DNA of 64,000 nucleotides, taken from a virus. The notes under the pieces were generated by a model that worked only from the letters and a program-made list of their open reading frames with translations, searched no databases and had not been told where the DNA came from. Position numbers and translations under genes: made by a program. Shown piece after piece: positions 1-64,000 of the stretch. Each line of letters begins with the position of its first letter. Position 1 is the stretch's first letter. Location of the stretch: IMG/VR virus record IMGVR_UViG_3300032242_001280, one strand, 5' to 3'.

Positions 1-727
1 ATTCCTTATCTTCGTTGGATAATGAATCCCAAAATTCATTTGATATTACGATAGTTGTTAGAAATAAACTATGCTTTGTATTTGTAATATAAGGAGTTTT
101 TTCTTTTACTCTGTCAAAGCGAACTAATGTTGTTTCACCACCATCAAAATCAATATCTGGGTTCTCATCAAAGTGCACTGATAAATCATGTCCACTGCGA
201 TCCAATACAGGATTTGCTCCTAGAATATTATATATTTCTTCTGCAATAGGGCTTTCAGAACAACTAATTGTTTTTCCCTTAATATCTTCCAAATTCTTAA
301 TTGGTGAATTTGATACCATCACTCTAAATCCACCACTATATGTAAATGCCAAGCCTCTAACTTTGGTGTTTTTGCTTAATAAATCAAGCAAATTTTCGCC
401 AATTGAACCATCTAGTACTCTGGTTGCATGTGCATGATCTTTAAATAAAAATGGTAAATCAAAAATGTGAAAATTTTTATATTTTGTACCAAGTGCAGTA
501 GTTTGAAATTGCGCCATCTGAAAACGATTATTAACTAAATCACTAAAAAATCCTCTTCTGTTAGCAGCATTTGGATCATTATAAAATTCTGATTTTGTTA
601 AAATTGTTACATTGATTCTACCATTTGTTTGTTCTTCAATAATATTCTTAAATGCATTTGCTGTTCTAAGAAATAAGTGCAGTGGTTCGTGTGCAACAAC
701 CCATGTTAAATTAACTTTCTCAGTCAT
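1..727 (-). CDS. dctP: TRAP transporter solute-binding protein (DctP-like), runs off the left edge; no signal peptide
   Basis: Hand translation MTEKVNLTWVVAHEP...EEQTNGRINV...FDLPFLFKDHAHATRVLDG...GLAFTYSGGFR...PIKNLEDIKG carries DctP motifs; absent from the ORF track because it has no stop in the window. Confidence 0.85.
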   Translation of the reverse strand, partial: MTEKVNLTWVVAHEPLHLFLRTANAFKNIIEEQTNGRINVTILTKSEFYNDPNAANRRGFFSDLVNNRFQMAQFQTTALGTKYKNFHIFDLPFLFKDHAHATRVLDGSIGENLLDLLSKNTKVRGLAFTYSGGFRVMVSNSPIKNLEDIKGKTISCSESPIAEEIYNILGANPVLDRSGHDLSVHFDENPDIDFDGGETTLVRFDRVKEKTPYITNTKHSLFLTTIVISNEFWDSLSNEDKE

Positions 728-799
728 ATGATATTCCTTGGCTTAATGTATTTATTACTAGTTTTTTTTCATGGACTAGTCTTATTAACTGATATATTA

Positions 800-1591
800 T
801 TATTTACTTAACGCTAATATATTGTTTTTTATAATTGCATTTATAATATTGGCTACACTTTGATGCGTTTTAATTCCTGGATGGTTATCTCGCCCAAAAT
901 CTTTCCATGCAATAAAATCTTTCATCTGATCGCTTTCATACCATACAGGTTTGGAATAAAAACTTTCTACATTAAAGTTTATTTTAACAAAATTTGTACT
1001 AACTTGGATAACAGGTATATTATGCAATTTTGCCAATAGATCAACGGTTCGAACATACTCTAACAAATGCAATTCGCTGCAGTTTTGACTCCAGTATATC
1101 ATATGATTTTGTTCTTCTTCAGTCATCTCATCAATCCAGCCAGGACCACGGGTAACACGAACATAATCATCTTTAGTAGGTACAGCATATGAAAACCTAG
1201 CACAGTCTGCCCACATAACTACCAGTAATTTAACATCGATATTTTCACATGAACTGTTAAAAAATGAATTAATGTTGCGCATTATAGCAAGATTATCACC
1301 ACCTGTGCTAGCAAAGCTAAAGTTTGTTAAATTATGTTTTTTTGCTACCAGATCACAGAAGCGCAATTCTACTGGTATACCTACGCCAACAGAAAAGCTA
1401 GGACCAAAACTTGCTAATGCTGGTGTATCTCTTTCTAATTGAGGACCACGAAACCCGTAGTCGTTAAATTTATAATCAAAATCAGGTCCACGATAATTGC
1501 CATGCCAATTTCCTGCTCTATCTGGCCCATGATGCGGCGTTTGTTTTTTAGCAGTAGGCAGTATACAAGATATGTATTTTAGTTCTGGCAT
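800..1591 (-). CDS. SGNH/GDSL-like hypothetical protein
   Basis: YKFNDYGFRG, FGPSFSVGVG, GGDN and C-terminal DNHPG motifs. Confidence 0.6.
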   Translation of the reverse strand: MPELKYISCILPTAKKQTPHHGPDRAGNWHGNYRGPDFDYKFNDYGFRGPQLERDTPALASFGPSFSVGVGIPVELRFCDLVAKKHNLTNFSFASTGGDNLAIMRNINSFFNSSCENIDVKLLVVMWADCARFSYAVPTKDDYVRVTRGPGWIDEMTEEEQNHMIYWSQNCSELHLLEYVRTVDLLAKLHNIPVIQVSTNFVKINFNVESFYSKPVWYESDQMKDFIAWKDFGRDNHPGIKTHQSVANIINAIIKNNILALSK

Positions 1592-1800
1592 TATACTTTG
1601 CCGTCTGACCTTAATTGAGGAGGACGCCCAAGTTTGTCTGTTTTGTTACCAAACTTAGCTGCTTGCTTTTGTGTTTCACCTGGATGGATATCGACCGTTA
1701 GCGCATTGGCATAACGAGGGTCTTTTGCAGCCTTCTTAGTAGCAGGAACTACACCAACACCAGCGGCTTCATCGAGGTCAAATAATTCAGTTAATAACAT
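1591..1800 (-). CDS. Small basic protein with capsid-targeting-like leader
   Basis: MLLTELFDLDEA N-terminus; translationally coupled to the next gene. Confidence 0.55.
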   Translation of the reverse strand: MLLTELFDLDEAAGVGVVPATKKAAKDPRYANALTVDIHPGETQKQAAKFGNKTDKLGRPPQLRSDGKV

Positions 1801-1805
1801 TCAAA

Positions 1806-2648
1806 TCACCACTTACGGCAAGACCAGTATCTCGCCTTAGTGCGTGGACCTGGATTCTCACAATGATGTCTAGCACGGAAACTCTTACGACGCTTTGGAT
1901 TACTCTTCTTAATACGCATATTAGGATCACCAAAGTTGACTTTCTTTACATTGCCGCTCTTTGGGTCTTTAACAAATACTTTAAACTTCTTTACATCACC
2001 ACGCATTGGTTTGCCAAGTGCAACCTTACGACCATGATATTCTGCCTCATAAAGGTCATCCATAAAGAAACGAACTTCTTGATCGCCCTTGTATAGAACA
2101 ACATCATCGTCTTCTTCTTCAACATCCCACCCCATATTATCAAGCATCTTTGCGGCTTGGGCATGTTTCCCTTCATCGCCATTCCACCACATTTTTACCA
2201 ATCGTTTTAAGGTTTGTTCATTGTTTTTTAGTGAAACTACTTCACCTTCTTCAATGCTTTCACCATAATCTTTCTTATCGGTGTTTTCACGATAGCCTTT
2301 GGAATATGCTTCTACTTCACTTGGGTCAGTTAATTTTTCATGACTGTGACCACCATGATTGTTTGGAACAAGCTTGTGTGGATTGTGTCTGCGACCATAG
2401 TAAGAATCTGCACGACCGCGATCATATGGTGAACCATGCTTATCTTCTATATCATCTAAATTTTCAAGCATATTCATAAGTTTTTCATCGGCCATGAGGA
2501 TAATGCCATCGCCATCATCGGTCATTTCCATGATATGCGTTTCTACTTCAATTGCATTGCCAAATTCTAAAAACACACCATCACCAATAGTTGGTCTGTT
2601 TTCTTGTATTGCTGTAAGTTTTTCAATTATATAACGCATATCACTCAT
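1806..2648 (-). CDS. Multi-segment putative head protein with a basic C-terminal domain seen in T4-like phages
   Basis: HGSPYDRGRADSYYGR motif; C-terminal KKVNFGDPNM...RRKSFRARH-C...ARYWSCRKW; segments separated by ESIEE/LYEA linkers. Confidence 0.6.
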   Translation of the reverse strand: MSDMRYIIEKLTAIQENRPTIGDGVFLEFGNAIEVETHIMEMTDDGDGIILMADEKLMNMLENLDDIEDKHGSPYDRGRADSYYGRRHNPHKLVPNNHGGHSHEKLTDPSEVEAYSKGYRENTDKKDYGESIEEGEVVSLKNNEQTLKRLVKMWWNGDEGKHAQAAKMLDNMGWDVEEEDDDVVLYKGDQEVRFFMDDLYEAEYHGRKVALGKPMRGDVKKFKVFVKDPKSGNVKKVNFGDPNMRIKKSNPKRRKSFRARHHCENPGPRTKARYWSCRKW

Positions 2649-2670
2649 TTTATAAATCCTAACATATTAT

Positions 2671-3153
2671 TTATTTTGCTTTAGTGCTTACACGGATTGG
2701 AGCTTTTCCGTTGCCACCGCTGTCTTTGCCGCCACGCCCTGATGCATTTTGTGCTTTGCGTTTACGGGTAACTGCGCTCTTTTTTTCCGATGCACTCATA
2801 CTACGGGCTTTTGCTGCTGGTACGCATTTGGCATAGCCACTTTTACTGCCACTTGTTCCGCATGGCGGATGTTTGCCACCTACTTTCTTACCAATATTAA
2901 CCCACTTGTCTTTAAACCACTTATGAAGATTGCTGCTTGCTTCTGGTAGAATTAAATTACCGCAGTTCATACAATAATCAACTTGTTCCAATAAAGTACT
3001 TTCACTTATTGGATCACAACTGATTTCTGTGCTCTCGCTGCGTTTCTTTTTATTCTTGACGCAGTTTGGATATTTCTTTCCAAACATAGTCTTCATGCCT
3101 TCTTTATGGTAACCTTTCCAGCATGCTTCGCCAAGAATTTCTTCCGCTTTCAT
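2671..3153 (-). CDS. Putative head protein (CWxGY..PNCV motif plus DUF5872-like basic domain)
   Basis: MKAEEILGEA leader; CWKGY...KYPNCVK; LHKWFKDKWVNI...KCVP. Confidence 0.55.
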   Translation of the reverse strand: MKAEEILGEACWKGYHKEGMKTMFGKKYPNCVKNKKKRSESTEISCDPISESTLLEQVDYCMNCGNLILPEASSNLHKWFKDKWVNIGKKVGGKHPPCGTSGSKSGYAKCVPAAKARSMSASEKKSAVTRKRKAQNASGRGGKDSGGNGKAPIRVSTKAK

Positions 3154-3992
3154 TTGGATTTATTTCCCCAGTTTGCAGCACCCTTCTTACGGCAAGTAAC
3201 TAGCGCACCACTGGCATAAGCACTAGGCCATACTTTATAACGACTTTTTACTTTATAATAACAAGCATCTTGTTTTTCATCAACACGCGATTCTGGTAGT
3301 ATAAGTCCACCACAGTGTGGGCAGCTTTCATTCATATCATCATGCGCAGCACTGCCAACGATTTCATTATAATTGTCCATGCAAAGATAATCATGGTTCT
3401 TGCTCAGCGCAATCATCTTTTCGGCAACATCGTGCAAATCTAGATCAGTCTTTGCATCTTCACGAGCATATTCCATCATACGAAGTAGTAGCGGAATGTC
3501 TAGTGATACTGTATCTGTCTTATCTGCTTCCATTACACTTTCATCATGCTTTGGCTTCTTGCCACGCTTTTTCATATTAATAGCAATGGCTGCTTGTTGT
3601 GCTGCGCTACTTGCTTCACCAATACTTTTCTGCGTACCATCAATGTCAAATGTATTCTTTATTTTCTCAAGTGTTTTTAATAAAATTTCGCGATTTGGTT
3701 CTGCTGGATTCATTCCAAATTCAGCACGAGCAACATCAACTAATTTCAAATATTGTTCAGGCTCAGCTCCGCCCATCATTCCACGAGAATTTTTTGAAAT
3801 AACTCGCATGATAGCTTGGTTGCGTTTGTTTGGTGGGAGTTTATCTGCAGTAAAAACTTCGTCGATTGCTGCTGATATTGTATTGGCATTGCGAACTAGT
3901 TGTTGCGCAATATGCGGATTTCTTAAAAGATTAGTGTTCTTTTGTATATCAAGTTTATTAGATGATTCTGCAATAATATCTTTTATTCTCAT
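3150..3992 (-). CDS. Multi-segment putative head protein
   Basis: MRIKDIIAES leader; internal IGEA/VMEA/MNES linkers; C-terminal KVWPSAYASGALV motif. Confidence 0.55.
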   Translation of the reverse strand: MRIKDIIAESSNKLDIQKNTNLLRNPHIAQQLVRNANTISAAIDEVFTADKLPPNKRNQAIMRVISKNSRGMMGGAEPEQYLKLVDVARAEFGMNPAEPNREILLKTLEKIKNTFDIDGTQKSIGEASSAAQQAAIAINMKKRGKKPKHDESVMEADKTDTVSLDIPLLLRMMEYAREDAKTDLDLHDVAEKMIALSKNHDYLCMDNYNEIVGSAAHDDMNESCPHCGGLILPESRVDEKQDACYYKVKSRYKVWPSAYASGALVTCRKKGAANWGNKSK

Positions 3993-4588
3993 TATACTCT
4001 CGCAGGTTCTCTTGCTGGCTGCGCGGGTGCAGTTGCAGCAGTAGCAGGTTTTACTTGTGGTTTCTGTGTGATAGTTTGGTTGTAAGCTGGTTTCAAAGGT
4101 TGCTTTTGTTGCTGCGCTGGTTGCTCTGGCGGTAACGCATTTTTTGATTTAAGATAGTTATACAGTTTATTGCCACCGTACAGTAACGCAATAACACCAG
4201 CAACTGGCAACGCATATGAAACTGCTAGTTTAGCAAGACCAGTTATTGCTGCGTTTGGCAAATTATCGCCAATAATCATAGAAAGATCACTTGCAGCTTT
4301 TGCAGAATCTGCCCATGGAGTTATTTGGTTTGCAAGAATTTTTCCTGTTGCAGCAGGATCAGATACCAAATTAAAAGTAAGATTGGCAAGATTCCATGCA
4401 CCTTTTGGATGAGTAGTGGCTGCTGCCAATGTAACAGCTTTTATTGGATTTGTCACAACCCAAAAAACGCCCTTAGCGCCTTTTTGCAATCCCCATGCAA
4501 GTGCTTGTAATATTTTATCACCAGATGCTTTCATATCTGCTTCGGATAATAATTCATAATCTTCTAAAATTATTTCGTTGATTTTCAT
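3992..4588 (-). CDS. Putative head-packaged protein with a hydrophobic segment and Pro/Gln/Ala tail
   Basis: Start refined to MKINEIILED (4588); TM-like YALPVAGVIALLYGG. Confidence 0.55.
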   Translation of the reverse strand: MKINEIILEDYELLSEADMKASGDKILQALAWGLQKGAKGVFWVVTNPIKAVTLAAATTHPKGAWNLANLTFNLVSDPAATGKILANQITPWADSAKAASDLSMIIGDNLPNAAITGLAKLAVSYALPVAGVIALLYGGNKLYNYLKSKNALPPEQPAQQQKQPLKPAYNQTITQKPQVKPATAATAPAQPAREPARV

Positions 4589-4589
4589 A

Positions 4590-5513
4590 TTAAACTCCGC
4601 CACCTACCATTTTCTTGCCAGGAGTTCCCTTGTCGGTACCTTTCCAATAGCCAGTAAATTTTGGACCGCTGCTTCCTTTTTCAGCAGCAGTCATAGTGCC
4701 TTCTAGTTTTTTTTTCTTGCGTTTTTTCTGATTGTAAGTGCCACCAAATAGCGAACCAACGCTACTGCTGCCAGCACCACCATTCATGCCACCGACGGCT
4801 ATGCCACCAGCGCCACTTGCGCCAGAACTAGCACTTTCGCCTATTACATGGAATCCAGCTTGTTGTTTAGATTTAACTTGCGCAGCAGGTACAATAATTG
4901 GTTGACCTTGAACTTTTCCATTTGTGTCAACCTTTGCCATCTTAACCATTCCTGGAGTTTGATTTGCTCCAGATACGGATGCTGGTGCTTTTTGTCCAGG
5001 AACTTGCGGTGATTGTTGCCCTTGCGGTGGTTGCAATTGGCCAGGAACTTGTGGTTCTTCGTTCATTTCTTCAGGATAGCGCATTTCATAATCCATATAA
5101 TCAAATACGCTTTCAATATAATCAGCAGCACGAGTTAGTTTGCGCTGTACCCAGCCATCAAGTCCTTGGCGTTCGTCAATATTTTTTAACATTTCATGCA
5201 GCATAATAGCTAACTTTGCTGTGCGATAAAGATCAGCACGAGCCATATGAACTTCATTGTCGCGAGGTTCTTCATTATATGGTTGCATAACATATTCTGT
5301 ACTGTCGTTGCCAGCACTTTGACAATCACATTCTTCAATACTGTTGATTGTTTCTGGCAATTTAATTAGATAACGACCATCGTATAACTTCCAAACTGAA
5401 GCATTAAAGCGTTGTGTGAGTTTATCCGCTTCATCATAATTTACAATTACTGGACGCCCGTCCTTATATAATATCTTTCCATATACTGGACTATTGTGGA
5501 CTTCATATCCCAT
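4590..5513 (-). CDS. Multi-segment hypothetical phage protein
   Basis: MARADLYR...WVQRKLTRAADYI helical motif, Gly-rich and Lys-rich segments separated by Glu linkers; TAAATA upstream. Confidence 0.55.
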   Translation of the reverse strand: MGYEVHNSPVYGKILYKDGRPVIVNYDEADKLTQRFNASVWKLYDGRYLIKLPETINSIEECDCQSAGNDSTEYVMQPYNEEPRDNEVHMARADLYRTAKLAIMLHEMLKNIDERQGLDGWVQRKLTRAADYIESVFDYMDYEMRYPEEMNEEPQVPGQLQPPQGQQSPQVPGQKAPASVSGANQTPGMVKMAKVDTNGKVQGQPIIVPAAQVKSKQQAGFHVIGESASSGASGAGGIAVGGMNGGAGSSSVGSLFGGTYNQKKRKKKKLEGTMTAAEKGSSGPKFTGYWKGTDKGTPGKKMVGGGV

Positions 5514-5552
5514 AAGAATTATTCCTTTGGAGTATTTATTCTGTCCTATAAA

Positions 5553-5876
5553 TTATGTTTGGATAATAAATTTACCGCCTTTATTGTCTATTTTAAAAAA
5601 AATAAATTCTTCTGACAAATCAATCTTTACATCATTTATTACAATTTTTGATAATTTTATCTTTTTTGGTTTTAAATTAATTATTTTAAAATCAATTGTA
5701 TTATCTGGCGCAGGAAGAAGAATATATTTTTCTGCAAGTGCTTGGTTATTATTTAAACAGGGAATTGCTCGTTCAGTCAATAGCTGACGATTGCCAATAA
5801 TTCGATATACAATATCGCCATCGGCATAATCATATGTTTCTGGGTATAATACAAAAGTTATTCTATTTTCAATCAT
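5553..5876 (-). CDS. Hypothetical protein
   Basis: ORF track; coupled to neighbour. Confidence 0.45.
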   Translation of the reverse strand: MIENRITFVLYPETYDYADGDIVYRIIGNRQLLTERAIPCLNNNQALAEKYILLPAPDNTIDFKIINLKPKKIKLSKIVINDVKIDLSEEFIFFKIDNKGGKFIIQT

Positions 5877-6172
5877 TGATTACATTTGAAAACTCTTTGT
5901 AATTCTTGTGCAAGTTTTGCACCACGAGCTTTTTCTTCCTTATCTGCACTGTTTTTCATTTTTTTAATTTTGGCAGATAATCTACGAAGATCGCTGCGAG
6001 TTACTTTGCGATTTATCTTTTTTCTAAGATAATGTATGGCTTGTCGTTTTATACTTATTGGGTGAGGATCGTAATCTGTTCTTTCTTGAAAGTCATTCCA
6101 CAGCGATAATATTTTGAACCAGTTGTCATCGGTATATTTGGTATATTCGGTATTGTCATATTCGTAATACAT
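5873..6172 (-). CDS. Hypothetical basic protein
   Basis: ORF with AGGA SD upstream. Confidence 0.5.
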   Translation of the reverse strand: MYYEYDNTEYTKYTDDNWFKILSLWNDFQERTDYDPHPISIKRQAIHYLRKKINRKVTRSDLRRLSAKIKKMKNSADKEEKARGAKLAQELQRVFKCNQ

Positions 6173-6182
6173 TTATATATCC

Positions 6183-6716
6183 TCATGCTACTTCTCCTTG
6201 TTTTGCAAATTTTTTAAGTGTTTGCGCAACACGGGAAAAATCTTTATCATCATATTTGATACCAATTCCGCCAGCCATTTGCCAAGAAGCAATGTTCTTG
6301 CCATAATCATCAACGAGAATATTGCTCATGCCATATTCATTAGTGGCAAACTGCGCTTTGTTATGCGTAAGTTCAATGCCGCTTGGCAGCATATCACTGA
6401 AATGCATATTAATCCATGCTCGTTTGCCACTTTCGCTGCGAGGATCATTAGCTAGTGGGGTACTACAAATATAATATTTTCCATAAAATTCTTTGACAGT
6501 ACGCACAAGTTCCCTTGCATGAGGAAGCAGTGGAAGGTCTACCCAAAAGGTAGGATGTTGGCGCACTAATTCTAATTTAGCTTCTGGGTTGTCAATGTCT
6601 TTGTAATGGCTCTTGCCATCCAACCTTGCCCATTCACCAAAGAAATCGGCAAGAACGCCGTCCATATCAAGATATACATTAAATTCTTGGTGGGCAACGA
6701 CTTCACTGATACGCAT
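6183..6716 (-). CDS. HAD-family 5'(3')-deoxyribonucleotidase (NT5C-like)
   Basis: YLDMDGVLADF motif I, ICSTP, ILVDDYGKNI; start refined to MRISEV at 6716. Confidence 0.85.
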   Translation of the reverse strand: MRISEVVAHQEFNVYLDMDGVLADFFGEWARLDGKSHYKDIDNPEAKLELVRQHPTFWVDLPLLPHARELVRTVKEFYGKYYICSTPLANDPRSESGKRAWINMHFSDMLPSGIELTHNKAQFATNEYGMSNILVDDYGKNIASWQMAGGIGIKYDDKDFSRVAQTLKKFAKQGEVA

Positions 6717-6861
6717 AATTTTATTTATCCTAGTTTTTGTCATGCTTAATCATAGCACAAGCTGTGGATAAGTCAAGTCCTATTTTTTCCTTGACAGATA
6801 AGCTATTTGTGCTATTATAAGGTATAAATATTACAGGAGTTCCGATGCGTATCAGTGAAGT
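6700..6861. repeat. Perfect 17-bp inverted repeat (ATGCGTATCAGTGAAGT) at 6700-6716 and 6845-6861 enclosing a 128-bp divergent promoter region
   Basis: Read directly; each arm is the start of a gene encoding MRISEV. Confidence 0.9.
6717..6844. promoter_or_regulatory. Divergent promoters: + TTGACA-N16-TATTAT and TATAAATA; - TTGACT-N16-TATGAT and TAAATA; DnaA-box match TTATCCACA at 6763-6771
   Basis: Consensus matches read from the sequence. Confidence 0.65.
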
Positions 6862-7027
6862 TATCCCTACAAATGAAGATTTTTCAAGCCAAATTGTAGC
6901 TGTTGATCCTGTTATTTCTCAGGAAGATACTGCTCGCATCCTTGCTGTGCAGGAAAGCAATTTCAGCGAGCCTATGAGCGGCGATGAACTTGTTGAACAT
7001 ATGAAATCTGTTCTTGGAATTCAATAA
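6845..7027 (+). CDS. Putative antitoxin (small acidic protein) upstream of a YafQ-like toxin
   Basis: 60 aa, acidic; AGGAG SD; TAATG coupling to toxin; C-terminal PMSGDELVEHM resembles RelB/DinJ tails. Confidence 0.5.
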   Translation: MRISEVIPTNEDFSSQIVAVDPVISQEDTARILAVQESNFSEPMSGDELVEHMKSVLGIQ

Positions 7028-7386
7028 TGGCTACAGTTTTTAGAACCTGTGCACTATTTGATGAGACGCTAAAATCACATGGCGCTACAGTTCTAAAAGC
7101 ATTTATTGATTTTAAAAAGACTAAAGAAATCAATGCTATGACTCCGTTTGGCAGTAAAGATCGTCCGTTTAATGGCGATGGTCCACTTGGAATGATGAAG
7201 CCACGCCTTATACATGCTGGCATGACTAAAGACATTAGTTTATTTTATTATATCTCAGGTCAAAATCCACAAGTTATTAGCTTGTATGGTTTCTTTACGC
7301 ATGATGAAAGCGGCATTGGTCAACCTGCTAAACCTGCTATTCAAAAAGCACTGGTTAAAAAGTTTGGCAATCAAGAAATGAAGTAA
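7027..7386 (+). CDS. RelE/YafQ-like mRNA interferase
   Basis: DRPFNG...LIHAGMTKDISLFY...ISLYGFFTHDE parallels the YafQ pattern DHxLxG...H...D.LL.Y...GTHSEL. Confidence 0.65.
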   Translation: MATVFRTCALFDETLKSHGATVLKAFIDFKKTKEINAMTPFGSKDRPFNGDGPLGMMKPRLIHAGMTKDISLFYYISGQNPQVISLYGFFTHDESGIGQPAKPAIQKALVKKFGNQEMK

Positions 7387-10300
7387 TTACGATAGCTGTC
7401 TTACTGTCCAACCTGTAAAACCTGAATTATTCACTAGCGGCGTGAAATGGCGTAGTGCATCTTGATAGGAATTAAATTCTAATTCTTCGGATATCTGCGT
7501 TCCATTTTGAACAAATAAAGCATATGTGCCACGACCACCAGGATTTGCAATTCTAGGTGTGTTATTAGTTACACTAATATTGGGATCATTTGCCCAATCT
7601 GGCGTAGGTTCAGCAGCAGGTTGATTTACAATAGCCTCGCCTGGTCCCATATAGAATAGTTCTTCTTCAGCGGTGTCTGGATCAATGGCATACATCGCCA
7701 TGCCCCTAATTCCACCTAATGTGCCACCCCAACGCATTGAACTGCTATAGCGTCGTTGAACACTATTAGCATACTCTTTTGCTTGTTCTGGATTGTAGAA
7801 AGTAAATGAAGTAATATTTGCTCCAGTATCTGTGTATTTTAACACATACCTTACAGAACGACCTGTAGCAGCACCAGAAGCAGTTGTACTTGATTGTGGT
7901 GGTGCCGATGGTGGTGATGGCGCACGGTCTTCGCCACGAGTGGTAATACGCATCATTTCATCACGCATATATTGTAGTGAATATTCATCTAATACACGAA
8001 CAGAAAGACGATCCGCTCGCAAGCCGCTTACGCCCCAGTTTACGCCCCAGTGTTTCTCTATTACTGGTATAGCTAGTTTTTCTATTTCACTTGAATATGT
8101 TGAATACATCTCAACCTGTGGTATAAACACCATAGTTTTACTGTCTGTTTCATTTGGATTGGTAGAATAGTATTGAACAGTCACTAAACTATAACCAGGA
8201 TAGCGTAGGGCTATATCGCCCAGCGGCAGTTGACGAGCGTTAGCAAACTTTATTGCCGTCTCAATCATATCATATGGTGCAGTGCCGTTGATTTTTACAA
8301 CATTTTCACCGTCTTCATTTTCCAAGAAACCATCAACTGGACCAGACCCAAGTGGTGCAACAGGCTTACGACGCTCTTGAGCAGTGCGTAATTCTTTTAC
8401 AAGTTGTTCTTTGTTTATTGCGCCAGCAGTATATTTGGCAAACAGTTGCATCGTGTTATCTTTTTCACTGATACCGCCGCTTACAAATTTATACAGTTTC
8501 TTTTGATATTCTTGACGAGCATCTTCGGTATCAGCGGCTGCTCCCATAACACGAACATAACGCAACATAGTCTTGCGAATTTCTTCGTATTGCTCAAAGT
8601 AATTGCCGCCAGCACTGCGGAACTCAATATAGTTTGGCTTGATGTTTACGCTTACATAACGGTCGCCACGAGGAACCAACAGTTTATTGATTTCTTTTTT
8701 AGCAATATCTTCCAATCCACTACGCATCTTATCAAGGATAGCAGGAATATTCTTTCTGCCACTTCTGCCACGCACTTCACGCTTGGCTTGGTCAAAACTA
8801 CTCTTTGTCCATCGTGAACCAGCACGACCAAATGCTTTTAACACATACTCATCACCAAGCAACATAATCACTTTAAGATGGTCAATGTTTTCCATTGTTT
8901 GGTTAGGGATACTAACACCAATATGGAAACCAGTTGTGCGATTAGTATAATAATCATTGCTCTTTGCCCAACTGAAAACATTTTCTAACGCAGCCAAACC
9001 ATCTTCCAAGTTCATTGGCGGTGATACAAGTTCAATGCCACCATCGCCATCATTGTTTGGACTATCAAGCGAACTATCTGGTTCAAATATCCAAGTGGTT
9101 TCATCACGGTCTGCTCCGTGATAACCGCTGCTTGCTCGTGCCTTATAACCAGTTGTGCGTCTAAAATCATCAACGACATCGCCAATGTCTTCGGTTGGTT
9201 CTTCTCTACTGCTGCTAAATGTATAATGCGGCCAAGTTAGCGATTCACGAGTATTGCGATTTACCCAACGCATCCAATCATACATATCACCAATGTTATT
9301 GCGATAAAGGAATTGACGCCAAATACCTTCTTCGTTTTCGCTCATCCAATTTTCACGAACGCTGTCTTTGGCATCATCAAGTTCACGCTCACTTGCTTCG
9401 TCCGCAGGAGTATCGCCTAATTCTTCTTGAATTGCATCTTTCCAATCTGTGGTATTTTCATAATTATCGTCATAATATTCAGATTGATAATCACTAAATG
9501 CTTCATAGAATAATTCTAGCGCACTTTCAACCTCACGGCGGGTATTGTGATCGCCAGCAAAAAAATCCATAACATCACGCTGACGATCACGATATGAAGC
9601 CGTGCCAGGAAAATCCTCATTGGTATCCATATCCTCTTCCTCTTCCTCTTCGCCTTCTTCGCCACCAAGACCAGGAATATACATTTCAGTTTCAAAACCA
9701 ACTTTCATACTCTTGGCAAATGGTGTTTGGGAAAACTTTTCAAGAGATGTAGGACTCATATTGATTTCGTTAAGGATACTTTCTTCAAGGCTTTCTTCTC
9801 TATTTGGAACTTCTGCCAATTGCCAAGGTGCTGCCAAATTATGTTCCTCGGCATAACTTACAGCATAACGACGAGCACCAGTTACACTTGCAGCGTTAAA
9901 TGTATGAACAACACGACTTTCACTATCCAAAATATTATATGTTGTGCCATTTGTAGCAGTGATGTTTGCTTGTGGTCTTGGGATAGCATTGCCCGCAATA
10001 TCATAACCACGATCAATTTCTGCTTGTGTATATTGGCGAGGTTGTTCTGGTTGTGGGCTTGGTTGAGGAATTACTTGACCTTGCGTATCCCATAGATTAT
10101 TGTTGTTTGGTGATCTTATAGCAATACTTGCTAATGGTAGACCATGTTCTTGCGCAAATCTTTGGGCTGCTTGCGTTGCTGCGTAAAAACTTTGTGCTTG
10201 TGTTGCTAATAATTCTGTGCCATCGCTACGGTTTACAACAACATAGGTTGCTGCGCTACCACTAGGCAATTGTAGTGCCTGTGTACCTGCACCAGGTATT

Positions 10301-12261
10301 GGTGTATTTGTGTCATCACTTGCAAGGGTTAGAAACCAATCGCTATCACGATAGCCATATTCACGGGTCATACGAACAGCAATATCTCGTGCTTGCTCAT
10401 TATCTGGCGCACGAAACTGTGTAACCGCCATTTGATTATTTGCTAAGCGAATCATATACATTGGTTGCATAGATAATACAGGTCGGTCACCGCCAATTGA
10501 TAATGGTTGGCGTGTTAGAATATCACCTGCTTGACCATCACGGGTATCTTTTAACGCAACTAAGTCAAATGAACGACCACTTGCTCGCACTATGCGTGCG
10601 GCAATATCATATACATCACTGTAAGTAATTCTTGGAGATACTACAAATTCTTGAATTACGCCACCAGTTATACGACTAATAATCTGGAATGTGATACCAC
10701 CAATACCATCATAATCTACATGCGGTTCATCATCAGCCGCTAGTTTAGCATACGGATCACTTGACTGTGGTCGGTCTGACTTTGCTTTCTTGGCAAAATC
10801 ACGCTTGCTTTGTGCATTCTTAATATAACTTACCAATGCTGTACGAGGCAGATTTCCAGTAGCAAACTGTGTAAAATACTTGATAGTATCAGTTTCATCT
10901 TTCTTATCAGCAGTTAACAGTTTCGCAAATTTCTTTTGATATTCTTTGCGTTCCATCTCTGGATGTAGTGCGATATTCATAGCATATACAACACGGAGCA
11001 GTGTATTCACTACTTCATCAGTATTCATATCAAGCCAATTGCCGCCTGGTGAACGAAACTCTACACGATTATCTTTAGTATTGATAGAGGTAAACTTATC
11101 AGTATAACCATTATGAATAAGTTTGGATGCTACGGTATTCAAGCTCTTACGCATAGCATCTACGGCTTGGTCTGCTTTTGTAGGGTTTTGTTTAATGAAT
11201 GATGCAATCTGGTCAAAAGCACTGCGAGCATAAGAATTGCCAAGACGACCAAACTTTTCAAGAATATACTTGTCGCCTAAAAACAACGCAAGTTTAACAT
11301 AATCAAGTTTATCTAACTGATAACCTGGTATAGAGATATTCATATGCAAACCAGTTTTATCATTGGTATAAGCATTGCCATCTTTTGCCCATGCTTTGAC
11401 TTTATTAATTTGGTCAATCATAGTTGGAATATCAAGTGGCGGTGATACGAACTCTAAACCTTCGCCACCTTTGCCACGAGTAGGTGATAGGCTGCTATCT
11501 GGTTCAACCACATACGCATCGTTTGGCTTTGCAATACTATGATAACTACCACTCTTAATAGTTTTCATACCAACAGCACGGCGGAAATCACCTACATCAA
11601 CAGTAGAACGAGTTCTGCGGTCATATTCATCTGGTTCAGTCCAAACTGGCCAAGATAGCCCAAGATTGCTATCATTTGCCAAATCACTCATGTAATTACC
11701 ACCATAGGTATCTTCTAAAAATTTTTCCAGATAATCATCTATGTTATCATCATCTTCAATATTATCACGCCAAGTTTGATAGTATTCTTTTCTAAATGTT
11801 TCGTATGGATCAATGGCATCTAATTCACTAAACAGTTCTTGTTGGTTTTTATAATCACGACCATAACGCTTGTCAATAAAATCTTGAATACGATCACCTG
11901 CCCAAGTGTCCCATAGACCACTACCAATATAATCTTCCCATGCATCCTTCATTAAATCAATTGCACGATTTACATCACGGCGACTATTGTGATCGCCAGC
12001 GAAGAAATTCATAAGGTCTCGTTCTAAGTTGCTCCAACTGACAGTAGAAACACGCTCATCTTGGTCATAATCTGGTTCGCTATCAAAATCTTCATATGGA
12101 TCATAATCATCGTCCTCTTCTTCTTCAAGATTAGTGACGATAAGTTCAAATTCAAGACCTGCCTTAGCATTGGGAATCTTTGCCACCGCCGCACGAAGGG
12201 CTGCTGGACTCATATTCACTTCATTTAGGATTTCTTCAAGGATCAGGTCTTTGTTTTTCAT
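7387..12261 (-). CDS. Giant polyprotein B (~1624 aa): two COOH-NH2 amidoligase (amidoligase_2-like) domains, each followed by small beta-beta-alpha-like repeats
   Basis: Two copies of GxExE...EPDSS...GxExVSPP...TGxH...SxN...EFRSxGG; start refined to MKNKDLILEEILNE. Confidence 0.8.
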   Translation of the reverse strand: MKNKDLILEEILNEVNMSPAALRAAVAKIPNAKAGLEFELIVTNLEEEEDDDYDPYEDFDSEPDYDQDERVSTVSWSNLERDLMNFFAGDHNSRRDVNRAIDLMKDAWEDYIGSGLWDTWAGDRIQDFIDKRYGRDYKNQQELFSELDAIDPYETFRKEYYQTWRDNIEDDDNIDDYLEKFLEDTYGGNYMSDLANDSNLGLSWPVWTEPDEYDRRTRSTVDVGDFRRAVGMKTIKSGSYHSIAKPNDAYVVEPDSSLSPTRGKGGEGLEFVSPPLDIPTMIDQINKVKAWAKDGNAYTNDKTGLHMNISIPGYQLDKLDYVKLALFLGDKYILEKFGRLGNSYARSAFDQIASFIKQNPTKADQAVDAMRKSLNTVASKLIHNGYTDKFTSINTKDNRVEFRSPGGNWLDMNTDEVVNTLLRVVYAMNIALHPEMERKEYQKKFAKLLTADKKDETDTIKYFTQFATGNLPRTALVSYIKNAQSKRDFAKKAKSDRPQSSDPYAKLAADDEPHVDYDGIGGITFQIISRITGGVIQEFVVSPRITYSDVYDIAARIVRASGRSFDLVALKDTRDGQAGDILTRQPLSIGGDRPVLSMQPMYMIRLANNQMAVTQFRAPDNEQARDIAVRMTREYGYRDSDWFLTLASDDTNTPIPGAGTQALQLPSGSAATYVVVNRSDGTELLATQAQSFYAATQAAQRFAQEHGLPLASIAIRSPNNNNLWDTQGQVIPQPSPQPEQPRQYTQAEIDRGYDIAGNAIPRPQANITATNGTTYNILDSESRVVHTFNAASVTGARRYAVSYAEEHNLAAPWQLAEVPNREESLEESILNEINMSPTSLEKFSQTPFAKSMKVGFETEMYIPGLGGEEGEEEEEEDMDTNEDFPGTASYRDRQRDVMDFFAGDHNTRREVESALELFYEAFSDYQSEYYDDNYENTTDWKDAIQEELGDTPADEASERELDDAKDSVRENWMSENEEGIWRQFLYRNNIGDMYDWMRWVNRNTRESLTWPHYTFSSSREEPTEDIGDVVDDFRRTTGYKARASSGYHGADRDETTWIFEPDSSLDSPNNDGDGGIELVSPPMNLEDGLAALENVFSWAKSNDYYTNRTTGFHIGVSIPNQTMENIDHLKVIMLLGDEYVLKAFGRAGSRWTKSSFDQAKREVRGRSGRKNIPAILDKMRSGLEDIAKKEINKLLVPRGDRYVSVNIKPNYIEFRSAGGNYFEQYEEIRKTMLRYVRVMGAAADTEDARQEYQKKLYKFVSGGISEKDNTMQLFAKYTAGAINKEQLVKELRTAQERRKPVAPLGSGPVDGFLENEDGENVVKINGTAPYDMIETAIKFANARQLPLGDIALRYPGYSLVTVQYYSTNPNETDSKTMVFIPQVEMYSTYSSEIEKLAIPVIEKHWGVNWGVSGLRADRLSVRVLDEYSLQYMRDEMMRITTRGEDRAPSPPSAPPQSSTTASGAATGRSVRYVLKYTDTGANITSFTFYNPEQAKEYANSVQRRYSSSMRWGGTLGGIRGMAMYAIDPDTAEEELFYMGPGEAIVNQPAAEPTPDWANDPNISVTNNTPRIANPGGRGTYALFVQNGTQISEELEFNSYQDALRHFTPLVNNSGFTGWTVRQLS

Positions 12262-12277
12262 GATATTATTTACCCGT

Positions 12278-15200
12278 TTATTGTAGCCATGCACCAGAAG
12301 CAGGTTGGTCAAGCACGATTGGTGGTATGCTATGATCATCTGGCTCCAAGTATAAACTTTTAGCATCAAAGGTACTTGAAAGACGATCTGCATATGATTT
12401 TGCCCAAGCATATGCTTCACTTGGTGTAGCAAAGCGTTTTGGGTCAGAGAGATTAGAACCATATGGCGGTTCGCCAATCCATACTCTATAAATCTTTGTG
12501 CTAGCAACAAATGCTGATCTTGCTGCTGCATCTGCTTTATCGGTCTGACGCTTCTGCAAGCGCATCTTCAACACATTTTGGTCAATTAAACCACTGGCAT
12601 ACATGGTAAAGTTTGAAAGTTGGTCATCATCTTGTGGAATATGTTTGGCAATCATTGCATAAAGTTTTTTAGCATATTCTTCACGATATGCCTGTGGATC
12701 AGCCGCAATTGCCATTACCTGAACATAACGCAACACAGTATTCTTGATGTCGTCTATATGTTCCATGAAGTTGCCGCCAGCACTGCGGAACTCAATGTAA
12801 TTTGTTTTTATATTCACACTTACATAACGATCAGTACTAATTGAACGATTTATAATCTCTTTTGCAACTTTTGCTAAGTTGGTGCGCAGTTTTTTTGCAT
12901 ACTCTTGTGGTGTTGTTGCGCTGCCTCGTCTTTTTAACATCTTTTGTATTTGTGTAAACATACTTTTAGTATATGCGTTACTGCCACGATCAAATAGGTC
13001 TAGCACATATTGATCACCAAGCAGCATTACTACTTTGAGTGGGTCAACTTTTGCTTGTAGTTCTTCTGGCAAACTAACTCCAACATGGAAACCAGTTGAT
13101 GTATTGCCATAATAACCGTTTTGTCCTGCCCATTGGAAGAACTTATCAAGTGCTGCTATACCTTGTTGCAGCGGCATTGGCGGTGAAACAAGTTCAATGC
13201 CACTATCATCACCACTAATACTGCCATCAGGCTCAAGAATCCAACTAGTAGCATCGCGTTTTGCGCCATGATATCCACTACTGACTTTTGTTTTAAAGCC
13301 GCTGTACTCATTCCAATTCTTTGCAAGTTGCGCTATCGTTATCACGCCACTAGGTTGCATATTTGGTTTTAAATAAGGGAACCATGCTCCACCACCGCCA
13401 TATTCTGCATATTTTAGAACCCAATCGGATATGTGTTTAACATTTTCTGACTTTAGAAATTTTTTCCATTGCTTTTCATAATCTTCTGTGGAAAGTTCAT
13501 TTATTGTTTTTGTAAAAAATATTGCTCGCGCCCGTGCACCCAATCCATATGGATTGTTTGGTTCATCGGCAATTCTATCTCTTATCTCTCGCTGGCCTGA
13601 CCAACCACTTCTGCGCCCGCCAAGATCGTCATAGATTTTTTTAGCAATTACTTTTAAATTTTCTGGTTTCAGCATTTCATCAATCATGCTAGGATTTTTC
13701 TCAACTATATAATCAATGAATGAATGTTTCAAGGTCAATAAGTCATCATTTATTGCTGACAAATCACTTTCACCAGTACCAGCATCCTTATACCAGTTTA
13801 AGACTTCATCTTGCCATGTTCTAGTAATTGGAAATTTAATATCTTTAGTCATATCCCAATTTCTTGCATCTTGGCGAGGATCAGATTCATCGTCATCTTC
13901 ATCTTCTAAACCAGGTACTAGCATTTCTGCTTCAAATCCAATAGTCATTGCTTGTGCTTGTGGGGTGGCAGCAAACTTTGCCAATGAACCAGGTGACATG
14001 TTTACTTCATCAAGCTCACCGACATAATCTACTTCGCTGCCGCCTGTATCTGGCTGAACCCAACGGTCCCAAGGAAAAACCGCTACCTGACGGTCAGGAT
14101 AATCATTACCACCGCCTACAGTTCCTATGATAGAGCCAGCATGTTCGCCAACAGAACTTGGACCAAGCAACTGCATAAACTTTGCTTTTTCTTGTGGTAT
14201 TCTAAAATCATGACTTGAAGTTGCATTTCCTCTATTGCCATAATAAACATCTACGGCAATATTCGGTCTTGATAGTGCAGATGCTGCATAAACTCTATAT
14301 AATTTTTTAAGACTACCTAATGTTCCCTCTAGAAAAAATGTATTGGGAAGATTTACAAAACGAACATATCCTTGGGTAAATGCTTCTTCATATCCATCAA
14401 TGTCGTTATCATAAAGCCATGACAGATGTTCTTCTGAACCAACATATTCTACACGACGATTAGGCAAAATCCAACCATGTGTTTCATTTGTATCAAGTGC
14501 TTCTTCTACACTTTCTTTTTTGGCAGTGGCAGCACGGATTTTAGCAATAGCACTTTGTGCGGCATTATCACTCTTGGCTGGTTGTTGTGCTTCTGCGTCC
14601 CATTTCTTGTGTAGGAATGTTAATAAACCTTTTAGGTCTGCAACACCAATCTTACGCATAGCAGCAATAATTTTATTAGCCTGATCATAGCCACTATTGC
14701 CTGGCTTGCGAGCATTTGAAATTTCATTGCGCAGACCTAAGTCATCAGCAAACTGACCGCCGTTCCAATAAGTTAAACTATAACGCAGTTCATTTGCTCG
14801 CTTGGATAACTCGCTGCGACTTTTCTTGAATATTAGTTCTAACCACGGACCTAACATTCGCTTACCATAATTACTGGTACTTACATAACCAGTTTTCTTT
14901 TGGCCACGAATTAAATCTTGGGCTTTGCTTACTGGTATTGCTCGCTTGGTGTCCTGTAATTTCCATGCATTTTCGTTGCTATAGAGATATGTTGGTAAAC
15001 CACGCTTCTTTGCTACAATCATCAACTGACGAGTAGTTGGACTTGCAAACTCACCTGCTTCTTTAAGCAGAATATGAACTGCTGTAATCGCATCTGCTGG
15101 TATTGTTGGCTCACGAGCAAATATACGGTCTTCGCTTTCACTGTGTTTTTGCTTATCAAATCCTGCCCAGTAATCAATAGCCTTCACAGGATAACGACGA

Positions 15201-17950
15201 TTAAACCAATTACCATCAAGATTAAACATAACGGCAGTGCCACCTGTTAACTCGTGATAGCCGCCTACTTTGCTGCGTGTAGTAGATAAGAAATAGTTAT
15301 ATCCTTTTGGCGCATACGGTGCTTCTACGGTGCCAGTAGAAATGCTCAACATAAACTCATTGTTCTTGAGAATGTTTAATGCTGCACCCACGCTGCCTGT
15401 ATAATGGAACAACACTGGTGATGCTGCTTCATCTAAACTTTCTGTTTCTTCTAAATCTTTACGATGACTACGCTTGTAGTATGAACACCAACCATTTGCC
15501 GCAATCTTGCCACTAACAGCCGAACAACCGTGTGGAGGACGCCACATAGTGCAGTGATCACAGCGTTGACCATTGCGAGGCATAGCCTGATACTTTGCTT
15601 CGGCTTTGGTTGATTTTTCTGCAACTTCATTCAAGCCTTCCGCCACACTTTCTTTTACTGCAAATTGCGCCATATCTGCAATAGGAATAACCTTTGCATT
15701 TATACTTGGTAATTTATTCAATATAGCTTTGTGTGCTCTATGGGTGCCATCGGCTATCCAAAACTGCCCATTTTGTCTTTTAACAACAATAATTGGATAT
15801 TGCAAGTCTGCTTTTTGCATCCGAGCCATAGATTGTGTTTCATCTTCTTCACGACCTGCAATTTGGTCAGCAAACTGTTTTGGATCAACTTTAACAACAG
15901 GATATTTGTCTGCTAATGCAACTAAATCTCTAATTTTAAACTTAAATGATTTTCCATCTATGCCAATACCTGCTTCTTGTTCAAATCCTTCACCTTCTTC
16001 TAATTCTTCATTAACTTTGTTTTTACTGATTTCTTCAATATCACTATCAGGAACTAATCGTGCAGGTATACTATCTTTTTTAAGTGTTTTATAAGCCCAA
16101 AATCTATGATGACCATCTAATACTTGATACCCACCTTTGTATTTGCGGACTAAAATAGGTGGTATATTTTCATTCTTCTCTAGACCATCTATAATTTTCG
16201 CAACATTTGCTTGGGCTTTTGGTAATTTCATCTTTTCATCTGGTTCAAACCCAACAAGTTCTTTTGTAGGAATGTTGATGATAGGCAGTGAATCAAACCC
16301 GCTATCATCTACTTCTGCACCAAAATAGTCTGGATCAGTATATAGTTTTACTTTACCTTCGTTTGCCAAGTCAGGAGCAACCATGTAACTGTTCTTGCTG
16401 CCTGGCGGAAACTCAAAGCGTTGCGCACCCTTTTCACGAGCAGCAGCACGAGCCTTCTTAAACTCCAGTGTCCACCAACGACGATTAGTATAATCCTTAT
16501 TGCCCATATAGGCTTTTGGATCAGTAATACGCAACTCGTTCCATTGGTCAGGAGTTAGGTCTTCGTTTATTTGAACGCCCAACGCTTGCAACATAGCACG
16601 AGCAACTACACGATCTTTTTCTTTTTCTACTTCTGGCAACTGACCATAAGTTTGTTGGGCAAGTGCATAACGCTTCTTTTTCTTATCGGGAATTGTAGGC
16701 GCATCTAACTGCAACTTGCCCATATAATCAGCCACTGCAGTCTTATTCCAACCATCGTGGATTGCGCTAGCAATAGCGTCAACATCTGTTATACCACTAT
16801 CAATCATACGCTTGGCAGCGGTTGCACTTTCAATGTTCGCTAACCAACCAAAGTTAGCACCTGGTGTGGATAACCCATAATGATAAGCATCATCTAGGGC
16901 TTTATCACTTATGTGAGCAAGTTGCTCTACTGATAGGCTTTCAGGGATAATGCTTTCAATAAATTTACTTTCATTTGAGTTTCGGGTCAAATTGTAGCGC
17001 ACTGCATATCCATCATCAATAGTTCTTGCATCGTAACCAAGAGATGTGGCATAACGGTCTACAAGTCTATTGTATAGCTTGGCACGGCTTTGTTTGTTTG
17101 ATCCAGATTCAACTTCTTTGTCAACAGAGAAAGTTATTTGTAATGGTTTGTGTTTTTTAATAAATTTTTGTATAGCATTTAAAACAGTTGCAAATATTCG
17201 TTGTGCATCACCTTCACCAGTGACATCTTGGCTGTTGTTTCTCCAGAACTCAACTTGCCATTTGGCGTCGCCTTCGTTATTAAACATGACACTTAAATTT
17301 GTTCCATCTGGTAATGGAACTAGCATATCATAGCTACCAAATTCACTTTTTTCCCACTTGCCTCGGTAAGGTTTATCAAAGGTTTCTTCCATACTTTCGC
17401 CAAGTCCCATACCACGGCGAACTGCTTGAAATAGCGTCTTGTCATCAACCGTCATATTTTGTGGCACACGAGTAGCCCGTTCAAACGCATCTGGATCACC
17501 ATCTTCTGCAGCTTTTCTTGCATTGGTTGCGCTTGTTAAACGAGGACTTTCCATAAAAGAAAGTGGTTCAAATTTATAATAGCCGTGCGCTACTTCTTTT
17601 CCATTGTACTGTTCCAGTACTGGTCGCATGCTTGCCATGTCATCTTCACCAGCCACAAAAGTGGCACTGCGGAAACCTTTGTCATAAAGATATGCGGCTG
17701 CTTGTAGGAATGTTTTGATGTTTGGGTCTTCAACTAGATGTCCTTGAACTTGTGGATATAATAATTTAACCCATGCTATTTTTTCTACATAGGTAAGTGG
17801 ATTTTTCTTTGCATCATGGCTTTTACTTAAGAATAGCGCCCATGCGCCTTGTTTTGCCACGCTAGCAATAGTATTAATTAAACCTTCGTGTCCATAATGT
17901 GGAGGATTCAGACGCCCGAAAGCAAACGCGATATGAGGATTATTAGCCAT
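12278..17950 (-). CDS. Giant polyprotein A (~1890 aa): cytidylyltransferase-like, uncharacterised, RyR-like, 2x ParB/Srx, HiPIP, ART-like, uncharacterised and amidoligase domains
   Basis: GRLNPPHYGH; HDGW...YGQLPEVEKEKDR; LDGHHR and ADGTHR; YQ..P..GQRCDHC...C..V.G.I...GWC; FHYT...STTR...ESEDR; GFEAE...ELVSPP...TGFH...EFRSAGG. Confidence 0.8.
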   Translation of the reverse strand: MANNPHIAFAFGRLNPPHYGHEGLINTIASVAKQGAWALFLSKSHDAKKNPLTYVEKIAWVKLLYPQVQGHLVEDPNIKTFLQAAAYLYDKGFRSATFVAGEDDMASMRPVLEQYNGKEVAHGYYKFEPLSFMESPRLTSATNARKAAEDGDPDAFERATRVPQNMTVDDKTLFQAVRRGMGLGESMEETFDKPYRGKWEKSEFGSYDMLVPLPDGTNLSVMFNNEGDAKWQVEFWRNNSQDVTGEGDAQRIFATVLNAIQKFIKKHKPLQITFSVDKEVESGSNKQSRAKLYNRLVDRYATSLGYDARTIDDGYAVRYNLTRNSNESKFIESIIPESLSVEQLAHISDKALDDAYHYGLSTPGANFGWLANIESATAAKRMIDSGITDVDAIASAIHDGWNKTAVADYMGKLQLDAPTIPDKKKKRYALAQQTYGQLPEVEKEKDRVVARAMLQALGVQINEDLTPDQWNELRITDPKAYMGNKDYTNRRWWTLEFKKARAAAREKGAQRFEFPPGSKNSYMVAPDLANEGKVKLYTDPDYFGAEVDDSGFDSLPIINIPTKELVGFEPDEKMKLPKAQANVAKIIDGLEKNENIPPILVRKYKGGYQVLDGHHRFWAYKTLKKDSIPARLVPDSDIEEISKNKVNEELEEGEGFEQEAGIGIDGKSFKFKIRDLVALADKYPVVKVDPKQFADQIAGREEDETQSMARMQKADLQYPIIVVKRQNGQFWIADGTHRAHKAILNKLPSINAKVIPIADMAQFAVKESVAEGLNEVAEKSTKAEAKYQAMPRNGQRCDHCTMWRPPHGCSAVSGKIAANGWCSYYKRSHRKDLEETESLDEAASPVLFHYTGSVGAALNILKNNEFMLSISTGTVEAPYAPKGYNYFLSTTRSKVGGYHELTGGTAVMFNLDGNWFNRRYPVKAIDYWAGFDKQKHSESEDRIFAREPTIPADAITAVHILLKEAGEFASPTTRQLMIVAKKRGLPTYLYSNENAWKLQDTKRAIPVSKAQDLIRGQKKTGYVSTSNYGKRMLGPWLELIFKKSRSELSKRANELRYSLTYWNGGQFADDLGLRNEISNARKPGNSGYDQANKIIAAMRKIGVADLKGLLTFLHKKWDAEAQQPAKSDNAAQSAIAKIRAATAKKESVEEALDTNETHGWILPNRRVEYVGSEEHLSWLYDNDIDGYEEAFTQGYVRFVNLPNTFFLEGTLGSLKKLYRVYAASALSRPNIAVDVYYGNRGNATSSHDFRIPQEKAKFMQLLGPSSVGEHAGSIIGTVGGGNDYPDRQVAVFPWDRWVQPDTGGSEVDYVGELDEVNMSPGSLAKFAATPQAQAMTIGFEAEMLVPGLEDEDDDESDPRQDARNWDMTKDIKFPITRTWQDEVLNWYKDAGTGESDLSAINDDLLTLKHSFIDYIVEKNPSMIDEMLKPENLKVIAKKIYDDLGGRRSGWSGQREIRDRIADEPNNPYGLGARARAIFFTKTINELSTEDYEKQWKKFLKSENVKHISDWVLKYAEYGGGGAWFPYLKPNMQPSGVITIAQLAKNWNEYSGFKTKVSSGYHGAKRDATSWILEPDGSISGDDSGIELVSPPMPLQQGIAALDKFFQWAGQNGYYGNTSTGFHVGVSLPEELQAKVDPLKVVMLLGDQYVLDLFDRGSNAYTKSMFTQIQKMLKRRGSATTPQEYAKKLRTNLAKVAKEIINRSISTDRYVSVNIKTNYIEFRSAGGNFMEHIDDIKNTVLRYVQVMAIAADPQAYREEYAKKLYAMIAKHIPQDDDQLSNFTMYASGLIDQNVLKMRLQKRQTDKADAAARSAFVASTKIYRVWIGEPPYGSNLSDPKRFATPSEAYAWAKSYADRLSSTFDAKSLYLEPDDHSIPPIVLDQPASGAWLQ

Positions 17951-17993
17951 TTTCAATTCCAGATAAAATATTTATCTGCTTTGAAACTTGACC

Positions 17994-19121
17994 TTAATTT
18001 GGTGTCCAGCGATGCCTTGGCACTAATTTTATGTTTGGGTCGCCATAGTGAACATAGCCTTCGCCGCCGCGCTGACCTTTGGTAGATTGCTGAATATCAC
18101 CGCCTTCGCTATCTAATTGGTCAATAATTTGATTTTTGACTGTACGAAGATTCTCTAGTGTAGCAAAGGTTGCAATAAAACCTTTTTGGTTTTGCGCAAT
18201 CCAGTCGCTAATCTTTGCTTGCATTGGCGCACTTTGTTTGCTGCTACTGTTTAACCAGTTTACAAACTCACTAGCAAGATCGTTTGTTCTACCAACTCTT
18301 GCCATTTGATTATTAAAGTTATAAAGAACGCCTTTAAACCCTGCCATTTTCATGGCAGCGAGGCGGTCATCGTCCAAGAAGTTATCAATTACATTTTTGT
18401 TTGCAGCAATATACTTTTGTAAGTCTTGTAACTTTTTTGTATCTACTTTTATAGGCTGTTGTGCATATCGTGGACCTAACACAATCAATCCTTGTGTTTG
18501 ATTAAATTTAGTGAAGTCATCTATTGGTTGTTGTTGATCATCGCCCATTCCAAATTGTGGAAAGAAAGCATGCCCAACAACGGCTGCAGTTGCTTTTGAA
18601 ATACGCTGCCCAAGTTCAGTTGTTGTTGGTACGCTATATGTTACATTGTTTGGTGTAAAGGTATATGAATCATTTTCCATTTGTGGGCGGCGCATAAACA
18701 ACAAATCGCCATACACATATCCACGAAAATCTTTAGGGGTTGCTGCTTCGAATAGCGCCCATAAACTAGCATACTCGTTTGCAAAACGCATACGCTCATC
18801 TTCTTTATCTGGCGTTACATTGCCAGTGCTCATAATAAATTTTACAAGTTCTTGTGGACTGCGACTTTTACCACTGTCATTTGGCTTTAACCAACCGTTG
18901 TGCCCAACCATTATAAAACTGCCATCTGGTTCGCGTCCCCAATATACTTGAGGTTTACCGTCCCATTTCCAACGAATTTGAGTTGGGCTACGAGCAAGAT
19001 CACTGAGGCGACTAACTGCTGTCTCTGCTCCAGCACTGCCGCTGATAAGCACAAGGTCTTCTACATGCTGAAATGCACGACCAACTTTTGGGGCTTCGTT
19101 AATAATTTGGTTTATAAACAT
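17994..19121 (-). CDS. DUF6267-like covalent nucleotidyltransferase (RNA-ligase-like)
   Basis: HVEDL, KWDGKP (motif I), GDLLF, GEGYV (motif IV), KLV (motif V); MFINQIINEA leader; adjacent to a cytidylyltransferase domain as in T4-like phages. Confidence 0.7.
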   Translation of the reverse strand: MFINQIINEAPKVGRAFQHVEDLVLISGSAGAETAVSRLSDLARSPTQIRWKWDGKPQVYWGREPDGSFIMVGHNGWLKPNDSGKSRSPQELVKFIMSTGNVTPDKEDERMRFANEYASLWALFEAATPKDFRGYVYGDLLFMRRPQMENDSYTFTPNNVTYSVPTTTELGQRISKATAAVVGHAFFPQFGMGDDQQQPIDDFTKFNQTQGLIVLGPRYAQQPIKVDTKKLQDLQKYIAANKNVIDNFLDDDRLAAMKMAGFKGVLYNFNNQMARVGRTNDLASEFVNWLNSSSKQSAPMQAKISDWIAQNQKGFIATFATLENLRTVKNQIIDQLDSEGGDIQQSTKGQRGGEGYVHYGDPNIKLVPRHRWTPN

Positions 19122-19131
19122 TATGCAATAT

Positions 19132-19608
19132 TTATAGGTTTTCTAGGAACCACATATATGTGGGAACTGAAAACTTCAAACGCCATTCGCCGTTGAAACC
19201 AAAATTTTGATACTTTTCAGGCGTTGGAGTATCTGAAAAAACAGGAGAACCATTACTAGTTCCTGTCTGGCGATAAAATTCACCAGATGAATAGTATAGA
19301 TAATCTAATTCAATTTCATCTATCTCAACTTGTTTTAAATTTAACAGTTGGTCTTTTAAAATTTTTCCACTATCATCTACTTGTGTGTTTATGTCTGTTT
19401 TACCAAGAAGGCGAATTTTTAAATAGTGTTCGCCTTCTTCTAAATCTTCGCTAAAACTAATAACTTTTTGTTGCCCATCTTCTTCTTTTTCAGTAACTTG
19501 TCCATATTCAATAAAATCATCATCAATCAATATTTCATAGTTTGGTGCATCTTTCCACCAAACAGAATCCATTGTTAATTTAAATTCTACAGTTTCAATA
19601 TCGGACAT
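19132..19608 (-). CDS. Acidic hypothetical phage protein
   Basis: ORF; C-terminal GFNGEW...PTYMWFLENL. Confidence 0.55.
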   Translation of the reverse strand: MSDIETVEFKLTMDSVWWKDAPNYEILIDDDFIEYGQVTEKEEDGQQKVISFSEDLEEGEHYLKIRLLGKTDINTQVDDSGKILKDQLLNLKQVEIDEIELDYLYYSSGEFYRQTGTSNGSPVFSDTPTPEKYQNFGFNGEWRLKFSVPTYMWFLENL

Positions 19609-19609
19609 G

Positions 19610-20500
19610 TTACTTTCCTTTAGAAGAAATCTTTAATTTGCTTTTGTCACCACTATTTAATTTAAGTTTAATTGGCGTTGGTGCGCCTTGTGGTGGAGCA
19701 GTCTGTGGTTGACTCTGTGGGTCAAGATGATGCGGTCCACCATTTGAAACTTGGTTTGTCAACACCTTCTTAAGTTCTTCAACATTACCTTCGTACTTGT
19801 GATATCCAGTATGATCCAGTTTAATGCCAGTGTCAGCAAAAATCTTACCACCAGCAAGTCGCCATAGATAACAGAATGTCCAATCTTCGCTCAGATAATT
19901 GTCATCCTTATCAATCATGGTATCAAACAAGCCATACATAAGTGGTTCGTATTGTGGACCAATACCAATATTATCGCGATATTTTAATTCTGGATGCAAT
20001 GAGATTAGGTTCTCAATAACATGACGCTTAACCATCATGAAACCAGTTCCAAGTGTACTAACTTCAACAAGGTCGCCCATAGTAACTGGATTTGGAACAG
20101 TGTTAATAACATAACGAATTGGAATACGCTTCATTGGATATACGCCACCGACGACATCCTGATTGGCAAGTAGTAGACGAATGATTGCTTCTGGGTCAAA
20201 CCCTAAGTCAACATCAATAAACATAAGGTGTGTTGCTGCTTGATTATACAAGAACTTAGCAACAAGATTGTTACGACCACGGGTAATAAGTGATTCGTTA
20301 ACCATGGTATCAATTGAATAATTAAGACCAAGTTTTCCAGCAATGATACCAAACTTAATCATTGCGATAAAAGTAGCTTCGTTACATAATCCGCCGTACA
20401 TTGGCAGACAGAAATGAATATGTTGTTGGCGGAGAAATTCTAGTGCTTCTGGCGGTAAGCCATGGTCGTTCTGTGGTGGTACAGTATTTTCTTCAGTCAT
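19610..20500 (-). CDS. GT-A fold glycosyltransferase-like protein
   Basis: ESLITRGRN, HLMFIDVD (DxD), GTGFMM, YLSEDWTFC, LDHTG. Confidence 0.75.
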   Translation of the reverse strand: MTEENTVPPQNDHGLPPEALEFLRQQHIHFCLPMYGGLCNEATFIAMIKFGIIAGKLGLNYSIDTMVNESLITRGRNNLVAKFLYNQAATHLMFIDVDLGFDPEAIIRLLLANQDVVGGVYPMKRIPIRYVINTVPNPVTMGDLVEVSTLGTGFMMVKRHVIENLISLHPELKYRDNIGIGPQYEPLMYGLFDTMIDKDDNYLSEDWTFCYLWRLAGGKIFADTGIKLDHTGYHKYEGNVEELKKVLTNQVSNGGPHHLDPQSQPQTAPPQGAPTPIKLKLNSGDKSKLKISSKGK

Positions 20501-20533
20501 TCGTTGATAATCTTTCCTAAGTTTTATTGAGTA

Positions 20534-20905
20534 TTATGTATTATATAGCACTCTACCAATGTTACCCGCAGAAAAGTTTGTTATGTGGGCACGACACCAG
20601 ACGAAGTTGCCAGTAAAATTGAAATAATAAGTTCCTGAAACAGGAGTAGTTCCATCACCAATACTAGTGTCAGGAACATCAAACCAATCGCTTTCTTGTG
20701 GATTGGTTACGAGAGTAGCTTGAAATTTTAATATGCCTTTAAAAGCTATAACATTATAGGTTACTGTGTGCAACCCATCGGTATAACCATAGTAACCATT
20801 GCCTTTAAATTGGTTACTGCTCCAAGTAGTACTAGAGCCATCATATGGCGGATAAACTTGTCCAAACTGAATTGCACTTAATACTACGGTCGGTAAACTA
20901 GCCAT
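20534..20905 (-). CDS. Hypothetical beta-rich protein, probably virion-associated
   Basis: GYYGYTDGLHTV...NFTGNFVWCRA; late-type TAAATA upstream of the operon. Confidence 0.55.
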   Translation of the reverse strand: MASLPTVVLSAIQFGQVYPPYDGSSTTWSSNQFKGNGYYGYTDGLHTVTYNVIAFKGILKFQATLVTNPQESDWFDVPDTSIGDGTTPVSGTYYFNFTGNFVWCRAHITNFSAGNIGRVLYNT

Positions 20906-21065
20906 TATTTTCCACTTCTACTAAACATTTGTCGCCAGCAAGTTCTTGAATAACTGCAACCAACTGGTATACTGTATCCTGATCTAGTTTTGTGTCAGCA
21001 GTTTTATTGTCTGCAACTAGTTGTGATACCTTAATTGTAATTGATTCTTCAAATAGGTGTGCCAT
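20898..21065 (-). CDS. Small hypothetical protein (55 aa)
   Basis: Hand-read ORF MAHLFEESITIKVSQLV... with GGAG SD; fills the gap between neighbours. Confidence 0.55.
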   Translation of the reverse strand: MAHLFEESITIKVSQLVADNKTADTKLDQDTVYQLVAVIQELAGDKCLVEVENNG

Positions 21066-21408
21066 TGATATTCTCCAAAGTATTTATTCTAGGTTTACGA
21101 CCACGCTTTTTACCTGCGCCACGAACCACGCCATTTGCTTTAATATCATATGCAAGTCCAAGGCGCGTAGGTTCCATGCCATCAATTTCATCAATCTTGT
21201 CAATGGGAACACTAAACTTGCGACCTGTTCGATGTGAAGAAATAAACTTCATGGTGCCTTCATCGCTGACAATTCTATCTACATTAAGGAATAGCAGCTT
21301 TTCCGTTGGCATACCACCAAATGCAGAAACTGGACATCTTGCTAAGATACGAGTTTTGCTATTCACGATACCACGATTGATAAGGGCTGTTGCTAATTCT
21401 AAATTCAT
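21049..21408 (-). CDS. Hypothetical protein
   Basis: ORF with AGGT SD; basic C-terminal KKRGRKPR. Confidence 0.55.
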   Translation of the reverse strand: MNLELATALINRGIVNSKTRILARCPVSAFGGMPTEKLLFLNVDRIVSDEGTMKFISSHRTGRKFSVPIDKIDEIDGMEPTRLGLAYDIKANGVVRGAGKKRGRKPRINTLENINGTPI

Positions 21409-21412
21409 TGTG

Positions 21413-22114
21413 TTACACCTTTACTTTCTTTACTAATTTGTAAACTTTTTTAATTCCATTTTGAAATAACATATACAACAGTGGAATATTGTCTGCACTT
21501 CTGCAGAATACACGAACACTGCCATAATAATAATGATTATCAAGTCCTATCATAGCACGAGAACACCAACGGTTTAGCTCAAATGACAGGAACAAATCAT
21601 CTTTGTTGTTATTAACAAACTCATACAATTCAAGCAAGTTTTGTCTTTGTGTTTGTTTGCTACTACCTTGTCCACCACCTACCCAACCCCAATAAGTTTC
21701 AAAGTCAACTTGATAAGGAACTGTTGGATCATATTTTTTCTCACTTACCAGTTTAACATCTACTGCGATATTGTCAAGGTTTTTTATCGCTGTAATATAC
21801 TGATCATTACTTGTGGTAAATCTTTTGACTGCGGCAAGAAGTGATGGATCATCAAGAATAGCATCAAGTGCTGTCGTGCTATTGGTAAAGAAACGCAAGT
21901 ATGATTCTTTACGAAGCCGACAGTCTGGGTCAAGATTTTTTAAGGTTTTTCGCATATTTTCACGAATATCCCAATCTCTTGGAATTGCTAATTCTACACG
22001 AAAGTGATACTTGCCATACCACAGTTTGTTTTCGGTATCAATGCGCCACTTAAACAAATGGTCTCTGAACCGATCACGGTATTCAATTAGCGTTAATTCT
22101 GCTATCTCTGTCAT
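21413..22114 (-). CDS. Hypothetical protein
   Basis: ORF track. Confidence 0.55.
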   Translation of the reverse strand: MTEIAELTLIEYRDRFRDHLFKWRIDTENKLWYGKYHFRVELAIPRDWDIRENMRKTLKNLDPDCRLRKESYLRFFTNSTTALDAILDDPSLLAAVKRFTTSNDQYITAIKNLDNIAVDVKLVSEKKYDPTVPYQVDFETYWGWVGGGQGSSKQTQRQNLLELYEFVNNNKDDLFLSFELNRWCSRAMIGLDNHYYYGSVRVFCRSADNIPLLYMLFQNGIKKVYKLVKKVKV

Positions 22115-24320
22115 CTTGTGCTACCAATTCTAGCTTGTCAACATTTAGGTCTACCTTAATACTAGCATGATTCTTTGTCTTGTCAAACAAAATCATCTTA
22201 GCTAACGGAACTTTAATGTGTTCATGAATTGTGCGACTCATGGGGCGAGCACCTAAACTTGGTGTATAACCAGTCTTACATAGCCAATCAAGCGCAGAAT
22301 TAGTTAATGATACAGATGTATTCTTTAATGCAAGTTGTTCATTGAGTTCACGAATGAATTTCCCTGCAACCTTGCGAATAGTAGCGCCATCAAGTTTATT
22401 GAATGTAACAATCGCATCAACACGATTTCGAAACTCTGGACGGAAAAACTCTTTAACAGCAGCATCAACTGTATCGCTGCGATCTTGATTACCAAAACCA
22501 ATAGCAAGGCGTTCACTGTCTGCAGCACCAAGATTGCTTGTCATAATAAGAATAGATTGACGACAATCTGCTTTCTTGCCATTGCTACCCGTAATAAAAC
22601 CTTCGTCCATTACTTGTAGTAGAACTTGAGTTACATCTGGGTGCGCCTTTTCAATCTCATCAAAGAGAATGATACAATGTGGGTTCTTTGCTACTTCACT
22701 GATGAGCAAGCCACCAGCTAGGTTACTATCTTCATATCCAACATAGCCAGGCGGTGCACCTATAAGGCGTGAAATAGCATGTTTTTCTTGATATTCACTC
22801 ATATCAAAGCGCAGCAGTTTCATGCTTAAACGATCTGCCAGTTGCTTAGCAAGTTCTGTCTTACCTGTGCCAGTTGGACCAAGGAATAAAAACGATCCAA
22901 CAGGTTTATTATCACTTTTTAAACCAGCTTGCGATACCCACACACGATCAAGAACCTTATCGACTGCAGTATCTTGGTTAAACACAATAGATTTAATTTC
23001 TGTGCCAATATTAGGCATAATCTTTTGTGTATTTTCTGCGCCAAGTTGTGCTTCTGGAATACCAGTGATACGGGAAAGTTCACGACGAATTTGATTTACA
23101 TCAATGGTACGAGAACCACGAGACTGTGTACGACGAAGCGCAGCAGCACTATCAATAAGATCAATTGCTTTATCTGGTAACCGCTTGTCTGCTTGATAAC
23201 GATGACTTAAGTTTACTGCTTCATTAATAGCATTTTCTGTGATTTTTACATTATGGAATGTTTCGTAGATTTCTTTAAGACCAAGCAGGATTTGCTTACT
23301 AACTTCAACACTTGGTTCATCAACAGTAACACGATTGAAACGACGCATAAGAGCACGATCTTTTTCAAAGTGCTGCGTATATTCTTCCCAAGTTGTTGAT
23401 GCAATAACTTTAAAGTCACCACGAGCAAGTGCTGGCTTCAACATGTTGCTCAAATCAACTGCACTGTTGCTGCCACCACCTGCGCCACGCATCTGATGTG
23501 CTTCGTCAATAAACAGGATAACATTTCCTAATTCTGTTGCAGCAGAAATGATTTCTTGAAGTCGCTCTTCGAAATCACCACGATATTTGGTACCTGCGAG
23601 CAAGCTGCCAATATTGAGGCTGTAAACTTCATAGTTCTTAATAAACTTTGGTACATTGCCATTGATAATATTCAGTGCAAGACCTTCTGCAATTGCAGTT
23701 TTACCTACACCTGCATCGCCTACGAGCAACGCATTGCATTTATTCTTACGAGCAAGAATTTGTGTTAATTCAGCAAGTTCTGTTTCACGCCCAATTACAG
23801 GATCAATCTTGCCATTTGCTGCTTGAGTATTAAGGTTTGTGCAATACTCTTCCATTGTTTTGGTGGCAAATCCACCCGCCGATGTTTTCTTTGGCTTAGA
23901 TTTATTATAAATTTCAACGACTTTTTCTGGTTCTACACCATACTTGTTTAAGAAATATACAGCGTGACTGTGAATTTCTTTAGAGATACTAAGGTATAGA
24001 TCAGTAACATGAATAGTTTGACGACCAAGTAAAATAACTTGTGTGAAAGCACGATTGAACACTCGCTCAAGACTTTGTGTTCTTTTTGGTTCATCTATGG
24101 ATTTTACTGGAACATTATCAAAGATATGCTCTTCGATTTCTGCGGTTAGTTGCTCTACATCAACTCCTAACCCTTGCAAAATTCCAAAGAATCCTTTTTC
24201 ATGGAGCATACTAAGCAATAGATGCTCAATGGTGAAATATTCGTGACTGTTATCCGTTGCAAACTGCTTTGCAAACTTAACAATCTTTTCTAGGTCGCCG
24301 TTACTACTAAATTGGGTCAT
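22083..24320 (-). CDS. clpA: ATP-dependent Clp protease ATPase subunit ClpA
   Basis: Clp N-domain (HEYFTIEHLL), GDAGVGKT, FIDEAH, GPTGTGKT, RLIGAPPGYVG, IGF ClpP-docking loop; no ClpB middle domain. Confidence 0.92.
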   Translation of the reverse strand: MTQFSSNGDLEKIVKFAKQFATDNSHEYFTIEHLLLSMLHEKGFFGILQGLGVDVEQLTAEIEEHIFDNVPVKSIDEPKRTQSLERVFNRAFTQVILLGRQTIHVTDLYLSISKEIHSHAVYFLNKYGVEPEKVVEIYNKSKPKKTSAGGFATKTMEEYCTNLNTQAANGKIDPVIGRETELAELTQILARKNKCNALLVGDAGVGKTAIAEGLALNIINGNVPKFIKNYEVYSLNIGSLLAGTKYRGDFEERLQEIISAATELGNVILFIDEAHQMRGAGGGSNSAVDLSNMLKPALARGDFKVIASTTWEEYTQHFEKDRALMRRFNRVTVDEPSVEVSKQILLGLKEIYETFHNVKITENAINEAVNLSHRYQADKRLPDKAIDLIDSAAALRRTQSRGSRTIDVNQIRRELSRITGIPEAQLGAENTQKIMPNIGTEIKSIVFNQDTAVDKVLDRVWVSQAGLKSDNKPVGSFLFLGPTGTGKTELAKQLADRLSMKLLRFDMSEYQEKHAISRLIGAPPGYVGYEDSNLAGGLLISEVAKNPHCIILFDEIEKAHPDVTQVLLQVMDEGFITGSNGKKADCRQSILIMTSNLGAADSERLAIGFGNQDRSDTVDAAVKEFFRPEFRNRVDAIVTFNKLDGATIRKVAGKFIRELNEQLALKNTSVSLTNSALDWLCKTGYTPSLGARPMSRTIHEHIKVPLAKMILFDKTKNHASIKVDLNVDKLELVAQDDRDSRINAN

Positions 24321-24325
24321 ATTAT

Positions 24326-24353
24326 TAATATAACAGATTTCTATTGTTTGTCA
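24326..24353 (-). promoter_or_regulatory. Sigma70-type early promoter TTGACA...TG-N-TATATT, 6 nt before the clpA ATG
   Basis: Minus strand reads ttgacaaacaatagaaatcttgttatattaataatatg; similar elements near 25259, 32880, 40732, 42572, 43692, 50919, 54393, 60611, 62739. Confidence 0.7.
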
Positions 24354-25223
24354 AGTATTTATAGGACGAATTTTTTGAATTTCTTTGATTAAATTTAACT
24401 GGTCGGTTGTTAGGGCAGTTGGTATCATGATATTGATCTTGGCTATGTATTTACCTCTACCAGCGTTATGGTTTCTAGGAAAACCTTCGTCTGTAATGCC
24501 AAACTGCGATTGGTGCTGCGTTCCTGGCGGAACATATAACTCTATTGTTCTGCCGCTTGGTAATTGTACATTAAGTGTATGTCCAATAATTGCTTGAAAA
24601 CAATCAATAGTAATGTCTTCAATGATGTTTTCGCCATTTCTGAAAAACCTGTTATGTGGTTTTATTCGTATAGCTACTTCAAGGTTTCCACGAGGGATGC
24701 CAATATTTAAATCATCACCGCGATTGGCAACAGTAAAAACTGTGCCACTATCAACGCCACTAGGAATCTCAATCTGCAGTGTTTCTGTTGTATTTGAAGT
24801 TTTATATTCTAGAACTTTAACCTGCGAATTAAGTGTTTCTAAAAAATCTAGTTCAACTGTTAATCTGATATTACGATTGCGCTGTGGTTGACGAGTGTGA
24901 AACCCAAAATGTTGAAAAATTTGTTCATGTATGTTTGGAAACGGATCGCCAGCATTGAAGTTAAAATTAAATTCAAATGGATTGCCGCCGCCAGAATGTT
25001 GTGCATGTGGGCTATACTGTGGTTGAGGATTGCGCAGCATATGGTCATAATGTGCACGAGCGTTTTGATCACTTAGTGTACTATATGCCTCGTTAATCTG
25101 TTGAAACTTTGCCAGATCACCGCCCATATCAGGGTGATGTTGCTTTGCAAGTTTTCTAAATGCAGATTTAAGTTCTTCTGGTGTAGCATTTTCTGTTACA
25201 CCCAATGTTTGATAATGACTCAT
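24351..25223 (-). CDS. dnaJ: DnaJ-class (type II, no zinc finger) co-chaperone
   Basis: J domain with HHPD, G/F region, DnaJ_C; start refined to MSHYQTLGV. Confidence 0.88.
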   Translation of the reverse strand: MSHYQTLGVTENATPEELKSAFRKLAKQHHPDMGGDLAKFQQINEAYSTLSDQNARAHYDHMLRNPQPQYSPHAQHSGGGNPFEFNFNFNAGDPFPNIHEQIFQHFGFHTRQPQRNRNIRLTVELDFLETLNSQVKVLEYKTSNTTETLQIEIPSGVDSGTVFTVANRGDDLNIGIPRGNLEVAIRIKPHNRFFRNGENIIEDITIDCFQAIIGHTLNVQLPSGRTIELYVPPGTQHQSQFGITDEGFPRNHNAGRGKYIAKINIMIPTALTTDQLNLIKEIQKIRPINT

Positions 25224-25262
25224 ATTGGTAATTATGCCATAATTGTTCTTAGGAGTCAATTA

Positions 25263-25877
25263 TTAAGTGGTACTAATTGTTCCGCCACTTGGCTTTACTC
25301 CAGCCGCCGCGCTAGCCGCTGATGTTTTCTCTTGTGTTCTACCATAAGCACTAATACCAAGAATAGCACCAAATGCAAGGTGAATTAATCCACCATTTGA
25401 TAATGTAAGGCTTTGCCATTGAGCATATGTAACCGTATTGGCACCAAGACTTTTCAAGAAGATCGGCATTAACATACTTAAAACTGGCGCAATAACAAAG
25501 TCAAACGCACAGATTAACATATAAAGCCAACCCATTGCTGGACGCCAGTATGACTTCATCCAGTGTTCGCTTTCTTTATCTTTTTTCTTGGCTTCTTCTT
25601 TTGCTATTTGTGCTCGTTCATAAGAAACTTCTTCTTCTTTTTGTTCTTCATGACGAATTTCAATTTGCATCTTATGAATTTCTTTGCGTTCTTCAAGATG
25701 AAAACGCATTTCTTCAAGCATTAATTTACGAAGTTCAATATCATTAGATAGCGAAACAGGTGGCGCAAGGGATTCGGTTGTAGCAGCAGTTTTTAACTGC
25801 GCATCTGCTGAACGCTCATCATCTGCCATACGGCGAGGACCAACTGGCTCGTCATCTTCATCAATTGGTGCTGCCAC
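25263..25877 (-). CDS. Holin-like membrane protein (3TM/GTA-type)
   Basis: WMKSYWRPAMGWLY...LGISAYGRTQEK; follows the spanins; GTG start inferred. Confidence 0.6.
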   Translation of the reverse strand: MAAPIDEDDEPVGPRRMADDERSADAQLKTAATTESLAPPVSLSNDIELRKLMLEEMRFHLEERKEIHKMQIEIRHEEQKEEEVSYERAQIAKEEAKKKDKESEHWMKSYWRPAMGWLYMLICAFDFVIAPVLSMLMPIFLKSLGANTVTYAQWQSLTLSNGGLIHLAFGAILGISAYGRTQEKTSAASAAAGVKPSGGTISTT

Positions 25878-26259
25878 TAGTGCTTCCTGATTTAGTTGTA
25901 CCACTAGTAGAGGCTTGGCTATCGTAGTACTGCTTGTATGCGTTAATTTGTATTTGATATTGTCTAATGATTTTAACAATGTTGGCTTGATTAATTGCCA
26001 TGTCTTCATAATCTCTTGGACTAATGGCGAAAAGGCTTTCGCTATGTGCTTTTCCAAATGCCGTGTCAATGTGATCTTCACTTCCTGGTTTTGCTGCTTT
26101 ATTTACCACATGCCATTCTACATCATTCAGCTTAACTCGGTCTACACTTGGTAGCACAAGAGTTGGGCGTTCAACAGTAACGACTGCTGTGGTAGGCTGC
26201 ATCGTCTGGCAAGCAGTGAGTAATAAACATAGCGGGAGTATTTTAGCAACCTTGAGCAT
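25861..26259 (-). CDS. o-spanin-like lipoprotein
   Basis: Lipobox LLLTAC; overlaps the i-spanin gene. Confidence 0.7.
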   Translation of the reverse strand: MLKVAKILPLCLLLTACQTMQPTTAVVTVERPTLVLPSVDRVKLNDVEWHVVNKAAKPGSEDHIDTAFGKAHSESLFAISPRDYEDMAINQANIVKIIRQYQIQINAYKQYYDSQASTSGTTKSGSTSGSTN

Positions 26260-26644
26260 TGGTTATACCTTTGTTGATTGTATCTTCAATACAGCGGAAT
26301 GATTTGGCTGTGGCATCATTCATACGCTTCTTAACTTCGGCTGGTTTTGCAGCAGCAAATGCGCCAAGGTCACGATTATTCTTTGTGAACTTGTCCTGAA
26401 TATCTTGTACTTCATTGCGAGCAGCTTGATAATCATCGAATGTCTTTTGTGAAATAGCTTGCTGTTCTTTTAAATCTGCTTGTGTTTTTTCTAGCGTTGC
26501 AGTAGTAGTTTTGAGAGCAAAATCTTTTGTTGCAACTTCTTGATTTAATCTTGCTAGTTCATCTTGCGTATATTTAAAATACCCAACACCTGCACCAATT
26601 AAACCAATGATAACAAATATTTTCCAAAGACTAAATCCAAACAT
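26243..26644 (-). CDS. i-spanin-like protein
   Basis: N-terminal TM helix plus long coiled coil. Confidence 0.7.
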   Translation of the reverse strand: MFGFSLWKIFVIIGLIGAGVGYFKYTQDELARLNQEVATKDFALKTTTATLEKTQADLKEQQAISQKTFDDYQAARNEVQDIQDKFTKNNRDLGAFAAAKPAEVKKRMNDATAKSFRCIEDTINKGITNAQGC

Positions 26645-27165
26645 TAGATAATCCCGCTTAGTTTTTTGATAGCTTCTATTTCATTATTTAGTTTCTTGGT
26701 CTCTTCGGTAATTCTCTCAAATTGTGTAACATCCTGTTCATATTTTTCAGGAGTCATTGGAACAACTTTAGTAAAATTTTCTTCATTCATTTGCATATAA
26801 TCACTGCTTTTGTACCAACGGAACTTCCACTTATCTGGTTTAATTCCAGTTAAATGGTCAAGATCAGTTAGCATTTCGCTGATATATTTGTAAAGATTTG
26901 GACGGCGTTGTGCCTCAACAAACACTAAACGATTCATGTCACTGATTTCACCAGTGCTAACATCTGCATCTAAAACCCAATCATATCCGTTTTCTAAGAA
27001 GCTAACTAAATCAGTTGCTGGCATGATATCGCGGATTTTAAAACTTAGCGTAACAACATCTTGTGGCTGTCCCATTTTACTATTATACTCATCGATATGA
27101 ATAGTATCGCTAACCAAATAGTTAAGGTCGCCCATTTGTAAACCTTCAGAAAGTTGGTGCTGCAC
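26644..27165 (-). CDS. Hypothetical jumbo-phage protein
   Basis: IDEYNSKMG...DLVSFLENGY..VLDADVS. Confidence 0.6.
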   Translation of the reverse strand: MQHQLSEGLQMGDLNYLVSDTIHIDEYNSKMGQPQDVVTLSFKIRDIMPATDLVSFLENGYDWVLDADVSTGEISDMNRLVFVEAQRRPNLYKYISEMLTDLDHLTGIKPDKWKFRWYKSSDYMQMNEENFTKVVPMTPEKYEQDVTQFERITEETKKLNNEIEAIKKLSGII

Positions 27166-27742
27166 TTTGTTGTACTCCCTGCTCTGTTGGTGGTTGTCCT
27201 ATTTGACCGCCTTGTTCTTGTTGTTCGCCGTTTGCTTGCTCTGCACCATTAGTAGTGGTACTTTGGTCAGTTAAACCTTTTTCCATGCTGTTTTGTAAAT
27301 CAGCCAAATCAACTTCTTCGCCAGCAATATCTACTGAACCTTGTTTAATATCACTCATAAGTTTTTTTGGTAACATCATTTCAACATACCAAATTGGAAA
27401 ATCAACTAGTTTTCCTTTGTGACTGCCTGGACGAATGTCGGCGGGACTTCTAATTTTTACTGGCATTTGTACTGTGTCTTTTTTATACGCTACTTTTGCA
27501 CCAAAGGGTATTATTCTTTTTGCAGCAGCAGGGTCAGGCATACGGTCACGAGGCCACATAAACTTGCACTTAACCCAATAACGGCTAATCACTGGACCTT
27601 CAACTAACTCTCCTAAACGCCAGTTTGGGAAAGCATAGAAATCCATATTATCTAATACTCTTTCAAAATCACAGAGCATGCTAAGACTAGCATCACTCAT
27701 ATAAATTTTCTTAACGCTTTCAATATTTGCTTTAATGCTCAT
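27146..27742 (-). CDS. Hypothetical jumbo-phage protein
   Basis: DFERVLD...NWRLGELVEGP..RYWV...MPDP; start refined to MSIKAN. Confidence 0.6.
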   Translation of the reverse strand: MSIKANIESVKKIYMSDASLSMLCDFERVLDNMDFYAFPNWRLGELVEGPVISRYWVKCKFMWPRDRMPDPAAAKRIIPFGAKVAYKKDTVQMPVKIRSPADIRPGSHKGKLVDFPIWYVEMMLPKKLMSDIKQGSVDIAGEEVDLADLQNSMEKGLTDQSTTTNGAEQANGEQQEQGGQIGQPPTEQGVQQSAAPTF

Positions 27743-27853
27743 AGCAACACCTTTGAGATATTTATGATTGTAGACACGCATTATAGATATCGTTTTAATT
27801 ACTTAAATGCGCCATTAAATACTTTTGAGTTACAACCAACTCAGGGAATAAAC

Positions 27854-28627
27854 ATGCAGCATAAGCGTAAACAGAAGTATAATCAGCCAATGGATAGTTT
27901 TAACAACAGAAACGGAAACTCACACAAACGAAATTATAATAATGTTATCGAACCAGATCAATTTCAACCTAGTAAAAAACGAAATGTAGACATAATCCCA
28001 AGAAATATACATCAAGAAGAATATCTTGACCTTTTATTAGACCCATCAGTCAGCATCATTATAGCAAGTGGACCAGCGGGAACTGGAAAAACATTGCTAG
28101 CAATGCAAGCAGCCATTAAAGCTTTTAAAAATCGCGAAATTGAACGCATCATCCTTACTAGACCAGCAGTTGGTGTAGAAGGCGAAAAGCATGGGTTCTT
28201 GCCTGGCGATTTAAATCAGAAAATGGAGCCATGGACAAAGCCACTGTTTGATGTTCTTCATGAGTATTATAGCACTCGCGAAACACAACAAATGGTAGAT
28301 ACTGGTGTTATTGAAATTTGTCCACTTGCATTTATGCGCGGTCGTACATTTAAAAATTGTATGATTATTGCGGATGAAATGCAAAATGCCACACCGAACC
28401 AAATGAAGATGTTGCTTACTCGTATTGGCGAAGGCAGCAGAATCGTTGTAACTGGTGATGTTCGTCAAACTGACAGAACAGAAGGTGAAAATGGATTATT
28501 AGATTTTAATCGTCTAGTAGATCGCTTTGCTGATAGTGAGCATGTTGGTACTGTAGAATTTACAGGCAATGACATTGAGCGCCATCCTGCAGTAGAAGAA
28601 ATTCTACGAATATACGGTGATATCTAA
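27854..28627 (+). CDS. phoH: PhoH-like ATPase
   Basis: GPAGTGKT, LTRPAV, GFLPG, MRGRTF, DEMQN, TGD..Q.D; start refined to MQHKRK. Confidence 0.93.
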   Translation: MQHKRKQKYNQPMDSFNNRNGNSHKRNYNNVIEPDQFQPSKKRNVDIIPRNIHQEEYLDLLLDPSVSIIIASGPAGTGKTLLAMQAAIKAFKNREIERIILTRPAVGVEGEKHGFLPGDLNQKMEPWTKPLFDVLHEYYSTRETQQMVDTGVIEICPLAFMRGRTFKNCMIIADEMQNATPNQMKMLLTRIGEGSRIVVTGDVRQTDRTEGENGLLDFNRLVDRFADSEHVGTVEFTGNDIERHPAVEEILRIYGDI

Positions 28628-28950
28628 GGTTTTTTGCTCAATAACTTGAGCAATTGCCATGTGTTATAGGCATCGGCAACGGCTGGGTTCTCGTGTTCCT
28701 GTTCACGAACCCAGCTAGTTCCGTCTAGCACTTTTGGATTAGACATGTATATCATCCATGCCTCAATAAGATACTGTTCATACCAGTTATCTTGACCATT
28801 GTTGTTTATGGTTAATCCCCAAAAAGCATTACCATCTAAGATAGCAATTACTTCTGCAATAGGGCGAAGTATTTTCTTTTCTTTTTCAGTAAACTTTTTC
28901 TTTCTTCTGATCTTATAGGTACTATGAATTAAACCTAAGATAGTATTCAT
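28624..28950 (-). CDS. Hypothetical protein
   Basis: ORF track. Confidence 0.5.
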   Translation of the reverse strand: MNTILGLIHSTYKIRRKKKFTEKEKKILRPIAEVIAILDGNAFWGLTINNNGQDNWYEQYLIEAWMIYMSNPKVLDGTSWVREQEHENPAVADAYNTWQLLKLLSKKP

Positions 28951-29255
28951 TGTCCAGCAATCTGTTTTTTAAGCCAACCGTTTATATATTCTTTGTAATG
29001 CGTTAGATAATATTCAAATAATTCACCAAAAGGTTTATCATCACTATATCTATTCTTGATTACCTTTTGGTTTGCAACATCTAGAATAACACCTGCTTCA
29101 CTGTAGTCACGGGATTTTAGATTCTTAGCGCATTTAATCGCTTCATTTTGCTGCCACGCCGATTCATCTTTTCCTATGTTAATCTTACTGCTATGGGCAG
29201 GGTTTTTTAATGTTCTGCTATACGATGCTATAATAAAAAATTTATTCTTTACCAT
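28947..29255 (-). CDS. Hypothetical protein
   Basis: ORF track; coupled to the clamp loader gene. Confidence 0.55.
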   Translation of the reverse strand: MVKNKFFIIASYSRTLKNPAHSSKINIGKDESAWQQNEAIKCAKNLKSRDYSEAGVILDVANQKVIKNRYSDDKPFGELFEYYLTHYKEYINGWLKKQIAGQ

Positions 29256-29256
29256 C

Positions 29257-30186
29257 TTAATTTCCTAAATCTGATAGTTCACACAAGGTTGCTGATAAAT
29301 TGATCTCAGTATCTGCTACCATAGAATGGTTTACCAATCCATTGCGAATAATAATAATTGCTTTGTCTTGTATTTCTGGTACATCACTCCACAATTCAAG
29401 ATTGTCATACATCCAACGAAATACTTCTTCTACTTCATCTGACCTAACCTGTGAGCAAATTAATTTACGCGCTTCACGCACCTTGCCATTCTTAAACAAA
29501 CTAACTGCTGCTAGTTTATAATCATCTGTTGATGTGTTGTCTATATTAATTGAACGAAGCGTTCCTTTATCATTGGATGATTGTAGAACATTGATACACT
29601 TGCGAAGATCAGGATAACTGGCAGTGACATAGTTATCAAGGGTGTCCAAATCAAAATCAACATTTTCGCTTACAAGAATAGTTGCAACACGAGCAGTAAA
29701 CTCAGTCTTGTCTAGCTTTTCTATATGAAATCCTTGGCAACGACTATGCAGTGCTGGAATGATTTTGTTAGGATAGTTGCAAGTTAAGATAAATCTAGCG
29801 GTGCTGCTATATGTTTCCATAAGTCCACGAAGAATTGCTTGTGCGCCAGGCGAAAGATAATCGGCTTCGTCTAGCAAAACAACCTTGAACTCTCCAAACG
29901 GCATAGTAGAAACAAATCCTTCAACTTTATCACGGATAAAGTCTACGCCATTGTCTCTGGACGCATTGATCTGCAAGATATCGTATTCATCTATTGCAAG
30001 TTCACTTATGATAACTTTAGCAAGCGTTGTCTTACCAGTTCCAGGTCCGCCGCTAAACAGCAAATGCGGAATAGCTTTATCTGCTAACCAGCTATTTACT
30101 TGCTGTTCCTGTGCGACATCACGCCATACATAATCACTGACCGCCGAAGGACGATATTTTTCAACCCACAAATAATCTGTTTTCAT
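29257..30186 (-). CDS. Sliding-clamp loader AAA+ subunit (T4 gp44/RFC-like)
   Basis: LWVEKYRP, GGPGTGKTT, INAS, LDEAD, SRC. Confidence 0.92.
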   Translation of the reverse strand: MKTDYLWVEKYRPSAVSDYVWRDVAQEQQVNSWLADKAIPHLLFSGGPGTGKTTLAKVIISELAIDEYDILQINASRDNGVDFIRDKVEGFVSTMPFGEFKVVLLDEADYLSPGAQAILRGLMETYSSTARFILTCNYPNKIIPALHSRCQGFHIEKLDKTEFTARVATILVSENVDFDLDTLDNYVTASYPDLRKCINVLQSSNDKGTLRSINIDNTSTDDYKLAAVSLFKNGKVREARKLICSQVRSDEVEEVFRWMYDNLELWSDVPEIQDKAIIIIRNGLVNHSMVADTEINLSATLCELSDLGN

Positions 30187-30214
30187 TCTTTTATTCTAAC
30201 ACAAAATTAAAGAA

Positions 30215-30589
30215 TTAGCTAATTGTATTTGCCATTGTCATGTCATGTGGCTTATCTGGGCTTGCCATGATAACATCTTTTGGATCAACAAGTCGAACTG
30301 TCACTGTGATACCATCATCGCCAGTCATATCCAGCCCACGAGTCCAACGACCATGCGATACAAGTATCCATTCTCCTACTTGTACATCTTCTTGTGTAGG
30401 ACCAACTGCTTGAACTCTGCACCAACGAGGTCTAATGCCATGACTTTTCATATCATCATTGGCTAAGATGATTCCACTAGCTGTAACACGCTCTTGGAAA
30501 TCCATGTCAGTAACTAAAATATTATTTTTAGTTGGTTTAATTTTACGATAATCCGTGTTATAACGAATTAGTGAACCGCGCTCACTCAT
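30215..30589 (-). CDS. groES: GroES-like co-chaperonin
   Basis: IKPT..NILV...TASGIIL...V.AVGP...VQVGEWILV. Confidence 0.8.
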   Translation of the reverse strand: MSERGSLIRYNTDYRKIKPTKNNILVTDMDFQERVTASGIILANDDMKSHGIRPRWCRVQAVGPTQEDVQVGEWILVSHGRWTRGLDMTGDDGITVTVRLVDPKDVIMASPDKPHDMTMANTIS

Positions 30590-31008
30590 ATTCTGCTTCT
30601 CTGCCTCTTAAGTTTTTCTGCCAATTCTTGACTTCGCGCAAGAGCATCTGCGTAACCGCCAGCAGTGCTAGCTTGCGTTGTTGGCTCAATTACTTCTGGC
30701 TCTTCACTTAAAGATTGTTCAATTTGATCAAACCCATTAGTAACTTGTTTAACAAAAACATCTGCTTCTGCTGCGCGTAAAGCCTGTTCATCAGTCATAA
30801 TTGGACTATCTCGTAGCGGTTCTTGTCTCATGGATTGATAAAATTCATTTACAATTTGATCTCTTGACTTTACAATTTCACCACCAGGTCCAAGAAGATC
30901 ACCTCTGGCGTTTTTGTTACTATTTCCAACTGCTATAGTTCTTTCTTGTTTGGTCATTAAACCGTTAATATCAAGATATTTTCCACTTGCTGTTCTATAA
31001 CTACTCAT
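30586..31008 (-). CDS. Hypothetical protein
   Basis: YRTASGK...AVGN...NARGD.LG.GG motif. Confidence 0.55.
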   Translation of the reverse strand: MSSYRTASGKYLDINGLMTKQERTIAVGNSNKNARGDLLGPGGEIVKSRDQIVNEFYQSMRQEPLRDSPIMTDEQALRAAEADVFVKQVTNGFDQIEQSLSEEPEVIEPTTQASTAGGYADALARSQELAEKLKRQRSRI

Positions 31009-31030
31009 TTTTTAATCCTCTTTCGTGTAT

Positions 31031-31546
31031 TTAACGCATAAATTCATTGAAGTTTAAATTATTTTTTAAACTATGAATACGATGTATTCCTATAATATAT
31101 AAAACAAAACTTGCCACACTACTACCGCGACCAACACCCCATACTATACTATTTTGTCGCATAGTGTCAACGAGATATTTTAGGTATTGCAACAGTGGTA
31201 ATAGGTCTCGTTCAGCATATTCCATAAGTTCACTGCCAGCGCGTTGCAATTCATTTTGATCTGCACAGCGATCTAGCACCCACTTGGCAATATCCATGTT
31301 TTTATATTCATCAGGCATAAACCACTGCTGTTGATTATTGGCATGATATTCTGCTATTGAACCATTTAATGTTGCTAATTTTTTTAATGGTTTGTAATCA
31401 AGATATAGACTCTTGATAGCAGAATTATACTTTTCTGGATTTACAATAGCAATATCATCGATAGCAAGTTGTGGATTTACATAAAGTAAATTTGCTAACT
31501 CACTATCGTTAATTATACTGCGACCATACTCATCAAGATTTGTCAC
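31031..31546 (-). CDS. Stand-alone fragment of DNA polymerase III alpha (DnaE-like)
   Basis: WGVGRGSSVASFVLYIIGIH...LNFNEF matches the DnaE GxGRGS palm region. Confidence 0.78.
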   Translation of the reverse strand: MTNLDEYGRSIINDSELANLLYVNPQLAIDDIAIVNPEKYNSAIKSLYLDYKPLKKLATLNGSIAEYHANNQQQWFMPDEYKNMDIAKWVLDRCADQNELQRAGSELMEYAERDLLPLLQYLKYLVDTMRQNSIVWGVGRGSSVASFVLYIIGIHRIHSLKNNLNFNEFMR

Positions 31547-32189
31547 CTTTGATAACCTCTGGCTTCCATTTTTTTATTGGGATAATATTACTTTCTGTTT
31601 TTTTCTTCTTATCTACTGTAACAGGTTTTTGCTCCCATTGCAAGGCTTCTGTCCATTCATTATCGTCATATTCTACTATGACATCTTTTTTCTTAGTTAC
31701 TGGAATATCCCAAGTAGTAGGTGTTGGTCTAAACCACCATGCTGGTTTTTCCCAATTTTTAAATGATAGGTCATTCATGACTTCATCACTGCTAACGATA
31801 TCTTCATCAACATTTAAAGATATATCATCACTCTTATCGCATGAGGTAGATATGTATTCAAGTGATATACGACCCTGCGCAATGCTTAAAATCTTATACC
31901 AAGTCACTACACCAATAGTAAGATTACTTGGTTGATATGGCAGTGTAACAATACGAGATTTAAATTTTTTATGCAGAGTTGGTAATAGTGGATTGCCTAT
32001 GTAAACAAATATTGAATCCTGATATAAATCTTTTATCAAGCTCCTCATTCTTCCAAAAGCAGTATATGGGTCTTCTTCATTCAAAGATTCATCGTTGAAC
32101 CCTATACTAATATGATAGTCGCAAGGTTCTAATAAATCTTTAAAACAATTTATAGCAGTAAAGCTAGCAGTCCATGCAGTAGCACTCAT
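31533..32189 (-). CDS. Hypothetical protein
   Basis: ORF track; operonic. Confidence 0.55.
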   Translation of the reverse strand: MSATAWTASFTAINCFKDLLEPCDYHISIGFNDESLNEEDPYTAFGRMRSLIKDLYQDSIFVYIGNPLLPTLHKKFKSRIVTLPYQPSNLTIGVVTWYKILSIAQGRISLEYISTSCDKSDDISLNVDEDIVSSDEVMNDLSFKNWEKPAWWFRPTPTTWDIPVTKKKDVIVEYDDNEWTEALQWEQKPVTVDKKKKTESNIIPIKKWKPEVIKGDKS

Positions 32190-32419
32190 CCTATATCCAA
32201 ACTATCTTTAAAAATTGGGTTTTCTTTAGCGGCTTGGGCTTCTTGTCTATACCGCTTATTAATTTCTTCTTGGTATGTATCAACAATATTTCGCATTTGT
32301 TGAATCATAATACCATTGTTCATTTTAGCAAGCCAGTTCATCTTTTTATGCAATCCATTTACTGTTGTAAGTAACTCATCTAGTGTTTTATCACTTAAAT
32401 TACTCATTAATGGATGCAT
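32186..32419 (-). CDS. Small helical hypothetical protein
   Basis: ORF track; operonic. Confidence 0.55.
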   Translation of the reverse strand: MHPLMSNLSDKTLDELLTTVNGLHKKMNWLAKMNNGIMIQQMRNIVDTYQEEINKRYRQEAQAAKENPIFKDSLDIG

Positions 32420-32835
32420 TATAGGTCGTCCTTTTTACGATTTTCACTATGCCAAGCATCAAATGATCCGCCTGGATATCGTGATTCTAACTTCTTGATA
32501 TTTTCATCAATTACTTCTTGTGGGTCAAGCTTTAATGCTGTGCAAGCATTAATCCAGTACCACATAATATCGCCTAGTTCGCGCTTCATGTGAAAAACAT
32601 TTTCAGCAGTTAGCGGCTTGCCTTGGAAAAACATTTTCTTTGGAATTTCACAAAACTCACCTGATTCTGCTGCTAATCCCAGCGCAGCAGTAATTAGCAG
32701 TGATGGATTAATAAGTGTATTATCTTCTTGATAATTGCATAGTTGTTCAAAACGATCCATGAAAGCATAATTTAATTTGCTTTCGGCGCTGGTTACTTCG
32801 GTAACAAATTCTTGGTATAATTTAAGGTCTGTCAT
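32419..32835 (-). CDS. MazG-like NTP pyrophosphohydrolase
   Basis: GLAAESGEF.E..KK...RELGDIMWY...NIKKLESRYP. Confidence 0.88.
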   Translation of the reverse strand: MTDLKLYQEFVTEVTSAESKLNYAFMDRFEQLCNYQEDNTLINPSLLITAALGLAAESGEFCEIPKKMFFQGKPLTAENVFHMKRELGDIMWYWINACTALKLDPQEVIDENIKKLESRYPGGSFDAWHSENRKKDDL

Positions 32836-32883
32836 TTAAATGCTCCTGAGCTAATATACCAACGGATAACTCAGGAGTCAATA

Positions 32884-33798
32884 TTAAACTTGTGTACGAA
32901 TCCATTTATTAATAGTTGGATTGCTTGGGCTACCTACATAGGTATAACCAAGATGACTGCCTGTAGTTAGTGTAGTAGTGTTTCCAAGAATAGTATTTGC
33001 ACTTATTAAGAATAAATTGCTTATATTGACATTTGAAGTGATTGCTACAAACTGACCGTCTAGCGGATAAGATGGAAATGTAACGCTGATATTTGCAAGT
33101 TGTTGACCGTTAGTGCTGTCAAAAATTAACTTTGATGTTAATGTTGAAACATTTGGACTTGCTGCAGTACCGTTGCTGACATTGGCATAAGTGTAATCAG
33201 TATTGTTTCTAGCACGAGTTAAATCAAACATTGCGTAGGTAGTACCGCCATCATCACTTAAAAATTCAAAGTAATATGTTCCAGCGCCACTTTGTGTAAA
33301 TCCGATACTATTTGTGCTTGAATTATATTCATGAATATACTGTAAGCTGCTGCTTGCACTTGCTGATACGCTGCTTGGCAGATATAATCTATGAGTGCTT
33401 ACTGCAACAACTAACTTTAATCTAACGCGACCAACTTTTCCTGAAGTAGGAAAGTTAGTAAATGTAATCGTTGTATTGCCGTTAGTAGTGACTACTTGAT
33501 AGTGACCAGTTGTATGGTCTAGCGTTACATTAGTACTAATAGCATTAGTAAACTCAGTTTCACGAAGGTCACGAATTTCAGCACTGGAAAAAAGAGTTCC
33601 AGCCATGTTATTATTAAGTGTAGTTCCTGTGAGAGCCTGTTTAACAATAACTTTACTCTGCAAATCAGTAAGTTCTGCCGCAGCGGTGGCAAAGTTATTT
33701 AAAATATTTGTAAAGTTATCTCTGAATCCCTGACTATCATTATCAACACCCGCGACTGGGTAGGAACCATTGATATTGTTGGGGTTAATATTGCTCAT
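32884..33798 (-). CDS. Virion structural protein (baseplate/fibre-like)
   Basis: YPVAGVDNDSQGFRDNF N-terminus; Thr/Ser/Asn-rich beta composition. Confidence 0.6.
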   Translation of the reverse strand: MSNINPNNINGSYPVAGVDNDSQGFRDNFTNILNNFATAAAELTDLQSKVIVKQALTGTTLNNNMAGTLFSSAEIRDLRETEFTNAISTNVTLDHTTGHYQVVTTNGNTTITFTNFPTSGKVGRVRLKLVVAVSTHRLYLPSSVSASASSSLQYIHEYNSSTNSIGFTQSGAGTYYFEFLSDDGGTTYAMFDLTRARNNTDYTYANVSNGTAASPNVSTLTSKLIFDSTNGQQLANISVTFPSYPLDGQFVAITSNVNISNLFLISANTILGNTTTLTTGSHLGYTYVGSPSNPTINKWIRTQV

Positions 33799-33848
33799 TA
33801 TTCATTTCCATATTTTAAAGTATTTAGCTGTTACCACTATAGAGATAT

Positions 33849-36800
33849 TTATTGAAGTGCACTGACACGGGGAAATTTCAAATAACTATCGCTAGCAAAT
33901 GGTACGCTATATTGATCTTCATTGTTAATAAATTGTGTTGAATTGTAATCAAATGTCATTGGTACTTTTTTCTGGAAAGAATTAGTATCAACTAGTTTAT
34001 AAGATGGAACAGTTTGTCCATTAATATTAATTCCCGCAGAAGAATAAGACAATGTTTTTCCAGCCCTTGCACCAAATCTCACAAGTATATTTGAATTACC
34101 GCCTAATAATACTTGCTGCTTGAAAGTTAAAGTTACAAGGTTATTTCCAACGGTTACTAACCAAACACCGCCTCGTTGATTTACTAAACTAGTGCCGTTG
34201 TTTACTTCATTATATCCTGGAATAACTGTATCAAATCTATTCCAGCCGTTATTTGTCAATGATGGATAAAGTGCACTATTATAATTTTCTTGAGTAGCAA
34301 AAATAATAGTTTTATTATTCCAATCGCTAGAAATATCTCCATCTAAGCCACCTAGCGCAAGAATGCTTGAGATATTTTGTCCATTTATACGATCAAACGG
34401 TATATCTATTGCGTAATCAACAGTTGCCGCAATTTGTGACCCTGTATAACCATTATCAAAAGTTGTATATATTTTCTTAATCCAAGTATGAGTGTTGACA
34501 TTAAAATTAATATCTTGGTTATTATCAAGAATATATCTATCAGCAACAAACGGTATTAATTTTATGTCGTTTGAAACAAGAGAGTTAAGTTTATATAATA
34601 CTCGTTCACCTGTTCCTGGTTTTAAGTAAGCTAATACTGCCGCTGTTTGAAATCCTAATATTTTACCATTTGCTTGTGTACTTGTTTGCCACTGCGGTAG
34701 TGTATTAGTATTGCTTTGTCCAACTGCTACTATGATGTCATTTGTCATTAAATCTATATCATTTGGGTATATAACTACGCTACTCATAGGATCAACTAAT
34801 CTTAGATGTTTGCGGTCAAAAGTAGTATAATTGGTATCAAAGTTAGTAACTAAGTTTTCTATGCCACTGCTAGTAAGGCGATCTGCAGGTATTACTTTTG
34901 TTATTGCACCATTAACTGTAGTATATGTTTTTGTATCTTCTCTAAGATCAACATATATAACATCATATAAATGATTGCCAACAGAATCAGTTGCTTGTGC
35001 ATAATGATAATCGCCAAAATAAAATTTCTTGTTATAGTGGCGAGTTTGCATTGCTGCAATATATGCACTGGATTGGCTAGCTGTCAAACCATAACCAGTT
35101 AAGATTTTTATATCACTTTGAATACCCCACCATGGATCATTTGGACGGTATATATCTTTTGGTTCAAAGAAATCAGTATTGCCAAGGATAGTGTTCAAGA
35201 TAGTTCTTTTTGCGCTACTTGGTTTGCATATAAGATATAAATTGTCATACGGAGCATAAGTTACAGTTTTTAGTTTTAGGGTAAATGTTCGTGCGCCGCT
35301 GACATTTTTACTATAATCGGCTGCTTGAATAGTAAACCTGTATGTAGTATCTATTGTAGTAATGTCCGTATATTGACCACTGTTATAATTAACAACATCA
35401 AAAGTAGTTGAACCTTTATCTAAACTAAATGTTTGGAAACTTGCTCTGCCAGATATTGAACCATCATTTAATAATTGCAATCCTTGTGGCAATCTACTGC
35501 CAATAGTTTTTCCAGTAATAGGTTCAACAAATTTGCTTACTAGTGAATAATATAATTTTCTTCCACTTTTTGCAGATGCTGCAACAGATAAGTTACTAAC
35601 AGAACCTGCATTAATATATCCAAGGTTGCTGTCGGTATTCCAAGTAACACCAAGGTCTAGCGCAGACAATATTGTTATTGAAAACTGTCTATATGGACTA
35701 ACTGCGGTAGAATCAAACGCATTTTGCACTTGCAGCGCAAAAGTGTATGTATGTTCGTATAGACTTCCACTTGTAATTCCAGTAATTGGGTCAGTTGATA
35801 CCCATTGGTCTAAGGTTGATATGTTTTCTGGAATATATCCAGTTAGCCAACCTGTACTTGGGTCTAGTGACAATCCATATGGGAAAGAAAAAGAAATTTG
35901 ATCCCATGCAGTTGAATCCCAAGAACTTTGGTCAAACCCACCAGCACCAACGCCAACAATACCGTAAAGTATTGGAACATTGTCATAATCTATTGCATTG
36001 AATTTATATGCAAAGTAATTTCCAGCAGTAAATGTTGCATAATCTCCCATATCTTTTGTTAGTAGTACAGGTGTTCTAGTATTACTTGTATCAGCAGTAA
36101 AAATAGTGCTATCTGCGGTTAGGGCGGTATTATCAGCACGAATATCATCATGGCTGTAAACAACAATTGAATAGTCTTTTGTATCAAAACTTTTGCCATC
36201 TGTGACACTTACCGTAAATCTATAAGTGAAATTTCCGCTCCTTACTGAAAATTGCCATGGATTTTCACTCCAGTAGCTCTTATCCCATCCAGTAATTGCA
36301 TTATTATTTTTTGAAATATTTGGAATAATTACGCCACTTATTAATCCCGAAGGCGATAGCGTTAACCCAGGAGGCAATGCGCCGCCTAAGATACTATAAG
36401 TTAATTTATCATTGTTTAAATCAATAGCACTTAGCTGCACAGATATTTCAGTACCATCTAAAAATGTGCCTATAGGAGTATAATTACTAGTTAATAATTT
36501 CGGAGCAAAATTTCCTGTAACTGTTATTATAAAATTTCTATCAGTAATTTTTCCACTAGCTGAAGTAGCACGAACTGTAAATTGACTAGTTCTATCTTGA
36601 TCAACTGCTTCTGGTACACCGTCGATACTATATGTATCTTTTGGATTGCCTGTAACTTTACCGCTAGCGTCTAGCTGTAATCCTGCTGGCATTTTGCCAG
36701 ATACCATTGAATAATTAACATCCGACCCATCTGGGTTTCCTGTAGGATCAACTGCTTGTAATCCTAATTCAAAAAATTGTAACGCTTGAATCTTGCCAAG

Positions 36801-37802
36801 ATTTCCTGTTGGCGTTACCCATTGCGGATACGCTGTATTGCTGCCTGGCGCTTGTTCTGCTGTAATTGTATCAACATATCCATAAAATGTATTGCCAATA
36901 ACATATGGATATACTGGTCGGCTCAGTCCATCTATGGTACAGAAATATGCGTATGTTCCATTTGGATAATCTGGCGTTACACAATAACGACCATTATGCG
37001 TGTCTAAATCACCAGTTCCAACAAAGCTATAATCTTGAACAAATGTTCCTAGCGGGTATGAACTTACTAACGGAACATTAATGCCATCTCTAGTAGTATT
37101 CAATTTATAACTAGATTGCAACGAACGAACAGTAGTTTGGTTATTGAGCGGGTTACTATATCCATATGGTCCGTATATAGGATAACCATCTAGTGCAAAT
37201 CCTAATATTTTGCTATGCCCGTCTGGATGAGTCAATGTTCCGCCATAATAAGGAATTTGTTCAACTTCTGCTAACCCATGAACAGTGCTGCTAAATGGTT
37301 TACCGCCTTGACCGCTGATCCATATTGGCGCAAAACTATAATCGCGGTAGTTATATATGTGAGACTTAGTTGCTTTGCCACCAGCATAATCTTCATAGAA
37401 GCTATATCCTAACAACTGTCCTTCGGCATAGCTTGCGTTATATTGCCAATTAGCTGCGTATGGGTTTTGACCAAACGGAGCATCAGTGCCGCCATTTGCG
37501 CTGTATATTGCAACGCCGTTCAACCAATATCCTATAATTCCGCTGCTTGTAGATAGCGGATTATCACTTGGTACGCTTGTTCCAGCACGATATACCCATG
37601 CTGTGTTAAAATATTGAGCTTTTGCAATGTTTACTGCATCAATACTGCCATAACCATGATAAGGCAAGCCAACTGCTTCTAGAGAAATTACAGTTTGGTT
37701 TAACCCATTGATAAGAGTATTCGGAGTTATAGCCCATGTGCTACTAATATTGATAAGTCTGCCTAGCTGCACATTTGTTGCTGATGCATTAAAAGATAAC
37801 AT
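33849..37802 (-). CDS. Large virion structural protein: YHYH-like domain plus Ig-like repeats (baseplate wedge-like)
   Basis: HSKILGFALDGYPIYGPYG, DLDTHNGR..VTPDYPNGTYAY; repeated G.LP.GL.L...G.ISG. Confidence 0.7.
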   Translation of the reverse strand: MLSFNASATNVQLGRLINISSTWAITPNTLINGLNQTVISLEAVGLPYHGYGSIDAVNIAKAQYFNTAWVYRAGTSVPSDNPLSTSSGIIGYWLNGVAIYSANGGTDAPFGQNPYAANWQYNASYAEGQLLGYSFYEDYAGGKATKSHIYNYRDYSFAPIWISGQGGKPFSSTVHGLAEVEQIPYYGGTLTHPDGHSKILGFALDGYPIYGPYGYSNPLNNQTTVRSLQSSYKLNTTRDGINVPLVSSYPLGTFVQDYSFVGTGDLDTHNGRYCVTPDYPNGTYAYFCTIDGLSRPVYPYVIGNTFYGYVDTITAEQAPGSNTAYPQWVTPTGNLGKIQALQFFELGLQAVDPTGNPDGSDVNYSMVSGKMPAGLQLDASGKVTGNPKDTYSIDGVPEAVDQDRTSQFTVRATSASGKITDRNFIITVTGNFAPKLLTSNYTPIGTFLDGTEISVQLSAIDLNNDKLTYSILGGALPPGLTLSPSGLISGVIIPNISKNNNAITGWDKSYWSENPWQFSVRSGNFTYRFTVSVTDGKSFDTKDYSIVVYSHDDIRADNTALTADSTIFTADTSNTRTPVLLTKDMGDYATFTAGNYFAYKFNAIDYDNVPILYGIVGVGAGGFDQSSWDSTAWDQISFSFPYGLSLDPSTGWLTGYIPENISTLDQWVSTDPITGITSGSLYEHTYTFALQVQNAFDSTAVSPYRQFSITILSALDLGVTWNTDSNLGYINAGSVSNLSVAASAKSGRKLYYSLVSKFVEPITGKTIGSRLPQGLQLLNDGSISGRASFQTFSLDKGSTTFDVVNYNSGQYTDITTIDTTYRFTIQAADYSKNVSGARTFTLKLKTVTYAPYDNLYLICKPSSAKRTILNTILGNTDFFEPKDIYRPNDPWWGIQSDIKILTGYGLTASQSSAYIAAMQTRHYNKKFYFGDYHYAQATDSVGNHLYDVIYVDLREDTKTYTTVNGAITKVIPADRLTSSGIENLVTNFDTNYTTFDRKHLRLVDPMSSVVIYPNDIDLMTNDIIVAVGQSNTNTLPQWQTSTQANGKILGFQTAAVLAYLKPGTGERVLYKLNSLVSNDIKLIPFVADRYILDNNQDINFNVNTHTWIKKIYTTFDNGYTGSQIAATVDYAIDIPFDRINGQNISSILALGGLDGDISSDWNNKTIIFATQENYNSALYPSLTNNGWNRFDTVIPGYNEVNNGTSLVNQRGGVWLVTVGNNLVTLTFKQQVLLGGNSNILVRFGARAGKTLSYSSAGININGQTVPSYKLVDTNSFQKKVPMTFDYNSTQFINNEDQYSVPFASDSYLKFPRVSALQ

Positions 37803-37834
37803 TGATTACCTGCTCCAGCATATATTTATTGGTT

Positions 37835-38545
37835 TTAAATTCTTACCCAACGAGCGCCGCCAACAGCAGTTTGATAAAGTATCCAACTATAAGGAGTACC
37901 AACAGCTAGGGTTGTTGGAGCATTGTTAATAACTGTTCCGCTACCTGCAGTTGCGGTTAGCGTAGTAACTGTACAGTTAGGAGTTATAGTTAACAATTGT
38001 CCATTGGTTACAGTAGAGTTTGCAGGAAATGTTAAGGTTGCAGATGCAACAGTAGCACCTCTAGTACTATCAACAATAACTGTTTGCACATTGCTATACA
38101 GCGTAATGCTTGTGCTAACGCTTAAATTAGCAATTTGATAACCAACAGAAGTGTTTCCATTTGAAGCAAAGGCACCAGAAACAGTTAAACTAGTTAAATT
38201 TCCGACGCTGGTAATATATGGTTGCGAATTATTAGTAGCAGTAGAAGCATATGTTGCAGCATTAGTAGTAGAAGCATATGTTGCAGTAGATGCAATTATA
38301 GAAGCACTAGCAGTTCCTGTTAAATTGCCAGTGACATTGCCAGTGACATTACCAGTGACATTACCAATTAATAAGCCAACGAGAGTAATGCTATTTGCAT
38401 AAAGATCAACATTTCCATTGATGCCACTAGCAGATGGAGTTGTGAGATTAACAAAGTTTGCGTTAACTTTATTAAAAGATGTCTGTAGTGGATCACCAGT
38501 TCCATCATTAGCATATGAACCAGTATTGATAATTTGTAGTCCCAT
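37835..38545 (-). CDS. Virion fibre/baseplate-like protein
   Basis: INTGSYANDGTGDPL..SF.K.N.NF (gp9/gp10-like N-terminus); GNVT repeats. Confidence 0.65.
   Translation of the reverse strand: MGLQIINTGSYANDGTGDPLQTSFNKVNANFVNLTTPSASGINGNVDLYANSITLVGLLIGNVTGNVTGNVTGNLTGTASASIIASTATYASTTNAATYASTATNNSQPYITSVGNLTSLTVSGAFASNGNTSVGYQIANLSVSTSITLYSNVQTVIVDSTRGATVASATLTFPANSTVTNGQLLTITPNCTVTTLTATAGSGTVINNAPTTLAVGTPYSWILYQTAVGGARWVRI
38241..38365. repeat. Short coding tandem repeats (GNVT x3; ATYAST x2)
   Basis: ccagtgacatt x3 and gtagaagcatatgttgcag x2. Confidence 0.8.
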
Positions 38546-38582
38546 AAAAAAAACTCCTGCCAGATATTTAGCAGGAGTTTTT
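38546..38582 (-). terminator. Hairpin/terminator with TAAATA in the loop and the AGGAG SD in the 3' stem arm
   Basis: Minus strand AAAACTCCTGC-TAAATATCTG-GCAGGAGTTTTTTTT-ATG. Confidence 0.8.
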
Positions 38583-38583
38583 C

Positions 38584-38931
38584 TTAGACACTAATACTTG
38601 TTCCGCATCCGCATGAACTCTTGGCCATTGGATTATTAACAACCAATTGACTACTTACGAAATCGCTTTTATAATCTATTTCACTGCCTAACAGATACAT
38701 GAGTGCAGTGCCATCTACTATAAGTGATTTGCCTTCGCCTACGCTAATCATCTCATCAATTTGTGGCGAACCATTTTGTGCATAGAGTTCATCATCGGCA
38801 GGTTCCCAAAAATATTCAAATCCTGCGCAACCGCCACCTTTAAGCCCAAACACAAGATATGGTTTATCCATATCAATGAGTACACGACGAATATGAGTTC
38901 TTGCTGCTTCTGTGATAGTTACTGCTTGCAT
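38584..38931 (-). CDS. iscA: IscA/HesB Fe-S cluster assembly protein
   Basis: GGGCAGFEY; NPMAKSSCGCGTS. Confidence 0.92.
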   Translation of the reverse strand: MQAVTITEAARTHIRRVLIDMDKPYLVFGLKGGGCAGFEYFWEPADDELYAQNGSPQIDEMISVGEGKSLIVDGTALMYLLGSEIDYKSDFVSSQLVVNNPMAKSSCGCGTSISV

Positions 38932-38940
38932 AATGATATC

Positions 38941-39156
38941 TCACTTAAAACGATAGGTAATTCTTCCACGAGTCAAATCATATGGCGTTAGTTCCACAGA
39001 TACACGATCATCTTGGATAATCTTAATTTTATTCTTACGCATATTTCCGCTTGCATACGCAAGAATAATATGATCCTCAATACCTACTCGAAATACACCA
39101 TTTGGTAGAACCTCTACCACTTTGCCTTCCATTGTTATTAGTTCTTCTTTTGCCAT
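38941..39156 (-). CDS. infA: Translation initiation factor IF-1
   Basis: MAKEELI..EG.V.EVLPN...SG.MRKN.I.I...[18 protein letters not shown]. Confidence 0.95.
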
Positions 39157-39159
39157 GAA

Positions 39160-39657
39160 TTACTTATATTTTACCGACATTGAATCACCAGTATCTGGGT
39201 CAAACAGCGTAAAAGCATCACTATCAGTTGGCGATGCAGGAGTTACCATTCCGCTATTCGACACAGTTATATTACCATAATATGTGTCATTAACAAGTGC
39301 AGAAATTTCTTCTGCACTTAGTTGCGGTAATTGAGCAATAGAATTAGTAGTCAACCCCCAATTGTCATAGTTTCTGCCACGCTCATAAGTTTGTGCTGAC
39401 CAATATGTACCTGTTTGTCTAGAAATGTTATCAAAATTAATATTATTTTTAAGTTTATCTATTTCACGACGCATATCTTGCAATTCGCGCCCCATGTGTT
39501 CAAGTGGTCCAACTGGATTAATATTCATACTATCTTCTACTACTTTGGTCAATACAACGGCTTGCTTAAATGCATCCTTAACAGTTGGATCATTTGACAT
39601 TAAAACTGCGTCTAGTTCTCGTAGTTGTTCTATTAAATTAGTTCGCGCCATTGTCAA
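39160..39657 (-). CDS. Hypothetical protein
   Basis: ORF track. Confidence 0.5.
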   Translation of the reverse strand: MTMARTNLIEQLRELDAVLMSNDPTVKDAFKQAVVLTKVVEDSMNINPVGPLEHMGRELQDMRREIDKLKNNINFDNISRQTGTYWSAQTYERGRNYDNWGLTTNSIAQLPQLSAEEISALVNDTYYGNITVSNSGMVTPASPTDSDAFTLFDPDTGDSMSVKYK

Positions 39658-40210
39658 GTAAGTCCTTTCTACGATACAGTACAGTCATTCCAGGTTCCCA
39701 ATACAAACTATCAACAATATGCCACGGATCATTTGTTTGAATAAAATGGTTAACACCAAAAACAATGCCAATTGGTTTGCCGCCTTCGCCTAATTTTACA
39801 TTGGAGTCAGGTGTATGCGCATTAGAGAAGGTATTAGTTATTGCAATATATCTACTAACCTTTGATTCAAATTTTTGACAAACACTGAATACAAAATTTC
39901 CTTCTGCAAAGCTATCGACTAGTAGCATATCAGTTTCAGGAAGTTCTTCTTGATTTAATACTTGAATATTTTTAAAAATTAAATTAACTCCCGCCTCTGC
40001 AGCAAGAGCAAGATAGTCACTAATATCATGTTCAATATGGTCATATATGGTTATACTTTTTGGCTTTGCTGATATTGCTACTAAAGTGCTTAACCCACTT
40101 CCAAATCCAGCTATAGTAATATTGTTAACCTTGCGGCAATATTCTAAAAATCCAAACATTTGTGGATTTGTTTTGATATTCTCTGCGATGTTTTCATACA
40201 GTGCTTGCAT
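39638..40210 (-). CDS. Degenerate class I SAM-methyltransferase-like protein
   Basis: GFGSGLST, YD, DMLLVDS pattern. Confidence 0.45.
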   Translation of the reverse strand: MQALYENIAENIKTNPQMFGFLEYCRKVNNITIAGFGSGLSTLVAISAKPKSITIYDHIEHDISDYLALAAEAGVNLIFKNIQVLNQEELPETDMLLVDSFAEGNFVFSVCQKFESKVSRYIAITNTFSNAHTPDSNVKLGEGGKPIGIVFGVNHFIQTNDPWHIVDSLYWEPGMTVLYRRKDLLDNGAN

Positions 40211-40481
40211 TATATTTTTCCTTGCATAAATTTAATAATACTTGATAGTGTTCCCATGCTTCCATGACCGCAGGATACTGTTCACGAATCATAGCGTCAT
40301 AAAATGCGTTCTCTACAATATCATGTGCGGCATTTTTAGTAGTCCAAATTTCTTCACGGTCATTATGTGGCAGCATATTGATGCGCACACGAATTTCTTT
40401 TTCAGACTCACTATAACTACCAAACGGACGACGAGTGACGGTTTTGCCACCGTCTGGACTTTCATAAATCCAAGAGGCCAT
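40194..40481 (-). CDS. Hypothetical phage protein
   Basis: IYESPDGGKTV..R motif. Confidence 0.55.
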   Translation of the reverse strand: MASWIYESPDGGKTVTRRPFGSYSESEKEIRVRINMLPHNDREEIWTTKNAAHDIVENAFYDAMIREQYPAVMEAWEHYQVLLNLCKEKYNASTV

Positions 40482-40698
40482 TACGAATTCCTAGTGTTTG
40501 CGGAGAGTGATCAAGATATGGGTTACCATCACGCCGCTCATAAAAATAAGCATCGCTATCATTAATGGTTACACTTAAATCACTATGAAATATATCGTAA
40601 TCAGTAAATTCGCCATCGCTATGATAGACACGAAATACCCACACTTCGCCAATTGGAAGCAGAACTCCGCTTACGCCGTTTGCACTTTTTGATTTCAT
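40462..40698 (-). CDS. Hypothetical protein
   Basis: ORF directly after a sigma70-type promoter. Confidence 0.55.
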   Translation of the reverse strand: MKSKSANGVSGVLLPIGEVWVFRVYHSDGEFTDYDIFHSDLSVTINDSDAYFYERRDGNPYLDHSPQTLGIRNGLLDL

Positions 40699-40736
40699 AA
40701 TACTACTATATGTATTAATTGGTTCAATGTCAATAA

Positions 40737-41162
40737 TTATTTTGAATGATTACGAAGTGCAGTAGTCAATTGACTTGGCGGTATTTGATTCATTTTATAA
40801 CCATCGTATACATGCTTTAGATATTTCTGAGAAGGTTGTCTGCGTTCATCACCATGTAATATCATAACATATGTAAGTGCTTTATATAATTTGCCTTTGT
40901 ATAGCACTTCAATAACGGCATGATGGTAATCTTTACCATCACCTTCATAATAGTCTAATTGTTTTAGACCTTCATCACTCATTGCCCACAACACGCCATA
41001 GGTTTTTTCACCATCTGCCGCTACCATGTTAGTATAATGATTTAATTGTAACTGTTGATTTGGCGCAACTGCACGACCAATGCGCTTGGCATCTGGCACA
41101 CGGTGCTTTAATTCAGGAATGTTTGTGTTATGCCCATAAGCAAAGTATAGAATGCGTTCCAT
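40737..41162 (-). CDS. Gamma-glutamylcyclotransferase (AIG2-like)
   Basis: YFAYGHN, GVLW, LDYYEG, PSQKYL...GY. Confidence 0.85.
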   Translation of the reverse strand: MERILYFAYGHNTNIPELKHRVPDAKRIGRAVAPNQQLQLNHYTNMVAADGEKTYGVLWAMSDEGLKQLDYYEGDGKDYHHAVIEVLYKGKLYKALTYVMILHGDERRQPSQKYLKHVYDGYKMNQIPPSQLTTALRNHSK

Positions 41163-41178
41163 CGGAAATATTTATAAT

Positions 41179-41204
41179 AAAAAAGGGGAAGTAAAAACTT
41201 CCCC
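41179..41204 (-). terminator. Rho-independent terminator
   Basis: GGGGAAG-loop-CTTCCCC followed by a T-tract on the minus strand. Confidence 0.8.
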
Positions 41205-41234
41205 TAATCAGTGTTCATTCGCGTGAACTAATAT

Positions 41235-42068
41235 TTAGTCGTTGCCTGGATCGCCCTTGCACTTGGTTTTCTTTGCAGCGGCAACTGCCTTAAAGTCTGT
41301 TGCCCATAGTGGCAACTTATCAGTCTTCTTTGCATTTGGTGGAATTGGGAATACAAGACCACTTGCCTTTTCAACATCAGCAACAGTTACCTGAACCTTT
41401 GTTAGATCATTGCCTTGACCCTCTGCTTGTGGGAATAGAAACGCAAATGTTTCACCTGTTTGCTTGTCAATCACAATCTTGAATAAAAAATCAGGAACAA
41501 TAACCTTGTTAGCACCAATTGTCTTACTCTTGCCAGCAGTATAGATATCACCAGCATAGATGATTAGTGTATGATTGCGCGAGAATACCCAAGCACCTGT
41601 TGAACCTTCTAGCAACTTCCAGATACCACGATTAAGACCTGGCAACTGTGGCGACATATTGCTCATAAGAAAACTTTCAAACTCAACCTGCACATCCCAA
41701 CTCTGGTGAGCATCGTTTGCAATATGACCTTGATCATAACCACTAGCAGCATAATCACTTGGTGCCGAACGCTTGTCCGCTGGTAGAGCCGTGTCTGCAA
41801 CAAAAGCATTGGTGCGAGCAACGCAACCATTTACATGTTCTGGTGTGATATCCCATGCAGCCCATAGTGGTTCTTTGGCAACATTATCATGCATGATGAA
41901 ATAACCTTGACGGCATAGTGGGGTAGTGTCATGCTTGGCTGTATCGGTGATCTTACCATAAGGTAGAAAAGCAGCACAGACGCTATCTGGCTGATTTGGA
42001 CGCTGGTTCCATGCGTAGGCAAATGATGGGATTAGTAGTGCAAGTAGAATTACGAGAAGTTTCTTCAT
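41235..42068 (-). CDS. DNA/RNA non-specific endonuclease (NucA/EndoG family) with signal peptide
   Basis: MKKLLVILLALL..AYA signal; YDQGH; SNMSPQ...NRGIW..LE; VPDFLFK. Confidence 0.88.
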   Translation of the reverse strand: MKKLLVILLALLIPSFAYAWNQRPNQPDSVCAAFLPYGKITDTAKHDTTPLCRQGYFIMHDNVAKEPLWAAWDITPEHVNGCVARTNAFVADTALPADKRSAPSDYAASGYDQGHIANDAHQSWDVQVEFESFLMSNMSPQLPGLNRGIWKLLEGSTGAWVFSRNHTLIIYAGDIYTAGKSKTIGANKVIVPDFLFKIVIDKQTGETFAFLFPQAEGQGNDLTKVQVTVADVEKASGLVFPIPPNAKKTDKLPLWATDFKAVAAAKKTKCKGDPGND

Positions 42069-42104
42069 TGAGATATTTCCTTTTTGGATAAGGTATTTAA
42101 CAAT

Positions 42105-42139
42105 AAAAAAACACCGCAGAGTTTAATCTACGGTGTTTT
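42105..42139 (-). terminator. Rho-independent terminator
   Basis: AAAACACCGTAGA-TTAAAC-TCTGCGGTGTTTTTTT. Confidence 0.8.
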
Positions 42140-42313
42140 CTATCTGCTAGTTAATACGATATTGTTTAGTTTTTACACTTTACATTCTGTTAGTTATTTA
42201 CATGTTATTATTTTTAATTTTTAAGCTAGTTATTTAAAGTTAGTTTTCAAAGTTAGTTTTTACTACTGTCTATATGTTAAGCTAGTTATAGGTGCCATTC
42301 AGAGTGACCCTAC
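42105..42313 (-). ncRNA. Candidate ~210-nt small RNA with seven AACUA repeats
   Basis: Own TAAATA promoter (42319-42324), 5' hairpin, 7x AACTA in an A/U-rich body, 3' intrinsic terminator; no credible ORF. Confidence 0.55.
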
Positions 42314-42328
42314 ATCTTTATTTATCAT

Positions 42329-42526
42329 TTAGCATTTAATGCCAATATTTTTTAGCATGTCTCGTGCTTCGCTGCAATCTTTCTTTTCAAGATCGCAACA
42401 CATCATATCCATCAAAACCATTTCACATGTGACTGTATCCAATGAATCAACCCAATTTTTAATAATTGGTTGCGTGAAGTTGTAACTATATGACCAATTA
42501 TCTTGTTTATCATTTTCCATTTTCAA
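42329..42526 (-). CDS. Small hypothetical protein
   Basis: Downstream of a TTGACA promoter and AGGAG SD. Confidence 0.5.
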   Translation of the reverse strand: MKMENDKQDNWSYSYNFTQPIIKNWVDSLDTVTCEMVLMDMMCCDLEKKDCSEARDMLKNIGIKC

Positions 42527-42562
42527 CTCCTAAGTTATTAGTAAAGTATAATACTAAAACGG

Positions 42563-43192
42563 TTAATTGTCAATGGTTTTATTCAAGATATCTGGGTTGT
42601 TTTCCATAAAATTTTTGATAGTATCAAATGAATCATGAAATCTAATTTGAAATATTTTACGCAGATTATTATTTTCTATAGCATGTGTTTTAGTTGTGTC
42701 TAGTAGCCATGCTGTTTTTGGTATGGAATTATATGATAGCGTAGTATCGCCATCTTTTACCCATGTGTGTGCATTTGTGTCTTCGCATGCTACAATAAAA
42801 TTTATGTTACAATGACCTAAGTTTCCTTCATTGTCTTTCTTGCCGTCAATATGCGGTTTGACATATGAATCATGTTCAAAATAAGAAAAGTTGACAAAAT
42901 TTAAATTATTTTTTAAAAAATGTTCCTTGACATTTTTGCTCCATGGCAGCATAGTTTCTAGAAAATGACCGCACCAATTTAACCATGGTTTTCCATCTGT
43001 AAGTCTGTAATTTGCAATGACGCTTCCGTTATTTTTTATATTATATATATCTGCGCTATATGCAGCTTCATGCGTTACATGTTCTTCATACTTTCCTTCT
43101 TTGATCTTAGTGAAAAGGTGCGCAGCTATCTTGTCAACTTTTTTCCAATCAGTATTTTTTAATAAATTGATATTTTTAATTTCGTAAAGCAT
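42563..43192 (-). CDS. 2OG-Fe(II) oxygenase/cupin-like protein
   Basis: PHID...NINF...THAIEN...RKIFQIRF (HxD...H...R). Confidence 0.6.
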   Translation of the reverse strand: MLYEIKNINLLKNTDWKKVDKIAAHLFTKIKEGKYEEHVTHEAAYSADIYNIKNNGSVIANYRLTDGKPWLNWCGHFLETMLPWSKNVKEHFLKNNLNFVNFSYFEHDSYVKPHIDGKKDNEGNLGHCNINFIVACEDTNAHTWVKDGDTTLSYNSIPKTAWLLDTTKTHAIENNNLRKIFQIRFHDSFDTIKNFMENNPDILNKTIDN

Positions 43193-43227
43193 ATTTTATT
43201 TAATATCATTTTTCATTCTATTATTTT

Positions 43228-43449
43228 TTACCAGTTCTCATAATCAGTTGCATCAAGTCTTGCTATTTCTTCGCCTTTATTATCAAGAGCAATAGCATCA
43301 ACTCGTTGACCGATGCCATTGCCGTTTGATACAATAATCTTTACACTAATGGCGCTCATCATCAAATCGTTATCAAGCCACTCTTTTATTTTAGTGACCT
43401 CACTGGGCAATAGATGAACGCCGTTAGATTTAGTTTTTTTCTTAGTCAT
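43228..43449 (-). CDS. Small hypothetical protein
   Basis: Likely start MTKKKT overlapping the previous stop; C-terminal TDYENW. Confidence 0.45.
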   Translation of the reverse strand: MTKKKTKSNGVHLLPSEVTKIKEWLDNDLMMSAISVKIIVSNGNGIGQRVDAIALDNKGEEIARLDATDYENW

Positions 43450-43636
43450 TGCGCGGAAGAGAAGTTGCTTCCTTAACCAAATCAATAAGTTCTTCAACTG
43501 TACTAACGATGATCTTTGAAGTTTTCCATTCATTGTCTTCATCTCGACCGCCAACTTCAATCATGTATCCATTGTCATACATATTAACGCTGAAATTTTC
43601 ATTAACGGTCTTCAACTTGTCTTTTAAACTAGCCAT
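43442..43636 (-). CDS. Small hypothetical protein
   Basis: AGGAG SD and promoter upstream. Confidence 0.6.
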   Translation of the reverse strand: MASLKDKLKTVNENFSVNMYDNGYMIEVGGRDEDNEWKTSKIIVSTVEELIDLVKEATSLPRND

Positions 43637-43693
43637 TATTTTCTCCTACAACTGGATATTATTATAGTACTACTTTATAAAATAGTTGTCAAA

Positions 43694-44050
43694 TTAAATT
43701 TGAAATTTATCAATTAAGTGCAACATATATTGAAATGATTTTGCAGAGTATCTGATCTTAAAAGTGTATGTACCAGCTATATTCATGTAGCCATATCTTC
43801 CTATAATTCTGTGATTGTTTAAATCATAATAAACACCAAATTTATCTAACCAATGAATTTGAACATCATCTACACTTATTTTTTTAATAACAACAAGACC
43901 TGATATCAACTTTACTTTGACTTCTGTAATAGTTTTAGGATCATGAATAGTTTTATATGTATACAAATTCCCATTGACAGTCAAGCTATCATATGGCGAT
44001 ACATCAAATAAAGATTCATCAGATACTTCAATTTGTGTTGTTATGTTCAT
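43694..44050 (-). CDS. Hypothetical protein
   Basis: ORF coupled to the radical SAM gene. Confidence 0.5.
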   Translation of the reverse strand: MNITTQIEVSDESLFDVSPYDSLTVNGNLYTYKTIHDPKTITEVKVKLISGLVVIKKISVDDVQIHWLDKFGVYYDLNNHRIIGRYGYMNIAGTYTFKIRYSAKSFQYMLHLIDKFQI

Positions 44051-45539
44051 AATATAACTTTTCCAAACTGTTTAATTCTTTTTGCCACTTGTCTATCGGA
44101 AATCCGCCTTGTTTTTGATATTTTAAATCTTCACACAATTGAACTAATTTTCTCCAACGATCTAACCTAACGGGAAAAGTGTTACTTGGATTTACAGAAC
44201 TAGTCCAAAATTTCTGATAATTGGGCTTACTGATATTATGTCCTAATCCATATTTTTTCAATAACACAGGGTTATTCATAATAGGACTGTTATCAAGTAA
44301 CGCAAATGTTGGAGTTAATCCATATGTTATCATGCCGTTCTTGTTTAAATGTGCATACTTTTTAAACATGTCAAGTGTTAATTCAAAATCTTCATCAGTT
44401 TCACTTGGATATCCAACCATGACTAACCAAGATTGTGTAATACCTACTTTATGTAAAAGATTTACACTCCAATCTAAATCATCATCGGTAAATTTTTTAC
44501 CCATATCATATCTTATTTTTTCACTGCCGCTTTCTACACCAATACTCCACATAGTACAGCCAGCACGAGCAGCTAATTCAAAATCTTCAACTGGCATCTG
44601 ATTCTTGCCACGAAAAATAGCATAGCCGCCATAATCTAATTGGCGCGGCGCTTCTCGTGCTAGTATCTCATTTATTTTACGATAGTTGCTTACGCTGCCA
44701 TTAATTAAATTATCAGTGAATCTAAATTTCTTTACGCCTGTATTTCGCCAAAGTGATAAAATTTCATTAGCAACTTTTTCTGGATTTCTGTGAATAAACT
44801 TTGGCCAAAAACTCGCAACATCACAAAAGCTGCAACTACGAACGCATCCTTTGCTAGCAGTTATAAAATAATGCGGCTCATCGTATTTTTGTTCTTGATC
44901 TCTAAACTTAGATAATTTACTATAAATTTGTAAATCATAATCTGACCATTGAGATAGTGGAATATTATCTAAATCTTCTGCGGAAAGTTGTTCAGCTATT
45001 ATTAAACCACTTTTGTTGTTTTTAATAGCGTTTACTATCTCGTGTTCAGCATCTCCAACAATAACTAAATCTGCTATTACAGAATTTACAAATACATCAT
45101 AATGCTTTGTTGAATTTTCGCTAGATACTGATACTTCAAGTCCTTTGCCACCTGCAATGATTTTGCAATCAGGCAGATACCTACGAATCAAATAACTTAA
45201 CACAAGTGAAAAATCTAAACTTTCACTCGTAAAAACACTTAATCCAATATATTCTGGATTATGTTTTTGTTTAATATCTAGTAAAAATTTTCTTGTAAAT
45301 TTTAAAATATCTAAGAGTGCACGACGAGGAAGTTTTTCGCTATGCAAATATCCATTGCATAACATGTTTTTAAAACTAGGCCACCAAGCGCAATTGGCAA
45401 AGTTATCCAATAGTTTTATATTGAAATCTATGCCAACTGCGCTGATTGAATTTTTATTCAAGCATGCGCTTAATAATATTGGCGCAACTGCTGGATACGG
45501 TTCAAGGTAAGGGACGCTTAATATTACTACTCTGGTCAT
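44028..45539 (-). CDS. B12-binding-domain radical SAM protein
   Basis: IGLSVF/IIAGG/GDAE N-domain; SKGCVRSCSFC; FTDNLING; IGVESGS; VGYPSET. Confidence 0.88.
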   Translation of the reverse strand: MTRVVILSVPYLEPYPAVAPILLSACLNKNSISAVGIDFNIKLLDNFANCAWWPSFKNMLCNGYLHSEKLPRRALLDILKFTRKFLLDIKQKHNPEYIGLSVFTSESLDFSLVLSYLIRRYLPDCKIIAGGKGLEVSVSSENSTKHYDVFVNSVIADLVIVGDAEHEIVNAIKNNKSGLIIAEQLSAEDLDNIPLSQWSDYDLQIYSKLSKFRDQEQKYDEPHYFITASKGCVRSCSFCDVASFWPKFIHRNPEKVANEILSLWRNTGVKKFRFTDNLINGSVSNYRKINEILAREAPRQLDYGGYAIFRGKNQMPVEDFELAARAGCTMWSIGVESGSEKIRYDMGKKFTDDDLDWSVNLLHKVGITQSWLVMVGYPSETDEDFELTLDMFKKYAHLNKNGMITYGLTPTFALLDNSPIMNNPVLLKKYGLGHNISKPNYQKFWTSSVNPSNTFPVRLDRWRKLVQLCEDLKYQKQGGFPIDKWQKELNSLEKLYYEHNNTN

Positions 45540-45544
45540 AGCCC

Positions 45545-45871
45545 TTATTTAAAGACGCACCACAGTGGACCACCGCTTTTGTGACCATCACTAAAAGTAG
45601 TTTCGCCATATGCTTCTTTTGTACGAACATTAAACGCCATTTTAAAACGATTGCCAGTATCGCTTAACTCAACCACTGTTAGCCAAGGGTCTTCGAATGC
45701 ACTGGCAGCACTGCGGAAACCTTTGGCATCCCACTGAATCATAGAAGTTCCACCACTGCCTACAACAGTAAAGTGTTCGCCACTTTGGAAATAGCAGGTA
45801 AGCGTAGCAGGTTGTTCAGCCAATACAGGTGTAGCAAGCAGCAACAATGCTGCTAGTAAAATCTTTCGCAT
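45545..45871 (-). CDS. Secreted hypothetical protein
   Basis: Signal peptide MRKILLAALLLLATPVLA. Confidence 0.55.
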   Translation of the reverse strand: MRKILLAALLLLATPVLAEQPATLTCYFQSGEHFTVVGSGGTSMIQWDAKGFRSAASAFEDPWLTVVELSDTGNRFKMAFNVRTKEAYGETTFSDGHKSGGPLWCVFK

Positions 45872-45872
45872 A

Positions 45873-46121
45873 TTAGTTGACCTTCTTACAAACTTGTTTG
45901 CCATCCGCACCCATACGAGGCGTAAGTGAATAACGATACAAATACTGACAACCTGTTAGGTAATCGGTATATACATCCATGTGGCTGTTTTCATGCGGAC
46001 CATCGCTATCATCTCGTGGTTCATACGGCAGTGATGCCTGATAAATTGTTATCCCAAAAATTGCGGCACAACACAACATATAAAAAGTCCACCAAGACCA
46101 CCACTTAAAATACTTCTTCAT
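45873..46121 (-). CDS. Small membrane protein
   Basis: TM helix; D..TGCQYL...LTPR..ADGK..C motif. Confidence 0.6.
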   Translation of the reverse strand: MKKYFKWWSWWTFYMLCCAAIFGITIYQASLPYEPRDDSDGPHENSHMDVYTDYLTGCQYLYRYSLTPRMGADGKQVCKKVN

Positions 46122-46276
46122 GACTTTACATCCTTTTGTTTAATATTACCCCATTGGTCTTGCAGTACATAGCGTGTACCATGTGGAATACTATTGCTGC
46201 GATAAACCAGTGCTTTTGTGTCTATTATAGTCCACTGGCTGCGTGTGAATAGCAAGTCCCATAACCAACGCAACAT
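46118..46276 (-). CDS. 52-aa paralog 2 of a tandem duplicated mini-gene
   Basis: MLRWLWDLLFTRSQWTIIDTK...GTRYVLQDQWGNIKQKDVKS. Confidence 0.65.
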   Translation of the reverse strand: MLRWLWDLLFTRSQWTIIDTKALVYRSNSIPHGTRYVLQDQWGNIKQKDVKS

Positions 46277-46434
46277 TATGTCACATCCTTCTTCTTGATA
46301 TTTCCAAACTGGTTTTGCAGCACATAGCGTGTGCCAGTTGTTGTATTATAATTATCAGGATCATACAGCCTGACCTCTTTTAATATAGTCCACTGGCTGC
46401 GTGTGAATAGTAAATCCCATAACCAACGCAGCAT
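46276..46434 (-). CDS. 52-aa paralog 1 of a tandem duplicated mini-gene
   Basis: MLRWLWDLLFTRSQWTILKEV...GTRYVLQNQFGNIKKKDVT. Confidence 0.65.
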   Translation of the reverse strand: MLRWLWDLLFTRSQWTILKEVRLYDPDNYNTTTGTRYVLQNQFGNIKKKDVT

Positions 46435-46730
46435 TATGCAATGCTCCACTCATAATCATCAATGGTCATCACACTTTCATATCCATCATATTCATCAATA
46501 CGATACTGCGTACCAGGTGCCAATTCACGGATAGCCAAGCGAGCAAAATCACCGTTTGCTGCTGCACCTAATTCTTCTACAACCTGCGCAAGAATAGGGT
46601 CAGCACGATTTACTTCATAAACATACCAATCATCTGGTTTAGTTTCGCCACGAATTTCCCAATAACGAGCAATTGCCTCTTTGGACAATCCAAATCCACC
46701 GTAGGCAGCATTAAACACGATTTTTGTCAT
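46434..46730 (-). CDS. Hypothetical phage protein
   Basis: YGGFGLS...RADP.L..VVEELG...IDEYDGYE. Confidence 0.65.
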   Translation of the reverse strand: MTKIVFNAAYGGFGLSKEAIARYWEIRGETKPDDWYVYEVNRADPILAQVVEELGAAANGDFARLAIRELAPGTQYRIDEYDGYESVMTIDDYEWSIA

Positions 46731-47011
46731 ACCCCAACCTTATCCGCTCTCTCACGATCTATACTCATAATAACACTGTTACCAATATCTGTCAAGTTTT
46801 TATTTGGTGGAAAGAAGATGAAAGCATTAGGGTCGCTTACCTTGGTGCCGTTTAGCCGTATGCCGCCACTATCTAACAGGCGATTAAACTCACTCTTACT
46901 TGTGACAAGTTTAGCATCAACGCCAACCTGTGCAAGATTGATGGCACGAGCATATTGCGCCAGTGGCACATATTGCCAAGTTGTTAGTATTTCTTCTAAT
47001 GCTATATTCAT
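46727..47011 (-). CDS. Stand-alone S4-like RNA-binding domain resembling the TyrRS C-terminus
   Basis: LVTSKSEFNRLLDSGGIRLNGTKVSD. Confidence 0.6.
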   Translation of the reverse strand: MNIALEEILTTWQYVPLAQYARAINLAQVGVDAKLVTSKSEFNRLLDSGGIRLNGTKVSDPNAFIFFPPNKNLTDIGNSVIMSIDRERADKVGV

Positions 47012-48785
47012 TGTCCATTTCTCAATGATGCCAACACATATTCTTCACTGGTCATATTAGCATAGGCTTGAATGTGACCTAATCTAATTGCCTTTGTAAT
47101 TATTCTTTCTTCTGTTTCGGTTAAGTGACCAGAATGCACTCTAATTTCAGCACGAGGCACAAGACGCAAACCATCAATAAACCTGAATTGTCTATGATTT
47201 GGACCTACGCTTACAGTATCGGATTTTTCAGCGGTGATCATATCTGTTCATATACCTTTGGCGATTAGCATCAACTAACTGTGACATTATATCATTAAAC
47301 TCTTTACTGACCACCCATGGTTTTTCGGCGTTTGGAATTATCTCTTTACTATCCGCAAACATCATGAAACCTTCAAATGTTTTTGGGTCATGAACAAGCC
47401 ACAACTTATCTTCCGCCCACAGTTTAAACAATTCACTTGTAGTATAGGTCACTTACAAATCTCGTTGATTTCTGCAACTGTGCGTGTGGTCTTGGCATAT
47501 TCTACTTTACAACTGCTCTTCTGCCAACTATCAACACCTGCACCAACCATAATAGCAGACATAACAACTGCCATCATAATACAATACCATTTATATTCCA
47601 TTATAAATTATCCTTTGAACATTGTGGACACAGTAGTTTCTGTGTCATATCTAATTTATCTGGCTCACCAAACCTACTATGCGCTTCCCATACTGGTTCC
47701 ATCTTGTGATAAGAATAGTACCAGCCTTGTAGTTGCTTAAAGCGTTCTTCGGTTACTGTTGCTGCACTATTAAATTGTGCCATTGTTTGATCAGTTCTTG
47801 TTGCAGTATCGGCTTCTTGTTGTCTTTCGCATATGTGTTCTTCCTCATGATTACACGCATCGCATTGCAGCGTAAGAACATAGGTTTTTAAAACAAAGGT
47901 TTTAAGAGGCATTTGCTTTTACCACTGCAATAGAACGCCAATCTGTATTTTCATCTAATACCACACTATTCACGGCATCGTTATTTTTGCTCAATAGATT
48001 ATGCAGAACTCTTGCTGCATCACCACGAACGCCATAACAATTTTTATCACAACGATATACAGAACCACTTGCACCATAGAATAGCCAATGATTGTCTTCT
48101 TCACCCACAGCAGTGATACCACTGTTCATGCGCCAAGCATCGCCATCCAGATAGCCACCACTCCAACCTGCCAGAACTTTATTATAAGTTTGACCGTTGT
48201 TAGTGATATTCACTACTACCCAGTTATGCGGTGTGTAATCATAACTCATCTCATTGCAATCCAAAATGTTTTTTTACATCTTCGATGCATCGACGCACTT
48301 CCATGTCTTCACGATTAAGGTCTCCCATAAACCGTTTGTTTAAAGTATCTACACATTCCTGAATAACCAACTGCGCAAACTTCTCAACATCTTCTTGTTC
48401 GGCATTGCCATTAATAAAGTAGTGTCTAGGTGTTTCATGATCTACATAGTTCAACAATCCAGCATCTAGCGCAAGTTCTTTAATTCGCTCATTCATCGTG
48501 CTTTTCCCAACAATCATACTCATCGTCCCAATGACGATTATCATATAACTTAACACTAACATAGAACCACAGTATTGTCAAGTCAAATTCTGGACCAGCG
48601 TGATCACGACCAAACCACCAAGTGTCAAGATTGATGCTAAAAAATTCATCTAAATCGCTCCAAAATGAAACTTGTATTTCAAAGTTTTTATGTCTGGTAA
48701 TGCGGTAATTCCGTAAAAAAACATTACTAGTTGATACCCAAGACTTGGCAAATGGATTGCCTATTCGTAAATGAAATCCTATCAT
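47008..48785 (-). other. Run of about seven small coupled hypothetical ORFs
   Basis: 47008-47241, 47228-47452, ~47449-47601, 47601-47912, 47902-48264, 48251-~48496, 48489-~48785; overlapping starts and stops. Confidence 0.55.
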
Positions 48786-49684
48786 TCTGCCCACCGCACT
48801 AAAAATAGCGTTACATCATCACGGTTAGTAAAGTAAAACTTATTCTTGCTATAAAACCAAGTATCACTGCCTTCACCAAAATTGTCACAGCACCAATCAA
48901 TTGCTGCGTCATGATTTCTGCTAATCTGCACCCAATTGAATACACCTTTTTTACCCTTGTATTCAAATCTAACGCCACTATCAACAATCATCACGCCCAT
49001 CGCAACAAGAATAATGTTAACTGTTCTTCGGTATCAAATCCAAATATTGGATGACCGCCAAAATTTGGAACATATTGATATTGTGAGCCACAGTTATTAA
49101 GCAAGCACCATACTTGAACTTCATCAATCATAAAACCACGCATTTCTGTCATCGTATCAGTTCTGCCGCTATGATCAGTCATCGTAGCACGAACATTGAA
49201 TGGTTTATAATCAAAATCTCCTGCAAACTCATTGCTATCAATTATCTTGAATGTAAGTCTTAAAGACATATCAACTCCATCGCATTACAAAGTGTGTTAA
49301 ATCTTCTGCTCGCTTAAACTTAAAAACAAACACTGTTGGCTCTACACTTATTAGTGTAATATTATTTGCTACAATATCGTTGGCTTCCGACCATGTTGTT
49401 TTTTCAGGATTGTCAATGTTTTCTGCAACCCATTGTCGTATTTCAAGATATAATTCTTTAATAGTAGATACATGAGCACCTTCAACAATTGTAACATTAG
49501 CCTGATGTTTATACTGATAATTACTATACTTGAAAAGCACCCACGATTTGCAGTCTTTTAATTTGCTACGCCAGTTACCCTCATGAATATCAAATCCTAC
49601 TGCAATCATAGCACACACACCGTAGCATGCGACCATGATTGCAGCAGTTGTGATAACCGAATATGGTATTTCAATTACCAACAT
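48782..49684 (-). other. Three tandem small paralogs ending in a F-x-F...(D/E)..T.F..RW motif
   Basis: 48782-49000 FYFTNRDDVTLFLVRWAE; 48991-49269 FGFDTEEQLTLFLLRWA; 49271-49684 FKFKRAEDLTHFVMRWS. Confidence 0.65.
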
Positions 49685-50868
49685 TAGGCATCGCCCTCAA
49701 AGTGATAAGTCCAACGGAATGAACCCCACAGTGAGCGGGCTTCATCAACCTTGGTCTGGCTACCAAGATGCTTGCGGATTAAATCCAACACCATCTTGCG
49801 AGTATCCTTACCATCAAACTTACCAAACACAATGCCAGGTGCGAATTGGTCTTGTGCCTTGATAGTAGGCATCCACTCTAACGCATAACGCTTACGGTCA
49901 AGACCATGAGCCGTAACCGTGTCGTAGTATTGGTCATATGACTTGATGACTTGGGCAACACCCATCCAAAAGTCAGTTTCAAATTCTTCAACACGCTTGC
50001 GGTCATCATCCAACATAAACGCCTTTGCATCATCCATCTTTTCTTCAACAAGAAGTTCAATGATGTTCTTCTCGTGAAGCAGATGATCTTTGGTCTTGTG
50101 AATACGCAGGTACCACTCACCCTTGCACTTGACCATGTGTCCATCGTCAAAGCGAACGATGTAACCTTCAATGCCTTCGGCATCACGAGTTTCATCCATG
50201 AGGTGTGCCATAGATTGTGCAGAACCGCCATAGGTCTTGACCACTTCTATGTCATACATCTCGCCATATTCTTGCAACCAACGAAGGCTGAAATACTTGC
50301 CGCTAATAGTGTTACGAGCAGCAATCAACACAAGACGATCTTCTGGATAATCAACCACAATACGCTGCTTGCGTGAGCACCATTCAAAGATAGGAGTAAA
50401 GCCGAAGTTATCCATGACCATACGAGCAAACTGCTCATACTGTGGATGACGAGCAACAAACTCTTCTGCTTGCATAGAGACTTCGGTCAAACCCATCTTG
50501 GTTCCCCAACGGATGCTTCCATCAGGCATAGAGACAGGCGTGATCATAGAGCCGTCTAACTTCTCCAAGATAACATGTGGCTGCGTGAAGTCAATAACAC
50601 CAAACTGCGTTTCATCACGCTCACCGATGTTGAAGAACTTGTGCAAACGACGAGCCATGATAGAGCCGTCCTTGTGGAACAGCATACCACGACACTCACG
50701 GCGGATTGCATCCAACTCCGTTTCAACAGGAGGAAAGGTATCGGTCATTGATACCATGTAGTTGACTACATAGCCCCAATCACGCTCTGCAATGATAAAT
50801 TCATCACGACCCGCAATAGCAGGACGAACCTGGTCAAGGTGAGTGATACGGGGAAATTCGTAGCGCAT
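49684..50868 (-). CDS. RNA ligase 1 (T4 Rnl1-like)
   Basis: RECRG, KFFN, EKLDGS, FEW, EGYIV, KCK..WY. Confidence 0.9.
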   Translation of the reverse strand: MRYEFPRITHLDQVRPAIAGRDEFIIAERDWGYVVNYMVSMTDTFPPVETELDAIRRECRGMLFHKDGSIMARRLHKFFNIGERDETQFGVIDFTQPHVILEKLDGSMITPVSMPDGSIRWGTKMGLTEVSMQAEEFVARHPQYEQFARMVMDNFGFTPIFEWCSRKQRIVVDYPEDRLVLIAARNTISGKYFSLRWLQEYGEMYDIEVVKTYGGSAQSMAHLMDETRDAEGIEGYIVRFDDGHMVKCKGEWYLRIHKTKDHLLHEKNIIELLVEEKMDDAKAFMLDDDRKRVEEFETDFWMGVAQVIKSYDQYYDTVTAHGLDRKRYALEWMPTIKAQDQFAPGIVFGKFDGKDTRKMVLDLIRKHLGSQTKVDEARSLWGSFRWTYHFEGDA

Positions 50869-50929
50869 TGGTCCTACTCCTGTTTATAACTTAATATAAC
50901 ACAGAATTATAGGATGTCAAGCACTTTTT

Positions 50930-51394
50930 TCAGTAATCTGCCAACTCTTGATAGGCATCATTTACCTGATTTGAGGTAATTCCAGCGTGTTTATAGCCGT
51001 TTACAATGGTGGTAACATAGGAATCACTTGGGCGACGATCTCGTGCTGCCCACTGACGGGTAGATGGAGTCATATAATATACCCATGCCTCATACTTTTG
51101 ACCGTCCACAAATATTGGGACAATTTTCCTACCATACATGTTTGGATAACTTTCAATACTGTCAAGATAACGCAGCATTTGTTCGTCTGGCAATTCCCAG
51201 AGGACACCATCAACCGTATCACCGCCACTCTGTACAACATCAGCAAACTTATAAAATTCAAACTTGAAATTTTTAAGTTGTCCACGACCAATAAAGTGTG
51301 CGCCTTGCATAATGCTAGGATCGGTTAGCATACCGTATGCAAAGTAATAAATTGGCTGTCCACCAGCCTCAGTGATAATTTCGTTCATTTTCAT
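50930..51394 (-). CDS. Gamma-glutamylcyclotransferase with capsid-targeting-like leader
   Basis: MKMNEIITEA; YFAYGM; GVLWE; LDSIESYP..Y; PSDSY. Confidence 0.85.
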   Translation of the reverse strand: MKMNEIITEAGGQPIYYFAYGMLTDPSIMQGAHFIGRGQLKNFKFEFYKFADVVQSGGDTVDGVLWELPDEQMLRYLDSIESYPNMYGRKIVPIFVDGQKYEAWVYYMTPSTRQWAARDRRPSDSYVTTIVNGYKHAGITSNQVNDAYQELADY

Positions 51395-51400
51395 GCTCTT

Positions 51401-52081
51401 TTATTTATTGGCTAAGTTACTTAAATCTTCGATTGTTGCAATGCTGCTATCTTGTTTGCACAATTCAATATACTCATTTTTGTCACCGCTCCACTCTACA
51501 CCATTCCACCATTCAAATCCATTTAAATGTGCTTTATAGATACTGCTTTTCTCATAACCACTGCCAATGTAAAGATACTCCAATCCTAACGACCTTGCAA
51601 ATTGAACTTCATGATGCAGCATCTCTGCGCCAAATTCCCATTGAACATGAACAACATAAGCATTGAACTGACTTTCTAATCCGCCGTTATATTTTACAAA
51701 CTTAGTAAACCCACGCAGATTATTTGGAAAAGCACAGCCTCGCCAATAATATTCCATCCATGCATCACGCTCGCTAATCGCAAATGGATCATACAGCGGT
51801 TCAAATTTTTTATCATAAAGATATCTTTCCCACACTGTTTTATATTCTTCACTTGGCGTATCTACGAATTGTAAGTCATAATTATAAACTGTTTGGAAAT
51901 ATTTCCAATCACTCAACACAATGCGTGTGCTGCGTGATTGATACCATTCACCATTATACCATAGCCAACCGTTAGCCAATGCTACTGCTTCTTCGTGCGG
52001 TTCGCATTGTAGATTAGCATGATATAGTTGTAGGTTATGTTTTTCTTGACTGCCATAATAATGGCTATAAGTAACTTGCAT
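51401..52081 (-). CDS. Aminoacyl-tRNA-protein transferase (ATE1/Bpt-like)
   Basis: LANGW...RSTRI N-region; EVQFARSLGLEYLYIG.GY...SIYKA matches the ATE_C YLYLG...YK motif. Confidence 0.62.
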   Translation of the reverse strand: MQVTYSHYYGSQEKHNLQLYHANLQCEPHEEAVALANGWLWYNGEWYQSRSTRIVLSDWKYFQTVYNYDLQFVDTPSEEYKTVWERYLYDKKFEPLYDPFAISERDAWMEYYWRGCAFPNNLRGFTKFVKYNGGLESQFNAYVVHVQWEFGAEMLHHEVQFARSLGLEYLYIGSGYEKSSIYKAHLNGFEWWNGVEWSGDKNEYIELCKQDSSIATIEDLSNLANK

Positions 52082-52585
52082 ATGAACAATTATATAGATT
52101 TAGAAACCGCAAAGCAAGATTTAAGTGATTGGATTATCAATTTTCTTGATGTTCCACAAGCAACATTAAACAATATTGCGCCTTGTCCTTTTGCCAAGAC
52201 TGCGTTAGTTAGTGGTAAGATTAGGTTTGTGATGGGCAGTGATAGTGTAGTTCAAGATATGCTACAACTTAATGCCAAGTGGGATAGTGAATATGAAGGC
52301 GTTGTACTAATCTATCCAAGTGATATCAATGCTGCAAATTTTAGTGATAATGTTGAGTATGTAAACAACTTATTTTATCGCCATAGTGGATTGCTTGCGC
52401 TAGAAGATCATCCGCAGATTCCAGAAAACATTGCTGGTTTGCATTTCAACAATCACAAATATGCAATCGTTATTGTTCAACGAGCAGAGAAACTGCGCAA
52501 GGCAAGTGAGATGTTAGTTAAGCGTGAATATTATAAAAATTGGACACAGCACGATCTAGATAGCGTTGTTGAATGGAGATGGTAA
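52082..52585 (+). CDS. DUF1415-like protein
   Basis: W...F...LNNIAPCPFAK, DHP; start refined to MNNYID. Confidence 0.55.
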   Translation: MNNYIDLETAKQDLSDWIINFLDVPQATLNNIAPCPFAKTALVSGKIRFVMGSDSVVQDMLQLNAKWDSEYEGVVLIYPSDINAANFSDNVEYVNNLFYRHSGLLALEDHPQIPENIAGLHFNNHKYAIVIVQRAEKLRKASEMLVKREYYKNWTQHDLDSVVEWRW

Positions 52586-53692
52586 TTGTATAGCGTTTAC
52601 CAACATTGGGATAAACTTAAAACTTGTGTAGTCGGCAAAAGCTATCCACCGCAATTTTATAGCTTTATTAAAAATCCAAAGCTGCGTAATTTATTTGAAA
52701 AAATTGCTATTGAAACAGAAGAAGATTTAGACAACTTAGAAAAGTTATTACAGAAGTTTAATGTAAAAACTATTAGACCATTAGTTCCACATGTTGATGC
52801 TATTGAACATATTAATAAAGGCGAGCGTATCCCTGCTCCAATCAGTATGATTCCGCGAGATCAAATGATTATGATTGGTAATACTTTTTTATTATTTCCT
52901 TATGATAGAATATATTCAAAAGCAAGTGGCCAACGATTTTCAAAAACTCTCGCTGAACAATATCAAGTCATAGATGAAACTAAAAAATTAGATTGGTGGA
53001 GTCCTATAAAAGATAATGTAATTAACGCAAATAATATTATAATTGAAAATGCATGGGATGAATTATTAAAAGTTCTTCCAGCAAATGGCATAACTCGCTG
53101 TGGAAAAGATTTATATTTTGGAATAGATAAAAACCCATTATTAAAGGTTGGGTTAAAAAAGTTACAGAAAAAATATTTTAGCAATTATAGATGCCACGAA
53201 GTACCAACACATGGTCATACTGATGGAGTTTATATGCCAGTTGTGCCTGGTTTAATTGTTAGCACTGTTCATGCAGATGAGATATCTTATGATAAAGAAT
53301 TTCCTGATTGGGAAATTGTTAATATCATTGGAGAAGGTTGGGGAAAAACAGCAATGTGGTCTCAACTTAAAATAAAAAACAATGGCGCATGGTGGATTAA
53401 AGGGCATGAAGCCGATGATGAATTAATTAATTTTGTAGAAACTTGGCTACGAGATTGGGTTGGTTATGTCGAAGAAAGTGTATTCGATGTCAACATGTTA
53501 ATGATTGACGAACACAATGTTATTTGCAACGGATATAATAAAACAGTGTTTGATGCGTTTGAACGATATAAAATAACTCCGCATATATTAAATTTACGAC
53601 ACCGTTATTTTTGGGATGGCGGTATCCATTGTTCTACACTAGATTTAGATCGTGAAGGAACTATGCAAGATTATTTTCCATCACGAAAATAA
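52586..53692 (+). CDS. Amidinotransferase (glycine/inosamine amidinotransferase family)
   Basis: WDKLKTCVVG, PRDQ, HTDG, FDVNML, GGIHCSTLDL. Confidence 0.85.
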   Translation: MYSVYQHWDKLKTCVVGKSYPPQFYSFIKNPKLRNLFEKIAIETEEDLDNLEKLLQKFNVKTIRPLVPHVDAIEHINKGERIPAPISMIPRDQMIMIGNTFLLFPYDRIYSKASGQRFSKTLAEQYQVIDETKKLDWWSPIKDNVINANNIIIENAWDELLKVLPANGITRCGKDLYFGIDKNPLLKVGLKKLQKKYFSNYRCHEVPTHGHTDGVYMPVVPGLIVSTVHADEISYDKEFPDWEIVNIIGEGWGKTAMWSQLKIKNNGAWWIKGHEADDELINFVETWLRDWVGYVEESVFDVNMLMIDEHNVICNGYNKTVFDAFERYKITPHILNLRHRYFWDGGIHCSTLDLDREGTMQDYFPSRK

Positions 53693-53693
53693 T

Positions 53694-53770
53694 TGGCGAT
53701 CTCGGAGCGATTCGAACGCCCGACCTGTGGAGTAGAAATCCATTGCTCTATCCAACTGAGCTACGAGACC
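53694..53770 (-). tRNA. tRNA-Arg(UCU)
   Basis: Cloverleaf GGTCTCG...GGA(A20)...TTTCTAC loop...TTCGAAT...GCCA. Confidence 0.88.
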
Positions 53771-54153
53771 GTAATATTGAATATATCATTAATAATACTT
53801 TCTGTCAACTCATTTTCAAGATAAAATTCATCAACAAGATAAGTTACGCTGCTACTTAACCTGCGCGGAACTAATTCTTCTGCAATTCGAATACTTTTAT
53901 CATGCGGTATTTTTTCAATAGCGGTGTGATGTCGTTGGTCAATAACTATAACTAGTGGCTTATTAAATTTATAAATCTTACTAAGATTTGCAGCACGACT
54001 TGTTAGGTAAGCACTGTAGCCAGGCTGAATGAACTGACGAGTATAAGGCGTGTCTGCAATTATCTCTTTTTCACTGATGACTTTGATATCGCCAATGTTA
54101 GAAAATATTGTAGTTATTTTTAATGGATTTTCTGCAAGAACTAATATCTTCAT
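53761..54153 (-). CDS. Hypothetical protein between tRNAs
   Basis: ORF; its stop lies inside the tRNA-Arg 5' end. Confidence 0.45.
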   Translation of the reverse strand: MKILVLAENPLKITTIFSNIGDIKVISEKEIIADTPYTRQFIQPGYSAYLTSRAANLSKIYKFNKPLVIVIDQRHHTAIEKIPHDKSIRIAEELVPRRLSSSVTYLVDEFYLENELTESIINDIFNITVS

Positions 54154-54171
54154 TTCACGCCTAAAAAATAA

Positions 54172-54261
54172 TGGCGGTGAGGGTGGGATTCGAACCCACG
54201 GAACCTGTTAAGGTTCGCTCATTTAGCAAACGAGTGCTTTCGGCCTCTCAGCCACCTCACC
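54172..54261 (-). tRNA. tRNA-Ser(GCU)
   Basis: GGTGAGG stem, TTGCTAA loop, long variable arm, GCCA end. Confidence 0.92.
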
Positions 54262-54273
54262 GTATATAAAAAA

Positions 54274-54349
54274 TGGTGGGCAGTGACGGACTCGAACCGC
54301 CGACATTCTCGGTGTAAACGAGACGCTCTACCAACTGAGCTAACCGCCC
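54274..54349 (-). tRNA. tRNA-Val(UAC)
   Basis: GGGCGGT stem, TTTACAC loop, ACCA end. Confidence 0.92.
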
Positions 54350-54434
54350 ATTTCTTATATTCTTAATATACTTATATCTTGTAAATTTGTCAAGCATTAT
54401 TTTAAATAAATAAATGTAAATTGAGGGTTAAAAA

Positions 54435-54878
54435 ATGTCAACAGACCGTTACATCTTCGTCCAATATCTGTTTTTTCCTCAAGATGAAACTTTCATCGAT
54501 ATGGATAGTTGGGCAGCATCTAATCTGTCAGCAGATGAATTAATTGAATATAATACTGCAAAAGAAGAACAAGATAAAATAAAACCTAAACAAAGTTTTA
54601 TAGAAAAAGGTATTGTAGTAGCAGAAAGAAGAGCCAACGCAAATGGCAAACAGTTTACTAAAAACTATACAAACATTGATCCGCCAGAAGGTATTGTTGT
54701 TAGACGAAAACCATTAGAAAATAATTCATCTGAAGAAACATGGGCTTCTGAAGAAGATTGGTATGAATATAATATTGCTGTAGACCCAGATAGTACTTGG
54801 CATAATTATTTTCAAAGATGGTTGACCGAAACAAACCAAAGAATGGAAATAGTTGTTAGAGATACTTTTCCACTTTAA
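54435..54878 (+). CDS. Acidic hypothetical protein
   Basis: ORF with TAAATA and GAGG upstream. Confidence 0.55.
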   Translation: MSTDRYIFVQYLFFPQDETFIDMDSWAASNLSADELIEYNTAKEEQDKIKPKQSFIEKGIVVAERRANANGKQFTKNYTNIDPPEGIVVRRKPLENNSSEETWASEEDWYEYNIAVDPDSTWHNYFQRWLTETNQRMEIVVRDTFPL

Positions 54879-55549
54879 TCAAATATAGTTTTTATATTCG
54901 CATATAAAACTTCTGCCATTATTTTATGACCAAGTTCACTTGGGTGACCATCATCTAATACACTCTTTGGTGTAAATCCAATACAATCACACATGGTCAT
55001 TTTTAAAAAAAATTCAGTATTAATACTTTCTATATATTTTTGATCTAGTTCTGATAAGTTTCTTTGCAAAATTCTGTTAGTATTAAGAGCATTAAACATT
55101 AAATATTTTATTGAATTTGATTTTAAGTATTCTTGCATTACTACAACGCTGCGTAGATAATTTGTAAAGTAATATTCATCATTATAATATCGTTTCCAAA
55201 ATGATTCAATGAATGATGAGGTTTCATCTTTAAATTCTGGAACAGTGCTTATAAAATTTTTACCATAACTGTCATAAAAATCTTGTCGATGATATCCAGT
55301 AACGCCTATTATAACCAAACTTGATTTCTTTTCTTCTGGATATTCCATAAAATAATCTATGATGCTTGAAAGCACATAAGAATTTCCACGACCAGCCTCG
55401 GATAAATTAACAACGGGTATAGACATTTTATCGCCAAGCAATTTTGGCCATGTCGATTCTTTGCCATGTTCTAACTTATATCCACTAGTAAAACTACAGC
55501 CACTAGCTATCAATTTGTTAAATTGTGCATTCATAAATTTTTTAACCAA
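54875..55549 (-). CDS. SGNH-like protein
   Basis: GCSFTSG, NLS.AG.GN, DDGHP...GH. Confidence 0.68.
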   Translation of the reverse strand: MVKKFMNAQFNKLIASGCSFTSGYKLEHGKESTWPKLLGDKMSIPVVNLSEAGRGNSYVLSSIIDYFMEYPEEKKSSLVIIGVTGYHRQDFYDSYGKNFISTVPEFKDETSSFIESFWKRYYNDEYYFTNYLRSVVVMQEYLKSNSIKYLMFNALNTNRILQRNLSELDQKYIESINTEFFLKMTMCDCIGFTPKSVLDDGHPSELGHKIMAEVLYANIKTIFD

Positions 55550-56262
55550 TCTGGTATTAATAATTTATCTTTTTCTGGATCAGGCACAGCGTATACATGA
55601 TTGATAAATGGCATATTACTATCTACGATAGCTTCATAAAATGTATCGGCAATTAACTTATGACCAGCTATATTTGGATGTCCATCATCAAGTGAATTTG
55701 GAAAACTAATACTGCTCATGCTTCGATCATTAAACCATAGATAGCGTGTCATATCTATTTCCATAATCATTGATTTAACAAGTACATCATCTATTATCTC
55801 TGGACTTGGAAAAAATGGAAAAGCATCTAACATCAAGTAATTTATTTTATGCTGTAAAAAATAACTTTGTATTTTTAAAACATGCCGCAGAAAATTTTTA
55901 TAACAATAAAGTTCATCATAATGTTTTTTCCAAAACATTCCTTCTATTTCACTTGGTCTGCGCTTGTTAGGTATAGTAGTAATCAACCCAAGATATTTGT
56001 CAAAAAATTCAACACGAGTAAAATTAGTAAGACCTAGCACTACAAGTGAATTATATTTGTCTTCTGGATTTAATAAAAAATGGTCAATTATACTATTAAA
56101 CACATAGTCGTTGCCCATGCCTTGACGACCATAATTAACTAGCGGCACATTTAGTTGTCTAGATAAAACAGATGCCCAACAATTTGTTTCAGCATCTCGC
56201 AATTTATAACCAGCAGTAAAACTATCGCCACTGGTTATTAATTTTTTTATATTTTCCAACAT
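55531..56262 (-). CDS. SGNH-like protein
   Basis: GDSFTAG, G.GN, DDGHPN.AGH. Confidence 0.68.
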   Translation of the reverse strand: MLENIKKLITSGDSFTAGYKLRDAETNCWASVLSRQLNVPLVNYGRQGMGNDYVFNSIIDHFLLNPEDKYNSLVVLGLTNFTRVEFFDKYLGLITTIPNKRRPSEIEGMFWKKHYDELYCYKNFLRHVLKIQSYFLQHKINYLMLDAFPFFPSPEIIDDVLVKSMIMEIDMTRYLWFNDRSMSSISFPNSLDDGHPNIAGHKLIADTFYEAIVDSNMPFINHVYAVPDPEKDKLLIPDWLKNL

Positions 56263-57059
56263 TCGTTAACTTTCGGCATTATCAATTGCAACCAATCTTG
56301 ATGTGCGGTTGGGCCTGGGTGAGTGCCCCTCATTTCATAATTGTTATAAATTGCCCATGGATGAAAAACATTATCTTTATACCATTTATTCCAGTTTATA
56401 GTGCCATATAAACCAAGTGGTGATAGTTCTTTATTTTGTAACTGATCCTTGGGCCTTGTTTTAAAAATATCATAGCTGGCACTACAGAAAAAATATTCAA
56501 TGCCTTTACTCTCTAAGAAAGTTTGTAGTACTATTATCTCTTTTAATGTTTGATATAGACTGTAAATATGATCGCCTGTCACACTATAGAATTTTTCAGC
56601 AGCAATTCGTACACCTGAATTTTCTAACCAATCATGATGACGATTAAAAAAATCAATCTTTACATCACCACCATCTTTTATATTCATATGTTCTATTTTT
56701 TCTTCTCTGCTTATTCCTTGCCAAGGAGTAAAGTTTGTCCAGTTATTATCAAGTTCAAGTTCTGGGTCTGTACTAAATTGTGTAATACCATTTCGCAACC
56801 GTATCTCATCGCGATGTGTAAATGTCCACATTACGGCAACAAATATTTTTTCATGCTTAAAAGATTGTTTTACTACTTCGCTAATTATTCTGCGACATAT
56901 AGCACTGTTGCTACCGCCTGGTTTTGCTGTGCAAGCATATTCATAGCCTAGCTTATTAGCTAAAAGATAGGACCAAGTTTGATGGCTATACTCATTTGGA
57001 CCTATCTCTAATTCACTTCCCCATGTAAAGGAGTCGCCGCCGCTTATTAATAATGGCAT
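56247..57059 (-). CDS. SGNH-like protein
   Basis: GDSFTWG, PGGSN, THPG..AH. Confidence 0.68.
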   Translation of the reverse strand: MPLLISGGDSFTWGSELEIGPNEYSHQTWSYLLANKLGYEYACTAKPGGSNSAICRRIISEVVKQSFKHEKIFVAVMWTFTHRDEIRLRNGITQFSTDPELELDNNWTNFTPWQGISREEKIEHMNIKDGGDVKIDFFNRHHDWLENSGVRIAAEKFYSVTGDHIYSLYQTLKEIIVLQTFLESKGIEYFFCSASYDIFKTRPKDQLQNKELSPLGLYGTINWNKWYKDNVFHPWAIYNNYEMRGTHPGPTAHQDWLQLIMPKVNECWKI

Positions 57060-57673
57060 TAAGCACCTAATACGCTTTTTGCCTTGTTGTACAATTCAGT
57101 GCGTTCTTCAAGACCAATGGTTCCGCCGTTAATAATCTTTGTTGTCTTGAGGACATCATCACTATCAGCAGTTTCATTGCAGCCGTTTTCTTGGAAGAAC
57201 CAAGCAGCACTACGAGCAGCGCCTTCTGGTGTTGCAAGATAATCACTGTCACTTACTAGGTCTTTGTTAAGTGCTGCGCCACAGCGTTCATAGTTGCTCT
57301 TGCCAGTCAACTGTATGAATCCACGACCACGGAAACGATAGCCGTCGCCGCTTTCGCTGTCACCATTACCCATGCGATTAGCATACACACGGTTGGCAAT
57401 CTTTTCAGGTTGCTTTGCATAATCGTTTGGATCAACATCGTGGAAATACTTTGGAAATACTTTTGCAAGTGTTTCTGCTTTATAGTTTAGGTTTTCTGTT
57501 ACTAAGCTGAACATACCGCTTTCGTGTCCGCACTGCGCAAGAAACATTGCTTCACGGTGTAGCGTATTGATTTCAAATTCATTCATTGCTTCATTAAGAG
57601 CATCAATATACTTGTCTAGATTCTCTTCTTTTGCACCATGAAAAATTTCTTTTAGTTGGTCAACTGTTGCCAT
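57059..57673 (-). CDS. GH19-family endolysin
   Basis: FLAQCGHESG, ENLNY, FRGRGFIQLTG, INGGTIGL..R; start refined to MATVDQ. Confidence 0.9.
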   Translation of the reverse strand: MATVDQLKEIFHGAKEENLDKYIDALNEAMNEFEINTLHREAMFLAQCGHESGMFSLVTENLNYKAETLAKVFPKYFHDVDPNDYAKQPEKIANRVYANRMGNGDSESGDGYRFRGRGFIQLTGKSNYERCGAALNKDLVSDSDYLATPEGAARSAAWFFQENGCNETADSDDVLKTTKIINGGTIGLEERTELYNKAKSVLGA

Positions 57674-57738
57674 TATAGGCTCCTTTTTAAAGATTGTATT
57701 AGTATTTACCATTCACAAACCGTCACATAAATACTTAC

Positions 57739-58623
57739 ATGTGCGTAGTAATAGCAAAATATTTTAGTGGAACTGGTTGGGTCGGTGTGAAAAACCGTGA
57801 TCGTAACTATGTACCTGACCTTTCATTCCGTAAGATGCAGAATAAAAATACAGAAACTCTTTATTTTTGGGATGATATCACGCAATACTGTGAAGGTATG
57901 AATGATAGCGGAGTATGTGTACTAAGTGCTTCGCTTATGGTGTTAGATGATGAAAAGGAAATCACTGTACGCACAAAAACTCCATCTAAAGATGGTGTAA
58001 AAATTAAAAAGGCACTAAAACTTACTGATGTTAAAGCAGTAGCAATGAGTCTTATTAAACAAAAGTTGCCTGGCTGTACTCTTATTTTTAATCGCGAAGA
58101 TTGTTACCTACTAGAAGGTGCATGGGCGCCTGGCGGTTATGAAGATAAAGATTACAAATATAAGATTGAAAAGATAGACCGCGATACAACAGTAGCTAGA
58201 ACCAATCATGGCGTATGGTTAAAGTGGGCAGGTTATCAATATGGTGCAGATGATAGCGAAAGTATGAGTGCTATTAGTAGTCGCAGTCGTTTGCTAATTG
58301 CACAGCATGTTGCTGATAGCGCAGAAACACCTGCGCAACTTATTGATTGGCTGACTAAGAAGTATGTTGATAATTGGCAACTTAATGCCATGCGTCTAGC
58401 AGATGAAAAGAAGATGATGCGTACAACCGCACAACTTATGTTGGTGCCAAAAGACCTGACAATGTTTGTGCGTCCTATTCAAAGCAATATTAAGTTTAAC
58501 TTCTGGAAACTTAATGGCGCAAAGGATAACAAGATGTGGGTTGAGTTATTAACTAATCGTGTATTGCACACGGGTGAAGACGATCCAAGTATCCCAACTA
58601 ATCTTTCACATATTGAAGATTAA
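57739..58623 (+). CDS. Ntn-hydrolase-fold protein (N-terminal Cys nucleophile)
   Basis: MC start, KNRDR, EGMNDSG, RTNHG. Confidence 0.65.
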   Translation: MCVVIAKYFSGTGWVGVKNRDRNYVPDLSFRKMQNKNTETLYFWDDITQYCEGMNDSGVCVLSASLMVLDDEKEITVRTKTPSKDGVKIKKALKLTDVKAVAMSLIKQKLPGCTLIFNREDCYLLEGAWAPGGYEDKDYKYKIEKIDRDTTVARTNHGVWLKWAGYQYGADDSESMSAISSRSRLLIAQHVADSAETPAQLIDWLTKKYVDNWQLNAMRLADEKKMMRTTAQLMLVPKDLTMFVRPIQSNIKFNFWKLNGAKDNKMWVELLTNRVLHTGEDDPSIPTNLSHIED

Positions 58624-58871
58624 ACTGGAAAGTGGGCTAAACCCCAATCATAGTTTTTCCAATAAACACCAAACAACACAGCATCTTCACTGCAATCAAA
58701 TGACCACTGGGTGGTATATCCATGTTCTTCGTTGACATAAGGCCACTTGTTTAGGCTAAACTTAATGTCATTTGTTTCACACCATTTCCACATCTGATCA
58801 ACCCAAAACTGCGAGGCGTATGCGGCATGGGCGACAGGTAGCGTAATATCAATTTTATAAATTTCAATCAT
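58620..58871 (-). CDS. Small hypothetical protein, distant member of the ...ED..LF..W family
   Basis: WSFDCSEDAVLFGVYW. Confidence 0.5.
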   Translation of the reverse strand: MIEIYKIDITLPVAHAAYASQFWVDQMWKWCETNDIKFSLNKWPYVNEEHGYTTQWSFDCSEDAVLFGVYWKNYDWGLAHFPV

Positions 58872-58887
58872 GATTACTTTTTGTGTT

Positions 58888-58970
58888 TGGTGCGCTCTAC
58901 CAGAATCGAACTGGTACGCCGAAGCGAGAGATTTTAAGTCTCTTGTGTCTACCTATTCCACCAAGAGCGC
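58888..58970 (-). tRNA. tRNA-Leu(UAA)
   Basis: GCGCTCT stem, CTTAAAA loop, variable arm, ACCA end. Confidence 0.9.
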
Positions 58971-58977
58971 ATTAACC

Positions 58978-59265
58978 TTACTTAACACTAATACTATGTA
59001 TGCTGTCAATTCTAAAAGAACGCCATTCAGCAATATCGGTGACAAAAACTGCAAGTGATTTATCACTCACCTTGCGTTCGCGCTTCTCTTCGCCTTCTAC
59101 TACAACCACAGGTGGTAGTAGTTCAGGCTTAAGAGTGCAAGGCATTGTGCGCAAATCGCCATTTACTTTAGTAAATGTTACTTCGCACACGCCTTCACGA
59201 AGCATATCACGCAGCATATCAATGCTTGGTTGAACTTGCGTATTAAATTCAATATAAGATGTCAT
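58978..59265 (-). CDS. WYL-like/SH3-Sm fold phage protein
   Basis: VTFTKVNGDLRTM.CTL...WRSFR. Confidence 0.7.
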   Translation of the reverse strand: MTSYIEFNTQVQPSIDMLRDMLREGVCEVTFTKVNGDLRTMPCTLKPELLPPVVVVEGEEKRERKVSDKSLAVFVTDIAEWRSFRIDSIHSISVK

Positions 59266-59277
59266 TTAATTTCCCTG

Positions 59278-59619
59278 TTATTTCTGTAACATAGCATACA
59301 CGATAAAGATTGAAGCTGCAATCCAAAAATATTTACTACTTAAAATAGCGCCCCACATTTTTGCTTCTGCTGCAGACATCTTACGAGGTTTACGAGTTTT
59401 AGTTTTTGATCCGCCAATAGTACGAGAAGTTCGTTTAGTCCAACCGCCACTGCTAATAGTATCACTTATAATTGTTTTGCCGCCTTTATTAGTAACAGTA
59501 TGGCGATTGCCCTTGCTGCCGCTACTATATGATGTAGTGATACCGCCTTTGCTATTATAAGTGGTAGTAGTTCTACTATTACCGTTTTTTGTAGATGTGC
59601 GTTTAGACCAACCTGCCAT
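59278..59619 (-). CDS. Basic Ser/Thr/Gly/Lys-rich protein with C-terminal membrane anchor
   Basis: Composition; GWxKRTS occurs twice; C-terminal TM helix. Confidence 0.55.
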   Translation of the reverse strand: MAGWSKRTSTKNGNSRTTTTYNSKGGITTSYSSGSKGNRHTVTNKGGKTIISDTISSGGWTKRTSRTIGGSKTKTRKPRKMSAAEAKMWGAILSSKYFWIAASIFIVYAMLQK

Positions 59620-60038
59620 TAATCAATGACCTCTTTAGTTGACTTAGCCAATTCTTTATAGCCTGTTGCAGTAGGATGAATGCTATCGTGACTCAACCAG
59701 TTGTTATGCAACTTGATAGTGCCATCATTAAACTCTCGTGCCATATCTTCAATTGCTGCAAATGCAAGCGGAAATAGTTTTTCGTTAGGCAACACCCAGA
59801 TAACATAATTTGCATCAACTCGTTCACGCAGAACCCATAGCTGTTCTCTGTCACTGACTTTAGGATTATCGTTTGAACCAAGGCTTATGATCGCAATGCT
59901 ACTAGTTGGAAGTTTGGTGCTATATGCTTCAACATAGTGTTCAGTGTTGATACCGACTTTAGCAATAGTTGTGCAATCACGGCGAACATCGCCAAGTCCT
60001 TTTGCAATACTATCACCTATAATCAAACAATCTAGCAT
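59619..60038 (-). CDS. Compact SGNH/GDSL hydrolase
   Basis: IIGDSIA, LGSND, DSIHP...GY; start refined to MLDCLI. Confidence 0.78.
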   Translation of the reverse strand: MLDCLIIGDSIAKGLGDVRRDCTTIAKVGINTEHYVEAYSTKLPTSSIAIISLGSNDNPKVSDREQLWVLRERVDANYVIWVLPNEKLFPLAFAAIEDMAREFNDGTIKLHNNWLSHDSIHPTATGYKELAKSTKEVID

Positions 60039-60056
60039 ATCATACTTCCTAAATTT

Positions 60057-60133
60057 TGGTGGGCCGAGCAGGACTCGAACCTGCAACCAATCCGTTATGA
60101 GCGAATGGCTCTAACCAATTGAGCTATCAGCCC
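60057..60133 (-). tRNA. tRNA with CAU anticodon, probably tRNA-Ile2 (lysidine type)
   Basis: GGGCTGA stem, TGGTTAGAGC D-arm, CTCATAA loop; lacks initiator features. Confidence 0.8.
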
Positions 60134-60145
60134 CACTTTTATAAC

Positions 60146-60358
60146 TTACACTGTTTTGCCTAACCTGTCAAGAAAAAGTTTCTTCAATGTTTTTTCAAAC
60201 AGTTCCGCATTTCCATCAACACGAGCCAAAAACAATTCGTAAACCAGTGGGTCATCTTTTTCTGGTTTGAAATGTACACCACGAGCCTCTAACTCTTCAA
60301 TAAGTTCATCATCATCAAAGTCATCTAGATCAACTTCTACTTCTACATAATGTGCCAT
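60146..60358 (-). CDS. Small acidic hypothetical protein
   Basis: VEVDLDDFDDDELIEELEARG; AAGGA SD. Confidence 0.6.
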   Translation of the reverse strand: MAHYVEVEVDLDDFDDDELIEELEARGVHFKPEKDDPLVYELFLARVDGNAELFEKTLKKLFLDRLGKTV

Positions 60359-60376
60359 GATTTATCCTTGAAAATT

Positions 60377-60468
60377 TGGTAGGGACGCTAGGATTTGAAC
60401 CTAGTCAAGAACACCCATCTGATGCTAAAGAGTTTATAAAACTCTCCCGTGTACCAACACCCGCCCCC
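60377..60468 (-). tRNA. Non-canonical tRNA, UAU anticodon, long variable arm and shortened D-arm
   Basis: GGGGGCG/CGTCCCT acceptor, GTGT-TGGT-ACAC D-arm, AGAGT-TTTATAA-ACTCT anticodon arm, CTAGG-TTCAAAT-CCTAG T-arm, ACCA end. Confidence 0.75.
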
Positions 60469-60608
60469 ACTATGGTTAGGCAGGTATGAAATGTAACAAC
60501 TGACCTGCTATTGCGCCAAAGGCAGCAGCACTAACAAAGAATAAGAATTTCTTAAGCATTTGTATCTCCGTTGTTTATATTATAACTATATATCATTTTG
60601 AAAAATTG

Positions 60609-61319
60609 TCAAGGATTATCTTTAAAATATTCTTTTAAATATTTGAAGCATGCTTGCTTTACTTTTTCACTTGACCGTTCAAGAAATACTATATTGGCAA
60701 TAGACCATACATACCCGTTAGCATCAAACACCACATTGTCACGATAAGGCTTGTTGCAAATCTGACATTGTGGAATAATATTGCCAGCTTCTAGCGGCTT
60801 CTCAGGGTCCATATGACCTTTTTCTAGCACCGTAATAGTTCCGCGCTTGCGATTGTTTGGCTTGTTTTCTTCACTACCACAGCAAGCACACCGAAATTTG
60901 TAATGATGCTTAACTGCGTCCCAGTTGCCTGTTGTAACTGCAACGGCGCGATTATTTTTCCAATCTGGCGCAGTAAGGTTCATATCTAACAGCGCATAAT
61001 AACTAGGCTTAAGCTTTGTGCCATCTGGCATTGCGCCATTGCGACTGCGAGCATTGTAACCATTGACATTGCTCATATGACGCAGTGACTGCGCGTCTGT
61101 TACTTTTTTGTTTAAAATATTACTAGCAAATTCTAGCGCATCCTTGCCATTAAACGCATGTCCAATATGACAATAAGCATAAAGATAGATCATACTAGTA
61201 TTGGTACCAAACATAGGCGGTTTATTCACGCCTAACTGTTTTAGGTTTGCTTCCCATTCACTATAAAATTTATCATAGATTGGCTTTGCTTCATCTAGTG
61301 TGGTTGGTAGCGCAATCAT
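60609..61319 (-). CDS. HNH endonuclease
   Basis: CACCG...LEKGHMDP...NIIPQCQICN. Confidence 0.75.
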   Translation of the reverse strand: MIALPTTLDEAKPIYDKFYSEWEANLKQLGVNKPPMFGTNTSMIYLYAYCHIGHAFNGKDALEFASNILNKKVTDAQSLRHMSNVNGYNARSRNGAMPDGTKLKPSYYALLDMNLTAPDWKNNRAVAVTTGNWDAVKHHYKFRCACCGSEENKPNNRKRGTITVLEKGHMDPEKPLEAGNIIPQCQICNKPYRDNVVFDANGYVWSIANIVFLERSSEKVKQACFKYLKEYFKDNP

Positions 61320-61355
61320 ATTATTTCTCCAATAACTTTTTATCTAAGTATTTCC

Positions 61356-62258
61356 ATGAGTGACGAGTTTAAAAACCTATATGGCAGTATGCTAGTCAAG
61401 GATGCCAAGAGCATTCAAAACGCATATATTAAAGAGTATATCATCGAAAACAAAATTACGCAACGAATATTTTCAGATGAACTGCCTATAGATGTGCAAG
61501 ATGATTTCTTAGATTTCTATCCTCGTTGGATTGCTAGTAGTAAACTCAATAACTTTAGTGGACTGTCTGCATTTCCGCATCGTTATATCAGCATAGGCAC
61601 TACGCAGTCAATAGATGATTTTCATTTCTGGTGCAAAAAAACAAATCGCACCGTTAAAGTTTTTCGCGGTGAATATCCTTATAGCAGAAATATATCTGTT
61701 AAAGAAGGCGACAAGTTTATAGATGACAGCGAATTAAAGTGCGGCGATGCTGTTATTATAAGCTTACCATTTAGCGCAACTGGCGAAATTCATCCGCAAT
61801 GGAATGAACTTATGAATACCTGTGATAGGTTGAAAATACCCGTTATGGTTGATGCTGCTTTCTTTGGTACATGCTATGACATCACTGTTGACCTAAGTCG
61901 AGATTGCATTGACACGGTTGCATTTAGTCCAACGAAAGGATTAAACTGTGGCAAATGGCGCAGCGGTATTTGCTTTACAAAACGCAATCCGCTGCATTGT
62001 CCGTTGGGCATACAAACCGAATGGCATCATGGCGTTCATCTAAACACTGCAATATGTTATCATCTTATGCAAGCATTTTCACCAGACACAGTTCCGTTAA
62101 AATGGAAAGATGCTCAACACCGAGCTTGTGCGCATTATGGATTAACCCCTAGCAAAACAGTGCATCTGACAATAGGCGATGAAAGATGGAAATATTTTGC
62201 TAGAGATGATCTTTATAACAGAGTTAATATCTACTCTGCAATCAAGCTTTTTTCTTAG
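61356..62258 (+). CDS. PLP-dependent fold-type-I aminotransferase-like protein
   Basis: GEYPY, VMVDAAF, FSPTKG...RSG. Confidence 0.65.
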   Translation: MSDEFKNLYGSMLVKDAKSIQNAYIKEYIIENKITQRIFSDELPIDVQDDFLDFYPRWIASSKLNNFSGLSAFPHRYISIGTTQSIDDFHFWCKKTNRTVKVFRGEYPYSRNISVKEGDKFIDDSELKCGDAVIISLPFSATGEIHPQWNELMNTCDRLKIPVMVDAAFFGTCYDITVDLSRDCIDTVAFSPTKGLNCGKWRSGICFTKRNPLHCPLGIQTEWHHGVHLNTAICYHLMQAFSPDTVPLKWKDAQHRACAHYGLTPSKTVHLTIGDERWKYFARDDLYNRVNIYSAIKLFS

Positions 62259-62682
62259 CCTGTGATTGAAGGAACATGCGGTACAGCCCAAGTTCGCGAC
62301 CGAACGCTTCGATCTCCCAAGGCGTGTCCCAATAGTTCATGTTCTCTGGATAATATTTTCCAGCGAAGCGATACATGCGCTTGCGTTCGCTGAAACCAAA
62401 CTTATCCTGAACATGCTGCTTGACATGCACCATCTCGTGAGCAAGGCCCAAGAGAATAGCGCGTTTTCCCATGCTAGCATCAATCGTAATGGTAAACTCT
62501 TTACCATCGTCGTTTACGCAGTCAGCATCGTTGCCGCTGTTTTCTTTGTAGTTTTTTTCAAAGTCAAGATAGACATCAACCTTGTCATGGTTCTTCATAA
62601 GATAATCGGCGTAAAATGCCATCGCTGCCTTGACAGTCTTGCGGTCAACTTTGGATGGCTTGCCAGAAATCGTGAGGTACAT
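62242..62682 (-). CDS. HEXXH zinc metallopeptidase-like protein
   Basis: LAHEMVHVKQ...PWEIEAF. Confidence 0.78.
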   Translation of the reverse strand: MYLTISGKPSKVDRKTVKAAMAFYADYLMKNHDKVDVYLDFEKNYKENSGNDADCVNDDGKEFTITIDASMGKRAILLGLAHEMVHVKQHVQDKFGFSERKRMYRFAGKYYPENMNYWDTPWEIEAFGRELGLYRMFLQSQAKKKA

Positions 62683-62725
62683 GGGTAAATCTCTCCATTG
62701 CTTATATTATCAATATAACACGATT

Positions 62726-63196
62726 TTAGGGTTTGTCAAGCATTATTATCTCGTCAAACCCCTCAGAAAGTTGTGGAATTTCAAGGGCTTCTATCATTCC
62801 CTGTAAAATATTTTGAGGAATATCCTTGCCAACCCGTGATTTTAAACGCCGTTCCAACTCAGGCGCATCTGGCGTAGGAAAGAATACCGCTACCTTGAGC
62901 CATTCGTCGTTAAACTGCTCTAACTTGTACTTGCGACCTTTAGTCATAGTGTTGGTCTGATCCCATACCAAGTCCTTGCCTAACTTGATAGCTGTGTTGA
63001 CCTGTGCCTTGCAGAAATCCATGGCATTGCCAATCTCACGGGAGAAGACATCGCTATAGGTCTTGCCTTGCTTGGCAGCAACCGTATCAATATAAGCATC
63101 GCTAGACGCAATAATCACATCTTCAAACTTCTGGTTTGCAACCCAAGTTGACTTGCCGCTGCCTGGCACACCAATTAACATATACAACTTTGGCAT
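62726..63196 (-). CDS. P-loop kinase (polynucleotide kinase-like, AAA_33)
   Basis: GVPGSGKST, SSD, WDQTN, R...R lid, EGFD. Confidence 0.8.
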   Translation of the reverse strand: MPKLYMLIGVPGSGKSTWVANQKFEDVIIASSDAYIDTVAAKQGKTYSDVFSREIGNAMDFCKAQVNTAIKLGKDLVWDQTNTMTKGRKYKLEQFNDEWLKVAVFFPTPDAPELERRLKSRVGKDIPQNILQGMIEALEIPQLSEGFDEIIMLDKP

Positions 63197-63423
63197 TATT
63201 TTACCCCTATCATTTCAATTTCACTATCAGTTTCAATCCAGAGTTTAGCACCACATTTGCGTGGTTTGTGCGGACTATAGACCATTCGAGATGGACCCTT
63301 GATATCTACTTCCATGCAGTATGTTACCACGCCATTTTGTTCAACACGAACTACAGGCTCACTCTTATTATGTTTGGAGTTAGCCTGTATAATGTTTCGG
63401 TTGATATGGATAATAGTTGTCAT
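63196..63423 (-). CDS. Hypothetical phage protein
   Basis: IHINRNII..N...GPS..VYSP..P..CGAKLWIET. Confidence 0.6.
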   Translation of the reverse strand: MTTIIHINRNIIQANSKHNKSEPVVRVEQNGVVTYCMEVDIKGPSRMVYSPHKPRKCGAKLWIETDSEIEMIGVK

Positions 63424-63578
63424 CCTACAGTATCCCATTTGTCAATGATTGCACTTACAAACAAATAGATAAGCGAAGTGATGGTAAGAATGATCAGTGC
63501 TTCTGCTGGTGTATATTTTAGCGCAGCGAGTACAGTATTTGCAACGATAACTGCTAACACACTAGTCCAAATATTCAT
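63420..63578 (-). CDS. Small two-TM membrane protein
   Basis: MNIWTSVLAVIVAN...LIYLFVSAII. Confidence 0.5.
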   Translation of the reverse strand: MNIWTSVLAVIVANTVLAALKYTPAEALIILTITSLIYLFVSAIIDKWDTVG

Positions 63579-64000
63579 TAAAAATCTCCTGGTGCTACCT
63601 GTAAAACACGAACGCCACACGCACGGATGGCATCAACAACTTGCTGACGGTCATCAAACCATAGAAACGGCTCGCCATAGTCACTGCAAATTTGGTCAAG
63701 CAATTCTACCTTGACGATGCTATCCTTGCGATAGTCCCTTTCCTTACGCATGTAAAGAGCATCAAAATGGATGAAATTATCATCTAACCATTTTTCTGTA
63801 ACTTCTCGTGTTTCTTCTCCACGCCCAGAACAAAAGATAATACGAGTATTAGCACAGTTATGAACACTGTCTACCAGCCACCTAATATCTTCATGCACCG
63901 TATCATTCGCCATACCAGCGTTCCAAGCAGCCCAGTTCTTTGGCTTGCTTGCAACCCAATGCTTGCGATGTTCAGTGTTGGCAATCGTGCCATCAATGTC
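63578..64000 (-). CDS. HAD phosphatase similar to the PseT/Pnk 3'-phosphatase domain, starts beyond the right edge
   Basis: DIDGT at the window edge, CSGR, LYMR...R.DSIVK, FDDRQQVV, QVAPGDF. Confidence 0.85.
   Translation of the reverse strand, partial: DIDGTIANTEHRKHWVASKPKNWAAWNAGMANDTVHEDIRWLVDSVHNCANTRIIFCSGRGEETREVTEKWLDDNFIHFDALYMRKERDYRKDSIVKVELLDQICSDYGEPFLWFDDRQQVVDAIRACGVRVLQVAPGDF

What the first reader, a model, noticed from the sequence alone, without database searches (positions are those of the whole stretch)
42105..42324. Candidate late small RNA with seven AACUA repeats between a 5' hairpin and a terminator (protein sponge or decoy?)
Seen: one of the longest non-coding stretches in the window. 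On the minus strand: TAAATA, a hairpin (TAGG-GTCA/TGGC-A-CCTA), an A/U-rich body with AACTA seven times (plus-strand TAGTT at 42148, 42167, 42191, 42227, 42241, 42254, 42283; consensus WAACTARC; ttaagctagttat and aaagttagtttt each occur twice), then a strong intrinsic terminator. Only an 11-codon ORF was noted. Established: this architecture is typical of titrating RNAs (CsrB/RsmZ, CrcZ) and of phage mimics of type III antitoxin RNAs, but the motif is not GGA. Inference: a phage sponge RNA for an unknown host RNA-binding protein or sequence-specific toxin RNase. An iteron-like origin is the alternative.
Basis: partly seen in the sequence, partly recalled or inferred. Interest (0 to 1): 0.7.

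Follow-up and report, generated by a model that had tools for sequence, protein, structure and literature searches.

The report
Repeat-bearing small RNA of lake phages
A 220-base gene-free stretch of an uncultured giant freshwater phage is a conserved, self-contained unit (phage promoter box, 5' hairpin, loose A-rich body with up to seven AACUA(G/A)C words, terminator) that most likely makes a small non-coding RNA acting as a multi-site bait; its partner is unknown and its expression could not be checked.

Summary
All seven AACTA copies, the 5' hairpin, both duplicated 11-13-mers and the terminator lie at the stated coordinates. No other 160-nt stretch of the window has more than three copies. 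The wider word AACTARC occurs 6 times against 0.34 expected from local shuffles.

I found 18 distinct versions, all from freshwater-lake phage contigs. There were none in 185,579 species genomes and no Rfam match. The unit occurs once in the window and once in a complete 338-kb relative. It always runs from TAAATA to the terminator, while unrelated genes are inserted on either side in some relatives. It is 73-97% identical where third codon positions of the neighbouring nuclease gene are only 52-82% identical, so it is under selection. TAAATA precedes 17 of 78 gene starts (2.3 expected), as expected of a T4-late-like promoter. Stems keep pairing through compensatory changes and use G-U pairs, which points to an RNA from the minus strand. 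The body is about 50% A and poorly structured, with 2-7 motif copies at irregular, variable spacing.

Best reading: an autonomous phage small-RNA gene that acts as a multivalent bait. The sponge function, the partner and transcription itself are untested. The scan had not noted this element on other DNA.

The parts
42319..42324 (-). TAAATA box, the proposed T4-late-like promoter of the unit. The inferred start lies about 6-8 nt downstream, at the foot of the hairpin.
   Evidence: Conserved as TAAATAA(A/G)(A/G)ATGTAGG in 17 of 18 versions whatever gene lies upstream. TAAATA lies within 60 nt upstream of 17 of 78 minus-strand gene starts, against 2.3 expected.
42287..42314 (-). 5' hairpin: a 6-bp outer stem UGUAGG/CCUAUA, a one-base 3' bulge, a 4-bp inner stem GUCA/UGGC and a 7-nt loop.
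   Evidence: Folded. The same architecture is kept in all variants, with a replaced inner stem in L005 (GAGU/ACUC) and a replaced outer stem in L004. 98% of cells are paired, and G-U pairs make the structure strand-specific.
42142..42286 (-). A-rich (about 52% A), weakly structured body that carries the motif copies.
   Evidence: The centroid fold shows no stable structure here. Mean unpaired probability is 0.5-0.7.
42281..42287 (-). Motif 1, AACTAGC, abutting the hairpin.
   Evidence: Kept in the aligned position in 17 of 17 relatives.
42252..42258 (-). Motif 2, AACTAAC. It may pair weakly with the upstream AGUAGU (42262-42267).
   Evidence: Kept in 17 of 17. The small invariant hairpin comes from RNAalifold and shows no covariation.
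42239..42245 (-). Motif 3, AACTAAC, a 13-nt tandem duplicate of motif 2.
   Evidence: Kept in 13 of 17.
42225..42231 (-). Motif 4, AACTAGC.
   Evidence: Kept in 16 of 17, and also present in the most distant version, L004.
42189..42195 (-). Motif 5, AACTAAC.
   Evidence: Kept in 16 of 17, mostly as AACTAGC, and also present in L004.
42165..42171 (-). Motif 6, AACTAAA (a variant).
   Evidence: Kept in 13 of 17.
42146..42152 (-). Motif 7, AACTAGC, the least conserved copy.
   Evidence: Kept in 7 of 17.
42105..42141 (-). Intrinsic terminator (12-15-bp stem, 6-nt loop, 7 U).
   Evidence: Nine of 12 pairs keep pairing through changes on both sides across relatives.
42329..42520 (-). The usual upstream neighbour: an acidic 63-aa ORF ending in IGIKC, with no known family. 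It is not an obligate partner of the unit.
   Evidence: Separated from the element by other genes in L095/L096 and L116. Not the adjacent upstream gene on the short contig L111.
42545..42573 (-). Sigma-70-like promoter TTGACA-17-TATACT in front of the 63-aa ORF. In this phage it could also produce the element as a 3' UTR.
   Evidence: 11 of 12 consensus matches.
41235..42099 (-). The usual downstream neighbour: a signal-peptide-bearing DNA/RNA non-specific endonuclease gene with its own TAAATA box (42094-42099).
   Evidence: Pfam PF01223, E 2e-39. TAAATA listed. Separated from the element by a 199-aa gene in L089. L100 and L117 show similar non-nuclease sequence right after the terminator.

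Best explanation
The stretch 42105-42324 (minus strand) is a stand-alone gene for a small non-coding RNA of about 205 nt in a clade of uncultured freshwater jumbo-type phages. Transcription probably starts a few bases after a T4-late-like TAAATA box. In this particular phage the RNA may also be made as the tail of the upstream mRNA. The RNA begins with a stem-loop that should shield the 5' end, and it ends at a strong intrinsic terminator. The roughly 145-nt A-rich, largely unfolded body between them displays 2-7 same-sense copies of A-W-AACUA-R-C. The proposed mechanism is multivalent titration. The RNA would offer several equivalent single-stranded sites to a sequence-specific RNA-binding protein or endoribonuclease, most likely a host one, and so draw it away from its normal targets. 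What is shown: the unit is real, has fixed borders, is under purifying selection, has RNA-type stems and lacks coding potential. What is inferred: promoter use and timing, the existence of the transcript, and the bait mechanism. My odds are about 0.75 that it is a discrete RNA gene. The figure of 0.4 is for the full statement, including titration of a protein or RNase.
For: (1) Eighteen distinct versions always run from TAAATA to the terminator. Other genes are inserted exactly at either border: L095/96 and L116 upstream, L089 downstream, with similar non-nuclease sequence after the terminator in L100 and L117. L111 has a different upstream gene.
(2) Element identity to the window is 0.73-0.97. 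Third-codon identity of the adjacent nuclease gene in the same pairs is 0.52-0.82, for example L093 at 0.97 against 0.61.
(3) 98.7% of stem cells pair and 10 pairs carry changes on both sides. All slid controls pair 54% or less. Recurrent G-U pairs would be A-C mismatches on the other strand.
(4) TAAATA lies within 60 nt upstream of 17 of 78 gene starts, against 2.3 expected.
(5) AACTARC occurs 6 times against 0.34 expected, with 0 of 20,000 shuffles reaching 6. All 85 copies in the family are sense and none antisense. Position +5 is always a purine (G 38, A 17). Position +6 is C or A only.
(6) Motif columns are better conserved than spacers, 0.90 against 0.82, permutation p 0.03.
(7) Copy number (2-7) and spacing (13-44 nt) vary between relatives and the body is weakly folded. 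This is the pattern expected of titrating RNAs.
(8) The unit is single-copy in the window and in a complete 338-kb relative.
(9) No ORF is conserved.
Against: Promoter use is inferred from motif enrichment only. Most of the 18 versions are close relatives, so independent evidence is thin. Hairpin covariation rests on about 3 variant lineages. The motif-versus-spacer contrast is modest. Motifs are no more exposed than the rest of the body. No candidate partner is encoded in the complete relative: RegA, Hfq, PemK/MazF and KH_1 were all absent. The host is unknown. A late-made RNA is an odd timing for a counter-defence decoy. High conservation could partly reflect recent exchange of a mosaic module.
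Confidence: 0.4

Rival explanations
1. It is the same small RNA, but it acts by base pairing. The repeated AACUARC words would be multiple seeds for a host or phage RNA carrying G-Y-U-A-G-U-U, such as an mRNA, a tRNA, an rRNA precursor or a host sRNA that it sponges.
For: The purine-only variation at motif position +5 (G 38, A 17, never a pyrimidine) would be tolerated opposite a U, as a G-U or A-U pair. The unstructured body and the long U tail resemble Hfq-type sRNAs.
Against: No enriched or conserved complementary sites were found in the 64-kb window. Two genes start with AUGGCUAGUUUA, but relatives do not keep that start. Position +6 varies between C and A, which does not fit a single target. 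Seven seeds with free spacing are unusual for pairing RNAs. No Hfq is encoded by the complete relative and the host is unknown.
Confidence: 0.15
2. It is a DNA-level element. The direct repeats would be binding sites (iterons) for a phage DNA-binding protein, marking a replication origin, a partition site or a regulatory array.
For: The region is AT-rich and carries same-orientation direct repeats. There is one copy per genome. T4 oriE holds a cluster of 12-nt direct repeats whose role is still undefined (PMC3016281).
Against: Spacing is irregular (13-44 bp) and changes by insertions and deletions between relatives, whereas the T4 oriE repeats are evenly spaced. The repeats sit exactly between a promoter box and a terminator whose stems need G-U pairs, which is RNA logic. 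The sense strand is strongly skewed, 79 A against 42 T. Cumulative GC skew shows no turn at 42 kb, and genes on both sides run the same way. No Rep-like neighbour is recognisable, although the neighbours are all ORFans.
Confidence: 0.12
3. It is a cis-acting part of neighbouring transcripts. It could be a stabilising or insulating 3' UTR for the upstream operon, whose terminator keeps early transcription out of the nuclease gene. Or it could be a leader or attenuator for the downstream gene, with the repeated words binding a termination or antitermination factor.
For: A sigma-70-like promoter upstream would transcribe the 63-aa ORF straight into the element. In L089, L100 and L117 the next gene follows the terminator by about 15 nt without a TAAATA box of its own. 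Short RNAs made between a phage late promoter and its terminator are known (StxS, PMC7547250).
Against: The TAAATA-plus-hairpin 5' border is kept when the upstream gene changes. The nuclease gene has its own TAAATA box. No alternative (antiterminator) pairing with the terminator's 5' arm was predicted. Insulation needs only the terminator, not a conserved 145-nt body.
Confidence: 0.15
4. The body has no specific function. It would be an A-rich spacer whose words multiplied by replication slippage and look conserved only because the phages are closely related or exchanged the segment recently.
For: A 13-nt tandem duplication is visible. Some 5-mer reaches 7 copies in 27% of local shuffles. The family is shallow.
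Against: The element is far more conserved than synonymous sites next door in 12 pairwise comparisons. Four motif positions are kept in 16-17 of 17 relatives, and two survive in the most diverged version. The 7-mer never reaches the observed count in shuffles.
Confidence: 0.06

Closest known systems
Protein-titrating small RNAs: CsrB/CsrC/RsmY/RsmZ (CsrA/RsmA sponges) and CrcZ/CrcY (Hfq-Crc sponges)
   Same: A promoter-to-terminator non-coding RNA of a few hundred nt carries several copies of one short word. Copy number and spacing drift between relatives.
   Different: The word is AACUARC, not GGA (0-1 GGA per element) and not a conserved AAnAAnAA (0-5 copies, variable). The copies are not presented in hairpin loops. 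There is no Rfam match. It is encoded by a lytic-type jumbo phage. The partner is unknown.
Phage PhiTE pseudo-ToxI, a mimic of a type III antitoxin RNA (PMC3475682)
   Same: A non-coding repeat locus in the intergenic DNA of a large myophage, with a copy number that varies between phage lineages. The idea of an RNA decoy for a sequence-specific host endoribonuclease.
   Different: Pseudo-ToxI consists of regular 36-nt tandem units that fold into pseudoknots and are near-copies of a known host antitoxin. Here there are 7-nt words at irregular spacing in an unfolded body, with no regular period and no known host counterpart.
Short RNAs made between a phage late promoter and its terminator (StxS of Shiga-toxin phages, PMC7547250; lambda 6S leader RNA, from my own knowledge)
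   Same: A late-type promoter followed after about 200 nt by a strong terminator, upstream of late genes. The short RNA can act in trans.
   Different: Those units exist to serve Q antitermination at a single late operon. Here TAAATA boxes are scattered in front of many genes, and the downstream nuclease gene has its own.
T4 oriE iteron cluster (PMC3016281)
   Same: Direct repeats of about 12 nt in an intergenic region among small genes of a T4-related large phage, with the function still undefined.
   Different: The T4 repeats are evenly spaced. Here spacing is irregular and variable, and the array is enclosed by a promoter box, a hairpin and a terminator.

Membership tests
Csr/Rsm sponge RNAs (CsrB, RsmZ etc.) | Multiple GGA / ANGGA motifs, mostly in hairpin loops | tested here: not met
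   0-1 GGA and 0 ANGGA per element in all 18 versions.
Csr/Rsm sponge RNAs (CsrB, RsmZ etc.) | Match to the Rfam covariance models of the family | tested here: not met
   No family reaches its gathering score. With E up to 10, only sub-threshold matches centred on the terminator end appear; the best is psRNA14, 33.6 bits against a cut-off of 60.
CrcZ/CrcY-type Hfq-Crc sponges | Several conserved A-rich CA motifs (AAnAAnAA) | tested here: not met
   0-5 copies, not conserved between close relatives.
Type III antitoxin RNA or phage mimic (ToxI, pseudo-ToxI) | Regular tandem repeats of about 34-45 nt | tested here: not met
   Tandem Repeats Finder reports only a 13-nt x 2.8 duplication. Motif spacings are 13-44 nt and irregular.
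Type III antitoxin RNA or phage mimic (ToxI, pseudo-ToxI) | Array followed by a terminator and a ToxN/AbiQ-type endoRNase gene, or near-identity to a host antitoxin | tested here: not met
   The downstream gene is a signal-peptide Endonuclease_NS (PF01223) and is not always adjacent. The element's hairpin and 5' signature have no match in 185,579 species genomes.
Iteron-type replication origin | Evenly spaced direct repeats next to an initiator gene, with a strand or skew switch | tested here: not met
   Spacing is irregular and variable. There is no GC-skew turn at 42 kb and genes on both sides run the same way. No recognisable initiator gene is nearby, though the neighbours are ORFans.
Independent bacterial/phage small-RNA gene | Own promoter, own intrinsic terminator, no conserved ORF, conserved as a unit | tested here: met
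   TAAATA box and terminator are kept at fixed borders in variable surroundings. Terminator covariation is shown. No ORF is conserved. Promoter activity itself is inferred from enrichment.
Independent bacterial/phage small-RNA gene | A discrete transcript is detected | not testable with these tools
Hfq-dependent sRNA | Terminator hairpin with a long U tail, plus binding to Hfq | tested here: inconclusive
   A 7-9 U tail and an A-rich body are present. Hfq is not encoded by the complete relative. The host, and whether it has Hfq, is unknown.

The most novel reading that the evidence does not exclude
A lytic jumbo phage encodes a dedicated decoy RNA whose 2-7 exposed AACUARC words soak up a host sequence-specific RNA-cutting defence or RNA-binding regulator. 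MazF-type toxins that cut at AACU exist (PMC7291052). This would be a non-GGA, non-pseudoknot class of phage counter-defence or host-takeover sponge, whose copy number evolves by local duplication.
Probability: 0.2. Interest if true: 0.8.

Novelty: new variant of a known kind. Interest (0 to 1): 0.5.

Why it matters
Few small RNAs of strictly lytic phages, and of jumbo phages in particular, have a known function. RNA-based titration by phages is documented mainly for the antitoxin mimic of PhiTE. This is a conserved, cleanly bounded, uncatalogued RNA gene with a simple repeated word, so it makes a tractable test case. The word can be mutated, the RNA can be used as bait, and the partner it catches would show which host RNA-handling activity these abundant lake phages need to neutralise or borrow. 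If the repeats instead act on DNA, the element would help with the unresolved question of what iteron clusters do in T4-related phages.

Tried and rejected
- Known RNA family: Rfam gave nothing at gathering thresholds. With E up to 10 it gave only sub-threshold matches centred on the terminator end.
- Known phage: no megablast match among 50,697 phage records. Only distant protein matches.
- General phage signal: AACTAGCTTA and AAACTAACTTT are not used elsewhere in the window.
- Antisense targets in the window: short-word BLAST and a motif-complement scan found nothing above chance. Two gene starts with AUGGCUAGUUUA are not conserved in relatives.
- Host RNA or CRISPR-repeat mimic: the exact 24-nt hairpin and the degenerate 5' signature have no match in 185,579 species genomes.
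- Paralogues: nhmmer over 123 loci and the window found only the known copies. A motif-cluster pattern hit once in the complete 338-kb relative and not at all in a 264-kb distant relative.
- Phage-encoded partner: RegA, Hfq, PemK/MazF and KH_1 were not found in the complete relative. The RegA control rang in no control genome, so that result is uninformative.
- Obligate protein-RNA pair with the upstream 63-aa ORF: rejected, because other genes intervene in some relatives, and three more distant ORF homologues have no element directly downstream.
- Motif exposure: motifs are no more unpaired than the spacers.
- A scan for paired AACTAGCTTA words in viral contigs returned mostly unrelated tandem arrays.

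Full report
**What the window is.** All large ORFs around the finding lie on the minus strand. They include a ClpA-like ATPase (about 45% identical to those of Acinetobacter phage MD-2021a, Atu_ph07 and PA5oct), a clamp loader, an RNA ligase, baseplate-like and giant multidomain proteins and five tRNAs. There is no near-identical phage record. A relative that carries the same element is a complete 338-kb genome with direct terminal repeats. The window therefore comes from an uncultured jumbo-type phage. All related contigs are from freshwater-lake metagenomes.

**The observation.**
- This is the only place in 64 kb, on either strand, with four or more AACTA in 160 nt. Equally A-rich stretches elsewhere hold none or one.
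- Against local dinucleotide shuffles the 5-mer alone is only moderately unusual: mean 2.8, reaching 7 in 0.5% of shuffles. Some 5-mer reaches seven copies in 27% of shuffles, because the region is 50% A.
- Pooling 55 unique motif contexts from relatives widens the word to A-W-AACTA-R-C-W-K-A. Position +5 is always a purine and position +6 is C or A only.
- AACTARC occurs six times against 0.34 expected, and no shuffle in 20,000 reaches six.

**Relatives.** I searched with the downstream nuclease, with an alignment of the upstream small ORF, and with a 5'-signature pattern. Together these gave 18 distinct versions of the element (alignment A4). Four results matter.
1. Every version runs from TAAATAA(A/G)(A/G)ATGTAGG to the terminator. 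The surroundings differ:
   - an extra ORF (L095/96) or a methyltransferase-like gene (L116) sits between the small ORF and the element;
   - a 199-aa gene sits between the element and the nuclease gene in L089, and L100 and L117 show similar non-nuclease sequence right after the terminator;
   - L111 has a different upstream gene.

   Insertions therefore respect the borders of the unit.
2. The element is 73-97% identical to the window's copy. Third codon positions of the adjacent nuclease gene in the same pairs are 52-82% identical. That indicates purifying selection, or at least preferential retention.
3. The two stems pair in 98.7% of cells, against 54% or less for slid controls. Ten pairs changed on both sides, nine of them in the terminator. 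Recurrent G-U pairs work only in RNA read from the minus strand. The hairpin keeps its shape (6-bp stem, bulge, short inner stem) with a different inner stem in L005 and a different outer stem in L004. That covariation rests on few lineages.
4. Motif copies 1, 2, 4 and 5 are kept in 16-17 of 17 alignable relatives, and two survive in the most diverged version. Motif columns are somewhat better conserved than spacer columns (0.90 against 0.82, p 0.03). Copy number ranges from 2 to 7 and spacing from 13 to 44 nt, changing through insertions and deletions. All 85 copies are in the sense orientation.

**Promoter.** TAAATA lies within 60 nt upstream of 17 of 78 crudely called minus-strand gene starts, against 2.3 for random positions. 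One of these is the baseplate-like gene. This resembles the single -10-type TATA box of T4 late promoters, which have no -35 element (PMC2988020). By analogy the RNA would start at the foot of the hairpin. That step is inference. In this phage a near-consensus sigma-70-type promoter (42573-42545) would also read through the 63-aa ORF into the element, so the RNA could be made early as a 3' UTR as well. The window's copy contains two further TAAATA hexamers inside the body (42236 and 42200), but relatives do not keep them.

**What it is not.**
- No Rfam family matches.
- It has no GGA words and no conserved CA motifs, so it is not a Csr- or Crc-type sponge.
- It has no regular tandem period, so it is not built like a type III antitoxin or the pseudo-ToxI of PhiTE.
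- No ORF is conserved.
- It does not copy any sequence in 185,579 species genomes.
- It has no paralogue in the window or in the complete relative.
- Its motif is not a general signal of this phage.
- No complementary targets stand out in the window.
- The upstream ORF and the other neighbours belong to no known family.
- RegA, Hfq, MazF/PemK and KH_1 homologues were not found in the complete relative. The RegA control was uninformative.

**Mechanism.** The best-supported reading is an autonomous small-RNA gene. Its 5' stem-loop and terminator would stabilise a loosely folded A-rich body that offers several equivalent AACUARC sites. A short word repeated in one orientation, with drifting copy number and spacing, in an otherwise unconstrained single-stranded context is the hallmark of titrating RNAs. 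I therefore favour a multivalent bait for a sequence-specific RNA-binding protein or endoribonuclease, probably from the host. Endoribonuclease toxins that cut at AACU exist (PMC7291052), and a phage RNA decoy for a toxin RNase has a precedent (PMC3475682). These make the idea plausible but are not evidence for it. Points against:
- no partner and no host are known;
- the family is shallow;
- the motifs are not preferentially exposed;
- late timing would be odd for a counter-defence role.

**Rivals.**
- A base-pairing RNA with multiple seeds. The purine-only position would fit pairing to U, but no targets were seen.
- A DNA-level iteron array. It is single-copy, AT-rich and made of direct repeats, and T4 oriE is a precedent (PMC3016281). 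However, spacing is irregular, the stems follow RNA logic, and there is no skew or gene-orientation switch.
- A cis-acting 3' UTR, insulator or leader. The terminator does separate an upstream promoter from a nuclease gene, and in three relatives the next gene lacks its own TAAATA box.
- A neutral spacer, which is contradicted by the selection signal.

**Verdict.** The feature is real and conserved, and it is not in any catalogue searched here. The proposed anatomy is supported. The proposed sponge function is reasonable but unproven. I rate it a new variant of a known kind, with interest 0.5. The scan's earlier notes contain nothing on this element from other DNA.

Noticed in passing
window 42545-42573 (-): A near-perfect sigma-70-type promoter (TTGACA-17-TATACT) sits at the very end of a 209-aa ORFan. 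That ORFan is absent at this position in relatives. It looks like a moron-style insertion that brought its own promoter for the 63-aa ORF.
   Followed up: partly
window, minus strand, e.g. 57708, 51407, 45551, 43202, 42099, 41174, 38570, 37828, 33826, 31033: The hexamer TAAATA, often TAAATAC(T), lies 10-55 nt upstream of many gene starts (17 of 78 against 2.3 expected). It is probably this phage's T4-late-like promoter.
   Followed up: yes
window 41235-42068 (-) and loci L001-L069: A DNA/RNA non-specific endonuclease with a signal peptide is widespread in freshwater jumbo-phage contigs: 69 loci at 40-98% identity. An exported phage nuclease is uncommon, and its role (incoming or extracellular DNA?) is open.
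   Followed up: no
window 42329-42520 versus L001, L003, L004, L005: Mosaicism at the element. The window's nuclease is 98% identical to that of L001. Its upstream 63-aa ORF is only 35% identical to L001's and closer to those of L004/L005 (48% and 43%). Recombination breakpoints therefore seem to fall at or next to the element.
   Followed up: partly
L074 5882-6241: An unrelated viral contig carries seven 52-nt tandem repeats. Each contains AAAAACTAGCTTA and AAAAACTAAC, the same two words as here. The array lies between a D12 adenine methyltransferase gene and SRAP/UmuD/UmuC-like genes. It may be an iteron array or a coincidence.
   Followed up: partly
window 20894-20905 and 43625-43636 (-): Two otherwise unrelated genes begin with the same AUGGCUAGUUUA, which is complementary to the AACUAGC word. 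Relatives of the second gene start differently, so this is probably chance.
   Followed up: partly
window 42251-42267 (-): RNAalifold predicts a small invariant hairpin (AGUAGU / ACUA-ACU with an AAAA loop) that would partly hide motif 2. It shows no covariation, so it is unconfirmed.
   Followed up: partly
window 48563-48781 and 40566-40736: By a crude gene call these are other gene-free gaps, of 219 and 171 nt. I did not examine them for similar promoter-to-terminator RNA units.
   Followed up: no
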